IMG/VR virus record: IMGVR_UViG_3300036770_004732
Coordinates: 47,302-111,301 of that record
Origin: a virus
Length of the DNA stretch: 64,000 nt
Direction: 5' to 3' (one strand)
The notes below the pieces were generated by a model. It had not been told where the DNA came from and did not search any database. It was given only the letters and a program-made list of their open reading frames with translations. Positions within the stretch are counted from its first letter, which is position 1. Every line of letters begins with the position of its first letter. Of this stretch, positions 1 to 64,000 are shown piece by piece. Made by a program: the position numbers and the translations under genes.

Positions 1-335
1 TCATCCGTAGAGTTCTGACGGTTTTTGGTATCCTGTCGGCGCAGGTCGGGCACAGGAATGTGATCAGTAATCAGATTAGTATCTGCATATCGTTGCGAAA
101 ATTCCTGGAATGTGAAGCTTCTATGGCGAAGAATTTGCGCCGCGATACCACGATTGGTTTCAATCTCAAGAGTCATAAATGCTTGCTCAAACACACTCCA
201 GTGATTGTGCTTGATACAATACGCAAGAAGTTTTGCGTAATTCTCATTAGTCTGATTTTTTGGATTCGATACTCTCGCAACATATGCCATTGTTTTCTCG
301 GCATCAGGAGTTACGCTAATTAGTTTTACACTCAT
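1..335 (-). CDS. thyX: FAD-dependent thymidylate synthase ThyX (5' part; runs off window start)
   Basis: Manual translation [25 protein letters not shown]...HWSVFEQ...[18 protein letters not shown] contains the ThyX RHRx7SxRY motif; not in the ORF track because it is truncated. Confidence 0.95.
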
Positions 336-505
336 TTCTTTCCAAATCCTTTCGATGTTTGCTCTTCTAATTCTTTAATTTGTTCTTTCACAGCACGGAG
401 TTGTGCTTTCATTTCTTGAATTTTGTCATCAGTATAAAGATGATCTTGTTTGATTAACCTTTCAAGAAGTTTTACAAGTTGCTTTGCTCTTGATGTTTCA
501 GTCAT
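332..505 (-). CDS. small coiled-coil hypothetical protein (57 aa)
   Basis: [33 protein letters not shown]...KGFGKK; overlaps both neighbours. Confidence 0.7.
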
Positions 506-689
506 CTAAATCAGAATCCTCAAATATTTCGTCGTAATCTAAGATTGGTCTTTTTCTCACATCTGGTTCTGTATATGAGTAGGCAGAAACATCAGAGTAT
601 ACTTCTGCTTTCAGAGAATCAACCAACAGTTCAAGATTACGGACGATAAGTTTTAGTTTTTCTTTGTCCATAAGATACCATTCTCTCAA
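498..689 (-). CDS. conserved cyanophage hypothetical protein (start probably MDKEKLK)
   Basis: ORF track; acidic C-terminus; stop overlaps next gene. Confidence 0.7.
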   Translation of the reverse strand: MREWYLMDKEKLKLIVRNLELLVDSLKAEVYSDVSAYSYTEPDVRKRPILDYDEIFEDSDLDD

Positions 690-700
690 CTCATTTTACA

Positions 701-729
701 CAAAAAAAGAGGGGTAGTCAACCCCCCCT
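701..729 (-). terminator. rho-independent terminator
   Basis: GGGG/CCCC hairpin followed by a T run on the minus strand. Confidence 0.6.
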
Positions 730-888
730 GTTATAAATTGGTTCAATAGATAGAATATCTTCAAACCATTCTCGTAAATGTATTCGGTAGCAAGACCAAT
801 ACTTACATCCCCTATAAGTTAGAAGATAGCAAGCAGGTGGTCTGCTTTCCTTATCCATGTCATCATGATGATAGACATAGTGTTGCAT
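718..888 (-). CDS. small hypothetical protein with an LTYRG motif (DUF4278-like)
   Basis: MQHYVYHHDDMDKESRPPACYLLTYRGCKYWSCY..., 56 aa. Confidence 0.5.
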   Translation of the reverse strand: MQHYVYHHDDMDKESRPPACYLLTYRGCKYWSCYRIHLREWFEDILSIEPIYNRGG

Positions 889-971
889 TTACTTACTCAG
901 TAAGATAACTTCAATATATATCAAAAAAATGAACGCTGTTGATGCACCTGCAATAGCTGCAATCATGGCAA

Positions 972-1070
972 TCACTTTCCTGCTCCTGCATTTGCAAGTA
1001 ATGCTTGGTGACGGCGTTGCTCTTTTTCAATTTGTTCTTTAATCAATTGAAGAACATTGAGTTTCTTCAT
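972..1070 (-). CDS. 32-aa peptide
   Basis: MKKLNVLQLIKEQIEKEQRRHQALLANAGAGK; start overlaps the DUF4278 stop; GGAGG upstream. Confidence 0.5.
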   Translation of the reverse strand: MKKLNVLQLIKEQIEKEQRRHQALLANAGAGK

Positions 1071-1204
1071 CACTTTTCCTCCTTTACAAACTTAACACCA
1101 CGATAGGTTTCGTTGTATGCTTGAGGTTGTTGCTGTTGTTGTGCCTGTTCTTGGCGACGAACTTCGGTGTCATATGCGACACCACGATATACTACACGGC
1201 TCAT
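1070..1204 (-). CDS. DUF4278 family small protein (44 aa)
   Basis: MSRVVYRGVAYDTEVRRQ...NETYRGVKFVKEEK with two YRG motifs; AAGGAG RBS. Confidence 0.8.
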   Translation of the reverse strand: MSRVVYRGVAYDTEVRRQEQAQQQQQPQAYNETYRGVKFVKEEK

Positions 1205-1237
1205 TGGTTTTGCTCCTTAGAAATGAGAGGTTTAATT

Positions 1238-1343
1238 CCCGTTCCTTCAGGCGGCGTTTCCGTTCGCTATTTGCAAATAGCGAATGAACGAATTTGCGTT
1301 CCGCGTCGTCTTACTTGCGTCCAGATTTTCTGGATGAACGATA
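1238..1343 (-). ncRNA. tandem glutamine riboswitch (glnA / Downstream-peptide class)
   Basis: Two units CGTTCA-hairpin-CG(C/G)AA...GGAACG in the 5' leader of the DUF4278 gene, the usual context for this motif. Confidence 0.8.
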
Positions 1344-1348
1344 AGAGT

Positions 1349-1401
1349 ATTATACTCTCTTCGACCATATTTATCAACTATGCATTGTATAATGTGATAC
1401 A
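1349..1401 (-). promoter_or_regulatory. sigma70-type promoter (TTGATA-17-TATAAT) with upstream NtcA box
   Basis: -10 at 1349-1354, -35 at 1372-1377; TGTA-N8-TACA at 1386-1401. Confidence 0.65.
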
Positions 1402-1461
1402 GTTTTGGAAAATCTTAATAAGATAAATTTTTGCCGGAAATTTTTTACCCGATTTGACAAA

Positions 1462-1830
1462 TCACTTCCGCTTTTTGGTTTTAGGTGCCTGATAACCCCA
1501 AGTTTTTGGATTGAGTGTGCCAAATCCAAACTCAATACTCTTCAAGTTTTCACGAAACTTATCCCAATACATATCAAATAATTTAATTTTAGCTCCTCTT
1601 GTGAGATCAAAACAAATCTTGCCATCTACAAGATACTTGATAATATAAGCATCTCTTGGAGATTCCTTAGTGCATACCTCTTCATATGAACCATTTTCAA
1701 CAATGATATCACAACCATAGCGTGACTTACAGGTTTCTTTTTCTGCTGGTGTCCAGGAATCCATATGCTTTTCTTTGTTTTGTTCCTTTTCAATTACATT
1801 ACCAAGTTTACTCACGAACGACCCCCCCAT
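1462..1830 (-). CDS. conserved cyanophage hypothetical protein
   Basis: ORF track; start uncertain. Confidence 0.7.
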   Translation of the reverse strand: MGGSFVSKLGNVIEKEQNKEKHMDSWTPAEKETCKSRYGCDIIVENGSYEEVCTKESPRDAYIIKYLVDGKICFDLTRGAKIKLFDMYWDKFRENLKSIEFGFGTLNPKTWGYQAPKTKKRK

Positions 1831-2408
1831 TGAATATTGGGGTATGCTTGACTTACAATTTCCTTGGTAATCTTATATTTTGTTTGTAATTTTTTATCTT
1901 TTACAAGACATAAAATCTCAGCTTCAAGTGGATGAAGTCCTTGAAGCATATTGATAAACATAGTTTCTCTACGAAGAGAACTTAATCCATCATTACCACC
2001 TTTAACGAAATTATAAAATTTTTGATATTCTTTACGAATTGATGATCTTCCTTGATCTTGAGATCCTAATGAACTAGAACCAAGTTCTTCCATTTTAGAA
2101 ACAGCATCAGTAATTTTTTCACTAACTGTTCCACTAAAAGAATTCTGATCTCCAACACTTGCGTATGGAACATCACCTTCTGGGATTACTGAAATAATAC
2201 TTTCATCAAAATTCCAAACAAATAATGTTTGAATAGATGGGTGAGAGTACTTTTGAAGTACTTCCACTTTCTTGGCATTACTTTTTTGTTTTGATGCTAA
2301 ATTAAAAACTTCAAACGCAAATGGATTTGCTGGTAGTTCAATATTTGTCGAAGTTCTTGTAGTCGTTTTAGGTTTCGTCGTCGTCTTCTTCTGTGTCGTT
2401 GTAGTCAT
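1812..2408 (-). CDS. conserved T4-like cyanophage hypothetical protein
   Basis: ORF track; RRETMFINMLQGLHPLEAEIL motif; start placed at MTTTT. Confidence 0.75.
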   Translation of the reverse strand: MTTTTQKKTTTKPKTTTRTSTNIELPANPFAFEVFNLASKQKSNAKKVEVLQKYSHPSIQTLFVWNFDESIISVIPEGDVPYASVGDQNSFSGTVSEKITDAVSKMEELGSSSLGSQDQGRSSIRKEYQKFYNFVKGGNDGLSSLRRETMFINMLQGLHPLEAEILCLVKDKKLQTKYKITKEIVSQAYPNIQWGGRS

Positions 2409-2601
2409 AATAGTTTTCAAAATTAAATGCAATTACCTCATCTGGAATTAAATTTCCTTGTCCATCAAACATTTCGGGGTGAGGTCTTGGGATTTCCCGA
2501 TAATTCATCATATATTCTCTAGCAACCCATCCACCTATAAGTCCCACTATAAGAAATAAAATTGTTAAAAATGAACCGAATACTAGACTAATTGCTAACA
2601 T
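2368..2601 (-). CDS. small membrane protein
   Basis: N-terminal transmembrane helix followed by PHPEMFD motif. Confidence 0.7.
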   Translation of the reverse strand: MLAISLVFGSFLTILFLIVGLIGGWVAREYMMNYREIPRPHPEMFDGQGNLIPDEVIAFNFENYYDYNDTEEDDDET

Positions 2602-2620
2602 TTTTTTCTCCGGGAAACTA

Positions 2621-2866
2621 CTACTTTTTCCTGATTTTAAAGGAAAATTCAAAATAAATGGTTACTTCCCGTCTTAGAAAGCAAACCATCTTTTCAAAGA
2701 TGATGTGGAAAGGATAAGTTTGCTTTCGTTTACCTCCATTAAGAATAAGTTCAACACCCCGATTGATCTCTGGGTTCTTATTTTTATTTATAGTATCATC
2801 AAACGATTTGCTGTTCTTTGAGGAATTTGATCGTGTCAACACACCCTCCCAATTTTTTAGTATCAC
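2621..2866 (-). CDS. hypothetical protein (start uncertain)
   Basis: ORF track; INRGVEL motif. Confidence 0.55.
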   Translation of the reverse strand: MILKNWEGVLTRSNSSKNSKSFDDTINKNKNPEINRGVELILNGGKRKQTYPFHIIFEKMVCFLRREVTIYFEFSFKIRKK

Positions 2867-3035
2867 AAATTACTTGTGGAAATGTAGATCCTTGACCAAA
2901 TTCAGAGTAAAACTCTTCCTTAGTGAAATCTTGATCTAAAATGTAAACAACATGCTTACACTCTGTTAATTCTAGCACTTGTTTTACTTTTGTGCAATAT
3001 GGACAATTTTCTTTTGAATAAACTGTAAAATTCAT
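2799..3035 (-). CDS. glutaredoxin (NrdC-like)
   Basis: CPYC active site; TFPQV and LGG motifs. Confidence 0.93.
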   Translation of the reverse strand: MNFTVYSKENCPYCTKVKQVLELTECKHVVYILDQDFTKEEFYSEFGQGSTFPQVICDTKKLGGCVDTIKFLKEQQIV

Positions 3036-3109
3036 ACTTAACTTAACGATTTTTAATATATATCATAAATTCGCAGGAATAATTATCAATAAAATTATTA
3101 TCAAATATT

Positions 3110-5347
3110 TTATCCTTTATTAGAATTATCATATTCAATATCATTCACTCCCATTTTTTTAAGATTATCTATTATAGACCATCTATCCCCCTCATTCAAG
3201 TTATGGATGTTCAACATTTCAAAAAATATTGATTTTGATTCTTCAACTTTTCCCCACCACCATCCAGAAATCGCTTTTTGGAAAAGTAACCCATACTTTC
3301 CAGGGTATTCAACATCTGTTCTTAATGGTGAAAGATCAAAATCACAATTTAACAGACAAAGTTCGGAAGTTGAATAACAGTCTTGCCACCATTCGTTTTT
3401 AGCAGCATATCTTGCTAAAAGATAGTATGCTTCTGGACGATTTGGTAAGAACATCTGCGCTTGCCACAACATTCCCCGTCCACTTCCATCTCTTGTACCC
3501 TGTTTAAAATAACAAGATGATCCCCTTATCAAGGCCTCATATGCAAGATCAGGATCTAATTCAAAACCCCGTTCTGCACATCTTAGAAAATATGAAAGAG
3601 CTGGAGCAGTGTGTCCTTGAGTTTCATACCACAAACCTAAGTTAAAATTGTGCTCTGGATTTTCAGTATCCAGAGAATATAGTTCTAAAAGTTTCTCAAG
3701 TTCCGTCTTTTCAACAACCACTATTTCAGATTTTAAAACTTGTTTTTTAGATTTCCACATATTTAAAACTATATCATATGCAATTATATGATTATTTTTT
3801 TGTCCCCCCTTTACATCATCATCTTGATTTTCAAAGGTTGATTTAAAACTTACATTTTCAACAAACAAAGGAATCGTATATGTATTAACAAATGAAAAAA
3901 TTATATTTTCAATTAAGGGCATTATTTCTTTATTGGGAACTTCTAAAGAATAAACATCTTCAAAAATATAAGAGTCTATTATTTTCTTTGCTCCATTTCT
4001 AGTCAATATATAAGCAGTTGCCCCCCAATCATCCCAATATCTTGATCTCATTTCAAAAGTATCATAATGATTGCGTATTGTGAGAAGTTGCACACACTCT
4101 GCATCATCAGGGATTTTTTCAATGAACTCATTCCAAGTAAAATCCCAGTAATCTATCGTTTCCAAACTTAAATCATCTTCACAGAAAAATGCATATTCTT
4201 CGTCAGTATTATTATACCACTCTTTAATCATTTTTAAATGTGATACACAACATCCTTTTGTACCATCATTTAAAGTGTGTAGATATTTTCCAACTACTTT
4301 ATCATTAGACTCAGAATAACGCTTTGATATTAAAAATATCGGTTCTATACCATAATTATTAAATTGGGAAGTAAGTTCATGTCTTCTTTCTTGACACTCT
4401 TCGAGACTTACACAATAGACAGATGGAAATTCATCTATAATATTATTCGTCTTATCTTCAATTTCTACTGCATAATAATTTTGATCATTCAGTTGCGTAA
4501 TATTCCAATGACTTTTTGGTTCTATGTAATAATTGGTTATTTTTGAAAATCTATCTTTATTTACATTGACATGTTTTTCTGAAAGTGCATACTCAACTTG
4601 CCATTCTAATTCGTCACCATCATATGCTGAAGATAAATTTTCTCTAATTTTTTGTTCATATTCATCTTGACTTTCAAATCCTTTAAAATTTTCTGTTCTT
4701 TTTTTATCTGGATGTGGTAAATGAATGAAATAAAAATCCATTTCTAAGCATCTTTTTTTCAATCCATATAATTCCAATCTATTACAAATTTCTTCATCCT
4801 CAAAGGCATAACAGTCACCAAAATTTTCATTATACCCACCAACTACATCAAAATGTTCTTTCTTAACAAAAAGAATTCCAACTAAGTATCTAAAAATAGG
4901 TGAGTATGCATAAACATATTTTTTACGATTTTCTGAGGTAAAAAAATAACTATTATCTACATAATACTCTTTGGTATTTTCATCATAATATTCCGGATTA
5001 CTAAAATTTAAACTTCCACAAGTAAATTCATCATCTTTCGGAAAATACTTTTTTATACCATTATAGTATGAATTAAATATATGATCTGCATCAACTTTTA
5101 TAATATAATCTCCTGTTGCAATTTTTGCAGCAAGATTTAATGGCTTAGGTTGATTAAAATATTGCTTATCAGAAACACGTATTACTTTTATCCTAGGATC
5201 TATTTCTGTCAGATAATTTATTGGATCATCAGAATTCCAATCAGTTATAATAATTTCGTGAATTTCTTCAAAATTTAACCAAGACATCAAAGATATTTTG
5301 AGAGCATCAACTCTATTTTTACATGCAGTTATTAATGAAATTTTCAT
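3110..5347 (-). CDS. multidomain glycosyltransferase (GT2/GT7-like + GT25-like + TPR)
   Basis: N-terminal ITACKNR...DAD...GGYNENF..EDEE; central GCCVSHL..EDD; helical C-terminus with PNRPEAYY. Confidence 0.85.
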   Translation of the reverse strand: MKISLITACKNRVDALKISLMSWLNFEEIHEIIITDWNSDDPINYLTEIDPRIKVIRVSDKQYFNQPKPLNLAAKIATGDYIIKVDADHIFNSYYNGIKKYFPKDDEFTCGSLNFSNPEYYDENTKEYYVDNSYFFTSENRKKYVYAYSPIFRYLVGILFVKKEHFDVVGGYNENFGDCYAFEDEEICNRLELYGLKKRCLEMDFYFIHLPHPDKKRTENFKGFESQDEYEQKIRENLSSAYDGDELEWQVEYALSEKHVNVNKDRFSKITNYYIEPKSHWNITQLNDQNYYAVEIEDKTNNIIDEFPSVYCVSLEECQERRHELTSQFNNYGIEPIFLISKRYSESNDKVVGKYLHTLNDGTKGCCVSHLKMIKEWYNNTDEEYAFFCEDDLSLETIDYWDFTWNEFIEKIPDDAECVQLLTIRNHYDTFEMRSRYWDDWGATAYILTRNGAKKIIDSYIFEDVYSLEVPNKEIMPLIENIIFSFVNTYTIPLFVENVSFKSTFENQDDDVKGGQKNNHIIAYDIVLNMWKSKKQVLKSEIVVVEKTELEKLLELYSLDTENPEHNFNLGLWYETQGHTAPALSYFLRCAERGFELDPDLAYEALIRGSSCYFKQGTRDGSGRGMLWQAQMFLPNRPEAYYLLARYAAKNEWWQDCYSTSELCLLNCDFDLSPLRTDVEYPGKYGLLFQKAISGWWWGKVEESKSIFFEMLNIHNLNEGDRWSIIDNLKKMGVNDIEYDNSNKG

Positions 5348-5367
5348 AAGATTTTTTATTCAATAAC

Positions 5368-6132
5368 TTATATAGTAATCCAATCAGAACGGTATAAATC
5401 TTTAGTATTGTAATCTTTAAATTTTCCTGTTGGAGAAAACCACTGTTTAGGTGCAATTGTTTTTTTACTCTTTGCTAACCAGGATCCCCACCAACTAAAA
5501 GTGCTATTTGCAATAATATGATAAGTACATAAACTCATTAAACACAAATCAGAATAAGGATTTTCAAAAGACATTACAAAAAAATTATTTGAATTAAAAT
5601 GATTTTTACACCATTCAGGATCATCACTTATTACTAACACGGGAATATCTTTAGGAAAATATTCTAATGCTTTCATATAATAATCAATAGTAAGAACATC
5701 AAAGTTTACCTCACTAATATAATCAGTTCTTCTCACATGCAAAGATATAACTTCAACATTATAAAACATACTATTCATATAATGAATGACTGAATCATAT
5801 ATTTCTTTACGGAATGAAAAATCTTTTCTAATTTCACTTTCAATATTTTCGAAATATTTTTCACTCTGAAAAAATCCATCTAAATTAATATCATCTGGAC
5901 AATTATTAAATAGATTTTCATCAAATTCATATTTTTCCTCTAAAATATCATTTTCAAATTCATTTGTATAAGTAATTGGTATATTAAAACATTCTTTTAA
6001 TTCACAATTTCTTTGAGGTATTGAATACCAATATCCTTTGTTTCTAGATATTCCTTTTAAAGATGCATACTGAAACATTTGATTACCCAAACGTCCTTTA
6101 TATCCAAGATTTTTAAATGAGATCATAATCAA
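5368..6132 (-). CDS. GT11 alpha-1,2-fucosyltransferase-like
   Basis: GRLGNQMFQYA, HVRRTDY and NSTFSWWG motifs. Confidence 0.92.
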   Translation of the reverse strand: MIMISFKNLGYKGRLGNQMFQYASLKGISRNKGYWYSIPQRNCELKECFNIPITYTNEFENDILEEKYEFDENLFNNCPDDINLDGFFQSEKYFENIESEIRKDFSFRKEIYDSVIHYMNSMFYNVEVISLHVRRTDYISEVNFDVLTIDYYMKALEYFPKDIPVLVISDDPEWCKNHFNSNNFFVMSFENPYSDLCLMSLCTYHIIANSTFSWWGSWLAKSKKTIAPKQWFSPTGKFKDYNTKDLYRSDWITI

Positions 6133-6232
6133 TTATTAAATAATTTTTGTATTTCTTTTGCGTTTCTCATATTTTACACCAATCTATAATTTCTGAGGGT
6201 TGTTATTATCTTCTGTTATAAAAATTATTTGA

Positions 6233-7219
6233 TTATTCATTTTTAAAAATATACTCCTTTACAAACTCTTTATTCACTCTCAAAAGATACGCCGCATTAT
6301 CTTGAAAACCGAAGGTAATCAAATAATCATCATTATATTCACACATACCAACAGCAAATTCTACTTCTGCTTCCAAAAAAGAAAATCTTTTTGATACTTT
6401 TACAATATTCCAATCTTTATCCCAAACTATAAATCGATGTCGATAAGTCCCGTCTTTTCTTCCAGCTGGACTTTTAAATAAAAATGTTTCATGATTTAGT
6501 GCAAATCGATGTTCACCAAATGGAATTACTTGAGATCCACCACGAAGATCAATACATCCCAAATCTTTCCAATCTCTTAGTGCAACTTGTGTTGTTTGAC
6601 CAGTGTGAATGTCATACTTCACAACTTCAGTACCGTTTGTCCATTTCACAAAATGATATGGCATGTCAAGAATTGGCATCCAATTTTTTTCACAATAAGA
6701 GTTATTATCCCCAGGAGTTGGAATACGATGTTGACTCAATTCTTTAACCTGCCCATTGTCAATTTCAACTTCACAAAGTTCCATTCTACCAGTACCAATA
6801 GTATCAAGATCTCTGCGAACACCACAAGTATAAAGTTTTCCTTCCCATCTAAAAATACGAGCATCTTCAAGTCCAACAAATTCCCACAATTCCTTATCAG
6901 GGTGTTTAGATGTATCAATATGGGTATGCCATTTGATTCTCATATTTTCGTCAAGTTCACCAATTACATTCCAAGTGCGAAGGCGTAAATCATTTTCTGG
7001 GTGAATATAAACTAATGGCCCCCAATGATGTTCAAACTTTTTCTTTTCCGAATGATAAAGGGTATAATTAATATTTCTAAGATTTACAATTAATTTACCA
7101 TTGTCATTGTAAATGGACGGGTTTGTGATTGCTGGTCCTTTTAGATCAGTCGAAGGGATAATAAGGGGATGGATAGATCCTCCATTTTCCAAAGCAAGTT
7201 TTACAAAATTTTCAGACAT
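6233..7219 (-). CDS. five-bladed beta-propeller glycosidase/phosphorylase-like protein (GH130-like)
   Basis: NPSI, GLEDAR, EKNWMP, RGGS and EFAVG motifs. Confidence 0.65.
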   Translation of the reverse strand: MSENFVKLALENGGSIHPLIIPSTDLKGPAITNPSIYNDNGKLIVNLRNINYTLYHSEKKKFEHHWGPLVYIHPENDLRLRTWNVIGELDENMRIKWHTHIDTSKHPDKELWEFVGLEDARIFRWEGKLYTCGVRRDLDTIGTGRMELCEVEIDNGQVKELSQHRIPTPGDNNSYCEKNWMPILDMPYHFVKWTNGTEVVKYDIHTGQTTQVALRDWKDLGCIDLRGGSQVIPFGEHRFALNHETFLFKSPAGRKDGTYRHRFIVWDKDWNIVKVSKRFSFLEAEVEFAVGMCEYNDDYLITFGFQDNAAYLLRVNKEFVKEYIFKNE

Positions 7220-7316
7220 GTCTTAAATAAAAAATCCTATAGGATATTTGTTATCTATACTAGCACAACTATTCAAATTTTTCAACAAATAAATATCAAA
7301 ATAATGTTATAATTTT

Positions 7317-7895
7317 ATGAATGAATTTATTTCCAAAGGTTGGTATTATATTCCTAATATAATTACAAAAGAAGAAGCAATACAAATTAAATATAAAAAT
7401 TTAATGGGTGCTATAGGAGATCTTGGTAGTTTACAAACTCACTATGACCCAGAAAGAGGTAATGTATTAACCTGCTATGCTCCACCAGCATGTGCTTTTG
7501 TAATGAAAAGAATGCAACCAGTTCTTGAAGAACTTTTAGGAGAAGAACTTATTCCATCTTATTGGTTTTCTACAACATATCATAATAAAGGATGGATGAA
7601 TTGCCATACTGATAGACCATCTTGTGAAATATCCGTAACAATGAATATTTGTGGTGATGCTGCTTGGCCTATTAAACTTAAAGATTTAGAAGGAAACAAA
7701 CAATCTGTAGTTACACCTATAGGATGTGGACTTGCTTATCTTGGAATGAAGGTTCCCCATTGGAGAAGTCCATTGAGAACTCATCCAAATGACAGATTTA
7801 TGCAACTCTTTTTACACTTTGTAAGAAAAAATGGTTCTTGTGCAGAATATGCATATGATAAAAATCAAAAGTGTTATGAATTATTGAACAGGTGA
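7317..7895 (+). CDS. 2OG-Fe(II) oxygenase family protein
   Basis: HTD...H(WR) iron triad; CEISVT and QLFLHFV motifs. Confidence 0.8.
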   Translation: MNEFISKGWYYIPNIITKEEAIQIKYKNLMGAIGDLGSLQTHYDPERGNVLTCYAPPACAFVMKRMQPVLEELLGEELIPSYWFSTTYHNKGWMNCHTDRPSCEISVTMNICGDAAWPIKLKDLEGNKQSVVTPIGCGLAYLGMKVPHWRSPLRTHPNDRFMQLFLHFVRKNGSCAEYAYDKNQKCYELLNR

Positions 7896-8618
7896 TTCTT
7901 CTTCTGGAAGTGGTGAAAGAGGATCATTAATCATATTAATATTTCTTACTTGATCAAATGAATTTGTTAGTTTCATCAACTCTTTATTGTTTTGTAAACT
8001 AACTGGAAGTGATGGATATGAGGTTGGAAAAGTATCAGAATTTGGAAGTGTCCTTAATTCTTGCCTCCAAATTTTAAAATCTTCATCTAAGGTATTTCCT
8101 TGCTCTAATTCTTTTGTCACCATCCAATCAGTAAGTTCAAGCATTTTATCACGATTGACTCTAAGAATGTCATATCTCTTTTCTTTTTGACGATTATCAA
8201 AAAAAGTTATTTCATTATCCCATTGCTCTTGAGTCAGTATTGAAAGACCTTCAGATTCTTCAAGAACATAAGGTTCTCTATAAACTATATCATAAACTGT
8301 TACTATTTGAAAATCTCCAGTTGGTTGACCAGGAGATTCTGGATTTATAATTTCTTCTTTAACTTCTCTTTCAGTAGTACTTATAATAGTAATATTTGAA
8401 TTATTTTGATAATCTTTTAATTCATTACTACCTACTGTAATCTTATATTCGAAATATTCTGGAACATATGATAAGAAAAATGGAATGTCATTTTGATCTA
8501 TTAACTGATATTGAGTTTCCAACCCCTTAATATTTGGCATCATCAAACCAAAACGAGTGTCTGTTGCCCATGCACCAGTATCACGATTGATCCAATAATG
8601 CTTGACTAATTGAGACAT
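7881..8618 (-). CDS. tail-fibre assembly chaperone-like protein
   Basis: C-terminal R..RDKMLELTDW...WRQELRTLP motif. Confidence 0.7.
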   Translation of the reverse strand: MSQLVKHYWINRDTGAWATDTRFGLMMPNIKGLETQYQLIDQNDIPFFLSYVPEYFEYKITVGSNELKDYQNNSNITIISTTEREVKEEIINPESPGQPTGDFQIVTVYDIVYREPYVLEESEGLSILTQEQWDNEITFFDNRQKEKRYDILRVNRDKMLELTDWMVTKELEQGNTLDEDFKIWRQELRTLPNSDTFPTSYPSLPVSLQNNKELMKLTNSFDQVRNINMINDPLSPLPEEESPVQ

Positions 8619-8622
8619 GTTT

Positions 8623-9282
8623 TTAATAAACTTCTATACCATATTTATCGGCAATCTCTTTATCAACCTCATCCTTTGTCTTGAATCCTTTGACTCTCAT
8701 CCAAGTTACGAGAGTATAACGATTGCCAGAAATAACAGGTTCTACCATATGCGTATACCATCTTGATGAAGGAAAACAAACTAAAAGTCCTGGTTCTGGT
8801 TTAATCTTAATTCTTAAATCTGGGAAAGAAAAATATCCACCTTCAAAATCATCATTCAGGAAAAGAACGGTAGAGAGGTCTCTGTCTATTGTCTTCTTCC
8901 ATACTTGTGTTCCATCAGGATTCGTCCATAAACCTTCTCCATCATTATGAGGTTTATAGTGTCCTCCTGGACTATAGCAAAGTAATTGTGGTTCTTCACT
9001 ATCTCTTACTTCAAATCCATAAAAAGGATTAATGACATTTTTTACTACATTATCAAGTAAATCTTTAACTTGAGGAAAGACCGGAATTAAGTCAGCACAC
9101 TCTACATCTCTCACTGACTTATCTATTTTTGATTCTCTTTGTCTCGTTTTATCACTTTTTTCAGCATCAAAAACAGACATTCTCTCTTTGTGAGATTGTC
9201 TCATATAATCAGTTAAAAACTTTAATCCTTCTGGTGTAACAACTTTAGGTTGAATCAAAACATTAGCAAGAATATCATTCAT
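8623..9282 (-). CDS. 2OG-Fe(II) oxygenase, prolyl 4-hydroxylase-like
   Basis: Y.PGGHYKPHND, LFLNDDFEGG and HMVEPVISGNRY motifs. Confidence 0.88.
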   Translation of the reverse strand: MNDILANVLIQPKVVTPEGLKFLTDYMRQSHKERMSVFDAEKSDKTRQRESKIDKSVRDVECADLIPVFPQVKDLLDNVVKNVINPFYGFEVRDSEEPQLLCYSPGGHYKPHNDGEGLWTNPDGTQVWKKTIDRDLSTVLFLNDDFEGGYFSFPDLRIKIKPEPGLLVCFPSSRWYTHMVEPVISGNRYTLVTWMRVKGFKTKDEVDKEIADKYGIEVY

Positions 9283-9308
9283 AATAGAATATTGTATATC
9301 GTTTTTAT

Positions 9309-11165
9309 TTAGTTTGAGTTTGAAAATCCAGTGTTCCCAATTCTAGATGGACTAAAACCTGTTCCAGTAAGACTTACATCTTCAGTTGAAAATTCAATCC
9401 TAACAATTTGAGATTGGGAAGGTCCCATATTTACATAACCATAAAAACTACTTGATGATCCAGAAGCGGATGCCAAAGTTGTTGGCATATTTTTTCCTGG
9501 ATTACTAAGTGTTTCATTTGAAAAATCAAGTCTTCTAATTGTACTAAATGCGAATGGACCGGGAGGACCATTACTACCACCACAAAAATATCCATATAGA
9601 TTATTTTGAACAGTTGTAGCATAATCTACACCCCTTGGAGACCAAGGAAAAGTGAGAGAAACTACTTCATTAGAATAATTTATCTTTAGTTGCTCTGATG
9701 GGAAAAAAAATCCATTATCTCGTACAATGTATCCATAAGATTTAGTAGAAACAGAAGAAGAATTTAGTAAAGGTGCTGATAGATTTTTTCCTGGATTATT
9801 CAATGTTTCACTAGAAAAATCAAGTCTTGTAATTGTAGTATAAGTCGCAAACGCTGGAAAAGTAGGAGTACCTCCAGTTTTATATCCACCATAAAAATAT
9901 CCATAATTATTCGAGTTAACAGAACCAACCTGAAGTACTGAATTTAATAAATTTTGTCCAGAGTCATTTGAAATTTCATTTGAAAAATCAAATCTAGTAA
10001 TTACAGTTGTACCTGATGGAGGTGGGCTTCCTGCAAAATAGTTATAATTGTTTGAAGTAACTGTTGCAATCAAATATCTTCCTGCTGGTAAATTTTTTCC
10101 AGGATCACTTAACGTTTCATTTGAAAAATCAAGTCTTGAGATTGTACTAATAGAAGAGGGAACGCTTCCACCACCAGCATAATAACCATAAGTCTTAAAT
10201 CCATTATTGCGGTAAACTGATTCCCCCCCTGAAACTGATGCCATACTAGATCTTGCTGTTGGTAAATTCTTTCCCGGATTACTTACAGTTTCGTTAGAGA
10301 AATCAAGTCTTGTTATGGTATTAATATATGTTGGTGTTGGAGTAAGACCACCACCATAATAACCATAAAAACTATCTGAAGTTGCTACTAAACCACCTCT
10401 TGATGTTGGTAAATTATTTCCAGGATCACTTAATGTCTCATTTGAGAAATCAAGTCTTGATATTGTACTAAATGAAGATGCTCCTGATTCACCTCCACCA
10501 AAATATCCATAAGAATTACTTGACGTTGCTTCTAAATAACTTTTTGCTGTTGGTAAATTTTTTCCAGGATCACTTAACGTTTCGTTTGAAAAATCAAGTC
10601 TTGATATTGTACTAATAGAAGAGGGAACGCTTCCACCACCAAAGTAACCATAAGAATTACTTGACGTTGCTGCTAAACTACTTCTTGCTGTTGGTAAATT
10701 ATTTCCAGGATTACTTACAGTTTCATTAGAGAAATCAAGTCTTGAGATTGTATTAACAAAAGGGGGAAGAGTACCGCCACCATAATAACCATAAGAATTA
10801 CTTGACGTTGCTGCTAAATTTTGAACAGATGCTGGTAAATTATTTCCAAGATCACTTAAAGTTTCATTAGAGTAATCAAGTCTTGATATTGTACTAATAG
10901 AAGAGGGAACGCTTCCACCACCAAAGTAACCATAAAAACTAGTTGATACTGCTGACAAAAAACCTCTTGCAGTTGGTAAATTATTTCCAGGATCACTTAC
11001 ACTTTCATTAAAGAAATCAAGTCTTGATATTGTATTAATAATTCCCGGCAATCCGCCGCCACCATAATAACCATAAGCAGCACCCTCTGGCCAACTTTCA
11101 AAATTATTATCCGTTACATTTTGAATTTGTAATTCTTTGACTTCTTGTAGAGAGAATATTGCCAT
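9309..11165 (-). CDS. kelch-like tandem beta-propeller protein, paralogue 1
   Basis: About 12 repeats of YGYFGGG...ISRLDFSNET.S.PG.NLP..R. Confidence 0.85.
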   Translation of the reverse strand: MAIFSLQEVKELQIQNVTDNNFESWPEGAAYGYYGGGGLPGIINTISRLDFFNESVSDPGNNLPTARGFLSAVSTSFYGYFGGGSVPSSISTISRLDYSNETLSDLGNNLPASVQNLAATSSNSYGYYGGGTLPPFVNTISRLDFSNETVSNPGNNLPTARSSLAATSSNSYGYFGGGSVPSSISTISRLDFSNETLSDPGKNLPTAKSYLEATSSNSYGYFGGGESGASSFSTISRLDFSNETLSDPGNNLPTSRGGLVATSDSFYGYYGGGLTPTPTYINTITRLDFSNETVSNPGKNLPTARSSMASVSGGESVYRNNGFKTYGYYAGGGSVPSSISTISRLDFSNETLSDPGKNLPAGRYLIATVTSNNYNYFAGSPPPSGTTVITRFDFSNEISNDSGQNLLNSVLQVGSVNSNNYGYFYGGYKTGGTPTFPAFATYTTITRLDFSSETLNNPGKNLSAPLLNSSSVSTKSYGYIVRDNGFFFPSEQLKINYSNEVVSLTFPWSPRGVDYATTVQNNLYGYFCGGSNGPPGPFAFSTIRRLDFSNETLSNPGKNMPTTLASASGSSSSFYGYVNMGPSQSQIVRIEFSTEDVSLTGTGFSPSRIGNTGFSNSN

Positions 11166-11992
11166 CAGAGTCCAAAAATAGAATATCTTTGAGTTCCCCT
11201 TTTCCAGAACTCCATATGATTATATTTATTGATTACATATTCACTTAAGAACTTTGAATTATCACGATGTATTTTTTCTACTTTATCCCTTACCGTATGC
11301 ATATTTTCTAACTTATAAACCTCATCATTCTCATCAAATTTTGGTTTTATATTCTCAAAAGTATGAATAAATCTTGGAAGTTCTAAGAAGTCGTAGATTT
11401 TATTCAGTTCACCTTGCAGATTATTTACTAGATCATCATAATCAACTAATATCAAATACTTATCATTCCCTTTACGAAATGCTTCTGCGAGTGCATGATA
11501 AGATTGACCAATAATACCTTGAGGAGACATTAGGTAATCAGCACGATTATCATTACTAATTTCTATATTATTATTGATAAGTCCTTCATCAATAAATGAA
11601 GTTGTCTTGGAATGATAAATGAGATTTAAAAATGAAGATATAATGTCTTGTATGTCTCTGACTGGACAAATAATCTTTGGTTCTGGAGTGATGTAATCTT
11701 GAATATGCTGGATTTGGTTGACCCAACCTCTTGACTTATCAACAATAATATTTTGTGGAGTATTGAAGTAATAATTATGAGGTATAGATGATAATACTTT
11801 ATGAGCACATTCTGGTTTAGGATGTGCTTTGTATTGTTCGGAATTATATAAAAGATACTCTTCAGTATAATGGATTGTATCTAAAAGTGGTGAATTTGTA
11901 GATGCGTGTATTTCTGGATTTTGATTGAGTAGTGCTGTTAATAAAGTTGAACCTGATCTTGGAAGACCAGACATAAAATAAAATGTTTTCAT
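11165..11992 (-). CDS. sulfotransferase
   Basis: PAPS-binding loop SGLPRSGSTLL; DKSRGW and VRDIQDIISS motifs. Confidence 0.9.
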   Translation of the reverse strand: MKTFYFMSGLPRSGSTLLTALLNQNPEIHASTNSPLLDTIHYTEEYLLYNSEQYKAHPKPECAHKVLSSIPHNYYFNTPQNIIVDKSRGWVNQIQHIQDYITPEPKIICPVRDIQDIISSFLNLIYHSKTTSFIDEGLINNNIEISNDNRADYLMSPQGIIGQSYHALAEAFRKGNDKYLILVDYDDLVNNLQGELNKIYDFLELPRFIHTFENIKPKFDENDEVYKLENMHTVRDKVEKIHRDNSKFLSEYVINKYNHMEFWKRGTQRYSIFGL

Positions 11993-11995
11993 AAT

Positions 11996-12133
11996 TTAGT
12001 TTGAGTTTTCAAAATTTCCCATATTAGAAAACCATAATCTTATACATGTTGTTCTTAGTTCCTTTCCAAGATTAAATAAAACTTTTTCACTCACAAGTCC
12101 ATCATAACAAGGTAAATCAATTAATAAAGACAT
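11996..12133 (-). pseudogene. 45-codon chimeric relic (glycosyltransferase 5' end joined to a kelch-like 3' end)
   Basis: MSLLIDLPCYDGLVSEKVLFNLGKELR matches the start of 19559..20218; ends in NSN-stop like 9309..11165; upstream spacer identical to 20219-20240. Confidence 0.7.
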
Positions 12134-12148
12134 AAAAAATTAATTATA

Positions 12149-13144
12149 CTATGTTATATATTTACCTGACAGAATAACTGCTAAAACATCAGTGGCAGAT
12201 GCTTCGGCAACAATACTATCATTTACAGCAAGATATGCAGGTTTGCCTAGTATCTCAATAACGCCATTTTTTGGAACTGTAAGATTATAAACCAAATATC
12301 CTAATCTTACTCCCGTTGCTAATGATCCACGATAAATTGAAATGGAAGCATCAATGTCAGTATTTAAATTATAATTACAGATTTTAATGGATTGTAACAT
12401 AGCGGGATTTGTTGATGCTTGGAATATTTGAGTTCCCGATGCAGTAGTTACTGTTGTTCCTATTCCAACGTAATCCGTATCATCTTTTGTAGAGTATATA
12501 ATCCATGCATCAAGTCCTCCATCAATACCTGTTGCAGTAGATCCTGTTCCGGAAAGTGCTTGGAACCTTAAGACATCTGATGGATTTGCAATAATTGGTT
12601 GATCTAAAAACTGAATTGCTCCCTGATAAGGAACAATGACTCTTTGTGCCAAAGGTACTTTAGATCCACCATTAAAATCATGTCTTCCTACAAAATATAA
12701 TTCATTAGAGAATGAATTAGAAATATGAATTGATTCAATTATATATTTCTTATCTACAGTTGATGGAAATGAATATGCAATTCCAGGACCAACAAAAATA
12801 TCATTTGTTTGAGAAGTATTTACACCAACACCAGAAGTTACAGAAACATAAATGGATGTTGTAATACCAGTATCAAATGTTCCAGAACCACCACTCCCAC
12901 CACTAGCATCAATAGTTACACTACCAGTGGAATCAGATATAGTAATATTAGTTCCAGCAACAATAGAAGTTACAATACCAGTTAAGTTTGATCCAGAACC
13001 ACTGAATGATGATGCAGTAATAGTTCCATTAACATCAAGTGTTGAAGTTGGTGATGTAGAGTTAATTCCAATCCTATCATTATTAATATCAACACTTATA
13101 ATATTTTCTGATGATAAATTACCAGTATTTCTAGGCCTTCCCAT
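12149..13144 (-). CDS. virion structural / fibre-associated protein, paralogue A
   Basis: RIGINSTSPTSTLDVNG tail-fibre motif; Ser/Thr/Gly-rich; near-duplicate of 20234..21154. Confidence 0.7.
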   Translation of the reverse strand: MGRPRNTGNLSSENIISVDINNDRIGINSTSPTSTLDVNGTITASSFSGSGSNLTGIVTSIVAGTNITISDSTGSVTIDASGGSGGSGTFDTGITTSIYVSVTSGVGVNTSQTNDIFVGPGIAYSFPSTVDKKYIIESIHISNSFSNELYFVGRHDFNGGSKVPLAQRVIVPYQGAIQFLDQPIIANPSDVLRFQALSGTGSTATGIDGGLDAWIIYSTKDDTDYVGIGTTVTTASGTQIFQASTNPAMLQSIKICNYNLNTDIDASISIYRGSLATGVRLGYLVYNLTVPKNGVIEILGKPAYLAVNDSIVAEASATDVLAVILSGKYIT

Positions 13145-13206
13145 AATTTATGTTTTATACGTATTTAGATTAAACATCATCAACACAAGTTAAAAGATTT
13201 CATGAT

Positions 13207-15105
13207 TTAGTTTGTAACTCCGTGATCAGAAGTAATAGCTACAGGTACATTATTTCCACTATCAGTTGTAACTTCAGTAGAAAAATTTAATCTAAGTATA
13301 TTACTTGATGTTGTTGGTATAGATCCACCAACAATATATCCATAATAATCACTCGATAATGAAGCTGCAGATGAGGTAGTAACTGGTAGATTATTCGCTG
13401 GATTACTAACAGTTTCTGTAGAAAATGGAAATTTATATACCGTGTTAATATATGGAAAAGAACCTCCACATATGTATCCTTCAGAATTATTCTGAACCGC
13501 TGCGCGACCATCACATGTTGTTGGTGATACTGTACCAATTACTGAAGTAGTTTCACTTATAAAATCAAGTCTAGTTATAGTTGTAAACCAATCATCTGCT
13601 GGAGGATCATAATAATATCCACCCATAAAATAACCATATGAATTAGTAGAAAAATTTTGTCTATATCTACCTTTAAAAGGTAAATTTTTTCCAGTATCGG
13701 TTATAACTTCATTAGAAAAATCCATTCTGGTTATGTCGCTATATTCTTCGAAAGGAGGATATTGCCCACCGCAAAAATAACCATAGTTATTGTTCATGAC
13801 ATTTTGAGATGGAAAATATGCAATACCTAATAAACGTTTTTGGGAATCAGTCGCAGTTTCGTTAGAGAAATCAAATCTTACTATTGTAGAAATAGTGGAT
13901 GGTGTGGGAGTACCCCCACCAGTAAAATATCCATAATTATTATTAAATACAAATCCACATGTATTTGCACTTGCTGGATTAGTTGCACTTATAAGTTGAG
14001 AAGATTCACTAGATAAATCAAGTCTAATGTAAGATGTTCTCGTTTGTATGTATCCATAAGTCCTAAATCCTTTAGAACGATAAGTTGATGTTCCACCAGA
14101 GAATGCTGCTGTTCCTGATCTAATTGTCGGTAAATTATTTCCCGGATCACTTATAGTTTCAGTATTCAAATCAAGTTTAGTAATTGTATTAATTGGCGTA
14201 TTTGAAGAATTTCTACCTCCACAATAATACCCAAAAGAATTACTTGGAGTTCCAGACACTCCATCTCTTGCTGTTGGTAAATCATTTCCTGGACTACTTA
14301 CAGTTTCGCTGGAAAAATCAAGTCTTTCTATTCTACAATAATAAGTTCCAGAAGGTGTTCCTGGGGGTGGATATGTAAATCCTCCACCAAAATATCCATA
14401 AGAATTATTGGAAGTGGAAGCAAATCCATTTTTTGCCTCTAGCAAATTATTTCCAGGATCACCTATGGTTTCATTAGAAAAATCAAGTCGTGTTATTACA
14501 TTTAAAGATCCAAAAGGAGATGATGGATCACCGCCACCACCAAAATATCCATAAGAAATAGATTGGATACCACATGATCTAAATCTTCCCGAAGGTAAAT
14601 TATTTCCCGGATCACTTACGGTTTCATTGGAGAAATCTAATCTAGATACTGTATTAGTGGTTGGAGCCGGTGGAGTATCACTACCACTGGATAAGTATCC
14701 ATAAGAATTATTCGAAACTGTCGTCAAATTAAACTTTGATATCGGCAAATTATTTCCTGGATTGCTTACAGTTTCATTCGCAAAATCAAGTCTTGATATT
14801 GTATTGAAAAAAACAGATGGGGGAGTTGGAGCAAGTCCACCAATAATATAACCATATAAATTATTTGAAGTTGCTGCAATCCGCTCCTTTCCTTCAAGTA
14901 AATTATTTCCTGGATTATTTACCGTCTCATTGAAAAAATCAATTCTTGATATTGTATTGTAATCAATATTGGGTGGAGCAAATCCACCAATAATATAACC
15001 ATAAGTAGCACCTTCTGGCCAACTTTCAAAGTTGTTATCATCTACATTTTTTACTTGCCCATCATAAACAGAATTTAATCCAAATACAGATCCGACTACT
15101 GCCAT
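13207..15105 (-). CDS. kelch-like tandem beta-propeller protein, paralogue 2
   Basis: Same repeat as paralogue 1; shared N-terminal NNFESWPE motif. Confidence 0.85.
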   Translation of the reverse strand: MAVVGSVFGLNSVYDGQVKNVDDNNFESWPEGATYGYIIGGFAPPNIDYNTISRIDFFNETVNNPGNNLLEGKERIAATSNNLYGYIIGGLAPTPPSVFFNTISRLDFANETVSNPGNNLPISKFNLTTVSNNSYGYLSSGSDTPPAPTTNTVSRLDFSNETVSDPGNNLPSGRFRSCGIQSISYGYFGGGGDPSSPFGSLNVITRLDFSNETIGDPGNNLLEAKNGFASTSNNSYGYFGGGFTYPPPGTPSGTYYCRIERLDFSSETVSSPGNDLPTARDGVSGTPSNSFGYYCGGRNSSNTPINTITKLDLNTETISDPGNNLPTIRSGTAAFSGGTSTYRSKGFRTYGYIQTRTSYIRLDLSSESSQLISATNPASANTCGFVFNNNYGYFTGGGTPTPSTISTIVRFDFSNETATDSQKRLLGIAYFPSQNVMNNNYGYFCGGQYPPFEEYSDITRMDFSNEVITDTGKNLPFKGRYRQNFSTNSYGYFMGGYYYDPPADDWFTTITRLDFISETTSVIGTVSPTTCDGRAAVQNNSEGYICGGSFPYINTVYKFPFSTETVSNPANNLPVTTSSAASLSSDYYGYIVGGSIPTTSSNILRLNFSTEVTTDSGNNVPVAITSDHGVTN

Positions 15106-15111
15106 TGATTT

Positions 15112-15951
15112 TTACTCTATTTTAAGATCTTGATTAAATAATGATTGTGGAATTTGCTTTTGTTCTTGCTCTTCAACACCGCGAATAAGTTGTTGATCCA
15201 TTCCGGTAATTTCTTCAATGCCTGCAGAAACTGCTTGCTGAAGACTATTCAAAAAGTCCATAGGATTATTTGGATCACCAAAACTACCTTTGATACGATT
15301 GGCATCATCAGTCAATACTGTAGGGGCACTTGCACGCCTCATAGAACGAATATTTCCAGCATTCACACCAGTTCTCGCAGCAAGCAAATCATCAAGTGAC
15401 TGATTAGCGAGTCTACGTTCCCAGTAGTTTGGTTGATCTTCATTATATTGTTCTCTTGAAACTAATTTACCACCATTTAATTCAATCAAACGATTAATTA
15501 ATTTATCAAAACATTGAAGTTCTTCTACTGCTGCTTTAAATCCACGATTTAATCCTTCAAGCATACGATGAAAATGAAACTCATCGATATCATACCAACA
15601 TAGTTGTTCACCACCTTCACGAGTTTTCCACCAAATTGGTTGAGTCTTATCCTTTCCTTCCCACTTATAATTAAACTCTCTTGCTGCTCTCTTTGCTTCA
15701 ATGACTTGTTGTAAAAGACCTTCTGCTACACTTCTACGATTGATAAGTGCTGCCTTAAATGCTGATGGAATTGTAAAGTTGTCATGAATAATAAACTTTT
15801 CAATTTGGAAATCTGAACGACCTTGTGCAAGTTCAGTCTCACTTTCTTCCCAACGAGTTGCCTCTTGAAGAACCTTAAGCATAAATTCATTATTATCATC
15901 TAAAACTTCTTTAGATGTTGCAAGTGCAATTGCTTCATAATTGTTAGACAT
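15112..15951 (-). CDS. helical hypothetical protein
   Basis: 279-aa ORF in the operon; GRSDFQIEKF and YWERRL motifs. Confidence 0.75.
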   Translation of the reverse strand: MSNNYEAIALATSKEVLDDNNEFMLKVLQEATRWEESETELAQGRSDFQIEKFIIHDNFTIPSAFKAALINRRSVAEGLLQQVIEAKRAAREFNYKWEGKDKTQPIWWKTREGGEQLCWYDIDEFHFHRMLEGLNRGFKAAVEELQCFDKLINRLIELNGGKLVSREQYNEDQPNYWERRLANQSLDDLLAARTGVNAGNIRSMRRASAPTVLTDDANRIKGSFGDPNNPMDFLNSLQQAVSAGIEEITGMDQQLIRGVEEQEQKQIPQSLFNQDLKIE

Positions 15952-15984
15952 ACTTATCCAATTAAATTAATAGTGTTGTTTTAT

Positions 15985-17691
15985 TTATAGTGCAAATCTT
16001 TGAGTAACGGCAAGAGATAATCTTCTATCAGCAACTTCTTTTCCCCACTTTTTACAGAAGTGACGATACAATTGTTCCGTTCTTGAGTCTTTTTCTTCTT
16101 TAGTTTCATTATCTAAAGTTCTATGAGAAAAATGAAGTAAATATGATTGATGATTGAACTTGGTTTCAAATCCAAGTTGTTCTGCTCTAAGTCCATAATC
16201 TATATCTTCTCCACCACCTTTTCCAAATTCCTCATCAAATAATCCAACCTTTGAACTGACTTCATGAGGAATATAAAAACAATAGAATGCTTTGATTAAG
16301 TTTGGTGCCACATTCTGGGGTTGTGTTGTAATTTGAGAAGCAATTTGATTGAGTGATTCTTCTTTACCAACAAATTCTTCAAGTTCCATTTCACCTTTTA
16401 TCCAATCACCTTGTAAGTGTTGGTTACATAAAGGAATAGAAACTGAATTTGAATCACCTAAATTTTGATTCCAGTTTTTTGTAAAAACAATATCATTATT
16501 CAGTCCAACAAAATCAGCACCATCCATAATTGCTTGCTTAAGAATGAAATTCATATTCTCAGCAAAAGACTTTGGCAAAACATTTGAGACTACTGTAATA
16601 TTTTCATAGTCCTTAGTAAATGATTTATCATTATCAATCAAGAAAAACTTATCTTGTTTTTTAAAAATACTATTTCTAAAAAATGTGTCTAGTGCAAGAT
16701 GTGTATATTTTTGAGAACACTTCATATCCACCATACAATAATATCTCGGTCTTTCTTGATCTTCTTTTGAAAGACCTTGTATTAAATTTTCCCAAACTAC
16801 TGCAATCCTTTTCCAATCATAAGTTTCTTTTGTGATTTGAGAAAGTTCTTTTGTTGCAGCATAAAATGTCTGAGGTTCTTTATCGAAGAAATCAAAACAT
16901 CTTGATAACTCTTGTGCAAATTCATTCACAAATTTTGGAGATGGTTCCCAACCAACTGGAGTATTTTTTCCAATCATAGGAATATACTTACCACGATTGA
17001 ATGAGACCTCTCTCAGTGCCCCTATATCGCTTGTAATTGGGTAGCATCCACATACCATTGCCTCTGCCATAGATACGCAGAATGTCTCCTCCCAGACGTT
17101 AGGATGCACAAAGAAAGCAGCATCTTGAATATGAGGAAAAAGTTGTTCTCGGTCAATACAAGGAGAATATTCCACACCAGGAAGAGACTTGAGTTCTTCA
17201 ATTGCCTCCAAGTGTTCTGGTATTTTGAAGTGTTGTTCATATTCTTCTCCGTAAAGATTATGAGAAGAAAATACTTTTAACTTTGCATCTGGATGATTTT
17301 TAATGACTTGTTTCCAGATTTTTGGAAGTGGTACAATGCCCTTATGGGGTCCAGAAAAGTAAATTGCTGTCTTGGATTTTGGTGATTTAGGATGAAAAAT
17401 ATCCGCAACACCATTCGGAATGACTACAATCTTCTCTGCAGGTGCTCGGTTGTATTTGATATATTGTTCTGCTTCCCAGTTTGATACACAGACAATTAAA
17501 TCAATCTGCGATACAAGTTCGGGGAGTCTTAAGAGTTGTGGTTGATCGCAATTGTCATGTGCCCACAGAATTTTATATTTCTTATTTGATTGTGCAAGTA
17601 CTTCTATACTTCTTGAAACTTCAACATTATTTGGAAAAGAATAATATTGATTGAGATAATAAAAAGAACTTTCAGTTGCTCCAGATTTCAT
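15985..17691 (-). CDS. bifunctional glycosyltransferase (GT4 + GT2)
   Basis: ETFCVSMAEAM..G...SDIGALRE (GT4); LNND and VGLFDEEF.GGGEDIDY (GT2). Confidence 0.88.
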   Translation of the reverse strand: MKSGATESSFYYLNQYYSFPNNVEVSRSIEVLAQSNKKYKILWAHDNCDQPQLLRLPELVSQIDLIVCVSNWEAEQYIKYNRAPAEKIVVIPNGVADIFHPKSPKSKTAIYFSGPHKGIVPLPKIWKQVIKNHPDAKLKVFSSHNLYGEEYEQHFKIPEHLEAIEELKSLPGVEYSPCIDREQLFPHIQDAAFFVHPNVWEETFCVSMAEAMVCGCYPITSDIGALREVSFNRGKYIPMIGKNTPVGWEPSPKFVNEFAQELSRCFDFFDKEPQTFYAATKELSQITKETYDWKRIAVVWENLIQGLSKEDQERPRYYCMVDMKCSQKYTHLALDTFFRNSIFKKQDKFFLIDNDKSFTKDYENITVVSNVLPKSFAENMNFILKQAIMDGADFVGLNNDIVFTKNWNQNLGDSNSVSIPLCNQHLQGDWIKGEMELEEFVGKEESLNQIASQITTQPQNVAPNLIKAFYCFYIPHEVSSKVGLFDEEFGKGGGEDIDYGLRAEQLGFETKFNHQSYLLHFSHRTLDNETKEEKDSRTEQLYRHFCKKWGKEVADRRLSLAVTQRFAL

Positions 17692-17715
17692 ATCAAAATG
17701 ATGTAGATGATTTAT

Positions 17716-19554
17716 TTAGTTTGAAAACCCAGAGGCCTCCAGTATCGTTTCGGTAAAATTTGTTGTAAGATTTAAATTATCAGTTGAAAAATCAATCCTA
17801 CTCATTTGAGTTGCTAACCCGGGATTTATGTATCCATAAAAACTACTTGATGATGCTGATGAAATTGATGTGGTTGTTGGTAAATTATTTCCCGGATTAC
17901 TAAAAGTTTCACTGGAGAAATCAAGTCTTGAAATTGTATTATATGCTAATGGACCGGGAGGACCATTACTACCACCACAAAAATATCCATATAAATTATT
18001 TTGAACTGTCGATGCACTATCTTTTCCGCGCGGCGACCAAAATCCAGTCAAGGAAATCACTTCAGTTGAAAAATTTATCTTTAGTTGCTGTGATGGCAAA
18101 AAAAGTCCATTATCTCGCCCAATGTATCCATAAAGTTTGGTAGAAACTCCAGAACCACCTATTGCGGCAGATGGAGTATTTTTTCCCGGATTGCTTGAAG
18201 TTTCATTTGAAAAATCAAGTCTCATAACTGTATTAGACGAGGTAAATGGTGGGGATGTAGGAGATCCACCAAAAAAATACCCATAATTGCAAGACTCAGT
18301 AGATCCACCAGGATTGAGACTCAATGATAAATTTTTTCCAGGATTGCTTGAAGTTTCATTTGAAAAATCAAGTCTAGTAATTGTATTTGTGGCTGGCGAA
18401 TTGCCCCCAAAATAACTATAATTGTTATTAGTAACTGTATTTGATTTATATCTTGGTGAGGTTAAATTTTTTGCAGGTGAACTCAATAATTCTGTAGAAA
18501 AATCTAATCTTGTGACTGTACTACTATTTCCTGGAATAGATGGTCTAAGTCCTCCAGCAAAATATCCATAAGTCTTAAATCCTTTGGCACGATAGAATGA
18601 TGTTCCACCAGATACTGCCGATAACCCAGATCTTGCCGTTGGTAAATTATTTCCTGGATCACTTACTGTTTCATTGGAAAAATCAAGTCTTGATATGGTG
18701 TTAATAAATGGTGGAGAATAACCACCACCAAAATAACCATAAGAATCACTTGAAGTTGCCGATAATCCAGATCTTGTCGTTGGAAAATTATTTCCTGGAT
18801 CACTTACTGTTTCATTGGAAAAATCAAGTCTTGTTATGGTGGTAGCAATAGGTGGTGAACCTGGAGGAGAATAACCGCCACCAAAATAACCATATGAGTT
18901 ATTTGATGTTCCCTTCAAATTAGATCTTTCTGTTGGTAAATTATTTCCAGGATTACTTACGGTTTCATTTGAAAAATCAAGTCTTGATATTATACTAAGA
19001 CCGGTTCCACCACCATAATATCCATAAGAATTACTGGATAGACTTCCTAATAAAGTTCTTGCCGTTGGTAAATTATTTCCAGGATCACTTACGGTTTCAT
19101 TGGAAAGATCAAGTCTTGTGATGGTGCTAATACTTGTTGGAGTATCACCACCACCAAAATAACCATAAGAATCACTTGAAGTTACTCCCATCGAAGATCT
19201 TGCCGTTGGTAAATTATTTCCAGGATCACTTACGGTTTCATTGGAAAGATCAAGTCTTGTTATGGTACTAATATATGTTGGAATAAGACCACCACCAAAA
19301 TAACCATAAAAATTATTTGATGTTCCTTCAAAACCAGATCTTCCTGTTGGTAAATTATTTCCAGGATTACTTATAGTTTCATTTGAAAAATCAAGTCTTG
19401 TTATGGTATTGAGATACGTTGCTGGTGGAGAACTAAATCCTCCACCATAATATCCATAAGTAGCACTTTCTGGCCAACTTTCAAAATTATTATCAGTTAC
19501 GTTTTGAACTTGCTTCTTATAAACTTTGAGAAGACCAAAGACTCCAGATGTCAT
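17716..19554 (-). CDS. kelch-like tandem beta-propeller protein, paralogue 3
   Basis: Same repeat and N-terminus as paralogues 1 and 2. Confidence 0.85.
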   Translation of the reverse strand: MTSGVFGLLKVYKKQVQNVTDNNFESWPESATYGYYGGGFSSPPATYLNTITRLDFSNETISNPGNNLPTGRSGFEGTSNNFYGYFGGGLIPTYISTITRLDLSNETVSDPGNNLPTARSSMGVTSSDSYGYFGGGDTPTSISTITRLDLSNETVSDPGNNLPTARTLLGSLSSNSYGYYGGGTGLSIISRLDFSNETVSNPGNNLPTERSNLKGTSNNSYGYFGGGYSPPGSPPIATTITRLDFSNETVSDPGNNFPTTRSGLSATSSDSYGYFGGGYSPPFINTISRLDFSNETVSDPGNNLPTARSGLSAVSGGTSFYRAKGFKTYGYFAGGLRPSIPGNSSTVTRLDFSTELLSSPAKNLTSPRYKSNTVTNNNYSYFGGNSPATNTITRLDFSNETSSNPGKNLSLSLNPGGSTESCNYGYFFGGSPTSPPFTSSNTVMRLDFSNETSSNPGKNTPSAAIGGSGVSTKLYGYIGRDNGLFLPSQQLKINFSTEVISLTGFWSPRGKDSASTVQNNLYGYFCGGSNGPPGPLAYNTISRLDFSSETFSNPGNNLPTTTSISSASSSSFYGYINPGLATQMSRIDFSTDNLNLTTNFTETILEASGFSN

Positions 19555-19558
19555 TTAC

Positions 19559-20218
19559 TTATCCTTCCTGAAATACGTGTGATCCCACATGTGCAAGTCT
19601 AATATTAGTATTTAACCAAGCAATATATCCAACACTCTTTGCTCGTTCAAAAAATGAAAAATCTTCTGGCAAATAACTCATATCTTTTTTAAGTTCTAGA
19701 AAATAATGATACGAGTTATGATATTCTTTTTCTGTCGGTGGATAATTACTATTATTAGTTGGGGGATAATATTTTAGTTCTTCACCATATCTTTTTGAAA
19801 TATCTTCAAATACTTTTCTTTTAATCATTGCAAAACCAAAACCAATATTTTCAATTTTTATCAATTCTCCATCTACAACTTCTGGTTTTGAAATGTTGTA
19901 ATTATATCTTAACGGAATAGATTTCATTGGATATGCGCCACAAACAATATCTTTATCACGCTTTAAAAGACTGAAAACATCTTCTGGAGTGAATCCAACA
20001 TCAGAATCAATGAATAAAATTCTTTCATACTCAGTATTGTTCATAAAGAAATTAACCATCTTAGAACGGCCCTGTGTAATCAGACTTTCATTTGCCATCA
20101 TCAACAAACCGTGATCTATACCTGCTGATCTTAGTTCCTTTCCAAGATTAAACAAACCTTTTGCAGTTTTATCACTTACGATTCCACCGTAGCAAGGCAA
20201 TGCAATTAATAAAGACAT
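19559..20218 (-). CDS. GT-A fold glycosyltransferase
   Basis: ESLITQGR, LFIDSD, GFGFAMI, EDFSF and HVG motifs. Confidence 0.8.
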   Translation of the reverse strand: MSLLIALPCYGGIVSDKTAKGLFNLGKELRSAGIDHGLLMMANESLITQGRSKMVNFFMNNTEYERILFIDSDVGFTPEDVFSLLKRDKDIVCGAYPMKSIPLRYNYNISKPEVVDGELIKIENIGFGFAMIKRKVFEDISKRYGEELKYYPPTNNSNYPPTEKEYHNSYHYFLELKKDMSYLPEDFSFFERAKSVGYIAWLNTNIRLAHVGSHVFQEG

Positions 20219-20233
20219 AAAAAATTAATTATA

Positions 20234-21154
20234 CTATGTTATATATTTACCCGAAAGAGTGACTCCCAAAACATTCGCAACAGATGCTCCACCAACAATA
20301 CTATCACTTACAGGAAGATATTTTGGTTTTTCTAATATTTCAATTACACTATTTTTTGGAATTGTAAGATTATAAACCAAATATCCCAATCTTACTCCCG
20401 TCGCTAATGATCCACGATAAATTGAAATGGAAGCATCAATATCAATATTCAAACTATAATTACAAAGTTTGATGGACTGTAGCATTGCTGGATTTGTAGA
20501 TGCTTGAAATATTTGAGTTCCTGATGCGGTAGTTACTGTTTTTCCTGTTCCAACATAATCAGTATCATCTTTTGTAGAGTATGTAATCCATGCATCAAGT
20601 CCGTTAATAATACCTGTTGCAGTAGATCCTGTTCCGGAAAGTGCTTGGAACCTTAAGACATCTGATGGATTTGCTACAATTGGTTGATTTAAGAATTCAG
20701 TTGCACCTTGATATGGAATAATCACTCTTTGTGCTAAAGGAACATTTGATCCGCCATTAAAATCATGTCTTCCTACAAAATATAATTCATTAGAGAATGA
20801 ATTAGAAATATGAATAGACTCGATTACATACTTTTTACCTGATGTTGATGGAAATGAATATGCAATGCCAGGACCAACAAAAATATCATTTGTTTCTGCA
20901 GTGTTTGTACCAACACCAGAAGTTACAGAAACATAAATGGATGTTGTAATACCAGTATCAAATGTTCCAGAACCACCACCACCACTAGTAAACTCTACAC
21001 CTGCCTGATATAAAGTTCCAGAAAAATTAATATCTCCACCAACGTCTAATGTATATCCAGGAGAAGTGCTAGTTATGCCAATCCTATCATTGCTGACATC
21101 AACACTTATAATATTCTCTGCAGATATGTTAGAAGTATTTCTAGTCTTTCCCAT
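20234..21154 (-). CDS. virion structural / fibre-associated protein, paralogue B
   Basis: RIGITSTSPGYTLDVGG; long near-identical stretches with 12149..13144. Confidence 0.7.
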   Translation of the reverse strand: MGKTRNTSNISAENIISVDVSNDRIGITSTSPGYTLDVGGDINFSGTLYQAGVEFTSGGGGSGTFDTGITTSIYVSVTSGVGTNTAETNDIFVGPGIAYSFPSTSGKKYVIESIHISNSFSNELYFVGRHDFNGGSNVPLAQRVIIPYQGATEFLNQPIVANPSDVLRFQALSGTGSTATGIINGLDAWITYSTKDDTDYVGTGKTVTTASGTQIFQASTNPAMLQSIKLCNYSLNIDIDASISIYRGSLATGVRLGYLVYNLTIPKNSVIEILEKPKYLPVSDSIVGGASVANVLGVTLSGKYIT

Positions 21155-21181
21155 GACTTATATTTTAGAAGTATTTATCAT

Positions 21182-21856
21182 CTACGGTACATGCAATCTA
21201 AGGCAAGGTCTATAAGATCTTGTTGATGAAGCAGTATCGGTTACAAGATATGTGCCAGCACTATCTGTCCAAGTATAATACATAGTACCTGTATTACTAA
21301 TTCTTGATATTCCAGAAGAACTGTAATTTGTGGGGCATTGTCCCCATGCAAATATAAATCCTAATGCACTTTCACCATCATATACAAAATTACTACTAAA
21401 AGAAATGGTAATATATGTGTTAGTTGAACTTGGATTGAAACTATGTTGACTTCTTACTGTAGTAAAGTCTGCTCTACCCGATCCTGATAGTGTTGGATTT
21501 GTAGAAGAAGTACTACCCGAAGGCATATGCATCATCGCAACTGCATAATTTGGTAATGGTCGATATACTGGTGCATTAGTTTGATAAAATGATAATGCAT
21601 TTATCGTTCCACCACCCGCAAGCGCATTTGTTCCATTAGCAGTTATTTCATTATAAGTATAAGTAAATCCAAGTATTGTTCTCCTAAAGAAGATATTAGT
21701 AACATTGGTTGAATTAGATGCATTAAGTGAAGTACTGGTATCAGGAAACGGTCCATATATTCCCGTTGGAGCTGGAGGTAGTGTTGTTTCACCACTAGAA
21801 ACTAATATACTTGAAGAACCACCACCAAGTCCTATTAAACCTTTTATTGGTGTCAT
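21182..21856 (-). CDS. Ser/Thr-rich putative virion protein
   Basis: PIKGLIGLGGG N-terminus; beta-rich; follows the fibre gene. Confidence 0.65.
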   Translation of the reverse strand: MTPIKGLIGLGGGSSSILVSSGETTLPPAPTGIYGPFPDTSTSLNASNSTNVTNIFFRRTILGFTYTYNEITANGTNALAGGGTINALSFYQTNAPVYRPLPNYAVAMMHMPSGSTSSTNPTLSGSGRADFTTVRSQHSFNPSSTNTYITISFSSNFVYDGESALGFIFAWGQCPTNYSSSGISRISNTGTMYYTWTDSAGTYLVTDTASSTRSYRPCLRLHVP

Positions 21857-21860
21857 ACTA

Positions 21861-24800
21861 TTATGCGAAGTTTACTAAGTTTGCTAGTACAACAAATGTT
21901 GCACTTCCAGTTTTAATTATACTATATGAATAAACATCATATCCACCAGAACCACCTGTAGTTGGTGCAGAACCACCTAACCATTCTTCAGTCACTGCAG
22001 AACCATCAATAGTCAATTCTGCAGAATATCCTGCTGCGGCCGCCGTTGTTATAATGGTAATAGATATACTTTCACCAGTATCCATTTTAGAATCTAAAGA
22101 ATTGGAAGCATCATATCTAATGTTTGGCGTTGATGTTGTAGTTTCAGTAGTGGTAAATAAATGAACCATTCCATTTGCAAGATCAATATTAGTATTATCA
22201 CTTAATTTACCTGCAGTAATATTTACAGACTCTTTAAGAAGTGCAGAAACATCTAATGCACCAGATAATGTTGTTGCAGTTACAATACCAGTAACATTAA
22301 AATTACCAGTTCCAGTAATATCTTTACTATTAAGATCTAAATTACCACCAAGTTGTGGAGTGGTGTCATCAACAACATCTGCAAGTCCACTTAATTGTGC
22401 AATAGATATTCCATCATAAGCAACAGTTTCAACAATATCATCAGTTGATGCTCCAGTTGTTAATGTTACACTAGTTCCATTTGATGCAGCATATTCTGTA
22501 TTATCAAGTTTTACACCATTTAAATATACATCAATGTATCCAACAGTATACGACAATCCAGTAAATTCAGTCTGATCATTTGTTGCTGTAAAACTAGTTA
22601 CAGTTCTTGTTGTAGTTGGAATAGTAATATCAGTGACAGATCCATCATCTGCCATTGTAATTCCCGTACCAACAAAGTTTAGTGTTGATGCACTTGCAGT
22701 AATTTCAGTTCCACCAGACTGAATTCCAATTGCTCCACCACCGCCAGAAATAGTAACTGTAGCAATACCAGTAGAATAAGTAGCAGCAACTCCAGAACCA
22801 ACAAAATTAAATGTTGTTGCAGCAGTACCTATAATAATACCTTCATCCTTTACGGTAATATCAGATCCACCTCCTCCACTACTAATCGTTACAGTTACTT
22901 CAGAATTATTTCCAGTAGCAGCAACTCCAGAACCAACAAAATTAATACTAGTTACTGCAGTACCAAGAACACTTCCTTCATCTTTGATTGTAACTGATCC
23001 TCCACCTTCACCAGATCCAGCAGGTCCTTGAACACCTTGGAGACCTTGAAGTCCTTGAGCACCTTGAGCACCTTGAGCACCTTGAGCACCTTGAGCACCT
23101 TGAGCACCTTGAAGTCCTTGGAGACCTTGTAAAGAATTAGCAGTTAAATCTCTAATAGAAACAGTTCCACCCATTCCAGAGTGAACTTCACAATAGTAAT
23201 AAATTGTGCTTGGAGAATCATAAGGAACGACAAATGTTGCTAATCCATCACTTCCAGCAGTTCCAGAATAAGTCCATCCAGAAGTGTATTGTGTTCCAGC
23301 ATTATGTGTACCATCACTAGTAGTTGATAATGCAAAAGGATGACCACTGTTAGAAGCATCTGATTGATCAAAATTATATTTTTGACCTCTTAATAAACTA
23401 ATCGTATCTTGTTGAACTCCATCAACATAAAATACTCCACCAGAAACAGTAATTGTGTAAGTTTTTGCAGTTATTTGTTCCCCAATTAGTCCCTGAAGAC
23501 CTTGAGTTCCCTGAAGACCTTGAGTTCCCTGAAGACCTTGTAGTCCCTGAAGACCTTGAGTTCCCTGATCACCTTGAAGACCTTGAAGACCTTGAAGACC
23601 TTGAGTTCCCTGAAGACCTTGAGTTCCCTGATCACCTTGTAGTCCCTGAAGACCTTGAGTTCCTTGGAGACCTTGAGTTCCTTGGAGACCTTGAGTTCCT
23701 TGGAGACCTTGAGTACCTTGATCACCTTGAAGACCTTGGAGACCCTGTGTTCCTTGATCACCTTGAAGACCTTGGAGACCTTGAGTTCCTTGAAGTCCTT
23801 GAAGTCCTTGAAGACCTTGAGTTCCCTGATCACCTTGAAGACCTTGAGTTCCTTGAAGACCTTGTAGACCTTGAAGTCCTTGAAGTCCTTGAGTTCCTTG
23901 ATCACCTTGAAGTCCTTGAGCACCTTGTGATCCTGTTGATCCAATACCTATAATTCCTTGAAGACCTTGGAGACCTTGAAGACCTTGAGCACCTTGAGTA
24001 CCTTGATCTCCCTGAAGTCCTTGAGAACCTTGAAGTCCTTGAATACCTTGAAGTCCTTGAATACCTTGAAGTCCTTGAATACCTTGATCTCCCTGAAGTC
24101 CTTGAGAACCTTGAAGACCTTGAAGACCTTGAGTTCCTTGGAGACCTTGAGTTCCTTGATCACCTTGAAGTCCTTGGAGACCTTGAGTTCCTTGATCACC
24201 TTGAAGTCCTTGGAGACCTTGAGTTCCTTGGAGACCTTGAGTTCCTTGGAGACCCTGCAATCCTTGAAGACCCTGAGTTCCTTGGAGACCTTGGAGACCT
24301 TGAAGTCCTTGAGTACCTTGAATGCCTTGAAGACCTTGAAGTCCTTGAAGTCCTTGAGTTCCTTGATCACCTTGAAGACCTTGAGCACCTTGTAAACCAG
24401 CATCATAAGGATCTGTCCAAGAAACTCCAGTGCCAGTAGAAACAAGTATCTGTCCAGAACCACCTTTCTGATGATCACTATCATAAAATCCACCATGAAC
24501 ATCGAGATCACCACCAACTGATAATGCAGTGCCTTGTTCCATATGGGTAATACCAATACCCATACCATAATTGGTTAACCAAGCATCTGTTCCAAGTCCA
24601 GAGAAAGTACCAGACTTAAACCACATAATCTTCTTATATGTTGCTGGTAATGTTTCAATTCCTGCAACATTCAAAGTTATTAATGGAGATCCTTCTGTAG
24701 ATGCAATTGCAATACCACCATGATTTGCAGTTGTATCGTTAGAAATATCATTAAGATTTGCATCCGTTCTAACTCCAAGGATCAGATCAGGATCAGAAAC

Positions 24801-27800
24801 TTTTAAGGTTTCTGCAAATATAGTCGCAGAAGTTCCGCCAATAGTTACATTTCCATCAACATACAAGTTACGTACAACAGTTAAGTCTCTACCAACTGTT
24901 AAATCATTACCATCGAAAGTTAAATTAGAAGATCCTGCTGGATTATTTGATCCATCTTTATAAACAACTTCACCAGCAAGTCCTGCCACTGGGCCAGTAG
25001 TTCCTTGAAGTCCTTGAAGTCCTTGAGTTCCTTGAAGACCTTGTAGACCTTGAAGTCCTTGAGTTCCTTGAAGTCCTTGAAGACCTTGAGTTCCCTGATC
25101 ACCTTGAAGACCTTGAGTTCCTTGAAGACCTTGTAGACCTTGGAGACCTTGAGTTCCTTGAAGTCCTTGAAGTCCTTGAAGACCTTGAGTTCCTTGAAGT
25201 CCTTGAAGTCCTTGAAGTCCTTGAAGTCCTTGAGTTCCTTGATCACCTTGAAGACCTTGAGCACCTTGTGATCCTGTTGATCCGATACCTATAATACCTT
25301 GAGTTCCTTGAAGACCTTGTAGACCTTGAAGTCCTTGAGTTCCTTGAAGACCTTGTAGACCTTGGAGACCTTGAGTTCCTTGAAGTCCTTGAAGTCCTTG
25401 AAGACCTTGAGTTCCCTGATCACCTTGAAGACCTTGAGTTCCTTGAAGACCTTGTAGACCTTGAAGTCCTTGAAGTCCTTGAGTTCCTTGATCACCTTGA
25501 AGACCTTGAGCACCTTGTGATCCTGTTGATCCGATACCTATGATTCCTTGAGTTCCTTGAAGACCTTGTAGACCTTGAAGACCTTGAGTTCCCTGATCAC
25601 CTTGAAGACCTTGGAGACCTTGAGTTCCTTGAAGTCCTTGAAGACCCTGAGTTCCTTGAAGACCTTGAAGACCTTGTAGACCTTGAAGTCCTTGAGTTCC
25701 TTGATCACCTTGAAGACCTTGAGCACCTTGTGATCCTGTTGATCCGATACCTATAATACCTTGAGTTCCTTGAAGACCTTGTAGACCTTGAAGTCCTTGA
25801 GTTCCTTGAAGACCTTGTAGACCTTGAAGTCCTTGAGTTCCTTGAAGACCTTGAAGACCTTGAGTTCCTTGAAGTCCTTGAGTTCCCTGATCACCTTGAA
25901 GACCTTGGAGACCTTGAGTTCCTTGAAGACCTTGAAGACCTTGAGTTCCTTGAAGACCTTGAATTCCTTGAAGACCTTGAGTACCTTGGAGACCCTGAGT
26001 TCCTTGAAGTCCTTGAGTTCCTTGATCACCTTGAAGACCTTGAGCACCTTGTGATCCTGTTGATCCGATACCTATAATACCTTGAGTACCTTGGAGACCC
26101 TGAGTTCCTTGAAGACCTTGGAGACCTTGAAGACCCTGAGTTCCTTGAAGACCTTGAAGACCTTGAAGACCTTGAGTACCTTGGAGACCTTGAAGACCTT
26201 GAAGACCTTGAGTTCCTTGATCACCTTGGAGACCTTGAGCACCTTGTGATCCTGTTGATCCAATACCTATAATTCCTTGAAGACCTTGGAGACCCTGAGT
26301 TCCTTGAAGACCTTGGAGACCTTGAAGACCTTGAGTTCCTTGATCACCTTGAAGACCTTGAAGACCTTGAGTTCCTTGATCACCTTGAAGACCTTGAAGA
26401 CCTTGAACTCCTTGAAGTCCTTGAGTGCCTTGAAGACCTTGAGTACCTTGAAGACCTTGAGTTCCTTGATCACCTTGAAGACCTTGGAGACCTTGGAGAC
26501 CTTGAAGACCTTGAAGACCTTGAGTACCTTGAAGACCTTGAGTTCCTTGATCACCTTGAAGACCTTGAGTACCTTGGAGACCTTGGAGACCTTGGAGACC
26601 TTGAGTTCCTTGATCACCTTGAAGACCTTGAAGACCTTGAGTACCTTGAAGACCTTGGAGACCTTGGAGACCTTGAAGACCTTGAGTTCCTTGAAGACCT
26701 TGAGTTCCTTGGAGACCTTGAGTTCCTTGATCACCTTGAAGACCTTGGAGACCCTGAGTTCCTTGATCTCCTTGGAGACCCTGAAGACCTTGAAGTCCTT
26801 GGAGACCTTGAGTTCCTTGATCTCCTTGGAGACCCTGAGTTCCTTGTCCACCACCACCCTGAAGACCTTGTAAACCTTGAGTTCCTTGAGTTCCTTGAGG
26901 GCCTCTAACACTACCAACATTATTCCAGTCTGCTCCATCATAAACCCATAGATTTCCGGTATTACTATCAATAACACCATCACCAGAACCAGCAGAGGGA
27001 AATGCATTATCAAGTTCAGTTTGTTCATTTCCCTCACTTAATGCTAGAGAACCAATAATAGTAATAGATGTTCCATCATCACCTTTATCTCCCTTTGGTC
27101 CAAGAAGACCTTGAGTACCCTGAAGTCCTTGAGTACCTTGATCACCTTGAAGACCCTGAGTTCCTTGATCACCTTGAAGACCTTGGAGACCTTGAGTTCC
27201 TTGATGACCTTGAGTTCCTTGATCACCTTGAAGACCTTGAGTTCCTTGATCACCCTGGAGACCTTGAAGACCTTGAGTTCCTTGATCACCCTGGAGACCT
27301 TGGAGACCTTGAGTTCCTTGATCACCTTGAAGACCTTGAAGACCTTGAGTACCTTGAAGACCTTGGAGACCTTGAGTTCCTTGATCACCTTGGAGACCTT
27401 GGAGACCTTGAAGACCTTGAGTTCCTTGAAGACCTTGAGTTCCTTGGAGACCTTGAGTTCCTTGATCACCTTGAAGACCTTGGAGACCCTGAGTTCCTTG
27501 ATCACCTTGAAGTCCTTGGAGACCTTGAGTTCCTTGATCACCTTGGAGACCTTGGAGACCTTGAAGACCTTGAGTTCCTTGAAGACCTTGAGTTCCTTGG
27601 AGACCTTGAGTTCCTTGATCACCTTGAAGACCTTGGAGACCCTGAGTTCCTTGATCACCTTGAAGTCCTTGGAGACCTTGAAGACCTTGAGTTCCTTGAT
27701 CACCTTGAAGACCTTGAGTTCCTTGATCACCTTGAAGACCTTGAGTTCCTTGTGATCCTGTTGATCCGATACCTATGATTCCTTGAGTTCCTTGAAGACC

Positions 27801-28799
27801 TTGAAGACCTTGGAGACCTTGAATTCCTTGATCACCTTGAAGACCTTGGGCACCTTGAGATCCTGTTGATCCGATACCTATGATTCCTTGAGTTCCTTGA
27901 AGACCTTGAGTACCTTGAGTACCTTGAGTACCTTGAAGTCCTTGAGTACCTTGAGTTCCTTGGAGACCTTGAGTTCCTTGATCACCTTGAAGTCCTTGGA
28001 GACCTTGAGTTCCTTGAAGACCTTGAGCACCTTGTGATCCTGTTGATCCTATACCTATAATTCCTTGAAGACCTTGGAGACCTTGAAGACCTTGGGCACC
28101 TTGAGATCCTGTTGATCCTATACCTATAATTCCTTGGAGACCTTGAGTTCCTTGATCACCTTGAAGACCTTGAAGACCTTGAAGACCTTGAGTTCCTTGA
28201 TCACCTTGGAGACCTTGGAGACCTTGAGTTCCTTGATCACCTTGAAGACCTTGGGCACCTTGAGATCCTGTTGATCCTATACCTATAATTCCTTGGAGAC
28301 CTTGAAGACCTTGAGTTCCTTGATCACCTTGAAGACCTTGGAGACCTTGGAGACCTTGAAGACCTTGAGTACCTTGAAGACCTTGAGTTCCTTGATCACC
28401 TTGAAGACCTTGGGCACCTTGAGATCCTGTTGATCCTATACCTATAATTCCTTGGAGACCTTGGAGACCTTGAGTTCCTTGATGACCTTGAGTTCCTTGA
28501 TCACCTTGAAGACCTTGAGTACCTTGATCACCTTGAAGACCTTGGAGACCTTGAGTTCCTTGATCACCTTGAAGTCCTTGAGCACCTTGTGATCCTGTTG
28601 ATCCAATACCTATAATTCCTTGAAGACCTTGGAGACCTTGAGTTCCTTGAAAATTACTTAATGATCCTTGCGTTCCTTGTCCACCTAAAATACCATCAGA
28701 TCCTCTAGATCCTTGAAGACCTTGTGTTCCCTGTGTTCCAGAGGTACTAGAAATTACTTTTATACTATCTTCTTGGCCTACTCTAACTCTTATAGACAT
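21861..28799 (-). CDS. giant collagen-like (Gly-X-Gln) tail fibre, 2312 aa
   Basis: Hundreds of GLQ/GTQ/GDQ triplets; internal globular islands; YYYCEVHSGMGG motif; DTTPQLGGNLD and INFVGSGV fibre motifs. Confidence 0.9.
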   Translation of the reverse strand: MSIRVRVGQEDSIKVISSTSGTQGTQGLQGSRGSDGILGGQGTQGSLSNFQGTQGLQGLQGIIGIGSTGSQGAQGLQGDQGTQGLQGLQGDQGTQGLQGDQGTQGHQGTQGLQGLQGIIGIGSTGSQGAQGLQGDQGTQGLQGTQGLQGLQGLQGLQGDQGTQGLQGLQGIIGIGSTGSQGAQGLQGDQGTQGLQGLQGDQGTQGLQGLQGLQGDQGTQGLQGIIGIGSTGSQGAQGLQGLQGLQGIIGIGSTGSQGAQGLQGTQGLQGLQGDQGTQGLQGTQGTQGLQGTQGTQGTQGLQGTQGIIGIGSTGSQGAQGLQGDQGIQGLQGLQGLQGTQGIIGIGSTGSQGTQGLQGDQGTQGLQGDQGTQGLQGLQGLQGDQGTQGLQGLQGDQGTQGLQGTQGLQGTQGLQGLQGLQGDQGTQGLQGLQGDQGTQGLQGLQGDQGTQGLQGTQGLQGTQGLQGLQGLQGDQGTQGLQGLQGTQGLQGLQGDQGTQGLQGLQGDQGTQGLQGLQGDQGTQGLQGDQGTQGHQGTQGLQGLQGDQGTQGLQGDQGTQGLQGTQGLLGPKGDKGDDGTSITIIGSLALSEGNEQTELDNAFPSAGSGDGVIDSNTGNLWVYDGADWNNVGSVRGPQGTQGTQGLQGLQGGGGQGTQGLQGDQGTQGLQGLQGLQGLQGDQGTQGLQGLQGDQGTQGLQGTQGLQGTQGLQGLQGLQGLQGTQGLQGLQGDQGTQGLQGLQGLQGTQGLQGDQGTQGLQGTQGLQGLQGLQGLQGLQGDQGTQGLQGTQGLQGTQGLQGVQGLQGLQGDQGTQGLQGLQGDQGTQGLQGLQGLQGTQGLQGLQGIIGIGSTGSQGAQGLQGDQGTQGLQGLQGLQGTQGLQGLQGLQGTQGLQGLQGLQGTQGLQGTQGIIGIGSTGSQGAQGLQGDQGTQGLQGTQGLQGTQGLQGIQGLQGTQGLQGLQGTQGLQGLQGDQGTQGLQGTQGLQGLQGTQGLQGLQGLQGTQGLQGLQGLQGTQGIIGIGSTGSQGAQGLQGDQGTQGLQGLQGLQGLQGTQGLQGLQGTQGLQGLQGDQGTQGLQGLQGLQGTQGIIGIGSTGSQGAQGLQGDQGTQGLQGLQGLQGLQGTQGLQGDQGTQGLQGLQGLQGTQGLQGLQGLQGTQGLQGLQGLQGTQGIIGIGSTGSQGAQGLQGDQGTQGLQGLQGLQGLQGTQGLQGLQGLQGTQGLQGLQGLQGTQGLQGDQGTQGLQGLQGTQGLQGLQGLQGTQGLQGLQGTTGPVAGLAGEVVYKDGSNNPAGSSNLTFDGNDLTVGRDLTVVRNLYVDGNVTIGGTSATIFAETLKVSDPDLILGVRTDANLNDISNDTTANHGGIAIASTEGSPLITLNVAGIETLPATYKKIMWFKSGTFSGLGTDAWLTNYGMGIGITHMEQGTALSVGGDLDVHGGFYDSDHQKGGSGQILVSTGTGVSWTDPYDAGLQGAQGLQGDQGTQGLQGLQGLQGIQGTQGLQGLQGLQGTQGLQGLQGLQGTQGLQGTQGLQGLQGDQGTQGLQGLQGDQGTQGLQGTQGLQGLQGSQGLQGDQGIQGLQGIQGLQGIQGLQGSQGLQGDQGTQGAQGLQGLQGLQGIIGIGSTGSQGAQGLQGDQGTQGLQGLQGLQGLQGTQGLQGDQGTQGLQGLQGLQGTQGLQGLQGDQGTQGLQGLQGDQGTQGLQGTQGLQGTQGLQGTQGLQGLQGDQGTQGLQGTQGLQGLQGLQGDQGTQGLQGLQGLQGTQGLQGTQGLQGLIGEQITAKTYTITVSGGVFYVDGVQQDTISLLRGQKYNFDQSDASNSGHPFALSTTSDGTHNAGTQYTSGWTYSGTAGSDGLATFVVPYDSPSTIYYYCEVHSGMGGTVSIRDLTANSLQGLQGLQGAQGAQGAQGAQGAQGAQGLQGLQGVQGPAGSGEGGGSVTIKDEGSVLGTAVTSINFVGSGVAATGNNSEVTVTISSGGGGSDITVKDEGIIIGTAATTFNFVGSGVAATYSTGIATVTISGGGGAIGIQSGGTEITASASTLNFVGTGITMADDGSVTDITIPTTTRTVTSFTATNDQTEFTGLSYTVGYIDVYLNGVKLDNTEYAASNGTSVTLTTGASTDDIVETVAYDGISIAQLSGLADVVDDTTPQLGGNLDLNSKDITGTGNFNVTGIVTATTLSGALDVSALLKESVNITAGKLSDNTNIDLANGMVHLFTTTETTTSTPNIRYDASNSLDSKMDTGESISITIITTAAAAGYSAELTIDGSAVTEEWLGGSAPTTGGSGGYDVYSYSIIKTGSATFVVLANLVNFA
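23020..28740. repeat. 9-bp-period low-complexity tandem repeat encoding the collagen-like region
   Basis: ccttgaaga/ccttgagtt/ccttgatca units, interrupted by unique islands and recurrent GIIGIGSTGSQ blocks. Confidence 0.95.
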
Positions 28800-28850
28800 T
28801 ATGGTATTCTAAAAAAAATTTAGAGATCTTACACAAAGACCTATTTTCTA

Positions 28851-28858
28851 TATTTATA
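28851..28858 (-). promoter_or_regulatory. T4-type late promoter TATAAATA upstream of the fibre gene
   Basis: Exact consensus about 50 bp before the ATG. Confidence 0.65.
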
Positions 28859-28935
28859 AGAAGCTAAAACAAGTAATTTTTATTGTTTCCACCAAACAAA
28901 TCCAACAATAATATAGTTCATCAATTAAAGTTATT

Positions 28936-29127
28936 TTATCGTTTATTTTTTTTCTCACAAGCACTTCTTGCCCAAGCACGACTTAAACTATTTACATAAG
29001 AACAAGGTTTTTGTTTTTTACCACAATGAGGACAAACAGCATCTGGAGGATCTTTAATGTATCCCTCAGGAGTATACATTTTTTTCTTTTTTTGATTTTC
29101 TGTTTGTTTTCTTTTTCTATGGTTCAT
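28936..29127 (-). CDS. small basic Cys-containing protein
   Basis: ORF track; CPHC..C..C. Confidence 0.55.
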   Translation of the reverse strand: MNHRKRKQTENQKKKKMYTPEGYIKDPPDAVCPHCGKKQKPCSYVNSLSRAWARSACEKKNKR

Positions 29128-29417
29128 ACAATCACAGGATCTCCTGCACCTTCAGAAAGTTTTTTAACATAAGGTCTAAGTTGATCAACTTTACCAGCAG
29201 GCAGTCCAATTTGTCCAGGAAGTTGGTTATCAGTCGTTGAAGTTATATCAATCACTTGATCCATAATAAAACGATGACGACTATAAGAGCGATTATGAGG
29301 ATCAAAACTAACCATCATAATTGCATCATTAATATCTCCACAATGAGAAATAACTCTTCCTGTTCTATTCTCTGTTACGATCCAATATTCGTTCATCATT
29401 TTCATTCTTTTTACCAT
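29124..29417 (-). CDS. hypothetical protein
   Basis: ORF track. Confidence 0.6.
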   Translation of the reverse strand: MVKRMKMMNEYWIVTENRTGRVISHCGDINDAIMMVSFDPHNRSYSRHRFIMDQVIDITSTTDNQLPGQIGLPAGKVDQLRPYVKKLSEGAGDPVIV

Positions 29418-29501
29418 TATAAATTATATAAGGTTTTCTGTAAAGTCCAGGCCAAGTATCTCTAATAATTTCTGCAAGTTTATAAGAAGTTTCAGATGTA
29501 A

Positions 29502-30215
29502 TCATTTATATTTTTCTAGTGAGTAAATTCCATTTTTTTCCACAATCGCAGAGCAAGTATCCACAAAATCTCCACAACACATATAAGTGATTTTACCAAA
29601 GTTGCGTATATTTGCCGAGTGTATATGCCCACAAATCACACCAGAATATTTTTTGTCTCTTTGAGCACAATAGGAGGCAATATCAGTCTCATATTGATTG
29701 ATATAATTTTTTCCCCTTACACTATTCTTCAAGGCATAGACTAATGAAAATTTGAAAAATCTTTCCAACCACAAACTCAGTGGTGTGATAATTTCATAAC
29801 CCTTGTTGAATATTAATTGTTTCCAAGACCCAGAAGAAAACTCAGAATACTTATCTCCATGAACACAAAAAAACTTATTCCCATTTGAATCTTCGTGAAT
29901 ATACTCATCCACCATTCGGAAATTCTTATGTTTGAAATCACAATACCGACGAATCTGACCTTCATGATTTCCAAGAATATAAACAATCTCTGTGCCTTTC
30001 TTAGCAAGATTTAGAAGTTGATGGACACACTCAGTATGCTCCTTTGTCCAACGAGTATTATATTTTTCCATACAATAGATATCAATAATATCACCTACCA
30101 TTACTAACTTTTTGGTTTTTAGATTTTTAATAAAGTTATAAAATCTTTTAGTATCACATCTAGGAGTTCCTAGGTGAACATCAGAAATAAAAACTGCATC
30201 GTAAGTCATAATCAA
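29502..30215 (-). CDS. metallophosphoesterase (UDP-2,3-diacylglucosamine diphosphatase-like)
   Basis: SDVHLG, GDIID, GNHE, HGD and GHIH motifs. Confidence 0.88.
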   Translation of the reverse strand: MIMTYDAVFISDVHLGTPRCDTKRFYNFIKNLKTKKLVMVGDIIDIYCMEKYNTRWTKEHTECVHQLLNLAKKGTEIVYILGNHEGQIRRYCDFKHKNFRMVDEYIHEDSNGNKFFCVHGDKYSEFSSGSWKQLIFNKGYEIITPLSLWLERFFKFSLVYALKNSVRGKNYINQYETDIASYCAQRDKKYSGVICGHIHSANIRNFGKITYMCCGDFVDTCSAIVEKNGIYSLEKYK

Positions 30216-30373
30216 TATCTTGATGGTGTGTAGTCAAGGTCTCCTATAATATCTTCCAACATTTCTCCATATTCTTTAAATCTTCTATCGCCAGCAATAA
30301 AGCATCTTTGACGCATCCATACCGCATCGGCAAGAAGTTTTACTTGATCTTCTGTGAGGGTTAGGGTTTTCAT
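30212..30373 (-). CDS. small hypothetical protein
   Basis: MKTLTLTEDQVKLLADAVWMRQRCFIAGD. Confidence 0.55.
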   Translation of the reverse strand: MKTLTLTEDQVKLLADAVWMRQRCFIAGDRRFKEYGEMLEDIIGDLDYTPSRY

Positions 30374-30407
30374 TTTTAGTATTGCAACTCTTATATGTAT
30401 AAAATTG

Positions 30408-30779
30408 TCAATATCTAATATTTTTTCTTGGTCTATATGCATAAAGATTTGTTGGTTTGAGTGGAGTCATCCACTCTTCTATAATATTAAATTTCTCTTC
30501 ACAATAAAAATCTTGCTGCACGTACCACAACTTCCAATGTTCATGTCCTTTTGATTGATTACAAGGTTTGCAACAACACACTACATTTCTTGTTATATCT
30601 AGTCCACCTTTAGATTGTGGAATAACGTGGTCCAAAGTCAAATCTTCTTCTGAATCACAGTAAGCACATTTATGATTCCAACTTTCTTTTATTTGTTTTC
30701 TCCATAATCGTTTTGCTTCTGACTGACTTGTTGCTTGAAGATTGAACAAGTATTCTTGAGGCGACTGGAGAGGTCCCAT
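30408..30779 (-). CDS. HNH endonuclease
   Basis: CAYC...TLDHVIPQSKGG...NVVCCCKPCNQSK. Confidence 0.9.
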   Translation of the reverse strand: MGPLQSPQEYLFNLQATSQSEAKRLWRKQIKESWNHKCAYCDSEEDLTLDHVIPQSKGGLDITRNVVCCCKPCNQSKGHEHWKLWYVQQDFYCEEKFNIIEEWMTPLKPTNLYAYRPRKNIRY

Positions 30780-30802
30780 AAGTGCTTGCGACTTATGGTT
30801 AT

Positions 30803-31468
30803 TTATTTCACAAAGTACATGCGGCGGCGATACTGTTCACCTGGACAGTTTTCTAGATGCTCAATCTCCTCATCTGGAAGGAAGTTCACACCACCAAGAA
30901 GTTTAGCACCAATAAAGATTTCTGCAGATTTTTCACACATCAAAGTCGCAGATGCACAATCCTTTTGATAAGGCGATGCAGTGATAATACCATGATTCTC
31001 TAGAAGAATCAACTTGGGAAAGTAACCGTGTTGATCTACAAACTCACCCACATACTTCTCTACATTTTGAAGTAGTCGAGCACCAGGAGGAGCATAAGGA
31101 ACCAAACAAGATATTGCGCCGTTTCTTACAATCTGGTCTGGAAACCAACGTTGTACAGCGAAATCATTAGCCGCAGGAGAGCAGAGTATCTGTGTAGTCT
31201 TTGGTGGATGTGTATGTGCAATATAATTGATTTCTGGGAAATGCTTCATAATCCAAGCATGGAAAAGCACTTCAATACTTGGTTTCTTATGAGATAATTC
31301 TATTTGTGCTCCATTAGTATTACACAAAGTCAAATCTTCTTCTGATAGTGTATGAAGACTTGTGCCACTTGCTTTGATTAGAAAAGTATCTTCTGTTTGT
31401 CTCTCTGATACATTACCTTCACCACAGATAGTATAGTCAGCAATCGTGTGTGCTAAGTCTAGAAGCAT
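30803..31468 (-). CDS. class II aldolase/adducin family protein
   Basis: GEGNVS, KASG, PSIE..FH, HTHP and LENHG motifs. Confidence 0.88.
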   Translation of the reverse strand: MLLDLAHTIADYTICGEGNVSERQTEDTFLIKASGTSLHTLSEEDLTLCNTNGAQIELSHKKPSIEVLFHAWIMKHFPEINYIAHTHPPKTTQILCSPAANDFAVQRWFPDQIVRNGAISCLVPYAPPGARLLQNVEKYVGEFVDQHGYFPKLILLENHGIITASPYQKDCASATLMCEKSAEIFIGAKLLGGVNFLPDEEIEHLENCPGEQYRRRMYFVK

Positions 31469-31626
31469 CGTTAAGTATTGTAAAATTGTATTTAGAAATT
31501 GTATCAGATATTCAAAAAAGTTTTGTTGTGATTTCTACAAATAGTTAATAATGATAATGGTCTGTGAGTGATAGAAAAAACAAAAAGAAACCGAATGCTA
31601 TGAAGAATATTAGAATTGGGAGCATT

Positions 31627-32055
31627 TTATTGGTGCTTTTGTAGGTATTTAATCATTTCTTCTAAAAGATTTGCATTGTCTCCAACTTGACCCAGAACCA
31701 TATTACAATTTCTACAAAGCAATTGCCTAACTTTACCTGTCTTATGGTCGTGGTCTACACACAATTTCTTCCATTTACCATCACCTTCACCTTTACAAAT
31801 AGCACAAACTCCATTCTGGTTCTTATACATTTCCTGATGTTCTTGAAGAGTTATACCATAATTCCTCTTCAAGTCATTATTTCGTGTTCGTTCTGGATTT
31901 GCTTGATGTCTTGCTTTTACTCTTGCCTTATCACATTCTTTACAAGCAGAGTGCCTCCTACCTGTTTTCTTATCACGCATATAAAACTCTGTAATCTGCT
32001 TTTCAACACCACAGGTCATACAGGTTCTATACAGGTCGGAGTATAGTTTAGTCAT
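31627..32055 (-). CDS. Endonuclease VII-family free-standing homing endonuclease (F-CphI-like position)
   Basis: CAIC...VDHDHKTGKVRQLLCRNCN; N-terminal Zn finger; directly downstream of psbA; TATAAATA at 32080-32087. Confidence 0.85.
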   Translation of the reverse strand: MTKLYSDLYRTCMTCGVEKQITEFYMRDKKTGRRHSACKECDKARVKARHQANPERTRNNDLKRNYGITLQEHQEMYKNQNGVCAICKGEGDGKWKKLCVDHDHKTGKVRQLLCRNCNMVLGQVGDNANLLEEMIKYLQKHQ

Positions 32056-32122
32056 TTCGTGCTTTCTTTCGTGCTTAAATATTTATAAAAAAAGGAACTC
32101 CGAAGAGTTCCCCTTTATTATA

Positions 32123-35000
<2,878 letters not shown>

Positions 35001-35029
35001 TTTACTTTAAAAAGAAATAAGTATGAGTA

Positions 35030-35122
35030 TAGGGATTACTCGTTTACTGATTTCCTTCACTACCCTCAAGTGAAGGTAAGATGAGGGATGCTTTACTTCT
35101 CATGATCCCGGTTAGAGAAGAC
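35030..35122 (-). ncRNA. structured psbA 5' leader (PhotoRC-II-like)
   Basis: Hairpins cttctc/gagaag and ccttcac/gtgaagg, ccctca/tgaggg pairing; directly upstream of phage psbA; family assignment from memory. Confidence 0.55.
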
Positions 35123-35135
35123 AACGTTAAGATTC

Positions 35136-35194
35136 TGTAACAGTTCTTAACTTGTTGTTGTATTTATCATAACACTGTTAGGAAATTCTGTCAA
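35136..35194 (-). promoter_or_regulatory. psbA promoter TTGACA-17-TATGAT with downstream HLR1-like repeat
   Basis: -35 at 35189-35194, -10 at 35166-35171; GTTAAGAA-CT-GTTACAGA downstream. Confidence 0.65.
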
Positions 35195-35269
35195 TAGATT
35201 CAATTTGGAAAAAGAGAGATAATAAATAAGAACCTTTTTACTAAATATTTTGTGTTATAAGTACCACTA

Positions 35270-35383
35270 ATGTCCAAGTCACCCAATAAAGGAAAGAAGG
35301 GTTCTGCTGGTGGAAAGCAATCCAAACAAAATCAAGGTAATGCGACTGCGAAAAAGGCAAAGAATGGAGGTAAGAAAAAATGA
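35270..35383 (+). CDS. 37-aa Lys/Gly-rich basic peptide
   Basis: MSKSPNKGKKGSAGGKQSKQNQGNATAKKAKNGGKKK; stop overlaps the next ATG. Confidence 0.6.
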   Translation: MSKSPNKGKKGSAGGKQSKQNQGNATAKKAKNGGKKK

Positions 35384-35592
35384 TGCCTTTACTTCTTGCT
35401 TCGATTTACACAGCAACTCCATTAGGACCAGGAACTGTTCCTTATTTTGGAAGGCAATGTGATCGTATTCGTATCTATGATAAGTCATTAGATAAGAATT
35501 GGATACTGTGTATCAATGGTGTCTATGAGTTTCCTAAAAAAGGAAAACCAGTAGACAGAAGTTTACCTCAACATAAAACACCATTGATATGA
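35380..35592 (+). CDS. hypothetical protein
   Basis: ORF track; part of a plus-strand operon. Confidence 0.55.
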   Translation: MMPLLLASIYTATPLGPGTVPYFGRQCDRIRIYDKSLDKNWILCINGVYEFPKKGKPVDRSLPQHKTPLI

Positions 35593-35598
35593 GGTTTT

Positions 35599-35790
35599 AT
35601 GCCACGAGAATGGAATACTCCACATCGTGAAAAGTGGAATGCTCCTATACACCAAATTCTAAAAGCAATTGATAATCACACTCACGAATACTTCAAGAGT
35701 GGTGATTTGTGGCATCTAGAAAAAGCAGATATATTAAGAAAATACTTAGACGAATTAAAAACCTGGATTCATAAAGAAGAAGGAAGATGA
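35599..35790 (+). CDS. conserved cyanophage hypothetical protein
   Basis: MPREWNTPHRE.WNAPIH; GAGG RBS. Confidence 0.7.
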   Translation: MPREWNTPHREKWNAPIHQILKAIDNHTHEYFKSGDLWHLEKADILRKYLDELKTWIHKEEGR

Positions 35791-35901
35791 ATGAAGTAGT
35801 TTGGTCAGTAATTATTATGCTGAGTGTTGGAATGATTGGCGTAGGTTGGATAATTTATAAAATATTATGGATTGCAAATCAAGAATTAAAGGAAAAAGAA
35901 A

Positions 35902-36147
35902 ATGAAAGGTCTCAAATTACTTGATAAGCTAATTGTTTTGATTGTTGTTGGTACAGTTGGTTATGTTGGTGTAACTTTTGCCAATTGCAACTTTATGATT
36001 CCAGGTTCTATGGAAAGAGCAGATGCATTGGGAGGTTTAGTAAATCCTCCACCCTTAGACTGTAAGGAGTCTGAGAGTAGAGGATATAATGCTTTGTTTA
36101 CTTTATTTACGGCATTGCTTGGACTAAAAGCAAAGATGGAAGATTAG
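35902..36147 (+). CDS. small membrane protein with two hydrophobic segments (holin-like candidate)
   Basis: Two hydrophobic segments; converges on the lysozyme gene. Confidence 0.55.
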   Translation: MKGLKLLDKLIVLIVVGTVGYVGVTFANCNFMIPGSMERADALGGLVNPPPLDCKESESRGYNALFTLFTALLGLKAKMED

Positions 36148-36220
36148 TCCTGATATTCTTGAATCTCAAAAGGTGCCTAAAAGACACCCCTTCTACCTAT
36201 AATGCGACCTACAGGCATTT

Positions 36221-36856
36221 TTATTTATTCAGTTTATTAAGACCTTCCGTCCACAATTTCCCTTCAGCAATTCTCCTTCTCCTCAATCCTACCTCAACTT
36301 TTGTTCCGGGATTTCTATAAAGTTCTAATGTTTTGGGAATTGCTTTCCAATCCTTTTCTCTTAAGTTTTTAGAAATAGTATTGAAACCATCGGCATTATA
36401 AAAACCGGCACCTAAATTATATGCGAATGATAATAAACTTCCTCTCATTTCATCATTCATTTCATTCCAATAAGGAATTTTTTGAAGAGCAGAAAGAAAT
36501 TCTTTTTTTAATTGAAAATACAAAAGATCGTCTGCTTCTTCCTGAGTGATCTTATTTCCAATTAAAAACCTTGATCCATCTTTTCTACGAGTGCTTCCCC
36601 AACCGATAGTGATTGGAAGTCCACCAGTTAAGGGGTCATAATATGCTTTGAGATGGCATCCCTCAAACTCTTTGATTAATTTAATACCTGATTCTGAAAG
36701 ACCTTCAAAAGTTGGTTCTACTTTTTGATTTCTGAAGCGTCTTGCAAACTCATCAAGAACTTCTTTATGAACAGTCGCTTGAAGAAATTCCCAAGCATCA
36801 ATTTGATGTGGAAGATCTTTATGATGTTTTACAGCGTCAATAAATTTGATAGTCAT
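36221..36856 (-). CDS. GH24 lysozyme (endolysin)
   Basis: LIKEFEGC.LKAYYD...TIGWG, SFAYNLG and GLRRRRIAE motifs. Confidence 0.92.
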   Translation of the reverse strand: MTIKFIDAVKHHKDLPHQIDAWEFLQATVHKEVLDEFARRFRNQKVEPTFEGLSESGIKLIKEFEGCHLKAYYDPLTGGLPITIGWGSTRRKDGSRFLIGNKITQEEADDLLYFQLKKEFLSALQKIPYWNEMNDEMRGSLLSFAYNLGAGFYNADGFNTISKNLREKDWKAIPKTLELYRNPGTKVEVGLRRRRIAEGKLWTEGLNKLNK

Positions 36857-37545
36857 GAAAAAATTCTACCCCAACCAGTTTTATCCTTATTTTTCTCTAA
36901 CCAACGATATTTAAGAACTTCAACAGGATAAACGACACCTTTACCTTTATTTACTGGTGTAGTATATCCCGTCATTAAATCCCCATATGGATCATTACAG
37001 ATATAAGATTTTCCATCAAGACCTTTTCCTATTACACAAAGCATATGCCCACCAGTAGGTGCAGATAAAGGACCGCGATGAAGGATCCCGATAACAACAG
37101 GTCTCCCAGCGGCAAGCTCCCTATCAAGATCAGCAAAAGTAAGATTGTAACTAAATCGTGACTTAATACCATAACCTTGTAGAACACGGGTCTGAACCGC
37201 GTGATCTGTCGTATCACCGATTGTAAATACTTTGCGAATGTAAGAATCATCACCCTTAGGCCCCTGAAGTGTTCCTGGTTTAAAATACTCTAAACACATT
37301 GCACAGGCAGATGAGTTGCAGGTTCTCTGTGCGTCTCTATAATTATCTGTCTGTGGAAACCAAGGAAAGTTTGGAAGAATGTTTGATTTTGGATGTTCTA
37401 CTTTTGAGCGATAGACCTTCACCCACTCAGAATCATCCTGCATAAACGTGTTAGGCAGAGTATCCTCAAGAATCTGAACTGCTCTAACGTGATTTGGATT
37501 TTTTTCGTCGTAAAATTTAAAAAAGTTATGAAGATCTATTTTCAT
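36853..37545 (-). CDS. peptidase C39-like protein
   Basis: Q.DN..RTCNSSACAM, GGHML and NDPYG catalytic residues. Confidence 0.85.
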   Translation of the reverse strand: MKIDLHNFFKFYDEKNPNHVRAVQILEDTLPNTFMQDDSEWVKVYRSKVEHPKSNILPNFPWFPQTDNYRDAQRTCNSSACAMCLEYFKPGTLQGPKGDDSYIRKVFTIGDTTDHAVQTRVLQGYGIKSRFSYNLTFADLDRELAAGRPVVIGILHRGPLSAPTGGHMLCVIGKGLDGKSYICNDPYGDLMTGYTTPVNKGKGVVYPVEVLKYRWLEKNKDKTGWGRIFS

Positions 37546-37568
37546 CTTTGTTCTCAATAAAATCCTAT

Positions 37569-37727
37569 TTATCTAGCATACTCTTCTATTTTGTCCAATA
37601 CTTTGTTAAGATACAAATGAGCAAGTCCTTTAGGATCTGATACCCGAGTTGTGTCTTGATCTAATTGATGCTTATAAGTCAACAATATTCTCTTCATTTC
37701 TTCTTTCGTCAAACTTCCTCTTGGCAT
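37569..37727 (-). CDS. small hypothetical protein (52 aa)
   Basis: MPRGSLTKEEMK...AHLYLNKVLDKIEEYAR. Confidence 0.55.
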   Translation of the reverse strand: MPRGSLTKEEMKRILLTYKHQLDQDTTRVSDPKGLAHLYLNKVLDKIEEYAR

Positions 37728-37898
37728 ATATTAAAAAACTCTACCTTATTTAGAAGACAGAGTAAATATATTTACTTTTTAACATAAACTGGTTGAAGTT
37801 TTCCACCACTTTGATCGTCATCATCAGGTGGTTGTGATAATTTCCATAAAATCAAAACAACCCACAAAACTAAAAGTATTTGTGGTAAAGAAATCATC

Positions 37899-38018
37899 TC
37901 ACCATACTCCCGGAATAATTTGCCCGCTGACCAAATAAGCACCAACAGCGGCAACGAATCCAATCATCGCGGCACGTCCATTCAGGCGCTCTGCTGCTTC
38001 AGTAAAAATTTTGTCCAT
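37899..38018 (-). CDS. hli: high-light inducible protein (39 aa)
   Basis: AERLNGRAAMIGF...GQIIPG; below the ORF-track size cut-off. Confidence 0.92.
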   Translation of the reverse strand: MDKIFTEAAERLNGRAAMIGFVAAVGAYLVSGQIIPGVW

Positions 38019-38115
38019 TGTTTTTCTCCTTAATAAGTTTCAGAAAGTTTGTTTACAGAGTGTGCGAGAAGCACAAAGAAAGTAATGCTTGTAAGTGTAA
38101 AAACTAATTCAGTCA

Positions 38116-38310
38116 TCAGAAAATGCCGAAGAAGAACTTACCAGTTGCTGCATAGGAAATAAATCCGGCAATAATTCCCATCATTGCCCAGCGTCCATTG
38201 TAAGTCTCCTTAATTTCGTTAGGGGAATACATACCGTAGTTTTCATAATACATCGTGGGTTCTTTAGCAAACATATTTTGCTGACCCCTCTCATTGGTTG
38301 TGACCGTCAT
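38116..38310 (-). CDS. hli: high-light inducible protein
   Basis: GQQNMFAKEP...ETYNGRWAMMG..TGKFFFGIF. Confidence 0.9.
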   Translation of the reverse strand: MTVTTNERGQQNMFAKEPTMYYENYGMYSPNEIKETYNGRWAMMGIIAGFISYAATGKFFFGIF

Positions 38311-38320
38311 TTTTGTTTTA

Positions 38321-38366
38321 TTAAGAACTGTTACATAATTATATAGGAAATGTTAAGGAAAGTCAA
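38321..38366 (-). promoter_or_regulatory. hli promoter TTGACT-17-TATAAT with HLR1-like motif
   Basis: -35 at 38361-38366, -10 at 38338-38343; TTAAGAACTGTTACA at 38321-38335. Confidence 0.6.
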
Positions 38367-38404
38367 GGATTTTTGTTGGGGTCTCCTAACATTAATGAGT
38401 ATTT

Positions 38405-39211
38405 TTACTTGCCTTCCCAACCTGGTGGAAGTGTCCCATAATAAGGATCATATTCAAATATTTTATTCCAATCTTCTACATTGGTTGCATCAACTTTCCA
38501 AAAATTCCATAAACTTTCATATGTGTTTTTATGAAAAGTATCAATATGATCAGTATGAATAGATGATCCCAATTCAATCTTATAAAGAAACAATGGAATT
38601 GCAAAAGTATTTCCAGAGTTATAAATCAAGTCATCGGCAACTGCTCTTGGTTTAACTCCGTTATCAATTTTATATTTTTCACCACGAACATGAAGATTAA
38701 TTAATTTTTGTGCATGATGTCGTGTAATTAAATAACATGCAGTAGAAAAATCATTCACAAATCTACGATGAAGATTTAAATGAACTGGAGTAGTGCTAAT
38801 AATTGCAAGTTGAACTACATCATAAGCATATGGGACTTTTCCATAAAAATCCTTCCAAGTGAAAGGCCAATACTGAACTGTACTTAAATCACAGTCATCT
38901 TCCATGATTAAAGCACAAGGATCATTAGTATTTTCCAAAAAATGACATATTGCTTTAAGATGTGAAGTGGTACATCCAACTTCACCAGAACTCATATTAT
39001 CTGGATATCTACCCTTCAAAATATCTCCAAGATCATTACCATCTCTACCATCATAAGCAGAAATTCTTGTGTAATTTTCTATTTCCCAATATTTAAATTG
39101 GTCTTCCATGTATTGCTTTCTTTCTGGTTGACCATCTATATTCAAATAATAAATGGGTGGAAGACCTTTAAGTTTGTATGTAGATTTGTTTTTATCCATC
39201 ATCTTATGCAA
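38405..39211 (-). CDS. GT25 glycosyltransferase
   Basis: YYLNID..ERK, GEVGCTTSHL and MEDD motifs. Confidence 0.85.
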   Translation of the reverse strand: MHKMMDKNKSTYKLKGLPPIYYLNIDGQPERKQYMEDQFKYWEIENYTRISAYDGRDGNDLGDILKGRYPDNMSSGEVGCTTSHLKAICHFLENTNDPCALIMEDDCDLSTVQYWPFTWKDFYGKVPYAYDVVQLAIISTTPVHLNLHRRFVNDFSTACYLITRHHAQKLINLHVRGEKYKIDNGVKPRAVADDLIYNSGNTFAIPLFLYKIELGSSIHTDHIDTFHKNTYESLWNFWKVDATNVEDWNKIFEYDPYYGTLPPGWEGK

Positions 39212-39932
39212 AAGAGTTTAATATGAAATAAAGAACTTCTACTTTTTTAGACTTTTCAGATGTATTATAATTATTATGCCAAGAGCAAGCGTTCCTAAAG
39301 TGTAGGAACTTCTGATCTAAATGAAGTTCAAATCCATATCCATCATCATTTTCAAGTAAATTTATACCATTAAAAGTATCAGGATACTCTACTTCCGATG
39401 GTTTAAATGCCAACTCTTTAAGAAGGAAATAAGTTCCCCCTCCGGTATCAAGTTGCTCACCTTCAATAGTACAAGGAAGAAAGTTAAATGAAATATTTTT
39501 AACCTTAGAAATATTCAGAATAGTAAGACCTGGCCAAACATAATTAATATGTCCTCTTGATTGAGAACAACCAGAGATATCAAATCCTTCCATATATTCT
39601 TCAAGATTGAATTCATCAATCAAAAACATATCATGATCAACAAGAAGAACATAGTCGTTAAGACATTTTTTTATCATCACATTTTCATATGCCCATGTAA
39701 CAGATAAACCATGATAAAAACTTGGACTTAAATTATCTTCAGACTTATGTGAGTAAAAAGACACTTTCTCTTCCTCACACAGTTGTTTAAATTGATTTAA
39801 ATACTTATCATCCCTATAATCACAGACTGCATTGAATTGATATTCACCAACAAAATATTTTTTAAAAAACTCTATCTGTTTTTTAAACAGATCTGGTCTA
39901 TTAAATACAAAGATAAAAATCTGTGTCTTCAT
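39204..39932 (-). CDS. putative GT-A glycosyltransferase
   Basis: FVFNRPD, DHD and DTGG motifs. Confidence 0.65.
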   Translation of the reverse strand: MKTQIFIFVFNRPDLFKKQIEFFKKYFVGEYQFNAVCDYRDDKYLNQFKQLCEEEKVSFYSHKSEDNLSPSFYHGLSVTWAYENVMIKKCLNDYVLLVDHDMFLIDEFNLEEYMEGFDISGCSQSRGHINYVWPGLTILNISKVKNISFNFLPCTIEGEQLDTGGGTYFLLKELAFKPSEVEYPDTFNGINLLENDDGYGFELHLDQKFLHFRNACSWHNNYNTSEKSKKVEVLYFILNSFA

Positions 39933-40828
39933 AATTGTGCAGAAATCCAATTTTCGAGTTTCATAGTAGGTTCCCAACCAAAAGTCTTACGAAGTTTTTG
40001 ATTATTAGCAAGACTAACTCTTGCTTCTCCTGGACGCGGAGCAATATTTACAGTATGATTAGAAATCATTTTTGCAATTTGATTAACTGAATAATTTGTT
40101 CCAGTGCCAACATTATAAAGTTGTCCAAAAGCATTATCATCAACTTCTCGGATTGCTGCCAAAATATTCGCTTGGCAAACATCTCCAACATAAGTAAAAT
40201 CTCTACGCTGATTTCCATCACCAACAATCGTCAGAGGTTCATTATCTCCTCTTTGGCGTAGAAAAATTCCAATTACAGGAGCATATTGACCCTTAAGAGG
40301 TTGACGCTCACCATAGACATTAAAATATCTAAAAGCAATGGTTGGAAGTCCATAAAGTCTTGTATACATTTTACAAAGTTTTTCGCCATTGACTTTTGAA
40401 ACTGAATAAGGATTCAAACAATCATCAATTTGAGTCTCAACATTTGGAGGTTCATTCATTCCATACCCTGAAGATGTGGAAGAATAGATTACGCGCTTTA
40501 CACCTGCTTCACGAGCACATTGAAGAACAGTTACCGTACCAACCGAGTTAATACTTACTGCTTCAATAGGATTATGAATTGCTGGTTGAATTCGTGCTTC
40601 TGCAGCAATATGAAAAACATAATCTACACCATCATAAAGAGGGCGAGTGTTTTTATAGTCACGAATATCATACTTATAATTTTGTGCTTTATCGTTCCAA
40701 TAAAAGTGATCATGAACATCAGAATATTCATTATCAATCACAACAACTTCATGTCCAAGATCAATCAAACGATCAACAAGATTGGAACCGATAAATCCAG
40801 CACCACCAGTAACTAGTGATTTAGTCAT
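39929..40828 (-). CDS. NAD-dependent nucleotide-sugar epimerase/dehydratase
   Basis: TGGAGFIG, YSVSK and FRYFNVYG motifs. Confidence 0.92.
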   Translation of the reverse strand: MTKSLVTGGAGFIGSNLVDRLIDLGHEVVVIDNEYSDVHDHFYWNDKAQNYKYDIRDYKNTRPLYDGVDYVFHIAAEARIQPAIHNPIEAVSINSVGTVTVLQCAREAGVKRVIYSSTSSGYGMNEPPNVETQIDDCLNPYSVSKVNGEKLCKMYTRLYGLPTIAFRYFNVYGERQPLKGQYAPVIGIFLRQRGDNEPLTIVGDGNQRRDFTYVGDVCQANILAAIREVDDNAFGQLYNVGTGTNYSVNQIAKMISNHTVNIAPRPGEARVSLANNQKLRKTFGWEPTMKLENWISAQL

Positions 40829-41469
40829 ACAACTCTCTCAGGTAAAAAATAGTTTTTATTGTAATTAAAGCATTCTTCAGTCGGATAACTTGTCAATGGA
40901 TTCACAGTTCCATGATATCCACTTGTTTGATAGAAGAATGGATCATCAAAAGTATAGACATTAAACCAACGCTGTATCTCAGCAAATCCAATGTCTTGAT
41001 AATCTTCAATTATGTATCCAGCGTGATACGTTATCCTTTGGCACATTCTAACATACTCATCAGTTAGATACAAGACTGAATGTCCACCCAACATATTATA
41101 AGTTCGATACAGATCATCCTTTATATGCTCATATTGAACATATGGTCCAGAATGACCGTTCATTCTCCCCCAAGATGAAATACCAAGATAAACAGCATCA
41201 GCATCATCAGGAACTTCAATCTCTGGACGGAAGTTCTTGATCATACAATCATCTTCAAAAAGAATGAATGGTGGATCAATCTCAGATAATCCCTTATGGT
41301 GAGCAGCAGAGCATCCAGCAACAGGACGATCAGGGCGAGGAACACCCTCTACACGAATAATAGTCTTGAACCCACACTCTTTAAGAATATTTTGCATATT
41401 CTCGTTCTTTTCAGTGTGCTGTTCAAGATTCATATAAACAGCAGGAATTTCTCTAAGATCTAAGTTCAT
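40825..41469 (-). CDS. GT25-like glycosyltransferase
   Basis: YMNL, GCSAAH and FEDD motifs. Confidence 0.7.
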   Translation of the reverse strand: MNLDLREIPAVYMNLEQHTEKNENMQNILKECGFKTIIRVEGVPRPDRPVAGCSAAHHKGLSEIDPPFILFEDDCMIKNFRPEIEVPDDADAVYLGISSWGRMNGHSGPYVQYEHIKDDLYRTYNMLGGHSVLYLTDEYVRMCQRITYHAGYIIEDYQDIGFAEIQRWFNVYTFDDPFFYQTSGYHGTVNPLTSYPTEECFNYNKNYFLPERVV

Positions 41470-42148
41470 TGTGATTCTTTTTCAAAGCAATAATTTTTGG
41501 TTCATAAGGATACTGAGGATTATTCATTTGCTCCTCAGCGAAACAGTATGAAGGAGTTAGACTCAATGTAGGTGGGTTATCAATTAGATAACGATTCATT
41601 TGAGATTCATCGTGCCAAAGTGCAATCACATTATTTTCAAGATCCTTTGTTACACGATCAGCAAGAACTTCTGCCATTTCAAGAAATCTTTTGGTAGAAC
41701 CACCGTTGAACCCACCAGCATAATAATGCTCACCTTCTTCACCCACAGGAACATATGCTAACGATTTTGGATTTCTATCATAAGATCTTTCTTCCTTTGG
41801 ATAGAAAGATTGATATGGGTGCATTGTTGCGACCAAATCACTCAAAACTTCATCACCAACTTTATCAACAAGACCCATATCTACATCGAAGTAGAAGCAG
41901 TAATCAAACTGAGAGATAAACTCCTTCTCCTTTACAAAGTAATTGTATCTTTTTAAAGTCGGCATTGGCCAGGGTTCGTGTTCGATCTGACAAACTCTTA
42001 CATTATCAGATGTTTCTACTTCATGGTCTGTAAAAAATAGACATTCAATGTCATGCCCGTTGAGGAAGTTTTCTTCGATATTATCAAGAAGTCTCTCAAC
42101 AAACTGAATATACTTATTTGTTGCGATTGTTAAAATACAGATTTTCAT
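41453..42148 (-). CDS. GT6 (ABO-type) glycosyltransferase
   Basis: IATNKY, WP..TLKRY, FDVDM, YYAGGFNGG and WHDESQMN motifs. Confidence 0.92.
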   Translation of the reverse strand: MKICILTIATNKYIQFVERLLDNIEENFLNGHDIECLFFTDHEVETSDNVRVCQIEHEPWPMPTLKRYNYFVKEKEFISQFDYCFYFDVDMGLVDKVGDEVLSDLVATMHPYQSFYPKEERSYDRNPKSLAYVPVGEEGEHYYAGGFNGGSTKRFLEMAEVLADRVTKDLENNVIALWHDESQMNRYLIDNPPTLSLTPSYCFAEEQMNNPQYPYEPKIIALKKNHNELRS

Positions 42149-42855
42149 TTTTGAACCAAAATCCAAGTTTGCGATTGGCAATGTTCTACATTTTCAATTA
42201 TATCATTAGTCATAACATCTCTAGTGTTTGGCCAACCAAAATGCGTAAAGATATGATTAATGTATGATAAATTTCCCCAATATCCACATTCAAGAACATT
42301 AAATCCAACACTTACACTCAAAGAACAAAGTCCACTTGGAGTGATACCCCAAAAATGAAATGGAACTTGATGAGGAATATTAATTGTAGGAACAGTTGTA
42401 TAAAGATAACCACCAGGTTTAAGGTGATTATATAAATTTTTCATACTGACGAAAGGATTATACAAATGCTCCAAAGTTTGATTAAAAATAATCATATCAT
42501 AATCTTTATCATCTAGATTCATAGTATGAAGATCATATTTCTGGTCTATGAGATAATCACAAACTGTAATACTATCATACTCAATATGTTCCAATTCACA
42601 ATCGGTTGCACAAGTTGATAGTAATTTACCTACATGTTTTAAATTATATTTTTCAATCCATTCCTTATAGTCAAATAAAGATGCTAATCGCGGAAAGTCT
42701 GCAGGAAACCACCTTGCTTTTTCATCATCAGAAAGTTTATGATATTCATCATTTGCTTTTCTAAAGTATTCTTCAGGTTTAACAACATGCTTTTTATAAA
42801 GTTCGTCAATTTCATCAATCGACAAAAGGTTAACTTCAAAATAATGTTTTTTCAT
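42145..42855 (-). CDS. class I SAM-dependent methyltransferase-like protein
   Basis: YDMIIFNQTLEHLYNP and LKPGG motifs. Confidence 0.75.
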   Translation of the reverse strand: MKKHYFEVNLLSIDEIDELYKKHVVKPEEYFRKANDEYHKLSDDEKARWFPADFPRLASLFDYKEWIEKYNLKHVGKLLSTCATDCELEHIEYDSITVCDYLIDQKYDLHTMNLDDKDYDMIIFNQTLEHLYNPFVSMKNLYNHLKPGGYLYTTVPTINIPHQVPFHFWGITPSGLCSLSVSVGFNVLECGYWGNLSYINHIFTHFGWPNTRDVMTNDIIENVEHCQSQTWILVQK

Positions 42856-43466
42856 TTCTTTTTAATATAAAGTGCATCTCCCCAAGTATCTCCCTGCCAA
42901 CTTACTTCAACTCTTTTCATATTATATTCCAAAAGAAAATCATCTATTTCTTGTATATATGCATTATTTTCATAGACTTCATCACGGTTAACTTCACAGT
43001 AAACATAATCTATATACTCCAATGTTTTTTTTGCACCCTTTAAAACTTCCAGTTCATAACCTTGAACATCCATATTTAAAAAATTAAAATTTTTATAATT
43101 ATAACTATCTAATGTTTTTAGTTCTACACTTTCTTTTACATTAAAAGTAATATCTCTATATTGAGTTAAATGCTTTTTTGGTTTTAAAATAGAACTGCTC
43201 AACCCTTTATTACTACTAACATACATGTCAACAGTTCCTTCTGTAGAACCAAGAGCAACTTGATGTCCCCAAATATTAGCATTTAAATTGCGAACATTTC
43301 TTTCAAGAGTAGTAAAATTATTCACCAATGGTTCAAAAATTGCAATATTTTGAATTCCAGTTTCAACATATTCACAAATTTCTTCGCCAAAATGACCACC
43401 AACGTGGATTATACCACTTATATCCATTTTGTAATTATTTTTTATTTGAGTAAAACTAATTAACAT
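42852..43466 (-). CDS. FkbM family methyltransferase
   Basis: HVGGHFGEE, FEP and MDVQGYELEVLKG motifs. Confidence 0.88.
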   Translation of the reverse strand: MLISFTQIKNNYKMDISGIIHVGGHFGEEICEYVETGIQNIAIFEPLVNNFTTLERNVRNLNANIWGHQVALGSTEGTVDMYVSSNKGLSSSILKPKKHLTQYRDITFNVKESVELKTLDSYNYKNFNFLNMDVQGYELEVLKGAKKTLEYIDYVYCEVNRDEVYENNAYIQEIDDFLLEYNMKRVEVSWQGDTWGDALYIKKK

Positions 43467-44347
43467 TTTTTACAAATCCTATTTGCTATAGTATTTAAAC
43501 ATCCATCCCAGGTTAAGTATTTCTCATAAACTTGTTGCCCATAATCAATCATATCTTGATATTTACCACTCTCCAATAAGTCATCAACTTTCTTCGGAAT
43601 AGATTTGATTTGATCTTCATTAATTAATAAAGAAACTTTATCCCATTCAATAACATCACTAAATGGTAACCAAAATTCATCACTAATATAAATTGGAATA
43701 CATTGCATCTGAATTGCCTCATACATTCTATAAGACGCTGGACCATACCCTCTAGGAGAAAGAGCAAAAACAGAATTATAGAGTATTTCTCTAAATTTTT
43801 GAGTTCTATTTGGATCGTGTGAATTGATAAAAAATTCATATCCATCCAAACCATTAAGACACTCATACATTTTTTTACGTATAGGGTGTGTTTCTACACC
43901 CGCAAATCCTACTTTATTTTGTCTAATTTCCTTTGGTGTACCACTATGAGGATCGCACAAGAGTGGTATTGGTTCATATACTGAATTTTTACCAAGAGGA
44001 GAATTAAAATTCCCCGAAGACCCAAATATTAAACAATCATCTATTGGAATCAGTGTTCCACCATCATATTGAACGATAGTAAAAAACTTTTCATCTGGAT
44101 ATTTTTGAATTACTCCATTACAAAAATCAACCAAAGGTTGAATATTTTGACCATATTCACCCCCAGGATTAATGTGCCAAGAAGTCCACTGAATCGGTAT
44201 ATAAATGTAATCAGATTCTAATTCCATTTTAGTAGAAAAAAAGTTATATGCTCTTTCTTCTATCATAGGATTCCATCCCTGGTGGGGTGGATATACTACC
44301 GGCATTTTGGGTAAAAATTTTTCTGGGGTATCTAAAATACGTATCAT
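43460..44347 (-). CDS. exostosin-family (GT47) glycosyltransferase
   Basis: FALSPRGYG..SYRMYEAI...CIPIYISD..LPF. Confidence 0.85.
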   Translation of the reverse strand: MIRILDTPEKFLPKMPVVYPPHQGWNPMIEERAYNFFSTKMELESDYIYIPIQWTSWHINPGGEYGQNIQPLVDFCNGVIQKYPDEKFFTIVQYDGGTLIPIDDCLIFGSSGNFNSPLGKNSVYEPIPLLCDPHSGTPKEIRQNKVGFAGVETHPIRKKMYECLNGLDGYEFFINSHDPNRTQKFREILYNSVFALSPRGYGPASYRMYEAIQMQCIPIYISDEFWLPFSDVIEWDKVSLLINEDQIKSIPKKVDDLLESGKYQDMIDYGQQVYEKYLTWDGCLNTIANRICKKC

Positions 44348-45093
44348 AAGTCTAAAATTAAATTTTGATAATAATCAACAGATTTCTGCGAATTTCCTCC
44401 ACAAGAGTGCCAATTGCTATCTTGGCGAAGTCTATGATTATGACGAAGTTTATCAACCACTTTGAATTCGCCACCATTCTTTAACCAAAAATAATAACAG
44501 GCAGCAGTATCTGCATGAAGCAAAGGAATAGAGGTATCTTGAAAAGGTTTTTCTAAGAAATCAAGATATGTTTGACGATTAAAAATATAATTACCACTAT
44601 TCAAAAACCATCCAAACCATTTTGTTTTTTTAATTAAAGCATCCTTTGATTCTTCGATTCCTATGGTTTCATATTTAAAACTATAATCGGAAATTGTTTC
44701 ATAGTCAACATTATTATCAGTTTTACAAAACAATTGACGTGGAGAATAACAAATTAAAGGGTTATCATCTGAAATTGTTCTAATAATCTGATATGTTTCT
44801 TCAAAGGGGTGATTATCACTATCCAACATATAAATCCAATCATTGGCACAATTTTTAACAGTAACATACTTATTTCTAAATGCTCCAAGATTTAATTTAT
44901 TTCTAAACAATTTAATTTTATTCGAGTTCAAATTGTCAATAATTTCTATTAGTTTTTGAAAATGATATTCATTCGAACAGTCATCATTAACAACAATTTC
45001 AGAAACAAAATCATCATCAATGGCATATTTAATACAATCAGTAAAATACTGAGATGTATTATAAAAAGGAATTGCAAGAGTAACGTTTTTCAT
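44344..45093 (-). CDS. GT2 glycosyltransferase
   Basis: IPFYN, VNDDCS and LDSD motifs. Confidence 0.85.
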   Translation of the reverse strand: MKNVTLAIPFYNTSQYFTDCIKYAIDDDFVSEIVVNDDCSNEYHFQKLIEIIDNLNSNKIKLFRNKLNLGAFRNKYVTVKNCANDWIYMLDSDNHPFEETYQIIRTISDDNPLICYSPRQLFCKTDNNVDYETISDYSFKYETIGIEESKDALIKKTKWFGWFLNSGNYIFNRQTYLDFLEKPFQDTSIPLLHADTAACYYFWLKNGGEFKVVDKLRHNHRLRQDSNWHSCGGNSQKSVDYYQNLILDL

Positions 45094-45941
45094 AAAACTT
45101 TTCCAAAGAACTCAATAACATGGTCAATATTTGGTGATTTACTGAATGTTGGTGCATTCAAAATTTTTTGGGCAAGAATATCATCCTGATCAACTTGAAT
45201 CACTCTTTCAACCAAAGTATCAATAGATTCGAAATCTTTCAAATTAATACAACATTCGGGATTAAACTCTAATCCCCAAACTTCATTATCAGAATGATAA
45301 ATTGGAATATTACCTGCAATTCTTGCGTGCATAAGTTTTTCAGTGTACCAACCCGGATGAATTGTTCCCTCATAGCAAATAGAAAATTTATAATCAGAAA
45401 TTACTTCTAATTTATGATGCTCACCATCAGGAATTCGGTTACTTGCCCCATAAGTATCAACTGTTTTATATTGACTCAATTTTGCAATTGTATCCAATCT
45501 GTTCTGAAATGGACTATTAAACATTATAGCACAGAACTTATTTTTTGGTTTTGATGAATAAGGATTTGGCCGATCAAAATAATCCAAAGGAATTAACCAG
45601 TCTGGATTATCATAAGATCCTACATTAAACCAATCCACATAAAAATACCATAGAGGTATTCTGAAGTTGCGTCCATTATAGTCATCATAGTCAGAACAGA
45701 GACTATATTCTGCCTGATCATAACGACCCGTAGGACGATTGTTTTCCCCAATAAAACAAAACTTTCGACAATTATATTGACGATGAGAGTCTCCAAACTC
45801 ACCGTAAATAATCAAATCTGCTTCATGTGGTCCGGTAACTTGAACATTCTCCTTTGCTTTTTTAATGCAATGAATTAGAAAATTATTATATGGGTTAAAT
45901 GCCTTAGGTGCTCCCCAAAAATCAATAAATGCTATTTTCAT
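45090..45941 (-). CDS. GT10 alpha-1,3-fucosyltransferase-like
   Basis: YKFSICYE...GWYTEKL...GNIPIY motif; GEN.RP. Confidence 0.88.
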   Translation of the reverse strand: MKIAFIDFWGAPKAFNPYNNFLIHCIKKAKENVQVTGPHEADLIIYGEFGDSHRQYNCRKFCFIGENNRPTGRYDQAEYSLCSDYDDYNGRNFRIPLWYFYVDWFNVGSYDNPDWLIPLDYFDRPNPYSSKPKNKFCAIMFNSPFQNRLDTIAKLSQYKTVDTYGASNRIPDGEHHKLEVISDYKFSICYEGTIHPGWYTEKLMHARIAGNIPIYHSDNEVWGLEFNPECCINLKDFESIDTLVERVIQVDQDDILAQKILNAPTFSKSPNIDHVIEFFGKVL

Positions 45942-45942
45942 T

Positions 45943-46614
45943 TTAACCTTGAATTGTACTTCTATACATAGAATTTTGCGTTGCTAGTGGCGGTTCAAAC
46001 CAATAATTTTTAAGTGAGTATTTAATTATAGCATAATTATAATAAAAGTCAGAAGCCTCAGAAGTATTTTTTAGATCTTGTAAAATAATATTTGCTCCTT
46101 TCTTACTTAAAATATAACAGTGAGTGCAACGAGAGTAATCTTTAGAATATATTTTTTGTCCTTCAACATACTGATCTCGATGATAATGATACAAACTTAA
46201 ATTACAACAATCTCCCACCCAACCAACATCCCAGTCTTCGGGCATTTCAGCAATATATTCTTGAAGTTGAGATAAAAAATTATCACATAAGACAACATCA
46301 TCTTCCAAAATAAGTCCATAAAAATCATCACTTTTTGCAATTTGTTCGATAATGTAACAATGTTTAAGAAGTAAAGATATTTCAGAGTGTTTTAAATGCC
46401 TTCTCGTAGGATTCCAACGATTACCTGGAGTAAGTCCAAATACATTTGGATACTCTTTTTCTATTTCTTCCCTGTCCCAAGTTTCCACATCATAAGATTC
46501 AACCCATTCAACATCAGAAAATCCTTGTGCTTCTAGCACTGGAAGAAGATTATTTTTTCGTTCTACAAGTTTAGACCAATGACATACATAAGTTTTCATA
46601 ATATCTACATCCAA
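45943..46614 (-). CDS. GT25-like glycosyltransferase
   Basis: EISLLLKH, ILEDD and THCYILSKKGA motifs. Confidence 0.8.
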   Translation of the reverse strand: MDVDIMKTYVCHWSKLVERKNNLLPVLEAQGFSDVEWVESYDVETWDREEIEKEYPNVFGLTPGNRWNPTRRHLKHSEISLLLKHCYIIEQIAKSDDFYGLILEDDVVLCDNFLSQLQEYIAEMPEDWDVGWVGDCCNLSLYHYHRDQYVEGQKIYSKDYSRCTHCYILSKKGANIILQDLKNTSEASDFYYNYAIIKYSLKNYWFEPPLATQNSMYRSTIQG

Positions 46615-47237
46615 TTTCCAATTTTTAAATTAGGTATTTTACTCAATTGTTCTACGAGAATGTTATGATCATAATCTCCAATCAAAAGATTATTATTATC
46701 ATGCCATTCAATATAAATTTCATCAATTAAGTTTATGGTATTTTCTTTAAGCAATTTAGGAATAATTTCAAACTCTGCACCTTCAATATCCATTTTACAA
46801 ATTACATAATCTTCTTTGGATACATTTTTAGTCAAAAAGTCAGAAAAATCAATACACTCAACTTCCATATCATTAGATAACCAATTGTCTTGAATCCAAT
46901 GAGGTCTTCTCCATTTATCGCCCATAATATTAGAAGCACCCCCTGCCTTTAAATCATATCCAAGGTGCTCTCCAGTATGCATACATATATATTCTCCAGT
47001 AAAAGACTCTAGAGTAAGTATTTTTTTACATTCTTCAACCCACAATGCAACTTCATGAAAAATAATAGTATAATTTTTAAATTTCTCATCAGAAAATCGT
47101 TTTTTTGAATAGTCTAAAGCGTGTGGATTTGGTTCAAAGCAATGAATTTCAAAAGTATCATTTATCAATTCTCTCGAAATAAATTGATTTAAACCTTGCC
47201 CCAAATTAGTACCACAATCTAAAAAAATATTTTTCAT
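46605..47237 (-). CDS. FkbM family methyltransferase
   Basis: LDCGTNLG, FEPNP and KMDIEGAE motifs. Confidence 0.85.
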   Translation of the reverse strand: MKNIFLDCGTNLGQGLNQFISRELINDTFEIHCFEPNPHALDYSKKRFSDEKFKNYTIIFHEVALWVEECKKILTLESFTGEYICMHTGEHLGYDLKAGGASNIMGDKWRRPHWIQDNWLSNDMEVECIDFSDFLTKNVSKEDYVICKMDIEGAEFEIIPKLLKENTINLIDEIYIEWHDNNNLLIGDYDHNILVEQLSKIPNLKIGNWM

Positions 47238-47992
47238 TTTTCAAACCACCTTTTTCTCCATTTCTGACCACCGGCAAAATGACGAATAATTACATCATTT
47301 GGTTTAACATAATTAATCAAAAAATCACATCCGGATTCACCTGGAAGTTCAGTGACATTCCATTCTGTCGGTAAAAGTTGCACATTTTGATAAAGTTCTT
47401 CTAAAGAATAAACCGTCCAGTTATTCTTATCGGTGTGCCAACCAAAATTGGGAAGTTCCCAAAAAGGAATATCAGAATGTCTTTTAATACCGGCAAGAGA
47501 ATACCAAGATGCTTGATCATAAAAAACTTCCCAAAAACTACTATAAGTTCCAAATCTTTCATGAATAGTTAATTGATTATGAAGATTATTATATCTTTCT
47601 TCATCTACAATTAGATCAAACAATTTACGAGTCCAATCGTTTACGCGGACAGAATATGAACCCATACAATGAGTATTTCCAGAGTCAATAGAATAAGCAA
47701 AAGATTTTCCCTCATCTGGAACATATAACATGTCTCTTTTAACAATGGCCATATCCGCATCTAAACAAGTTAGAATATCACCTTCTTTAAGTGTTGATTT
47801 TAATAATTCCTGAACTTTAAACGGTTTAATCCACCCAACTTTACCTCTTACAGGATCCAATTTTTCAGTAATTTCAACATATTCGAATCCATGAATTTGA
47901 CAGTACTCTTTATTTCTCGGAGACATATAAGTCTCAAAGAATTCTTGTCTCCAATCTGGATAACTAGCAATAACCATTAAATATTTTTTCAT
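47234..47992 (-). CDS. GT34-like (GMA12/MNN10) glycosyltransferase
   Basis: NKEYCQIHGFEY, W.KP, LDAD, DQA and HFAG motifs. Confidence 0.75.
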   Translation of the reverse strand: MKKYLMVIASYPDWRQEFFETYMSPRNKEYCQIHGFEYVEITEKLDPVRGKVGWIKPFKVQELLKSTLKEGDILTCLDADMAIVKRDMLYVPDEGKSFAYSIDSGNTHCMGSYSVRVNDWTRKLFDLIVDEERYNNLHNQLTIHERFGTYSSFWEVFYDQASWYSLAGIKRHSDIPFWELPNFGWHTDKNNWTVYSLEELYQNVQLLPTEWNVTELPGESGCDFLINYVKPNDVIIRHFAGGQKWRKRWFEK

Positions 47993-47996
47993 GTGA

Positions 47997-48806
47997 TTAA
48001 AAAGGTTCGTAACGTAAAATTTTCCAATTTGATCTATATAGGTCTTCCATACTAATATTTTCATACCAAGGCCAAGGAGCAATTGTTTTCTTACTATTTG
48101 CTAACCAGGATCCCCACCAACTAAAAGAACTATTAGATATTATATGATAAGTACACAAAGATTGTAGACAAAGATCTACAGAAGTTGAATTATTTTCAGA
48201 ATAATGGAATCTTTCTTGTTTAAAAAACTCCTGATCTTTACACCATTCAATATCATCAGAGACTAGCATTACTGGAAGATCCTCATCAAAATTTTGTAGG
48301 GCATCTTTCGCATATTCAACACCATAAGGTCTATGCGTTTCACTATAAAGAAGATAATCAGTTCTGCGGATATGTAATGAAATAACAGGATCGTCTCCAA
48401 AAGTAGAACTGAAAAATTCATTTACTGGTTCTTGAATCTCGTCAACGAAAGTAAATGCCTTTCTAATCTCTTCTTCAATATGTTTGAAATATTTTTCAGT
48501 CTGAAAATATCCATATAAATTTATATTATCTGGACAATTATTCCATAAATTTTCATCTAGAAAAAAATTTTTTGCCTCCATATACTTTGGAAAATTTGTA
48601 ATATGTCTTGGAGCATCAGATAACTTAAATGTTTCAAATATTGTAGTATCAGAATTTCTACAACGTTCATCTCTGGTTGCTACAATTTCTCTTGGTGGAA
48701 GACAATAATCGTAACCATGTTTTGTAGCAAGACCTCTTAAAGAGGCATACTGAAACATTTGATTTCCTAGTCTTCCTAAATTTCCTAAATCATCATTTGA
48801 TAGCAT
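47997..48806 (-). CDS. GT11 glycosyltransferase
   Basis: GRLGNQMFQYA, HIRRTDY and NSSFSWWG motifs. Confidence 0.92.
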   Translation of the reverse strand: MLSNDDLGNLGRLGNQMFQYASLRGLATKHGYDYCLPPREIVATRDERCRNSDTTIFETFKLSDAPRHITNFPKYMEAKNFFLDENLWNNCPDNINLYGYFQTEKYFKHIEEEIRKAFTFVDEIQEPVNEFFSSTFGDDPVISLHIRRTDYLLYSETHRPYGVEYAKDALQNFDEDLPVMLVSDDIEWCKDQEFFKQERFHYSENNSTSVDLCLQSLCTYHIISNSSFSWWGSWLANSKKTIAPWPWYENISMEDLYRSNWKILRYEPF

Positions 48807-48814
48807 AAATTACC

Positions 48815-49603
48815 TCATATTATTTTCCAGTGTAACAGGTACAGATCACTTGTATTATAATTTATACAATCTCCAGAAAACCATTTTTTAGGAGCAGTTA
48901 CATTTTTACTATCCGCTAACCATGCCCCCCACCAACTAAAAGTACTATTGCAAATAATATGATAATCACACTGACTCATAATGTATAAATCAAAATATGC
49001 ATTTTCAGTTTCTGATATTAAAAATCTGTCGTCCGAAAACATTTCTTGTTTTTTACACCAGTCAATATCATCGGAAAAAACAAGAACAGGTAGATCTTGA
49101 GGAAATTGCTCAAGAGCATCAATATAATATTGATTACTTTGTACGGGATGATTGGGGTTTGTTACAAAATCATTACGTCGAATGTGAAGTGCTATTGATC
49201 CTTTATACTCCTGAACTATTTCTCGACATTCTTCTTGTATATCTTTTTTAAAAACAAAATCAACAGAACGCAATTCTTCCTCTATATCTTTAAAGTATTT
49301 TTCAGATTGAAAAAACCCTACAAAATTATGATTCCCTTGAATATTATTAATTAAATCTTGATCATAATGAAAGTATTTTTCATGAATGTTCGGATACTGT
49401 TTCATTTCTCTATTACATTCAATATCAAAACATTCATCTATATTACTAAAAAGTCTTTGATAATAAAATTTGCCAAATACTTCTTTTGGAGGTATGCAAA
49501 AAGTTGCATTATATTTTTTTGCAACTGCCTTTATGAATGCATATTGAAACATTTGGTTTCCCAAATGTCCATTATTACCCAATTCATTTATAGAAAATTC
49601 CAT
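48815..49603 (-). CDS. GT11 glycosyltransferase
   Basis: GHLGNQMFQYA, HIRRND and NSTFSWWGAWL motifs. Confidence 0.92.
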   Translation of the reverse strand: MEFSINELGNNGHLGNQMFQYAFIKAVAKKYNATFCIPPKEVFGKFYYQRLFSNIDECFDIECNREMKQYPNIHEKYFHYDQDLINNIQGNHNFVGFFQSEKYFKDIEEELRSVDFVFKKDIQEECREIVQEYKGSIALHIRRNDFVTNPNHPVQSNQYYIDALEQFPQDLPVLVFSDDIDWCKKQEMFSDDRFLISETENAYFDLYIMSQCDYHIICNSTFSWWGAWLADSKNVTAPKKWFSGDCINYNTSDLYLLHWKII

Positions 49604-50758
49604 TTAAAAAACACTCTCAAGTAACCTTAATTCTTTTTCATTAACAAAGTGATTATTTCCAAGATATATTCCATTATTATGAATAAACTCAATAGTTAAC
49701 GTATCTTTATTAGTTATTATATCATAACCTTTTAGAAAAGGTTGCTTTAGCAAATTACCACTAATAATTGGTCTATACTCAATACCAATCTCTGCAAATT
49801 TTTGTTTTAAATCATCTGCAATCTCTTTTGTTTTACATAACAAAGGAAAGCAAAAATTACTACAAGTTGGATAATACTTTGGTGTAATAAATTTATCTGG
49901 ATATTTTTTTACCAATTCTATAAAATTTAGGTAATTTTTATTTCTAATTTCTATATACTTATCAAGTCTTTTTAGTTGTGATAATCCAATTACTGCACAA
50001 AGTTCATGATTTCTAAAGTTATATCCATCTGTTATAAACAAAAATTCATTTGATATATCTGGATACTGATCCACATATTCTTTATATCTAGTAGATTCTC
50101 TTGCTAATCCATGACTCCTTTTCATGCGCATCAGGTCATACAATTCATAATTATTAGTGGATACCATTCCACCTTCAATTGTTGACATATGATGTCCAAA
50201 ATAAAAACTAAAAGTAGCACCTAAACTATCAGATCCCCTTTTAGATCCATCTGGAGATTTGCACCCATGAGATTCGCATATATCATCTAAAATTAAAGCA
50301 TTGGGGAAAAGAGTACGACATTTTTCAGTGTTAGCAGAAAATCCAATTAAATGTGTAACAAATATCAATTTAATATCAGGATGTTTTTCTGCAATATATT
50401 CAAGATCTTCTTCACAAAAACTAAAGTTTTTTATATTAATGTCACAAAATATAGGAGTAAAACCTAATTGGATAACTGGTCCAACATTAGTTACCCAAGT
50501 ACAAGAAGGAACTAAAACTTTATCACCATCATTCAATCCATAAAGTTCTTTTACTGATGCCAAAAGTAAATAATTTGCCGTGCTTCCAGAAGAAACATAT
50601 AAAGAATACTTTGAACCTAACCAATCATTCCATTTAGATTCAAATTCTCTAACTTTTTTACCATTAGTAAAACGATCAGAAGTTAAAACAAATTTAGCAA
50701 GATTAAATCTATCACTTAAAGTGATATTATTTTTCATCAAAGGCCATTTAAATTTCAT
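49604..50758 (-). CDS. colD: PLP-dependent DegT/DnrJ-family enzyme, ColD-like (GDP-4-keto-6-deoxymannose 3-dehydratase)
   Basis: VSSGSTAN and D.CESHG; SFYFGHHMSTIEGG has His at the usual PLP-Lys position; adjacent to gmd and fcl. Confidence 0.75.
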   Translation of the reverse strand: MKFKWPLMKNNITLSDRFNLAKFVLTSDRFTNGKKVREFESKWNDWLGSKYSLYVSSGSTANYLLLASVKELYGLNDGDKVLVPSCTWVTNVGPVIQLGFTPIFCDINIKNFSFCEEDLEYIAEKHPDIKLIFVTHLIGFSANTEKCRTLFPNALILDDICESHGCKSPDGSKRGSDSLGATFSFYFGHHMSTIEGGMVSTNNYELYDLMRMKRSHGLARESTRYKEYVDQYPDISNEFLFITDGYNFRNHELCAVIGLSQLKRLDKYIEIRNKNYLNFIELVKKYPDKFITPKYYPTCSNFCFPLLCKTKEIADDLKQKFAEIGIEYRPIISGNLLKQPFLKGYDIITNKDTLTIEFIHNNGIYLGNNHFVNEKELRLLESVF

Positions 50759-51677
50759 TTTTTTTATACCATTCGTAAGTTGTTTTAATACCTTCAAACA
50801 AAGAAATTTTAGGATTCCATCCTAAAAATTTAATTTTATCAACATTTAATAATTTTTTAGGAGTTCCATTTGGTTTAAGTGTATTCCAAATAATTTCTCC
50901 ATTATATCCAACAACATCACAAATAATTTCTGCAAGTTTTTTAATACTTATATCTTCACCGGTTCCAACATTAATATGATCTGGACTATCATACATTTTC
51001 ATACAGGTATAGCAAGATTCAGCAAGATCATCAACGTGTAAAAATTCCCTCATGGGGGTTCCATCACCCCAACATTCAACATAAGGAAGATTCATTTTTT
51101 TTGCCTTATGAAATTTTGATATAAATCCAGGCAATACATGTGAAGTTTCTGGATTAAAATTATCATTAGGGCCATAAAGATTTGTTGGCATTAATGATAT
51201 GGCATTAAATCCATATTGTTGATGATATGCTTGACACATTTTTACTCCTACAATTTTTGCCAAGGCATACGCATCATTTGTTGGTTCTAAAGTACCAGTC
51301 ATTAACTGATTTTCTGTGATTGGTTGAGTTGCAAACTTAGGATAAATGCAGGAGGATCCAAGAAATAAAAGTTTTTCTACGCCCCAACGATATGCAGAAT
51401 CAATAATATTAGTTTGAATACGTAAATTTTCAGTTAGAAAATCTGCTTTATAGTTATTGTTTGCCATAATACCTCCAACTTTGGCTGCAGCAACAAAAAC
51501 ATACTCAGGTTTTTTAAGTTTAAAGAAGGTATCAGTTGCTTCTTGATCTGTAAAATCTACGAATTGACGAGTGCCTTTGATTATGTTAGTATATCCTTTA
51601 TCTTCAAGGTTCCTCACAATTGCCGAACCAACCATTCCATTAGCACCAGCAACTAATATCTTAGAATCACTGTCCAT
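50748..51677 (-). CDS. fcl: GDP-L-fucose (or colitose) synthase
   Basis: [31 protein letters not shown] and NLYGP motifs. Confidence 0.93.
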
Positions 51678-52668
51678 AAACGCACATATCCTCAACTAAT
51701 TGTTCAAATGAAATTTTAGGTTCCCAACCTAATTTTTGTTTTGCCTTAGTGGCATCACCTAATAAGGTCTCTACTTCAGCAGGTCGAAAATATTTAGGAC
51801 TCACTCTTACAACCTCTCTTCTAGTAAGTTTATCAACACCAACCTCATTTAATCCCTCACCTTCCCAAACAATATTCATACCAAAATAAGGTGCTGCTGC
51901 CTCAACAAATTCACGAACTGAGTACTGCTCTCCTGTGGCGATTACATAATCATCTGGTTCATCCTGTTGAAGCATTAACCACATTGCTTCAACAAAATCT
52001 TTGGCATGTCCCCAATCACGTTTTGCATTCAAATTCCCGAGATATAATATATCTTGTTGCCCAGTTGAAATAGATGATAATCCTCTAGTGATTTTTCTTG
52101 TGACAAAAGTTTCTCCTCTTCTAGGGGATTCGTGATTGAAAAGAATTCCAGAACTTGCGTGTAATCCATAAGACTCTCTGTAGTTTTTAACAATCCAGTA
52201 TCCATAAAGTTTTGCAACTCCATATGGTGAACGAGGATAAAATGGTGTTGTTTCTTTTTGTGGAATTTCTTGAACTAGTCCATAAAGTTCGGAAGTAGAT
52301 GCTTGATATATTCGAGTTTTCTTTTCCATTCCCAAAAGACGAACTGCTTCAAGAATACGAAGAGTTCCTAATCCATCAGTTTGTCCAGTATACTCAGGTA
52401 TTTCAAAAGATACTTTTACATGACTTTGAGCACCTAAGTTATAAATTTCATCAGGTTGAACTTGTTGAATAACTCTTACAAGATTAGTAGAATCGGTAAG
52501 ATCTCCATAATGCAATTTAATGTTGTTGTAAATATGATCAATTCTATCAGTATTAATAAGAGAACTCCTCCTAACAATACCGTGAACTTCATAACCTTTT
52601 TCCAAAAGTAATTCGGCAAGATAAGATCCATCTTGCCCTGTAATACCTGTAATTAATGCTACTTTCAT
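51667..52668 (-). CDS. gmd: GDP-mannose 4,6-dehydratase
   Basis: [24 protein letters not shown] and [16 protein letters not shown] motifs. Confidence 0.97.
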
Positions 52669-52696
52669 AGAGTATAGTACTTTTTATCATTATAAT

Positions 52697-52725
52697 AAAA
52701 AAAAGAGGTTTATGCAACCTCTCTT
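52697..52725 (-). terminator. rho-independent terminator
   Basis: agaggtt/aacctct stem followed by a T run on the minus strand. Confidence 0.6.
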
Positions 52726-52732
52726 CAATAAC

Positions 52733-52880
52733 TCAGGCTCGCCACTTATTTTTTATCTAGAAATAAGAAACTAGGCGGGGTTTCCCCATCCACACCAGTC
52801 GGCATATTTAATGTCCAATCCGACGAGGACATAAAGGGTCATTGACTCCACCACCTAGTTTTGCTTAACTAGGAAAAGTT
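52733..52880 (-). ncRNA. wcaG/manA-like structured RNA (repeated UGGYG modules) upstream of gmd
   Basis: Three TGGYG motifs, each preceded by an H-type pseudoknot; context upstream of gmd/fcl. Confidence 0.7.
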
Positions 52881-53088
52881 GGATTAGTTTTGGAATTTCT
52901 ATAGCAGCATAAAAACCACATAAAAAAAGAATATCCCAAAACTTATATTTGATTGCAAAGGGAACAACAAAGATGTTACCAATACATTTTACAAATAATC
53001 CAAGTTTCATATCCCCCCATAACAGAAAAAAGTATCCTGATAAGAGAAGAATGTTACCAATGTATCTGAATACATTAGACTTTTTCAT
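52855..53088 (-). CDS. small membrane protein (three hydrophobic segments)
   Basis: Hydrophobic 77-aa ORF. Confidence 0.6.
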   Translation of the reverse strand: MKKSNVFRYIGNILLLSGYFFLLWGDMKLGLFVKCIGNIFVVPFAIKYKFWDILFLCGFYAAIEIPKLIQLFLVKQN

Positions 53089-53133
53089 AAAGGGGTTGCT
53101 CTCGACCAGGGCTAATTTATAGTCTTACTGAGA

Positions 53134-53349
53134 CTATGCAACTTCAACAGACTCAAGATCGCTTTCCAAATATTCCATTAACATTTCATAATCATCAAGA
53201 GGTTCTCCAGAAAATACTACACCTTCGTTTTGATAGTAACGAAAGACCTTTTTATAAAGTTTCGGATTCTTTACATCAAGGTAGATTTCCCCGTTAGCAG
53301 CAAGACGAAGAGTGCTAACATCTTTCTTGAATTTTTCGATCAGAGACAT
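53134..53349 (-). CDS. conserved cyanophage hypothetical protein
   Basis: YLDVKNPKLYKKV..YY..EGVVFSG.PLDDYE. Confidence 0.75.
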   Translation of the reverse strand: MSLIEKFKKDVSTLRLAANGEIYLDVKNPKLYKKVFRYYQNEGVVFSGEPLDDYEMLMEYLESDLESVEVA

Positions 53350-53426
53350 TGTTATGTTTGAATTACTCAGATATTATAAGTGTTTGACTGAATTTAGTCA
53401 AGTGTGCCAGTGAAGTAACTGGCAAG

Positions 53427-53500
53427 TCGGGCATAGAGGATTTGAACCTCTGGCCTTTCCGCCCCAAACGGAACGCGCTACCAAACTGCGCTAATGCCCG
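53427..53500 (-). tRNA. tRNA-Pro(UGG)
   Basis: Cloverleaf; anticodon arm ttccg-tt-TGG-gg-cggaa. Confidence 0.95.
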
Positions 53501-53622
53501 AAGTGTTCTATTTGATGACAATTAGAACAAAGAACTTCACATTTATTTGCTTCTTTCTTTATACTTTCAAGACACATACTTTTTCTTACCATATCTGCGA
53601 CATTGTGTTTTTTGTCGCTAAG
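53491..53622 (-). pseudogene. C-terminal remnant of an HNH endonuclease
   Basis: LSDKKHNVADMV...IKKEANKCEVLCSNCHQIEHFGH-stop; no N-terminal half; stop lies inside the tRNA-Pro 5' end. Confidence 0.65.
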
Positions 53623-53667
53623 GCACAAGTGTAATATACCTCATAAGGGCATAACAGGGACTTGTGC
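53623..53667 (-). ncRNA. 45-nt hairpin element, copy 1
   Basis: gcacaagt/acttgtgc outer stem; homologous to 58745-58789. Confidence 0.55.
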
Positions 53668-53679
53668 TCTGTCTTACTA

Positions 53680-53708
53680 ATTATAAGACTTTTTACACAC
53701 TTTGTCAA
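53680..53708 (-). promoter_or_regulatory. consensus sigma70 promoter TTGACA-17-TATAAT
   Basis: Perfect consensus and spacing. Confidence 0.8.
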
Positions 53709-54148
53709 GTAACTGCTACAGTTAGAGTACCTCCTTTTGAGTACAGCGGAGAATAAGTATTATCATAATTATAAATTAAACTATATTTTGCACTGTTTAA
53801 ATTATAAGTTGCTCCACTATCCCCATTCGTAAGCATATCAGTCCAAGTCCTATTGAAATCCATAATATTTTCATAAAACTTTTGATTCCAAATATCCATA
53901 CTTAATCCAGAAGATGGGTGTTGCCCTGCTGGACTTGTAGATCTCCAAGTAACATATTGAACACCACTTCCATCATATCCATTTACTGATGAAACTGTAA
54001 ATAAACTGGGCAAACTAGGTGTCGTAGCACTAATAGAAAATCCAGTTATGGTGTTAATTGCTGTTGCATCATCGGCGGTAAATTGAACTTCCCAAGCACT
54101 TCCCTCAGTAGGAGTTGCAAGTGTTAGTGTTATTGTTGCTGACGCCAT
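53705..54148 (-). CDS. Ser/Thr-rich hypothetical protein
   Basis: ORF track, 147 aa. Confidence 0.65.
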   Translation of the reverse strand: MASATITLTLATPTEGSAWEVQFTADDATAINTITGFSISATTPSLPSLFTVSSVNGYDGSGVQYVTWRSTSPAGQHPSSGLSMDIWNQKFYENIMDFNRTWTDMLTNGDSGATYNLNSAKYSLIYNYDNTYSPLYSKGGTLTVAVT

Positions 54149-54277
54149 ATTTTGTTCTTTATTTTTTATCTATATTATGTATAAAAGAAATTCCCATTAT
54201 AGGGACTACAATTATACCAAACCCACAAAGACCCAACCATATTGGACTTGCTGCTAGTGTCTCTACAATATGGAAAA

Positions 54278-54499
54278 TCATACTCCTCTCCAATTCTTAT
54301 ATTCATAATGAAAATATTGGTCTACTGTGTCGTCTAATGGTGCATCAACATTCCATTCAGACCATTCTTTACAAAACTGTTTTATATGTTCATTGTTTAA
54401 AACTCGTCTACCATATGACCTTACAAAACAGGTCATCGCAAATTTATATCTTTCTTTATCCATATGCGTGAGTGAGTCCCCATTGAATGAGTAAAGCAA
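54278..54499 (-). CDS. hypothetical protein
   Basis: ORF track; start uncertain. Confidence 0.6.
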   Translation of the reverse strand: MLYSFNGDSLTHMDKERYKFAMTCFVRSYGRRVLNNEHIKQFCKEWSEWNVDAPLDDTVDQYFHYEYKNWRGV

Positions 54500-54906
54500 T
54501 TGTCGAAAAAAGTAAAATAGCAGATACAGAAGTTTTCATTACATTCCTCCGTTTCTAAAACCGACTATGTAACCAATAATGAGACCACACATAAAGGATA
54601 CGAACATATACAAAATGTGTGAGACAAACTCAATGAATATCAACCAGTCCGTCGTAGTCATCGTCTTCGTAAGTAGATGGTTCTTCAAAGAGTTCTTCCA
54701 TTTTTTGTTGTAAAACTCTTTCTTGTAGTTCTTTTAAATCGTCCTCTGTAATCATTTGTCCTTTAAAAGTTCTTCTATTCTTTTACGCATATTTGTGCTG
54801 TCTTGTTTCATATAGTCACGCAAAGAATAACCACGCTGATTTCTCATAATACAAGTTCCTTGATAGAACATTGTGGAGGCAAATACCAATAATAAGACAA
54901 TGCCGA

Positions 54907-55110
54907 TTATTTCAGGGTAATGTCTAACCATGGGAATATGGGAGGAATAACACCTACAAGTCTTAAAAGTCCCTCAGCAAATAAAGCAAGAACAACCCAA
55001 CCAACACACATAGAAATAATGGAAGCATTCCGATTGTGCCTTCGTATAGCAGCATCAATCATCTCCTGAACTTCATACCTACTCACTAATTCATTATGAT
55101 CATGAATCAT
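54907..55110 (-). CDS. small membrane protein
   Basis: EVQEMIDAAIRRHNRNASIISM followed by a transmembrane helix. Confidence 0.7.
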   Translation of the reverse strand: MIHDHNELVSRYEVQEMIDAAIRRHNRNASIISMCVGWVVLALFAEGLLRLVGVIPPIFPWLDITLK

Positions 55111-55370
55111 TTTTCATCTCCAAGAAACTTTGCGAGAGGATCTCTTCTGGTCTTTACAATTTCAACTGCTCTCTTATAGAACATATTATTTGTGTTCCCA
55201 GAGGCTTCGAAAGTCTCCTTGATCTTCACCCAATTATCATAGGTGTGTTGATCCATAAGAATTTGAGTTGAATACTACTAGTTAGTCTAGTAAGTGCTTT
55301 CAACTTGTCAAGTTTGTGTTGATACAAAAACATAGATTAAGAAAATCTATGTTTTTGTAATATTTTTAAA

Positions 55371-55457
55371 CGGAGGAAAGGCGAGTCGAACGCCTAAGGG
55401 CTTTAACACCTCAACGCTTTTCAAGAGCGGTTCCGTCACCAATCGGATTGTTCCTCC
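55371..55457 (-). tRNA. tRNA-Ser(UGA)
   Basis: Cloverleaf with long variable arm; ct-TGA-aa loop. Confidence 0.93.
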
Positions 55458-55467
55458 AATAAAGTCC

Positions 55468-55725
55468 TTAACGGACTTCAAAATCTAATCGTCTTACTTT
55501 ACGTTGACGACGTGCTTCTTGCCAAGCAATATCTTCACTTGTAAGAACACCAGATTTTATTTTATTATGATAAGAGTTTAGTATAATAACTTGTGATAAG
55601 TCAACTGCTGAAATCTTATCTCCACGAATCGTTGCCATATTTGAACAACCACATGTTACTGTTTTATTTCGATGCCCTTCTATTTCCTTTCCACAGGAGC
55701 GACATCTTATTTTCAAATTTTCCAT
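55468..55725 (-). CDS. Zn-ribbon hypothetical protein
   Basis: CRSC...CGC.N; C-terminal RKVRRLDFEVR. Confidence 0.7.
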   Translation of the reverse strand: MENLKIRCRSCGKEIEGHRNKTVTCGCSNMATIRGDKISAVDLSQVIILNSYHNKIKSGVLTSEDIAWQEARRQRKVRRLDFEVR

Positions 55726-55731
55726 TTTAAT

Positions 55732-56166
55732 TCATTCAGTAAAAGATCTTAACATCCAAATAAATTTTCCGTGTGCTTCATTTAAGTCATCAATAAGATT
55801 AGTAGTTCCTCTTGATTTTTGTAATTCTGCTTCTTCAGCAACTTCTCCCAAAAGTCTAACTAGAGTTTCATTATCAGAAATAAGATCTCTTACCATTCCC
55901 ATATCATCCAATTTATTATTTGTTTCAAGAACATGAGAAACCTCAGTAATTCTAGTAAGAGTACTGACAGGTTTAATTTTTAAATATCTCATATGTTCAG
56001 TAAGACGATCAATTTCTTCAAACATTGCTTCATATTGTTCTCCAAAAACTTTATGAAATTGATAAAACTCAGATCCTACAACATTCCAATGATAAACCCA
56101 AGTTTTTTGAAACAACATGAACAGGGTTGCTTGAGTATCTGAAAGTAATTTATAAAGTTTTTCCAT
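55732..56166 (-). CDS. dps: Dps/ferritin-like protein
   Basis: YHWNVVG..F...H..F.EQY...IDRLTE and HGKFIWMLRS motifs; TATAAATA at 56184-56191. Confidence 0.9.
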   Translation of the reverse strand: MEKLYKLLSDTQATLFMLFQKTWVYHWNVVGSEFYQFHKVFGEQYEAMFEEIDRLTEHMRYLKIKPVSTLTRITEVSHVLETNNKLDDMGMVRDLISDNETLVRLLGEVAEEAELQKSRGTTNLIDDLNEAHGKFIWMLRSFTE

Positions 56167-56192
56167 TATACCAGTTTTTTAGATATTTATAA

Positions 56193-56265
56193 TGGGCAAT
56201 CACAGATTCGAACTGTGGACTTTCTGCGTGTAAAGCAGACACTCTAACCGCTGAGTTAATCGCCC
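56193..56265 (-). tRNA. tRNA-Val(UAC)
   Basis: Cloverleaf; tt-TAC-ac loop. Confidence 0.95.
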
Positions 56266-56662
56266 TGAAATTTATTCAGTCTAACATATACTCTACTGTA
56301 TTTGCAACATCACTCATAGCATCACGAAGATTTTCTCTTTGACCCGATTCTTGTTTAACAATTGGGCGATGATCATCGACAAGAGTCCAACGCCATTGAT
56401 TTAGTTCTTTACAAAACCACAAATTAATTTTCATTCTTATAATGCTCTAATTCTACCCAGCGAAGAAGAGTATTAAAAGCATAAATTGATGCTTCTGTAC
56501 AGTTATCTTCTTTGAGTTTCTGGATATAATACTCAAGTGCCTCAATGACCATTTCACGGTCTTTCTGGGAAATAAGAGACATAAACCTCCTAACTCGTTA
56601 CTTATAATACAATAAAAAGGGGGTTTCGTCAACCCCCTTCGTTATAACTATGTAGTTGCGGA

Positions 56663-58159
56663 TCAGAAAGTAAACTTCGCCTGAATTACACCACCAAAGT
56701 TATCGGTAGCATTACGGAAAGACTGGTTGTTGGAAACATAGAAGATCGCAGGAGTCACACTGATGTTGTCGCTCACACGATACTTATAGAATACTTCCCA
56801 CATCGTTGCGTTCGCAGGCAGTCCTTGAGCGTTGCCTGGTTGTCCCACAGCACCACCAAAAGAATTACCCTTTGCAAACACATCACTCCATTGAAGTCCA
56901 GTGAACCAAGACTGAGAGTTGGTAGCACCGTTTGCGTTAGGTAGAGGAGCACCACTCACATAGTTCCAACCATAAGCAGCAGAGATGGAAGGAACCCAAC
57001 CACTCTGCAGAGGTTGCCAGTAAGCATTCAGAGCATAACCATTTGAACCTTGTCCGTTGGTAAGAGCACCACTACCACCACCAAGAGCGTTGAAGGTGCG
57101 AACACGAGTGCCCCGAGTACCGTAACGATAACCGAAAGCAACACCCCAGTTAGGAGCTTTATAACCAATCTGAGCAAGAGTATTCAGTCCACCAGATTCA
57201 TTGAAGACACCAGTCTGACTGTTGTTACCGTTTTCGGCAACATAGTTCAAACCAGCAACGATTCCACCTTTCTTTCCAGGTTGAACATACTGAACGCCAA
57301 AACCAGCACCAGTTGCCTTGTTATAGACACCAGGAGCGCCAGCAACAGCAAAGAAGTCAAGAATTTCTGAGCGATATGCCGAAGGAATCCATGCCATCTC
57401 AGTGTTACGAACCAGAGCACCAGCAGTCAGAGTTACACCCTTGCTAACTGGGAACTGATAGTAAAGACGATCCAACCAAACATTGCTGTTAGTTCCAGTG
57501 CCTTGTGATTGTTCTGCCTTATCCAGTTTGAACAGAGAACGTGAAGAACCAAAAGGTTGAGCACTGAAGTTACCACTACGCAGACGGGTACGAAGCAAGT
57601 CCTTACCAGTGAACGAAGTATCAAAATTCAGACGGAGATCATAGTTGAAAGTTGTGTTTCCAGATTGGTTTCCGTTTGTGAGGTAAGCATTATTAACGCC
57701 ACCCAGAACAAAATTAACTTCACCTTTCAGTTTGGTTGTGGTGGAGAATTGTTGTGCTTCCAGAACACCAACTTTGGTTTCCAGACCATCAACACGACCT
57801 TTGAGAACTGCAAGTTCTGCTTGGAACTCGTTCATCAGACGACGAAGTTCATCGGTGACTTCAGAGACACGATCAAGGCAAGCATTCAAAAGTGCTGCTG
57901 CCTCAAAACGAGTCATTGCCTTACCACCACCAAAGGTGCCGTTAGGATAACCAGCAACGCAACCATAACGCTCTACGAGGTTGCTGAGTGCTTGATATGC
58001 CCAGTCGGTAGGACGAACATCAGAGAATTGAGTAATGCTTGTAACTTGACTCTCAGAGTATTGATTGACCGCACCCATATTAAGTTCTGCGGCATTCGCA
58101 GCAACAGGAGCAACCATACCCAGAGCAACAGGTGCAAGCATCAGTTGATTGAGTTTCAT
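56663..58159 (-). CDS. cyanobacterial outer-membrane porin (SomA/OprB-like with SLH domain)
   Basis: Signal peptide; QVTSITQFSDVRPTDWAYQAL..LVERYGC, FSTTTKL.GE and TSFTGKDLL motifs; terminal Phe. Confidence 0.93.
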   Translation of the reverse strand: MKLNQLMLAPVALGMVAPVAANAAELNMGAVNQYSESQVTSITQFSDVRPTDWAYQALSNLVERYGCVAGYPNGTFGGGKAMTRFEAAALLNACLDRVSEVTDELRRLMNEFQAELAVLKGRVDGLETKVGVLEAQQFSTTTKLKGEVNFVLGGVNNAYLTNGNQSGNTTFNYDLRLNFDTSFTGKDLLRTRLRSGNFSAQPFGSSRSLFKLDKAEQSQGTGTNSNVWLDRLYYQFPVSKGVTLTAGALVRNTEMAWIPSAYRSEILDFFAVAGAPGVYNKATGAGFGVQYVQPGKKGGIVAGLNYVAENGNNSQTGVFNESGGLNTLAQIGYKAPNWGVAFGYRYGTRGTRVRTFNALGGGSGALTNGQGSNGYALNAYWQPLQSGWVPSISAAYGWNYVSGAPLPNANGATNSQSWFTGLQWSDVFAKGNSFGGAVGQPGNAQGLPANATMWEVFYKYRVSDNISVTPAIFYVSNNQSFRNATDNFGGVIQAKFTF

Positions 58160-58290
58160 AAAAGTGTTTTAGTACTAAACGACATATTGAGTAACTTTGC
58201 AAATAGTTGCGGCATCGTCACATCACGGTATTTATCTTAACAGTTTCTTTGGGATCAGTCAAGCCCTTTACGGGTTTTACGATTTTTATA

Positions 58291-58361
58291 AGCGAATGAC
58301 GGGGATCGAACCCGTGACACCAACTTGGAAGGATGGGATGTTACCGCTACACCACATTCGC
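58291..58361 (-). tRNA. tRNA-Gly(UCC)
   Basis: Cloverleaf; ct-TCC-aa loop. Confidence 0.93.
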
Positions 58362-58411
58362 AAAAGTGGGAGATTTCTCTCCCAGCACATTCCCTTCACA
58401 CGGATAAGGAA

Positions 58412-58440
58412 ATTATATAACAAACTTAAAAGTTTGTCAA
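58412..58440 (-). promoter_or_regulatory. consensus sigma70 promoter TTGACA-17-TATAAT
   Basis: Perfect consensus upstream of tRNA-Gly. Confidence 0.8.
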
Positions 58441-58512
58441 GCCCCCGACAAGACTTGAACTTGCGACAACCGCTTTACAAAAGCGGTGCTCTACCAACTG
58501 AGCTACAAGGGC
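58440..58512 (-). tRNA. tRNA-Thr(UGU)
   Basis: Cloverleaf; ccgct-tt-TGT-aa-agcgg. Confidence 0.95.
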
Positions 58513-58515
58513 GAA

Positions 58516-58663
58516 AGGTGATGAGTGCCCATCACCAGCGGAAGACACTCTCCGCAACGAGAGGGGGTGATCAAATCCCCGACCTAAGAAAACTTAGGAT
58601 TTAGTGAGTCGGATATGATGATCCCGACTCTTATGGAAGACGCAGACATTTCCAGACCTTCCA
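58516..58663 (-). ncRNA. unassigned multi-hairpin RNA between tRNA-Asn and tRNA-Thr
   Basis: Six consecutive hairpins, two pairs of complementary loops. Confidence 0.55.
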
Positions 58664-58664
58664 A

Positions 58665-58738
58665 CTCCCGTTGCTGGGATCGAACCAGCGACATTCGGAT
58701 TAACAGTCCAACGCAACTACCAACTGTGCTAAACGGGA
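58665..58738 (-). tRNA. tRNA-Asn(GUU)
   Basis: Cloverleaf; ct-GTT-aa loop. Confidence 0.95.
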
Positions 58739-58744
58739 ATGATG

Positions 58745-58789
58745 GAGTAAGTGTGATATATCTCATAAGGATATAACAGTGACTTACCC
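58745..58789 (-). ncRNA. 45-nt hairpin element, copy 2
   Basis: gggtaagt/acttactc outer stem; follows TTGACA-17-TAATAT (58804-58832). Confidence 0.55.
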
Positions 58790-58828
58790 TCTATCACTTT
58801 TATATATTAGACTAATTTTGAGTTTATG

Positions 58829-59299
58829 TCAAGTCCAAAGATTATGGTCATATTCCCAATGACAGTTTGGACACAAAGGCATTATATTTTCTTTTGAATT
58901 TATAACACTAATCATAATATCTTCACTAAAAGAAGATATTGGTTTAATGTGAGCAATTTCTATATGTTTATTATAACCACACTTTGTACATTCAGTAAAT
59001 CCAAGTTTTTTAGCAAAAGATCTTGCTCGTGTTCTAACTAATGCGAAAGCAGAAGATCTATGATGTTTTTCATATATCGCTTCTCTAAGCGTCATATCTC
59101 TTACTTCTCTTTCTTTCATCCATAACAAATAATGTTCTTTACAGCGAGAACGATTTGCTGTTATTGCTTCTCCACAATCAATACATTTATGTTCTGGTTT
59201 TCTTTTTGGTGCTATTTTATTATTATATGAGGCAGCACAACTTCTCCCACAAAACTTTGGATTTTTTGTTTCTCCTTCACAGAATAAACATTTATTCAT
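58829..59299 (-). CDS. free-standing HNH endonuclease with N-terminal Zn fingers
   Basis: KFCGRSC and CTKCGY..EIAHIKP...NIMPLCPNCHWEYD motifs; TATAAATA at 59322-59329. Confidence 0.9.
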   Translation of the reverse strand: MNKCLFCEGETKNPKFCGRSCAASYNNKIAPKRKPEHKCIDCGEAITANRSRCKEHYLLWMKEREVRDMTLREAIYEKHHRSSAFALVRTRARSFAKKLGFTECTKCGYNKHIEIAHIKPISSFSEDIMISVINSKENIMPLCPNCHWEYDHNLWT

Positions 59300-59349
59300 A
59301 ATCGAACCTTTTAGTTATTATTATTTATAATACTCTAAGGTTCAAAAAG

Positions 59350-59625
59350 CGTCTCAGGAGGGACTCGAACCCCCGACCAACTGCTTAGCTTACCACTACG
59401 AATTTCTCCGCCATTTCTGTTTGTGGTCTGGACTTTCTCTTTACCATATCCCAAAGGACTTAGGCACTTCCCGTAAAGTCTCTACACCTTCATCTAACGA
59501 TGCTTGGCTCGGGATTGCCATTTTAAAGGGTTCCCCGAATTTGAGAAGTTACATTCATAAAGTTTCCTTTATGACGCTCCATTTATGTTTAAGGCAGATG
59601 CTCTATTCCACTGAGCTACTGAGAC
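59350..59625 (-). tRNA. tRNA-Arg(UCU), split: exons 59591-59625 and 59350-59388
   Basis: Exons (35 + 39 nt) rejoin to a cloverleaf: acceptor gtctcag/ctgagac, anticodon loop ct-T|CT-aa, T-loop ttcgagt. Confidence 0.9.
59389..59590 (-). mobile_element. group I intron (202 nt, ORF-less) in the tRNA-Arg anticodon
   Basis: Follows exon U, ends in G; core AAATTCGGGGAA, GGCAATCCCGAGCCAAGC, GTGTAGAGACT and AAGAGAAAGTCC. Confidence 0.9.
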
Positions 59626-59651
59626 AGTATGGAAGAACAAAATCTTCCAAG

Positions 59652-59723
59652 TAGGACTGGAGGGAATTGAACCCTCTTCACACCGTTATAAGCAGTGGGC
59701 CTTAACCAATAGGCGACAGTCCC
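59652..59723 (-). tRNA. tRNA-Ile(UAU)
   Basis: Cloverleaf; cactg-ct-TAT-aa-cggtg. Confidence 0.9.
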
Positions 59724-59809
59724 AGAGACCCTCCTGTTTGTGCTTCTATGAGAGGCATGGAGGGGGAGGGTCTTATGGAAGGGTTGGAACCTCGCCTGCC
59801 CATGAGAGT

Positions 59810-59838
59810 ATTATAAGGTGCTAGAACCTACCCGTCAA
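59810..59838 (-). promoter_or_regulatory. sigma70 promoter TTGACG-17-TATAAT
   Basis: Heads the Ile/Arg tRNA transcript. Confidence 0.7.
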
Positions 59839-60026
59839 GCCTTTGCTGCTTTACGAGCGTTCTTCTCCTCAGAAATCTCCAACCTACGCGCCTTGACGAG
59901 TTTTGAAAGTTCCTGAAGTGCTTTGCGTGCTCTTGTACCTGCGGCACTATTTCCACCTACAAACTTTTCATCTTCAGTTTGCCAAGTAGTTACCGCATCG
60001 GTGATTTGTTGTACTGTAGTAGACAT
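59835..60026 (-). CDS. histone H1-like (Hc1 family) protein
   Basis: KF..GNSAAGTRARKALQEL..L.K..R motif; GGAG RBS. Confidence 0.75.
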   Translation of the reverse strand: MSTTVQQITDAVTTWQTEDEKFVGGNSAAGTRARKALQELSKLVKARRLEISEEKNARKAAKA

Positions 60027-60067
60027 AATAATCTCCAAAAAATAAGATATGTTTATATATAACACTT

Positions 60068-60478
60068 TTAAAAACAATTTTCAACCCAAGGAGCACAAAT
60101 TCTCATTGGTGGTGCAAGTTTCTTACATTCTTCAGTATAACACAAAGTCTCATCGTTTCTTTCTTCTAGATATTTTTGTCTATGTTTTTTATCATAATCG
60201 GAAATAATCCGATTATATTCCGAATTTACATCACGAATTGCTCGATCAACATCCCTTTCAACTCTACGATTTATTTTGTTAGGATCTTTAAGTATAACTT
60301 CATTAATAATAGTTTGTGGGAAAAATTCTCTTTGAATTTCGTCCAGTAAGTCCCAAAGTGCATTTTCAGATACCTTAGTACATTGTGAAAGTGCTGCAAT
60401 AATAGTTGATAATATAATCCCTACAATTATAAGTTGTTTTTTATCTGGTTTTTTATTTCCAAACTTAAATTTAAACAT
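60068..60478 (-). CDS. membrane-anchored hypothetical protein
   Basis: N-terminal transmembrane helix; C-terminal Cys motif. Confidence 0.7.
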   Translation of the reverse strand: MFKFKFGNKKPDKKQLIIVGIILSTIIAALSQCTKVSENALWDLLDEIQREFFPQTIINEVILKDPNKINRRVERDVDRAIRDVNSEYNRIISDYDKKHRQKYLEERNDETLCYTEECKKLAPPMRICAPWVENCF

Positions 60479-60509
60479 AAAGGGGAGTAAGTAGCACTCC
60501 CCTTATATA

Positions 60510-61148
60510 TCAAACTTCTACCACGATCAGTCTGGAAGCATAATCATGAGCATACGAAGTGCGAGCACCATGATGCCCCCAACCAATCCAATCATACGCA
60601 TAGTCCATGTAACGATTGATAGACTTACCAGGAGTTTTCATCCTGTCCTCAATCTCTTTCCATTGAACTTCATTTGTTAGATAACGAAGTTGCGTGTGAA
60701 GTGATGATGGAGAACCACCATACCTCTTAGCAAAATCACCCAATCCATAATAACGATTGGCAGATGTCCATTGAATCAGTCCGTAACCACGTCCGCAGTT
60801 ACTCCAACTGGTTCTGCTACCACCTTCACAAATGTTAGGAATAAACGTAGATTCCTGACGAATATTGCCCATGATGGTAGCAAGGGCGTTTCTGTCTTTA
60901 ATACCACGATCCTGGAAAAATGCCAGGGTAGCATTCTCATATTCATTACACCCTTTACAAATTAACCTTTTCTCTTTTGGCTTTTCGGGAGCAACCTTGC
61001 GGATTGCTGTCTTTGATGTAGGCTCCTCTGGAACAATCGCAAAAGGTGGATTATTCACTGGTGGAGGAGGAAACACTTGAGGCAGTGTTGCCGTTGTAGT
61101 TGTAACCGTTGCCAGGAGAGGCAAGGATACTGTAAAGAAGTTTTGCAT
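60510..61148 (-). CDS. phage tail lysozyme-like (Phage_lysozyme2) cell-wall hydrolase
   Basis: ALATIMGNIRQES, GYGLIQWT..R and QLRYL motifs; N-terminal signal-like/Pro-rich segment. Confidence 0.85.
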   Translation of the reverse strand: MQNFFTVSLPLLATVTTTTATLPQVFPPPPVNNPPFAIVPEEPTSKTAIRKVAPEKPKEKRLICKGCNEYENATLAFFQDRGIKDRNALATIMGNIRQESTFIPNICEGGSRTSWSNCGRGYGLIQWTSANRYYGLGDFAKRYGGSPSSLHTQLRYLTNEVQWKEIEDRMKTPGKSINRYMDYAYDWIGWGHHGARTSYAHDYASRLIVVEV

Positions 61149-61323
61149 TAAAATTAATTGAACTCTACATCCGTATAGGCAAAGGAGAAGTTCCCCTTTC
61201 TCAAGGGGCAGTGCCCACGGCTCTAAATCACAGTCAAAGTCACATGACAAAAAACCCTACTCATAACAGGGATTTTTACATAATAAGTTAATATTTAGGT
61301 TTTGTCAAGTTTTGTAAGGTAAA

Positions 61324-61512
61324 TCAATTTTCTCCAATAAACTCCAAAGATAATACATCATGCTCGGCAATATCAGGATTCATCCATTCACTGAATTCCA
61401 ATTGAATTGCATAAGCATTATCATTTTCCTTTAGTTCACAAAGAAAATGGATTCGATCAACTGCCCAATCATGTGAATTACGAAGAGTCAGTTCAAGGGT
61501 GGTCATAATCAT
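61324..61512 (-). CDS. hypothetical protein
   Basis: ORF track. Confidence 0.6.
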   Translation of the reverse strand: MIMTTLELTLRNSHDWAVDRIHFLCELKENDNAYAIQLEFSEWMNPDIAEHDVLSLEFIGEN

Positions 61513-61590
61513 CGGAGTTGTTTAGAACCATACTATACCACCCTCAACCCGACAATGCAAGTCTAAATACCAACACTATAAGATAATTTT

Positions 61591-62016
61591 ATGAGTTGGC
61601 AATACAATGGAGAAATCTTTACCGATGTTCCCAAAGGAATGGAAGGATTTGTTTATATTATTACCAACTTAACAAATAATAAAAAGTATATTGGTAAAAA
61701 ACATTTTTGGACAAGGCAAAAGAATAAAAAGACGGGAAGAAGAAAAACAGAAGAATCTGATTGGAAAAATTACTTTGGTTCTTGCGATGAACTTAATGAA
61801 GATGTAAAAAAAATAGGTAAAGAACATTTCCTTAGAGAAATTCTTTACCTGTGTCCTCATAAGAAATCTATGAGTTATTATGAAACTTATGAACAATTTA
61901 ACCGTAATGTATTAATGAGTGAAGAGTATTATAATACAAATATTGGTGGAACCTTTTATATGAGTGAATCTCAAAGAATTTATGGTGTGGTTCTTAAGTC
62001 TTCTAAGATTAGCTAA
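61591..62016 (+). CDS. GIY-YIG (Seg-like) nuclease family protein
   Basis: GFVYIITNLTNNKKYIGKK, YFGS, FLREIL and YYNTNI motifs. Confidence 0.85.
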   Translation: MSWQYNGEIFTDVPKGMEGFVYIITNLTNNKKYIGKKHFWTRQKNKKTGRRKTEESDWKNYFGSCDELNEDVKKIGKEHFLREILYLCPHKKSMSYYETYEQFNRNVLMSEEYYNTNIGGTFYMSESQRIYGVVLKSSKIS

Positions 62017-62052
62017 AGCCTCATCTTCAACCGGGACAAAGGTAGTCTAGAC

Positions 62053-62081
62053 AAAAAAAGGGGACTTGTCAAGCCCCCTTT
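62053..62081 (-). terminator. rho-independent terminator
   Basis: aagggg/cccctt stem with a T run on the minus strand. Confidence 0.55.
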
Positions 62082-62100
62082 GAGTGTTGTTATAATTGAA

Positions 62101-63741
62101 TCAATCGTTATCCCAAGTTCCTCTACTCATGGCATCTCTATCTCTTCCTCTTTGTTCATCAGCATCTCTTTCTCTTTGTGCCTGTTTTTTATCATGTAAC
62201 ATTTGAGAATATTTACCTGTAGAACTTAAAGTTTTTTGTCCTCTTTTTTTCTTGGTTTTTCTGGTAAAAGGATGCATATGTCCAATTGTACCTCTTTCAA
62301 TTCTTGCTGTTCTCTTTTCATCATCTGTTTTGTCATCATCAATTTTTGCTTCAGTTACATAATACTTAATGATGTCATCCCATGTATACTCTGAAAGATC
62401 ATATCCTTCCTCTACAAGACCATCTACCCACTCAGAAACTTCGTTTACAAGTAAACAATACTCATAATCCTCAACAATAGATCCAATAGTTTCAACATCC
62501 ATCTCCATCATTACATAATGTGCCTCAGTAAGACTTTCAACTTGTTCAGTACCAATTAAATACTCAAGAACAATGTCATATGCTTCCTTAGTAGTGCTTG
62601 CAGTTTCTGCTGCCTTTTTCTTTAATCTTTCTTGCTCTTTTTTAAGATCGGCTTCAACTGCTTTAGTATCAATCTTTGCTTCTGGTTTTCCAATAGTTGG
62701 AGTTTGATCCTGCTTTTCATTAGGTCCTGGTTTGTCCCTCTTTGCGGATATTTCTTCATATCCAGATTGTCCAGGTTTTACTTTGGCGGCAAGGGTTGGA
62801 TGAAGTCTTGCCCACTTTTGCATAGGAGTTTCACCTTTTGGACCTTCTTCAGGTTTTTTAGGTGCTGGTGCTGATGGTTTTTTAGATGCTGGTGTTGAAG
62901 TACCGCCAGAACCTGTAGAAGGTCTTACTGGATCTCTCATCACAGTTCCTCCTCCACCTCCTGATCCTCCAGATGGAGTTTCTTGTGATGGTGATGAAGC
63001 TTCTGGTCTTCCACCACCTTGTATTCCACCTTTATCACCTGAACCCATTTTGGCACCCATATAACCACCAAGAACGCCAAGACCACCTGCAAGTGCCATT
63101 TTAGCACCACTCTTTAGTCCTTGAATTGCTCTTGCAGTTCTTGCTTGCTTGAGTAATTCTGTCGATTGTTTTGGTGTTAATGCTCCTTGAGGAACTGTTA
63201 TACCCGCTTTTGTTGCTTTATTCTTAGCAATTTTCTCTACCGCTGCTGTAGTTCTTGAGGGATCTGTGCTTTTGACAAACTGCTTTCCAACTCTTCTTTC
63301 AACACCCGCTTCCGCTGCTTTAGTTACACCTTTTTTAACTGCACCTTTAGTTGCTTTTGCACCTGCTTTAATTCCACTAGCAGCAGCTTTAACACCTCTA
63401 CCTAAAAGTTTGATTAATCCAGCAACTTCAAGAAGTTCAAGTTGCTCTTCAACAAAATCATTATGAATAGTCTCCTCAGAAATAAAAGTTACATCAGTCG
63501 TTAAATATTTTTCTAAAATATCTTCTTCGTTAGAATTTGCTAAAAACTTAATAAAAGTTTCTGCAGTGTATCCCTCAGAAAACATTGTCAATGCTAAAGA
63601 AAGAACAATATCTTCCGCCAATTCTGCAGTTTCTTCTTCATAATACTCAGATTCTTCATTTAAAAAATCTTGATCCTTTATGTGTATATTCTCATATAAA
63701 GAACCAAGATCGTTAATGAAGTCTTGCGAAATTTTAGACAT
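62101..63741 (-). CDS. large late protein, probable virion/internal protein
   Basis: Alternating acidic and basic low-complexity blocks; TATAAATA at 63772-63779. Confidence 0.7.
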   Translation of the reverse strand: MSKISQDFINDLGSLYENIHIKDQDFLNEESEYYEEETAELAEDIVLSLALTMFSEGYTAETFIKFLANSNEEDILEKYLTTDVTFISEETIHNDFVEEQLELLEVAGLIKLLGRGVKAAASGIKAGAKATKGAVKKGVTKAAEAGVERRVGKQFVKSTDPSRTTAAVEKIAKNKATKAGITVPQGALTPKQSTELLKQARTARAIQGLKSGAKMALAGGLGVLGGYMGAKMGSGDKGGIQGGGRPEASSPSQETPSGGSGGGGGTVMRDPVRPSTGSGGTSTPASKKPSAPAPKKPEEGPKGETPMQKWARLHPTLAAKVKPGQSGYEEISAKRDKPGPNEKQDQTPTIGKPEAKIDTKAVEADLKKEQERLKKKAAETASTTKEAYDIVLEYLIGTEQVESLTEAHYVMMEMDVETIGSIVEDYEYCLLVNEVSEWVDGLVEEGYDLSEYTWDDIIKYYVTEAKIDDDKTDDEKRTARIERGTIGHMHPFTRKTKKKRGQKTLSSTGKYSQMLHDKKQAQRERDADEQRGRDRDAMSRGTWDND

Positions 63742-63783
63742 GGTTATAGATTTAATACCTTTTTATAAAGGTATTTATAAAAA

Positions 63784-64000
63784 TCACTTACCAGGAAGTG
63801 CCTTTACTCCAAGTGCTTTATTGCGAGCAACGTCAGACTGTCTTGCTTTTTGAAGTGCTTGTTGAGCCTTAGCAGCGTCAGATTTCTTATATGCACCAGC
63901 AAATAAAGATCTTCCAATTCTTTCTAATGGATTAGAAGAAGTCTTAGCAAGTGATTGAGCACTTGGTCCTGCTTTATAAACAGCTTTACCACCTTTATAT
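63784..64000 (-). CDS. 3' end of an Ala/Lys-rich protein (runs off window end)
   Basis: ...YKAGPSAQSLAKTSSNPLERIGRSLFAGAYKK...LGVKALPGK-stop. Confidence 0.65.
   Translation of the reverse strand, partial: YKGGKAVYKAGPSAQSLAKTSSNPLERIGRSLFAGAYKKSDAAKAQQALQKARQSDVARNKALGVKALPGK

Follow-up and report, generated by a model that had tools for sequence, protein, structure and literature searches.

A T4-like cyanomyovirus from freshwater carries, in its tRNA cluster, a tRNA-Arg(UCU) gene that is split in the anticodon loop by a group I intron and followed by a free-standing HNH endonuclease gene. Comparison of ~150 loci suggests that the nuclease attacks the tRNA-Arg gene at the spot occupied by the intron, and collaborative homing is the best reading of the pair, one that we favor with moderate confidence. 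Intron and nuclease would together form a selfish two-part mobile unit, the first part being a free-standing HNH homing endonuclease of a family specialized on tRNA-Arg(UCU). During mixed infection, the HNH enzyme would cut uninterrupted tRNA-Arg(UCU) genes with an xCTGC/GCAGT anticodon arm, within or adjoining the anticodon loop. Repair of the break from the donor genome would then copy the intron into the recipient, and often the HNH gene with it. In the donor, the intron would split the recognition site and leave the tRNA gene uncut, and RNA splicing would restore the tRNA. At the population level, the intron/HNH pair is well documented.

A split tRNA-Arg gene beside an HNH endonuclease gene

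The locus lies in a 64,000-nt stretch of DNA, hereafter the window, which covers part of a 111-kb IMG/VR viral record (~48% complete). The phage is uncultured, and its nearest isolate is Synechococcus phage S-SRM01. All features of the tRNA-Arg/intron/HNH locus are on the minus strand. ARAGORN, run with introns allowed, called a tRNA-Arg(UCU) gene at 59350-59625 with a 202-nt intron after position 35. Based on this call, the sequence itself and an alignment of related loci, exon 1 (59591..59625) comprises nt 1-35, with the 3' end ...CUGCCUU and U34 as its last base, and exon 2 (59350..59388, 39 nt) begins with C35 and ends without an encoded CCA. The intron (59389..59590) is inserted in the anticodon loop between U34 and C35. 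This tRNA was missed by ARAGORN without introns and by the Rfam tRNA model, and split tRNA-Arg genes that escape such standard calls are a matter for annotation.

The HNH gene (58829..59299), recognized with Pfam and PHROGs, is free-standing and intact and encodes 156 aa; its ATG is 50 nt past the tRNA-Arg discriminator base. A predicted regulatory hairpin (59302..59345), whose 5' arm is UUGAACCUU, occupies the interval, with a TATAAATA box in its loop and upper stem (59322-59329). The initial annotation had described an ORF-less intron splitting tRNA-Arg and, about 50 bp downstream, an HNH gene with its own late promoter, and both descriptions agree with what we found. It had also likened this layout to that of psbA and an Endo VII gene elsewhere in the window, a parallel that holds: psbA contains three group I introns (Rfam) and is followed by a free-standing Endonuclease_7 gene at 31627-32055 (Pfam, 7.9e-26). 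Another HNH remnant is present in the window, beside tRNA-Pro.

The intron resembles bacterial tRNA-Leu(UAA) introns

The intron matched the full-length Rfam model RF00028 at 59407-59601 on the minus strand, with 64.6 bits against a gathering score of 50, and could be aligned from P1 to P9. In P1, exon CCUU stands opposite the conserved intron GGAG, U.G pair included. The 3' end reads ...GGUAAG, with G as the final intron base (59389), followed by exon CUAAG. No ORF is present in the intron. By its core, the U.G at the 5' splice site, the terminal G and its location, it has the marks of the anticodon-loop type of tRNA group I intron, and it is of the tRNA-Leu(UAA)-like type. That the core is conserved in more than 40 loci and that the exons are intact speaks for a functional intron. 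Splicing, presumably of the self-splicing type, would be expected to join the exons as CTGCCTT-CTAAGCAG. Uninterrupted phage tRNA-Arg genes match the joined exons at 94-96% identity.

With tRNA-Leu(UAA) introns from megaphage LR756501 and Saprospiraceae MAGs the identity is 74-75%, and those introns occupy the same position, after ...CUU. Judged by sequence and position, the tRNA-Arg intron is related to bacterial tRNA-Leu(UAA) introns. A scan of 185,579 representative cellular genomes for the exact intron-core pattern, which could miss diverged copies, returned no copies in tRNA-Arg and four in tRNA-Leu.

Selection on the HNH gene and its predicted late expression

The HNH ORF matched Pfam HNH_2 (9e-8) and HNH (1e-4) as well as PHROG HNH families; these were the only families to match in Pfam and PHROGs, and a GIY-YIG domain is absent. 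At its N terminus, the protein has two Cys4-type zinc-ribbon-plus-helix modules, and the HNH domain is C-terminal. Invariant in 16 relatives are H117, N138 and H147, the catalytic His, structural Asn and metal-binding His of the HNH motif, and the zinc-binding CxxC pairs C104/C107 and C143/C146. The AlphaFold model has a pLDDT of 88, and the best Foldseek matches, of its C-terminal domain to Gme HNH nickase (probability 0.97) and McrA, are weak (E 0.065, above the 0.001 line). An HNH profile gave no significant match to the sequences of solved structures. Across relatives, dN/dS is 0.07-0.15 over dS values of up to ~1, which shows that the protein is maintained by selection; with its invariant catalytic residues, the enzyme looks active. 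Many other contigs carry truncated and internally deleted remnants of the gene, including C-terminal stubs, in keeping with a homing endonuclease gene's life cycle. More distant homologues occur in Felix O1, Erwinia phage Ep030 and cyanophage MA01, in all cases in tRNA clusters.

Expression of the HNH gene may be restricted to late infection. The TATAAATA box has the sequence of a T4-type late promoter and is invariant among the loci of HNH relatives, where the arms of the surrounding hairpin covary. The hairpin has a minimum free energy of -13.8 kcal/mol (z = -5.0), and its 3' arm masks an AAGG Shine-Dalgarno sequence located 7-10 nt upstream of the AUG. In read-through RNA from tRNA promoters, the hairpin would form and hide the HNH ribosome-binding site; the 5' arm would be missing from RNA begun at the late promoter, leaving the site open and allowing HNH translation only late in infection. 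A hairpin and late promoter combined in this manner are known for T4 I-TevI and segB and for Aeh1 mobE (PMC2988022). We also considered an operator in the style of I-TevI, in which the hairpin/late-promoter region would resemble the joined anticodon arm, and rejected it: in a by-eye comparison, the TCTAAG that the two regions share in the window proved unconserved at other loci.

At the other end of the gene, a sigma-70-type promoter (TTGACA-17-TAATAT, 58804..58832), identified by its sequence, has a -35 box that overlaps the HNH stop codon and points at the downstream tRNA-Asn/Thr/Gly genes. Many cassette-bearing loci share the ~80 nt that follow the HNH stop, at 80-93% identity, and S-SRM01 lacks them, as expected if this promoter moves together with the HNH cassette. 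Promoters at the end of the endonuclease gene are also known from the T4 seg and mob genes (PMC2988022).

An HNH enzyme that serves the phage, for example in degradation of host DNA or in recombination or processing of the tRNA cluster, might be expected to show such traits, as 0.07-0.15 is a low dN/dS for a gene that is purely selfish and the promoter and hairpin predict late-timed expression. We nevertheless find such a role very improbable. S-SRM01 and the isolate cyanophages searched lack the gene, the nearest cyanophage matches being ~30% identical, many copies are truncated or internally deleted, and the gene occurs patchily, either cleanly present at a single site or cleanly missing from it.

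The HNH family resides at tRNA-Arg(UCU)

We scanned viral and metagenome contigs with the HNH and obtained ~150 loci. In S-SRM01, the same site holds an uninterrupted tRNA-Arg(UCU) gene with no intron and no HNH gene, and this tRNA gene directly precedes the sequence that in the window stands after the HNH gene. By this comparison, S-SRM01 offers a clean empty site for both elements.

Nearly all close HNH relatives (≥55% identity) are located either 45-57 nt after a tRNA-Arg(UCU) gene or 1-9 nt before one, and one locus (L234) has an HNH gene on each side. The two layouts share no sequence other than the tRNA-Arg(UCU) gene itself. We consider this gene the likely home of the HNH family, an association that has the signature of a homing endonuclease family. 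The layout of the window, with the HNH gene after an intron-split tRNA, was seen in more than 40 environmental contigs whose flanks differ, which shows that the pairing is not a chance neighborhood.

The two elements do not always travel together. The intron occurs without the HNH gene in two loci (L084 and L095) and beside a dead HNH gene in two others (L096 and L099), and intact HNH genes also stand beside uninterrupted tRNA-Arg alleles. Intron and HNH gene are thus separable rather than an obligate unit.

Intact HNH genes are not found beside uninterrupted xCTGC arms

The state of the tRNA gene beside an intact HNH gene follows its anticodon arm. Many of the loci are near-duplicates from related samples, and unique full-length HNH haplotypes served as the counting unit; the arms of intron-bearing alleles were typed from their 3' arms and ARAGORN intron calls. 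Where the arm beside the HNH gene is xCTGC/GCAGT, the anticodon loop is interrupted in 20/20 haplotypes: 17 have the intron-split tRNA before the HNH gene, two have it after, and one carries a 45-nt insert. Four more intron-bearing alleles beside an HNH gene have GCATC or ACCGC arms. Conversely, all uninterrupted tRNA-Arg genes beside an HNH gene (26/26) have other arms, namely TCCGA, ATTCT, GCCTG, GCGCA, CGGAA, TCGCT, TCGGC or CGTTC.

The xCTGC/GCAGT arm is the commonest anticodon arm, and in uninterrupted form xCTGC is present in at least 120 viral contigs. No HNH gene was found near any of 80 sampled uninterrupted xCTGC alleles, 53 of which had ≥600 nt of sequence on each side. Several of these HNH-less alleles sit in the same Arg-Asn-Thr-Gly-Val clusters and equal the joined exons of the window except in the D and T loops.

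A check of co-occurrence across related phage contigs had been proposed in the initial annotation. With shared descent left in, Fisher's exact test gave p = 3e-14 for [[20,0],[5,53]] and p = 2e-10 for [[20,0],[4,26]], which places the co-occurrence of intron and HNH far above independence. Part of the association is linkage by descent; at a spacing of 40-50 nt, much of the co-occurrence is simple linkage. The rule nevertheless holds in two HNH clades of opposite layout, and the HNH tree, a quick tree of which only starred branches were used, requires at least three changes of intron state. In addition, L233 and L234 have identical HNH proteins and an identical 700 nt downstream, one with an intron-split TCTGC allele and the other with an uninterrupted ATTCT allele. 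Together, the two clades, the state changes and this pair lessen the worry over shared descent.

These data bear on whether the two elements are functionally linked at all. Two unrelated selfish elements could have settled in a permissive tRNA cluster, with common descent and sampling accounting for their association. Homing endonuclease genes are known to collect in the tRNA clusters of large phages, the remnant beside tRNA-Pro is a second HNH sequence in the window, and many of the loci are near-duplicates. Yet the cassette is found in at least eight tRNA-order backgrounds, the rule recurs in both opposite-layout clades and in the pair with identical HNH proteins, and repeated recombination between intron and HNH has not placed an uninterrupted xCTGC allele beside an HNH gene. 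We therefore give little credence to the absence of a functional link.

The intron site as the probable point of attack

Under collaborative homing, the recognition site should be intact in sensitive alleles and disrupted in resident ones. In acceptor stem, anticodon arm and T arm, the exons of residents that carry the intron are no different from HNH-less alleles, so a site lying wholly within one exon would be self-cut. Several uninterrupted xCTGC alleles match the joined exons of the window save in the D and T loops, which leaves the intron as the sole immunity candidate inside the tRNA gene. The HNH insertion point differs between the two layouts, which leaves no single flank junction as a common target, and only the intron site is disrupted in both. 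From these distributions and one scar locus we infer the position of the cut, and the intron would accordingly be what confers immunity on the resident allele.

The scar is found in L270, where a complete tRNA-Arg 5' half ending in ...CTGCCTTC is broken one base past the intron site. Following this half by 11 nt is a cassette composed of a replacement tRNA-Arg with a TCCGA arm and an HNH gene whose product is 58% identical to that of the window. The 45-nt inserts lie at C35/U36, the same junction as the L270 break and one base from the intron site. Our scan, which turned up other junctions after CTGCCTTC, used a search pattern in which that position was fixed. The 45-nt insert also occurs without an HNH gene (L340 and L349). 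Its only Rfam match was to the surrounding tRNA, its fold is unremarkable (z = -2), and no likeness to the group I intron was evident by eye.

Intact HNH genes are also found beside an uninterrupted CCTTCTAAG core, in HNH-then-tRNA order, in L033 and L035 (arm TCGGC) and in L037 (arm CGTTC). If the anticodon loop is the site, recognition must therefore extend into the stem.

The HNH enzyme might instead home on the tRNA-Arg(UCU) region by cutting away from the intron site, for example at the junction of tRNA end and flank or, in the manner of T4 SegB, at a conserved tRNA motif. The intron, situated within ~300 bp of the break and for that reason co-converted, would then be an independent passenger that gives no protection, and residents would be immune through the HNH insertion itself or through flank polymorphisms that destroy the site. 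Such hitch-hiking would agree with the invariable position of the HNH gene against a tRNA gene end (45-57 nt after or 1-9 nt before) and with the occurrence of each element without the other; SegB recognizes a T-arm motif, and T4 mobE mobilizes a neighboring intron in trans (PMC2790892). We regard it as rather unlikely. Since the T arm, acceptor stem and anticodon arm of residents are those of HNH-less alleles, an exon-internal site would be self-cut, and the differing 5' and 3' insertion points of the HNH gene offer no shared flank junction. Hitch-hiking also leaves unexplained why the xCTGC arm is never uninterrupted beside an HNH gene and why L270 bears its scar in the anticodon.

A T-arm target like that of SegB was tried separately and rejected, the T arms, acceptor stems and anticodon arms being the same in resident and HNH-less alleles. 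The initial annotation had invoked SegB as a precedent; this is apt in that SegB cuts in tRNA regions, but its recognition of a T-arm motif (PMC2330249) corresponds to a target that is disfavored here.

Horizontal spread of the intron

Identity between cassette-bearing loci forms a sharp block, from the 5' end of the tRNA to ~80 nt past the HNH stop, within flanks that are 30-76% identical. Inside this block, intron and HNH gene can have different histories. Between the window and L023, the intron differs at one of ~210 positions and the exons are nearly identical (≥99% for the whole unit), whereas the HNH genes have a dS of 0.89 and the tRNA-Asn, Thr and Gly genes are only 62-69% identical. 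Identity of ≥99% in the intron-plus-exon unit despite an HNH dS of ~0.9 indicates that the unit moves horizontally on its own. By contrast, in L013 and L029 the divergence of the intron is as high as that of the HNH gene. Intron divergence divided by HNH divergence gives values between 0.03 and 1.1, with Poisson p ≤0.002 at the low end.

The tRNA::intron unit has thus spread recently among lineages that kept old, diverged HNH genes. Strict co-homing predicts otherwise: near-identical introns beside deeply diverged HNH genes imply that the intron often moves without the HNH gene. Its spread is compatible with homing by short conversion tracts and also with selection favoring an allele with immunity to every HNH variant.

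The proposal that the ORF-less intron and the adjacent HNH form a collaborative-homing pair, made in the initial annotation, is in part sustained by these results. In its favor are the tie of the family to tRNA-Arg(UCU), the co-occurrence, the empty alleles without HNH, and scars within one base of the intron site. It needs qualification in that the elements are separable, each occurring alone and the intron having moved without the HNH gene, and in that linkage by descent explains part of the association.

Comparison with known homing systems

Collaborative homing was described for F-CphI, an endonuclease of the Endo VII family, and a psbA group I intron, without an ORF, in cyanophage S-PM2 (Zeng, Bonocora and Shub 2009; PMC6083498). 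A second case, as cited in a review, is a T7-like phage HNH and a DNA-polymerase intron (Bonocora and Shub 2009, via PMC3984707). According to this 2014 review, it has been shown in two phage systems, both involving protein-coding genes, and is a proposed route from ORF-less introns and free-standing nucleases to mobile introns (PMC3984707).

As in the F-CphI/psbA system, a group I intron with no ORF here interrupts a conserved gene, tRNA-Arg(UCU), and a free-standing endonuclease gene adjoins it that is optional among relatives (the HNH gene is absent from S-SRM01, L084 and L095). Relatives whose alleles lack both elements likewise exist, and the window itself also holds a psbA and Endo VII pair of the S-PM2 kind. 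However, the host gene is a tRNA gene rather than a protein gene, and the nuclease is an HNH enzyme with zinc-ribbon modules and not of the Endo VII type; unlike for F-CphI, cutting at the intron site is deduced. The HNH family also differs in its two layouts and in what would be a second route to immunity, through changed anticodon stems.

SegB is a free-standing GIY-YIG homing endonuclease encoded between tRNA-Arg and tRNA-Ile in the T4 tRNA cluster (PMC2330249; PMC2988022), and it recognizes a motif in the T-psi-C stem-loop, or T arm (PMC2330249). Both it and the HNH gene of the window are free-standing endonuclease genes that adjoin tRNA-Arg in a T4-like tRNA cluster, combine a late promoter with hairpin control of translation, carry neighboring tRNA genes along and are missing from related phages. 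They differ in nuclease family (HNH against GIY-YIG), in the intron, which is present only here, and in the T-arm target, which is disfavored here. The HNH thus resembles SegB in layout and regulation and, by its domains, is not a Seg protein.

In T4, mobE enables the nrdB intron, whose own I-TevIII is defunct, to home in trans (PMC2790892). As there, a free-standing HNH beside an intron-containing gene could mobilize an intron unable to move alone, although the T4 intron keeps a dead endonuclease ORF and its target is a protein gene. For a tRNA-fMet intron, its own endonuclease is cited as targeting the anticodon region (Bonocora and Shub 2001, via PMC3984707). The intron of the window shares with other anticodon-loop tRNA introns its position after U34, the 5' exon ending in ...CUU and a small core, and differs from them in that its host tRNA is Arg(UCU) in a phage and the nuclease lies outside the intron. 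A literature search for tRNA introns with homing nucleases in phages returned reviews and the psbA and T4 cases, and no phage tRNA pair.

If collaborative homing is indeed at work here, the model extends to RNA genes and explains how a cellular-type tRNA intron spread among phages. The system is small and easily tested, consisting of a 156-aa enzyme and 75-bp targets, and nature provides alleles that we class, from their distribution, as sensitive, immune and intron-protected.

Possible conflict at the anticodon loop

The tRNA-Arg(UCU) anticodon loop may more generally be a site of conflict with homing nucleases, escaped by at least three routes: a shield intron, stem changes and a mini-insert. 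We put this forward tentatively, as a possibility that we doubt more than we believe. The intron would then act mainly as an immunity shield, positively selected and swept nearly unchanged through lineages with long-diverged HNH genes. Compensatory changes in the anticodon stem would be the second escape. The third would be the ~45-nt mini-insert at C35/U36, and a functional tRNA would require its removal. Some cassettes would break the resident tRNA gene and supply a replacement tRNA-Arg.

Environmental cyanophage tRNA clusters are, on the evidence of this locus, shaped by conflict among selfish elements. Natural populations keep every stage: the empty site, the intron alone, the HNH gene alone with an immune allele, both elements together, the decayed HNH gene, and the broken tRNA gene with its replacement.

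HNH clades and their tRNA-Arg neighbours

At locus L234 (137-1195), one of the related viral and metagenome loci compared with the window, an uninterrupted tRNA-Arg with an ATTCT anticodon arm lies between two HNH genes from different clades, which share 73% and 89% identity with the window's HNH. L233 is identical to L234 in its downstream HNH protein and flank, whereas its upstream allele is an intron-split tRNA-Arg of the TCTGC type. The HNH proteins of one clade (L041-L048 and L263-L273) are nearly identical to the window's protein over residues 67-156 (~85% at the DNA level) but differ in the N-terminal third, and their 5' leader also differs and has no hairpin. Such a pattern resembles a domain swap. 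Every HNH gene of this clade adjoins an uninterrupted tRNA-Arg allele.

Breakage and insertion at the tRNA-Arg anticodon

Locus L270 (1050-1660) carries the whole 5' half of an ACTGC-type tRNA-Arg, ending ...CTGCCTTC, with no 3' half after it. Eleven nt past the 5' half, we found a cassette composed of its own tRNA-Arg, with a TCCGA arm, and an HNH gene (58% identity). The resident tRNA gene of L270 breaks off at its anticodon, and the cassette's tRNA-Arg takes its place.

Some phage tRNA-Arg(UCU) genes carry short inserts of ~44-46 nt in their anticodon loop, precisely between C35 and U36 (CTGCCTTC^...^TAAGCAG; L025/L028:2833-2953, L247-L249, L340:5789-5905, L349 near 2336 and L374 near 9802). 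Two insert sequences, unrelated to each other, occupy this site; one type contains a T-arm-like hairpin, and no Rfam family was found for them. They occur both with and without an adjoining HNH.

In further phage contigs (L323, near 5672; L324/L358; L321/L382; L332/L341; L329), varied sequences directly follow CTGCCTTC of a tRNA-Arg-like 5' half. These comprise a TATAAATA box with an RBS and an ORF in L323, a group-I-like RNA in L324 and L358, and other inserts. This variety suggests that the junction after CTGCCTTC in tRNA-Arg is an insertion hot spot, although the junction position was preset by the scan pattern.

Intron relatives and the psbA region

Group I introns that share ~74% identity with the one in the window's tRNA-Arg reside in tRNA-Leu(UAA) of one megaphage (L079, LR756501:190243-190533; an unannotated 735-kb record) and of four Saprospiraceae MAGs (L311-L314). 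In the window's psbA region (31627-35134, minus strand), three group I introns (32213-32478, 32881-33119 and 34618-34834) split psbA, and the intron regions include a LAGLIDADG-type ORF (34118-34570) and a 219-aa ORF (32972-33631) whose zinc-finger match falls short of the Pfam cutoff. Next after psbA comes an Endonuclease_7 gene that stands free (31627-32055), a layout resembling that of F-CphI, the nuclease paired with the S-PM2 psbA intron.

Other features of the tRNA cluster

The abiF RNA motif (Rfam RF03085, 44.7 bits; 59728-59764, minus strand; also L001:3757-3793) is a small, conserved structured element heading this tRNA group. It lies immediately upstream of tRNA-Ile in the window and of tRNA-Arg(UCU) in S-SRM01, the closest isolate, and most related loci. 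A 45-aa ORF (53491-53628, minus strand), which ends in ...CEVLCSNCHQIEH, has no Pfam match and overlaps the start of tRNA-Pro (53426-53500), is the C-terminal stub of another HNH gene, seemingly the decayed remains of a second nuclease in the same tRNA cluster. The cluster also contains a porin-like gene (56663-58159, minus strand; 498 aa, with a signal peptide), whose homologue in S-SRM01 carries a porin annotation.

Follow-up and report, generated by a model that had tools for sequence, protein, structure and literature searches.

A phage tRNA-Arg(UCU) gene split by a group I intron of the Arg.3Ug class and followed by a free-standing HNH endonuclease gene

The tRNA-Arg(UCU) gene described here is interrupted after its wobble base by a 202-nt group I intron, and the gene for a free-standing HNH endonuclease lies immediately behind it. 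The locus is a phage member of the known Arg.3Ug class of tRNA introns; the intron type is catalogued in bacteria, and its phage setting is under-described. As an explanation of the whole arrangement (a functional split tRNA-Arg(UCU) gene, an Arg.3Ug intron without an ORF, and the adjacent HNH gene) we lean, with modest confidence, toward collaborative homing. The locus lies in a 64,000-nucleotide stretch of DNA, the whole of which was analyzed and is called the window below, from an IMG/VR viral contig of 111 kb (CheckV completeness 48%, GC 35%). Judged by its gene content, the source of this contig is a freshwater T4-like cyanophage: it carries wcaG and PhotoRC-II RNA motifs, a psbA gene, and a minus-strand tRNA cluster whose tRNAs match those of Synechococcus and Prochlorococcus myoviruses, and the DNA runs with a matching stretch have mainly freshwater and subsurface metagenome labels. 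The parts of the split gene and its upstream neighbor are as follows.

59651..59723, minus strand: tRNA-Ile(UAU), the next gene upstream of tRNA-Arg in the same tRNA cluster; absent in related locus L329
59591..59625, minus strand: tRNA-Arg(UCU) exon 1, 35 nt, 3' end CUGCCUU; acceptor 5' strand, D arm, anticodon stem 5' strand, and C32 U33 U34
59389..59590, minus strand: group I intron, IC3 tRNA type, 202 nt, AAACAU...GGUAAG
59350..59388, minus strand: tRNA-Arg(UCU) exon 2, 39 nt, 5' end CUAAGCAG; C35 U36 A37 A38, anticodon stem 3' strand, variable loop, T arm, acceptor 3' strand, and discriminator G

Several other features of the cluster and its surroundings may be recorded here. An Rfam abiF RNA motif (window 59728-59764, minus strand; 44.7 bits, cut-off 37) is the immediate upstream neighbor of tRNA-Ile(UAU); L329 and one RNA-library contig have the abiF hairpin directly upstream of tRNA-Arg, the tRNA-Ile gene being an indel there. 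A 498-aa ORF within the tRNA cluster (56663-58159, minus strand) has an SLH domain together with a porin domain of the OprB type, and is by appearance a phage-carried gene for a host-like outer-membrane porin. Just upstream of the cluster, an 80-aa ORF (59835-60077, minus strand) matches the histone H1-like protein Hc1 (Pfam 5e-15).

The junction is exact. Joined, the two exons form a 74-nt cloverleaf that ARAGORN reads as tRNA-Arg(tct), with the anticodon loop CU-UCU-AA, and 72 of the 74 nucleotides are identical to the uninterrupted, annotated tRNA-Arg gene of Synechococcus phage S-SZBM1. Because that homolog is continuous, the break can be placed uniquely between U34 and C35; when the junction is shifted by one base, the intron no longer ends in G and the joined exons mismatch the uninterrupted homolog. 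A preliminary description made from the bare sequence had proposed that a group I intron interrupts a phage tRNA-Arg(UCU) gene behind its wobble base, and its coordinates hold on the minus strand. With its intron search ARAGORN finds the split gene, as tRNA-Arg(tct) i(36,202), with the anticodon UCU restored across the junction; neither default ARAGORN nor the Rfam tRNA model detected it, so the same description was also right that such a gene is easy to miss. Standard tRNA finders and phage annotation overlook genes of this kind, and because the finders miss split genes this phage would be scored as lacking a tRNA for its commonest arginine codon.

The intron has the P1 through P9 helices and the P/Q/R/S core, all aligned by Rfam group I model RF00028 over 59407-59601 (64.6 bits, gathering threshold 50; E 4e-14). 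Its elements are listed below; the spans for P3, P4, P6a, P7, and P8 are short stretches that hold each strand plus a few neighboring bases.

59577-59580, minus strand: P1 guide GGAG
59555-59574, minus strand: P2 hairpin (two arms and loop)
59538-59548, minus strand: P3 5' strand
59531-59538, minus strand: P4 5' strand
59506-59514, minus strand: P4 3' strand
59491-59502, minus strand: P6a hairpin
59477-59485, minus strand: P7 5' strand
59463-59472, minus strand: P3 3' strand
59442-59466, minus strand: P8 hairpin
59430-59441, minus strand: P7 3' strand
59392-59427, minus strand: P9 domain (P9 arms around P9a and P9b)
59389, minus strand: intron terminal G (omega G), invariant in 18 aligned relatives

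A P1-P9 structure was drawn by hand on the window sequence and scored on an alignment of 18 related viral tRNA introns, where it puts 95.7% of the cells in standard pairs and shows compensatory changes at 33 of its 55 pairs. None of 500 shuffled controls reached any of these measures, and sliding the partners lowered pairing to 25-47%. Among the 18 introns P3, P4, P6, P7, and P8 are paired at 98-100%, P8a at 95.6%, and the innermost P6a pair at 64.7%; P2, P3, P6a, P8, P8a, P9a, and P9b covary, P4 does not vary at all, nor does most of P7. When the intron alone is folded without constraints, its minimum free energy structure regains P2-P6, P8, and P9 (z -2.55). The fold is thus far beyond chance. 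P1 has only three exon bases, C32 U33 U34, which pair with the G-A-G of GGAG and leave a U.G pair at the splice site; no relative has lost the U before the intron or the terminal G. Some relatives have the intron one base earlier, after CCU (U33), and in these the guide is GGGC, by its sequence a compensatory change of guide with site. Such introns are found in the tRNA-Arg(UCU) genes of IMG/VR loci L083, L091, L101, and L104 (CCU/...G/UCUAA, slashes marking the junctions). From these features the insert is a real group I intron of the self-splicing type, and splicing itself may be expected of it.

The exons also appear to encode a functional tRNA-Arg(UCU). Exon 1 is 97-100% identical to those of most related intron-bearing loci, 91-94% in L248 and L259, and 46% in L273, which has the same intron in a quite different tRNA-Arg body. 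Selection on the exons is observed in the T stem, where the substitutions that distinguish intron-bearing alleles compensate one another (GGGGG/CCCTC versus GCTGG/CCAGC), and selection for a working tRNA implies in turn that the intron is spliced. It could be argued that the split gene is dead, its intron no longer splicing or its exons decaying. This is very improbable: the core helices are all intact and carry compensatory changes, U-1 and the terminal G are retained in every relative, the exon cloverleaf is perfect with its T-stem changes compensated, and the lineage persists in 23 contigs from many different metagenomes.

Public RNA libraries were examined as assembled contigs. In run X15 a 153-nt contig is identical to the intron interior (59435-59587), for which DNA carry-over is possible. 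In one contig from run X16, 59388 abuts 59591, with exactly the intron skipped; the flanks of this contig do not match the window genome, and it may for that reason derive from the uninterrupted allele of another phage. Other RNA pieces match exon 2 only, are fused to a foreign exon 1 at high depth, and probably come from cellular tRNA-Arg.

The split gene is the only tRNA-Arg gene on the 111-kb contig, and AGA makes up 57% of the arginine codons in 57 long ORFs. It is therefore plausible, as the preliminary description had suggested, that AGA decoding depends on splicing. The same codon usage, the lone tRNA-Arg gene, and the high conservation of the intron could be taken to mean that the intron is kept mainly as a regulator, the efficiency of splicing (through GTP, Mg2+, or infection timing) gating tRNA-Arg(UCU) and with it the translation of AGA-rich genes. 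We consider that improbable. No regulation-specific feature was found, the same tRNA stands without interruption in over 100 related viral loci, so that the intron is dispensable, and its presence or absence tracks the nuclease gene and not gene content.

Introns of this family are not confined to the window. Scanning IMG/VR with a conserved 14-mer from the P4/P6 junction gave 120 places in 119 stretches, and tRNA halves surround the intron at 33 of the 120. The exact intron lineage is present in 23 viral contigs, and viral tRNA-Leu(UAA) introns are 75-78% identical to the tRNA-Arg intron. The split tRNA types seen in viral contigs are Arg-UCU, Arg-CCU, Leu-UAA, Phe, Lys, Thr, Gln, Tyr, and suppressor (UUA). 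Among the cultured phages in GenBank none was found with this intron in tRNA-Arg or with a close relative of the HNH gene; the nearest GenBank matches to the intron are the tRNA-Leu(UAA) intron of the 735-kb uncultured phage LR756501 and a sequence in Pelagibacter phage HTVC120P. The HTVC120P match (L002, 19615-19807) has a same-family core at 75% identity and lies between two ORFs that are both annotated as capsid protein; the major capsid gene of that phage probably contains a group I intron that its annotation lacks. Species-representative bacterial genomes were scanned with a 16-mer spanning the 3' junction, and each match was verified because about 280 chance 16-mer matches are expected in the collection. 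Among the 120 matches listed, at least 78 bacterial species genomes have an intron-split tRNA-Arg(tct); the matches span Bacillaceae, Gammaproteobacteria, and Bacteroidota.

The known types of bacterial tRNA introns have been enlarged from 4 to 21, with Arg.3Ug among them (Williams 2020, bioRxiv 10.1101/2020.01.27.920355). Given that preprint, the bacterial genomes, and the 23 viral contigs, to call an Arg(UCU) intron unusual, as had been done at the outset, overstated the case. As for phages, all of their group I introns known by 2014 were in protein genes, despite the many tRNA genes that phages carry (review PMC3984707). A literature search turned up no paper in which a phage tRNA gene is described as having a group I intron, although such an absence is not proof. 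The locus and its 23 viral relatives show that a bacterial tRNA-intron family also resides in phage tRNA clusters, a placement at odds with reviews that still confine phage group I introns to protein genes.

No ORF is present within the 202 nt of the intron. The nuclease gene lies outside the tRNA, in a cassette with the following parts.

58808..59346, minus strand: cassette with the free-standing HNH endonuclease gene; 539 bp, beginning 4 nt beyond the tRNA; indel in comparison with L329 and L323
59304..59343, minus strand: tRNA-HNH spacer hairpin, arms 59335-59343 and 59304-59314
59322-59329, minus strand: T4-late-promoter-like TATAAATA, within the spacer hairpin loop
58829..59299, minus strand: 156-aa HNH endonuclease ORF; two Cys clusters at the N-terminal end, HNH motif at the C-terminal end

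The cassette boundaries are sharp. Both L329 and L323 have the same intron-bearing tRNA (99% and 94% identity) and lack the cassette, and the blastn breakpoints (q414/q954) define a clean indel. The HNH ORF starts fifty nt after exon 2 and is recognized by Pfam (HNH_2 9e-8, HNH 1e-4) and by PHROG HNH families; a PDB sequence search gave marginal matches only (McrA-like HNH, E 0.6). Its dN/dS against relatives is 0.07-0.14 (dS 0.5-1.1), and 0.45 against the nearly identical L247; by this measure the protein is under purifying selection. The 3' arm of the spacer hairpin covers the Shine-Dalgarno sequence, and the arms are conserved and covary across HNH loci. Homing-endonuclease genes of T4 are expressed from late promoters and have masked ribosome sites, and by analogy the spacer hairpin may have a regulatory role. 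Distant homologs of the HNH protein occur in Felix O1 and Erwinia phage Ep030, behind tRNA-Lys and tRNA-Gln inside tRNA clusters, and the family is therefore associated with tRNA clusters generally. The window also contains a SegE-type GIY-YIG endonuclease gene (61591-62016, plus strand; Pfam 8e-39), relatives of which (40-48% identity) lie within a few hundred bases of an uninterrupted tRNA-Arg(UCU) gene in at least 65 of 120 viral loci. Since these GIY-YIG relatives crowd the tRNA region, it seems to be a general landing place for free-standing nucleases.

The distribution of the intron and the nuclease gene bears on how the two are related. A protein-guided scan found 76 viral loci with HNH relatives. 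Where the HNH protein is at least 79% identical and upstream sequence is available (28 loci), an intron-bearing tRNA-Arg(UCU) gene lies 44-48 nt upstream in 24. Two others, L264 and L265, have an intronless tRNA-Arg gene with another anticodon stem (ATTCTC-TTCTAAA-GAAT), and L269 and L272 have a tRNA-Arg-like gene with a 45-nt insert at the exact site of the intron. HNH genes that are 56-66% identical stand beside intronless tRNA-Arg genes with yet other stems, and those that are 62-71% identical follow tRNA-Ile, follow tRNA-Gln at 135-263 nt, or have no tRNA called upstream. Looked at from the side of the intron, the 23 contigs with this lineage lack the HNH gene only in L323 and L329. Among tRNA-Arg alleles with the same anticodon arm, every HNH carrier also has the intron: the uninterrupted allele with that arm is CTGCCTTCTAAGCAG, and an HNH gene beside the uninterrupted arm CATCTGCCTTCTAAGCAGTTGG was found at none of 120 viral loci, 104 of which have at least 600 bp of downstream sequence. 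Only the HNH gene with an intact arm of the same type is thus unseen among the four combinations of intron and HNH gene. This missing combination is what would be expected if the enzyme cuts the arm and the intron, or some other disruption, protects it.

The 45-nt insert of L269 (2333-2453; same sequence in L272) contains a T-arm-like hairpin within the anticodon loop, and the adjacent HNH protein is 81% identical. It is not a group I intron; ARAGORN reads the gene as having anticodon UCC and a 45-nt intron.

The pattern of co-occurrence is observed among these loci. There are only about three state changes on the HNH tree. Few independent events therefore underlie the co-occurrence, which simple linkage could account for, and with about three gains or losses no statistical claim of co-evolution is made; much of the pattern is probably due to linkage by descent. 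To judge from their alleles, the intron and the HNH gene are also clearly separable. The intron and its counterpart in L267/L069 are 99.5% identical, whereas the HNH genes 90 bp away have a dS of 0.89 and the spacer differs by 16%; such a near-identical intron next to a diverged HNH gene and spacer suggests recent conversion of the tRNA-intron segment, and the high conservation of the intron could come partly from structural constraint.

The low number of state changes is also one of the reasons for taking seriously a second account, in which the intron is self-splicing and the intron and HNH gene are independent selfish elements that share a recombination hot spot in the tRNA cluster. The HNH enzyme would then target its own intergenic site or another tRNA, and the intron would give no protection. 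The intron is indeed found without the HNH gene (L323 and L329) and the HNH gene without the intron beside other tRNAs, the Felix O1 and Ep030 homologs show a general association with tRNA clusters, and GIY-YIG genes crowd the region at intronless loci. Set against this are the total lack of the "forbidden" combination among the 104 intronless alleles when the other three combinations occur, the second, unrelated insert that occupies the identical site in L269 and L272, both of which have the HNH gene, and the constant spacing of intron and HNH gene in 24 loci. Independence of the two elements is a possibility of some weight that we nonetheless regard as doubtful.

The co-occurrence fits "collaborative," or trans, homing by analogy with the psbA intron of phage S-PM2 and its endonuclease F-CphI. 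Under collaborative homing, the split gene would be transcribed as part of the minus-strand tRNA cluster, and pairing of exon CUU with GAG of the guide would make up the 3-bp P1, its U.G wobble lying at the splice site. The chain would be attacked after U34 by free guanosine, the terminal G (59389) would dock, and ligation would produce the loop CU-UCU-AA, steps that are predicted from the behavior of the intron family. Because AGA is the main arginine codon, the phage would need the tRNA that results. The intron would be incapable of moving alone. The HNH enzyme would most likely cut the uninterrupted tRNA-Arg(UCU) genes of phages that infect the same cell, within the anticodon arm or close to it; the intron would spare the genome that encodes the enzyme, and in the course of repair the intron and nuclease gene would be copied together. 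Cleavage at the intron insertion site and protection of the phage's own genome by the intron are candidate functions that we infer from the alleles; free-standing endonucleases may cut away from the intron site, as MobE does (PMC2790892). It had also been proposed that the intron hides the anticodon site from nucleases. At the RNA level this has no support because the spliced tRNA would be ordinary, and at the DNA level it may be correct in another sense, as the intron probably interrupts the target of the neighboring HNH homing endonuclease.

A bolder form of the proposal is that this is the first collaborative-homing pair in a tRNA gene, in which the HNH enzyme cuts the anticodon arms of rivals (possibly also of the host) and the intron is the immunity element; we put it forward tentatively, as a reading that has a little under an even chance of being right. 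If it is true, the intron would be carried along into every genome that is cut, which would explain why self-splicing introns are in phage tRNA genes at all. The natural intron-only, HNH-only, and empty alleles offer a simple test bed for the mobilization of ORF-less introns, and the same alleles could tell whether introns act as immunity against homing endonucleases.

Among known systems, the closest to the intron is bacterial Arg.3Ug (Williams 2020; representative Rba190.Arg.3Ug). In both, tRNA-Arg is split after anticodon-loop nucleotide 3 (U34), ligation restores a canonical tRNA, P1 consists of exon CUU with the GAG of GGAG, and the intron is bounded by U-1 and a terminal G; in Rba190 the P1 5' strand is CUUC, that is, exon CUU plus the first intron base C. 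They also share the IC3-like core AAAUUCGGGGAA...AAUCCCGAGCCAAG...GUAGAGACU...AGUCC and the 3' end ACCAC...GUGGUAAG, the 3' junction being the one confirmed in the bacterial species genomes. The difference is that the bacterial introns have bacterial hosts and are 204-690 nt long, whereas the phage intron is 202 nt with an HNH gene behind it. The cyanobacterial and plastid tRNA-Leu(UAA) intron (the Anabaena type, "Leu.3Ug," IC3) likewise sits at position 34/35 with a 3-bp exon P1, in which CUU pairs with a GAG guide, and the same core, but it is in another tRNA and its guide is UGAG, as opposed to GGAG in the phage tRNA-Arg. Nor does the phage intron imply the ancient vertical history of the tRNA-Leu(UAA) intron; its presence varies among close phage relatives.

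The window's own psbA gene (31627-35000, minus strand) may be described at this point. It is split by three group I introns (Rfam 34618-34834, 32881-33119, and 32213-32478). Intron 1 carries a LAGLIDADG ORF (34118-34570) and intron 2 a 219-aa ORF (32972-33631) with a treble-clef/HNH-like end; intron 3 is ORF-less, with a free-standing Endonuclease VII (F-CphI-like) gene (31627-32055) behind it, which is the layout of collaborative homing in S-PM2.

T4 SegB is a GIY-YIG enzyme that promotes inheritance of a tRNA region, with no intron involved. It resembles the HNH gene of the window as a free-standing nuclease gene within the tRNA cluster of a T4-like phage, and differs in being GIY-YIG without an intron as opposed to HNH with one. 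SegB, a homing endonuclease with a free-standing gene among the tRNA genes of T4, is mentioned in PMC13096335. In the Synechocystis PCC 6803 tRNA-fMet gene (Bonocora and Shub 2001, cited in PMC3984707), the endonuclease I-Ssp6803I is encoded inside the intron, as in an autonomous mobile intron; the window intron contains no such ORF, its nuclease gene being outside the tRNA. T4 MobE provides an example of trans homing, with nrdB (PMC2790892), which the present layout resembles. The arrangement as a whole parallels the S-PM2 psbA intron with free-standing F-CphI, for which the term "collaborative homing" is used (Zeng, Bonocora and Shub 2009, as described in PMC6083498). Like that pair, the locus combines in a cyanomyovirus a group I intron without an ORF and an adjoining free-standing homing endonuclease gene beside the interrupted gene, and its distribution is consistent with an intron that shields the genome of the nuclease. 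The two differ in that the S-PM2 target is a protein gene and its enzyme Endo VII-like, whereas the locus described here pairs a tRNA gene with an HNH enzyme as its putative partner.
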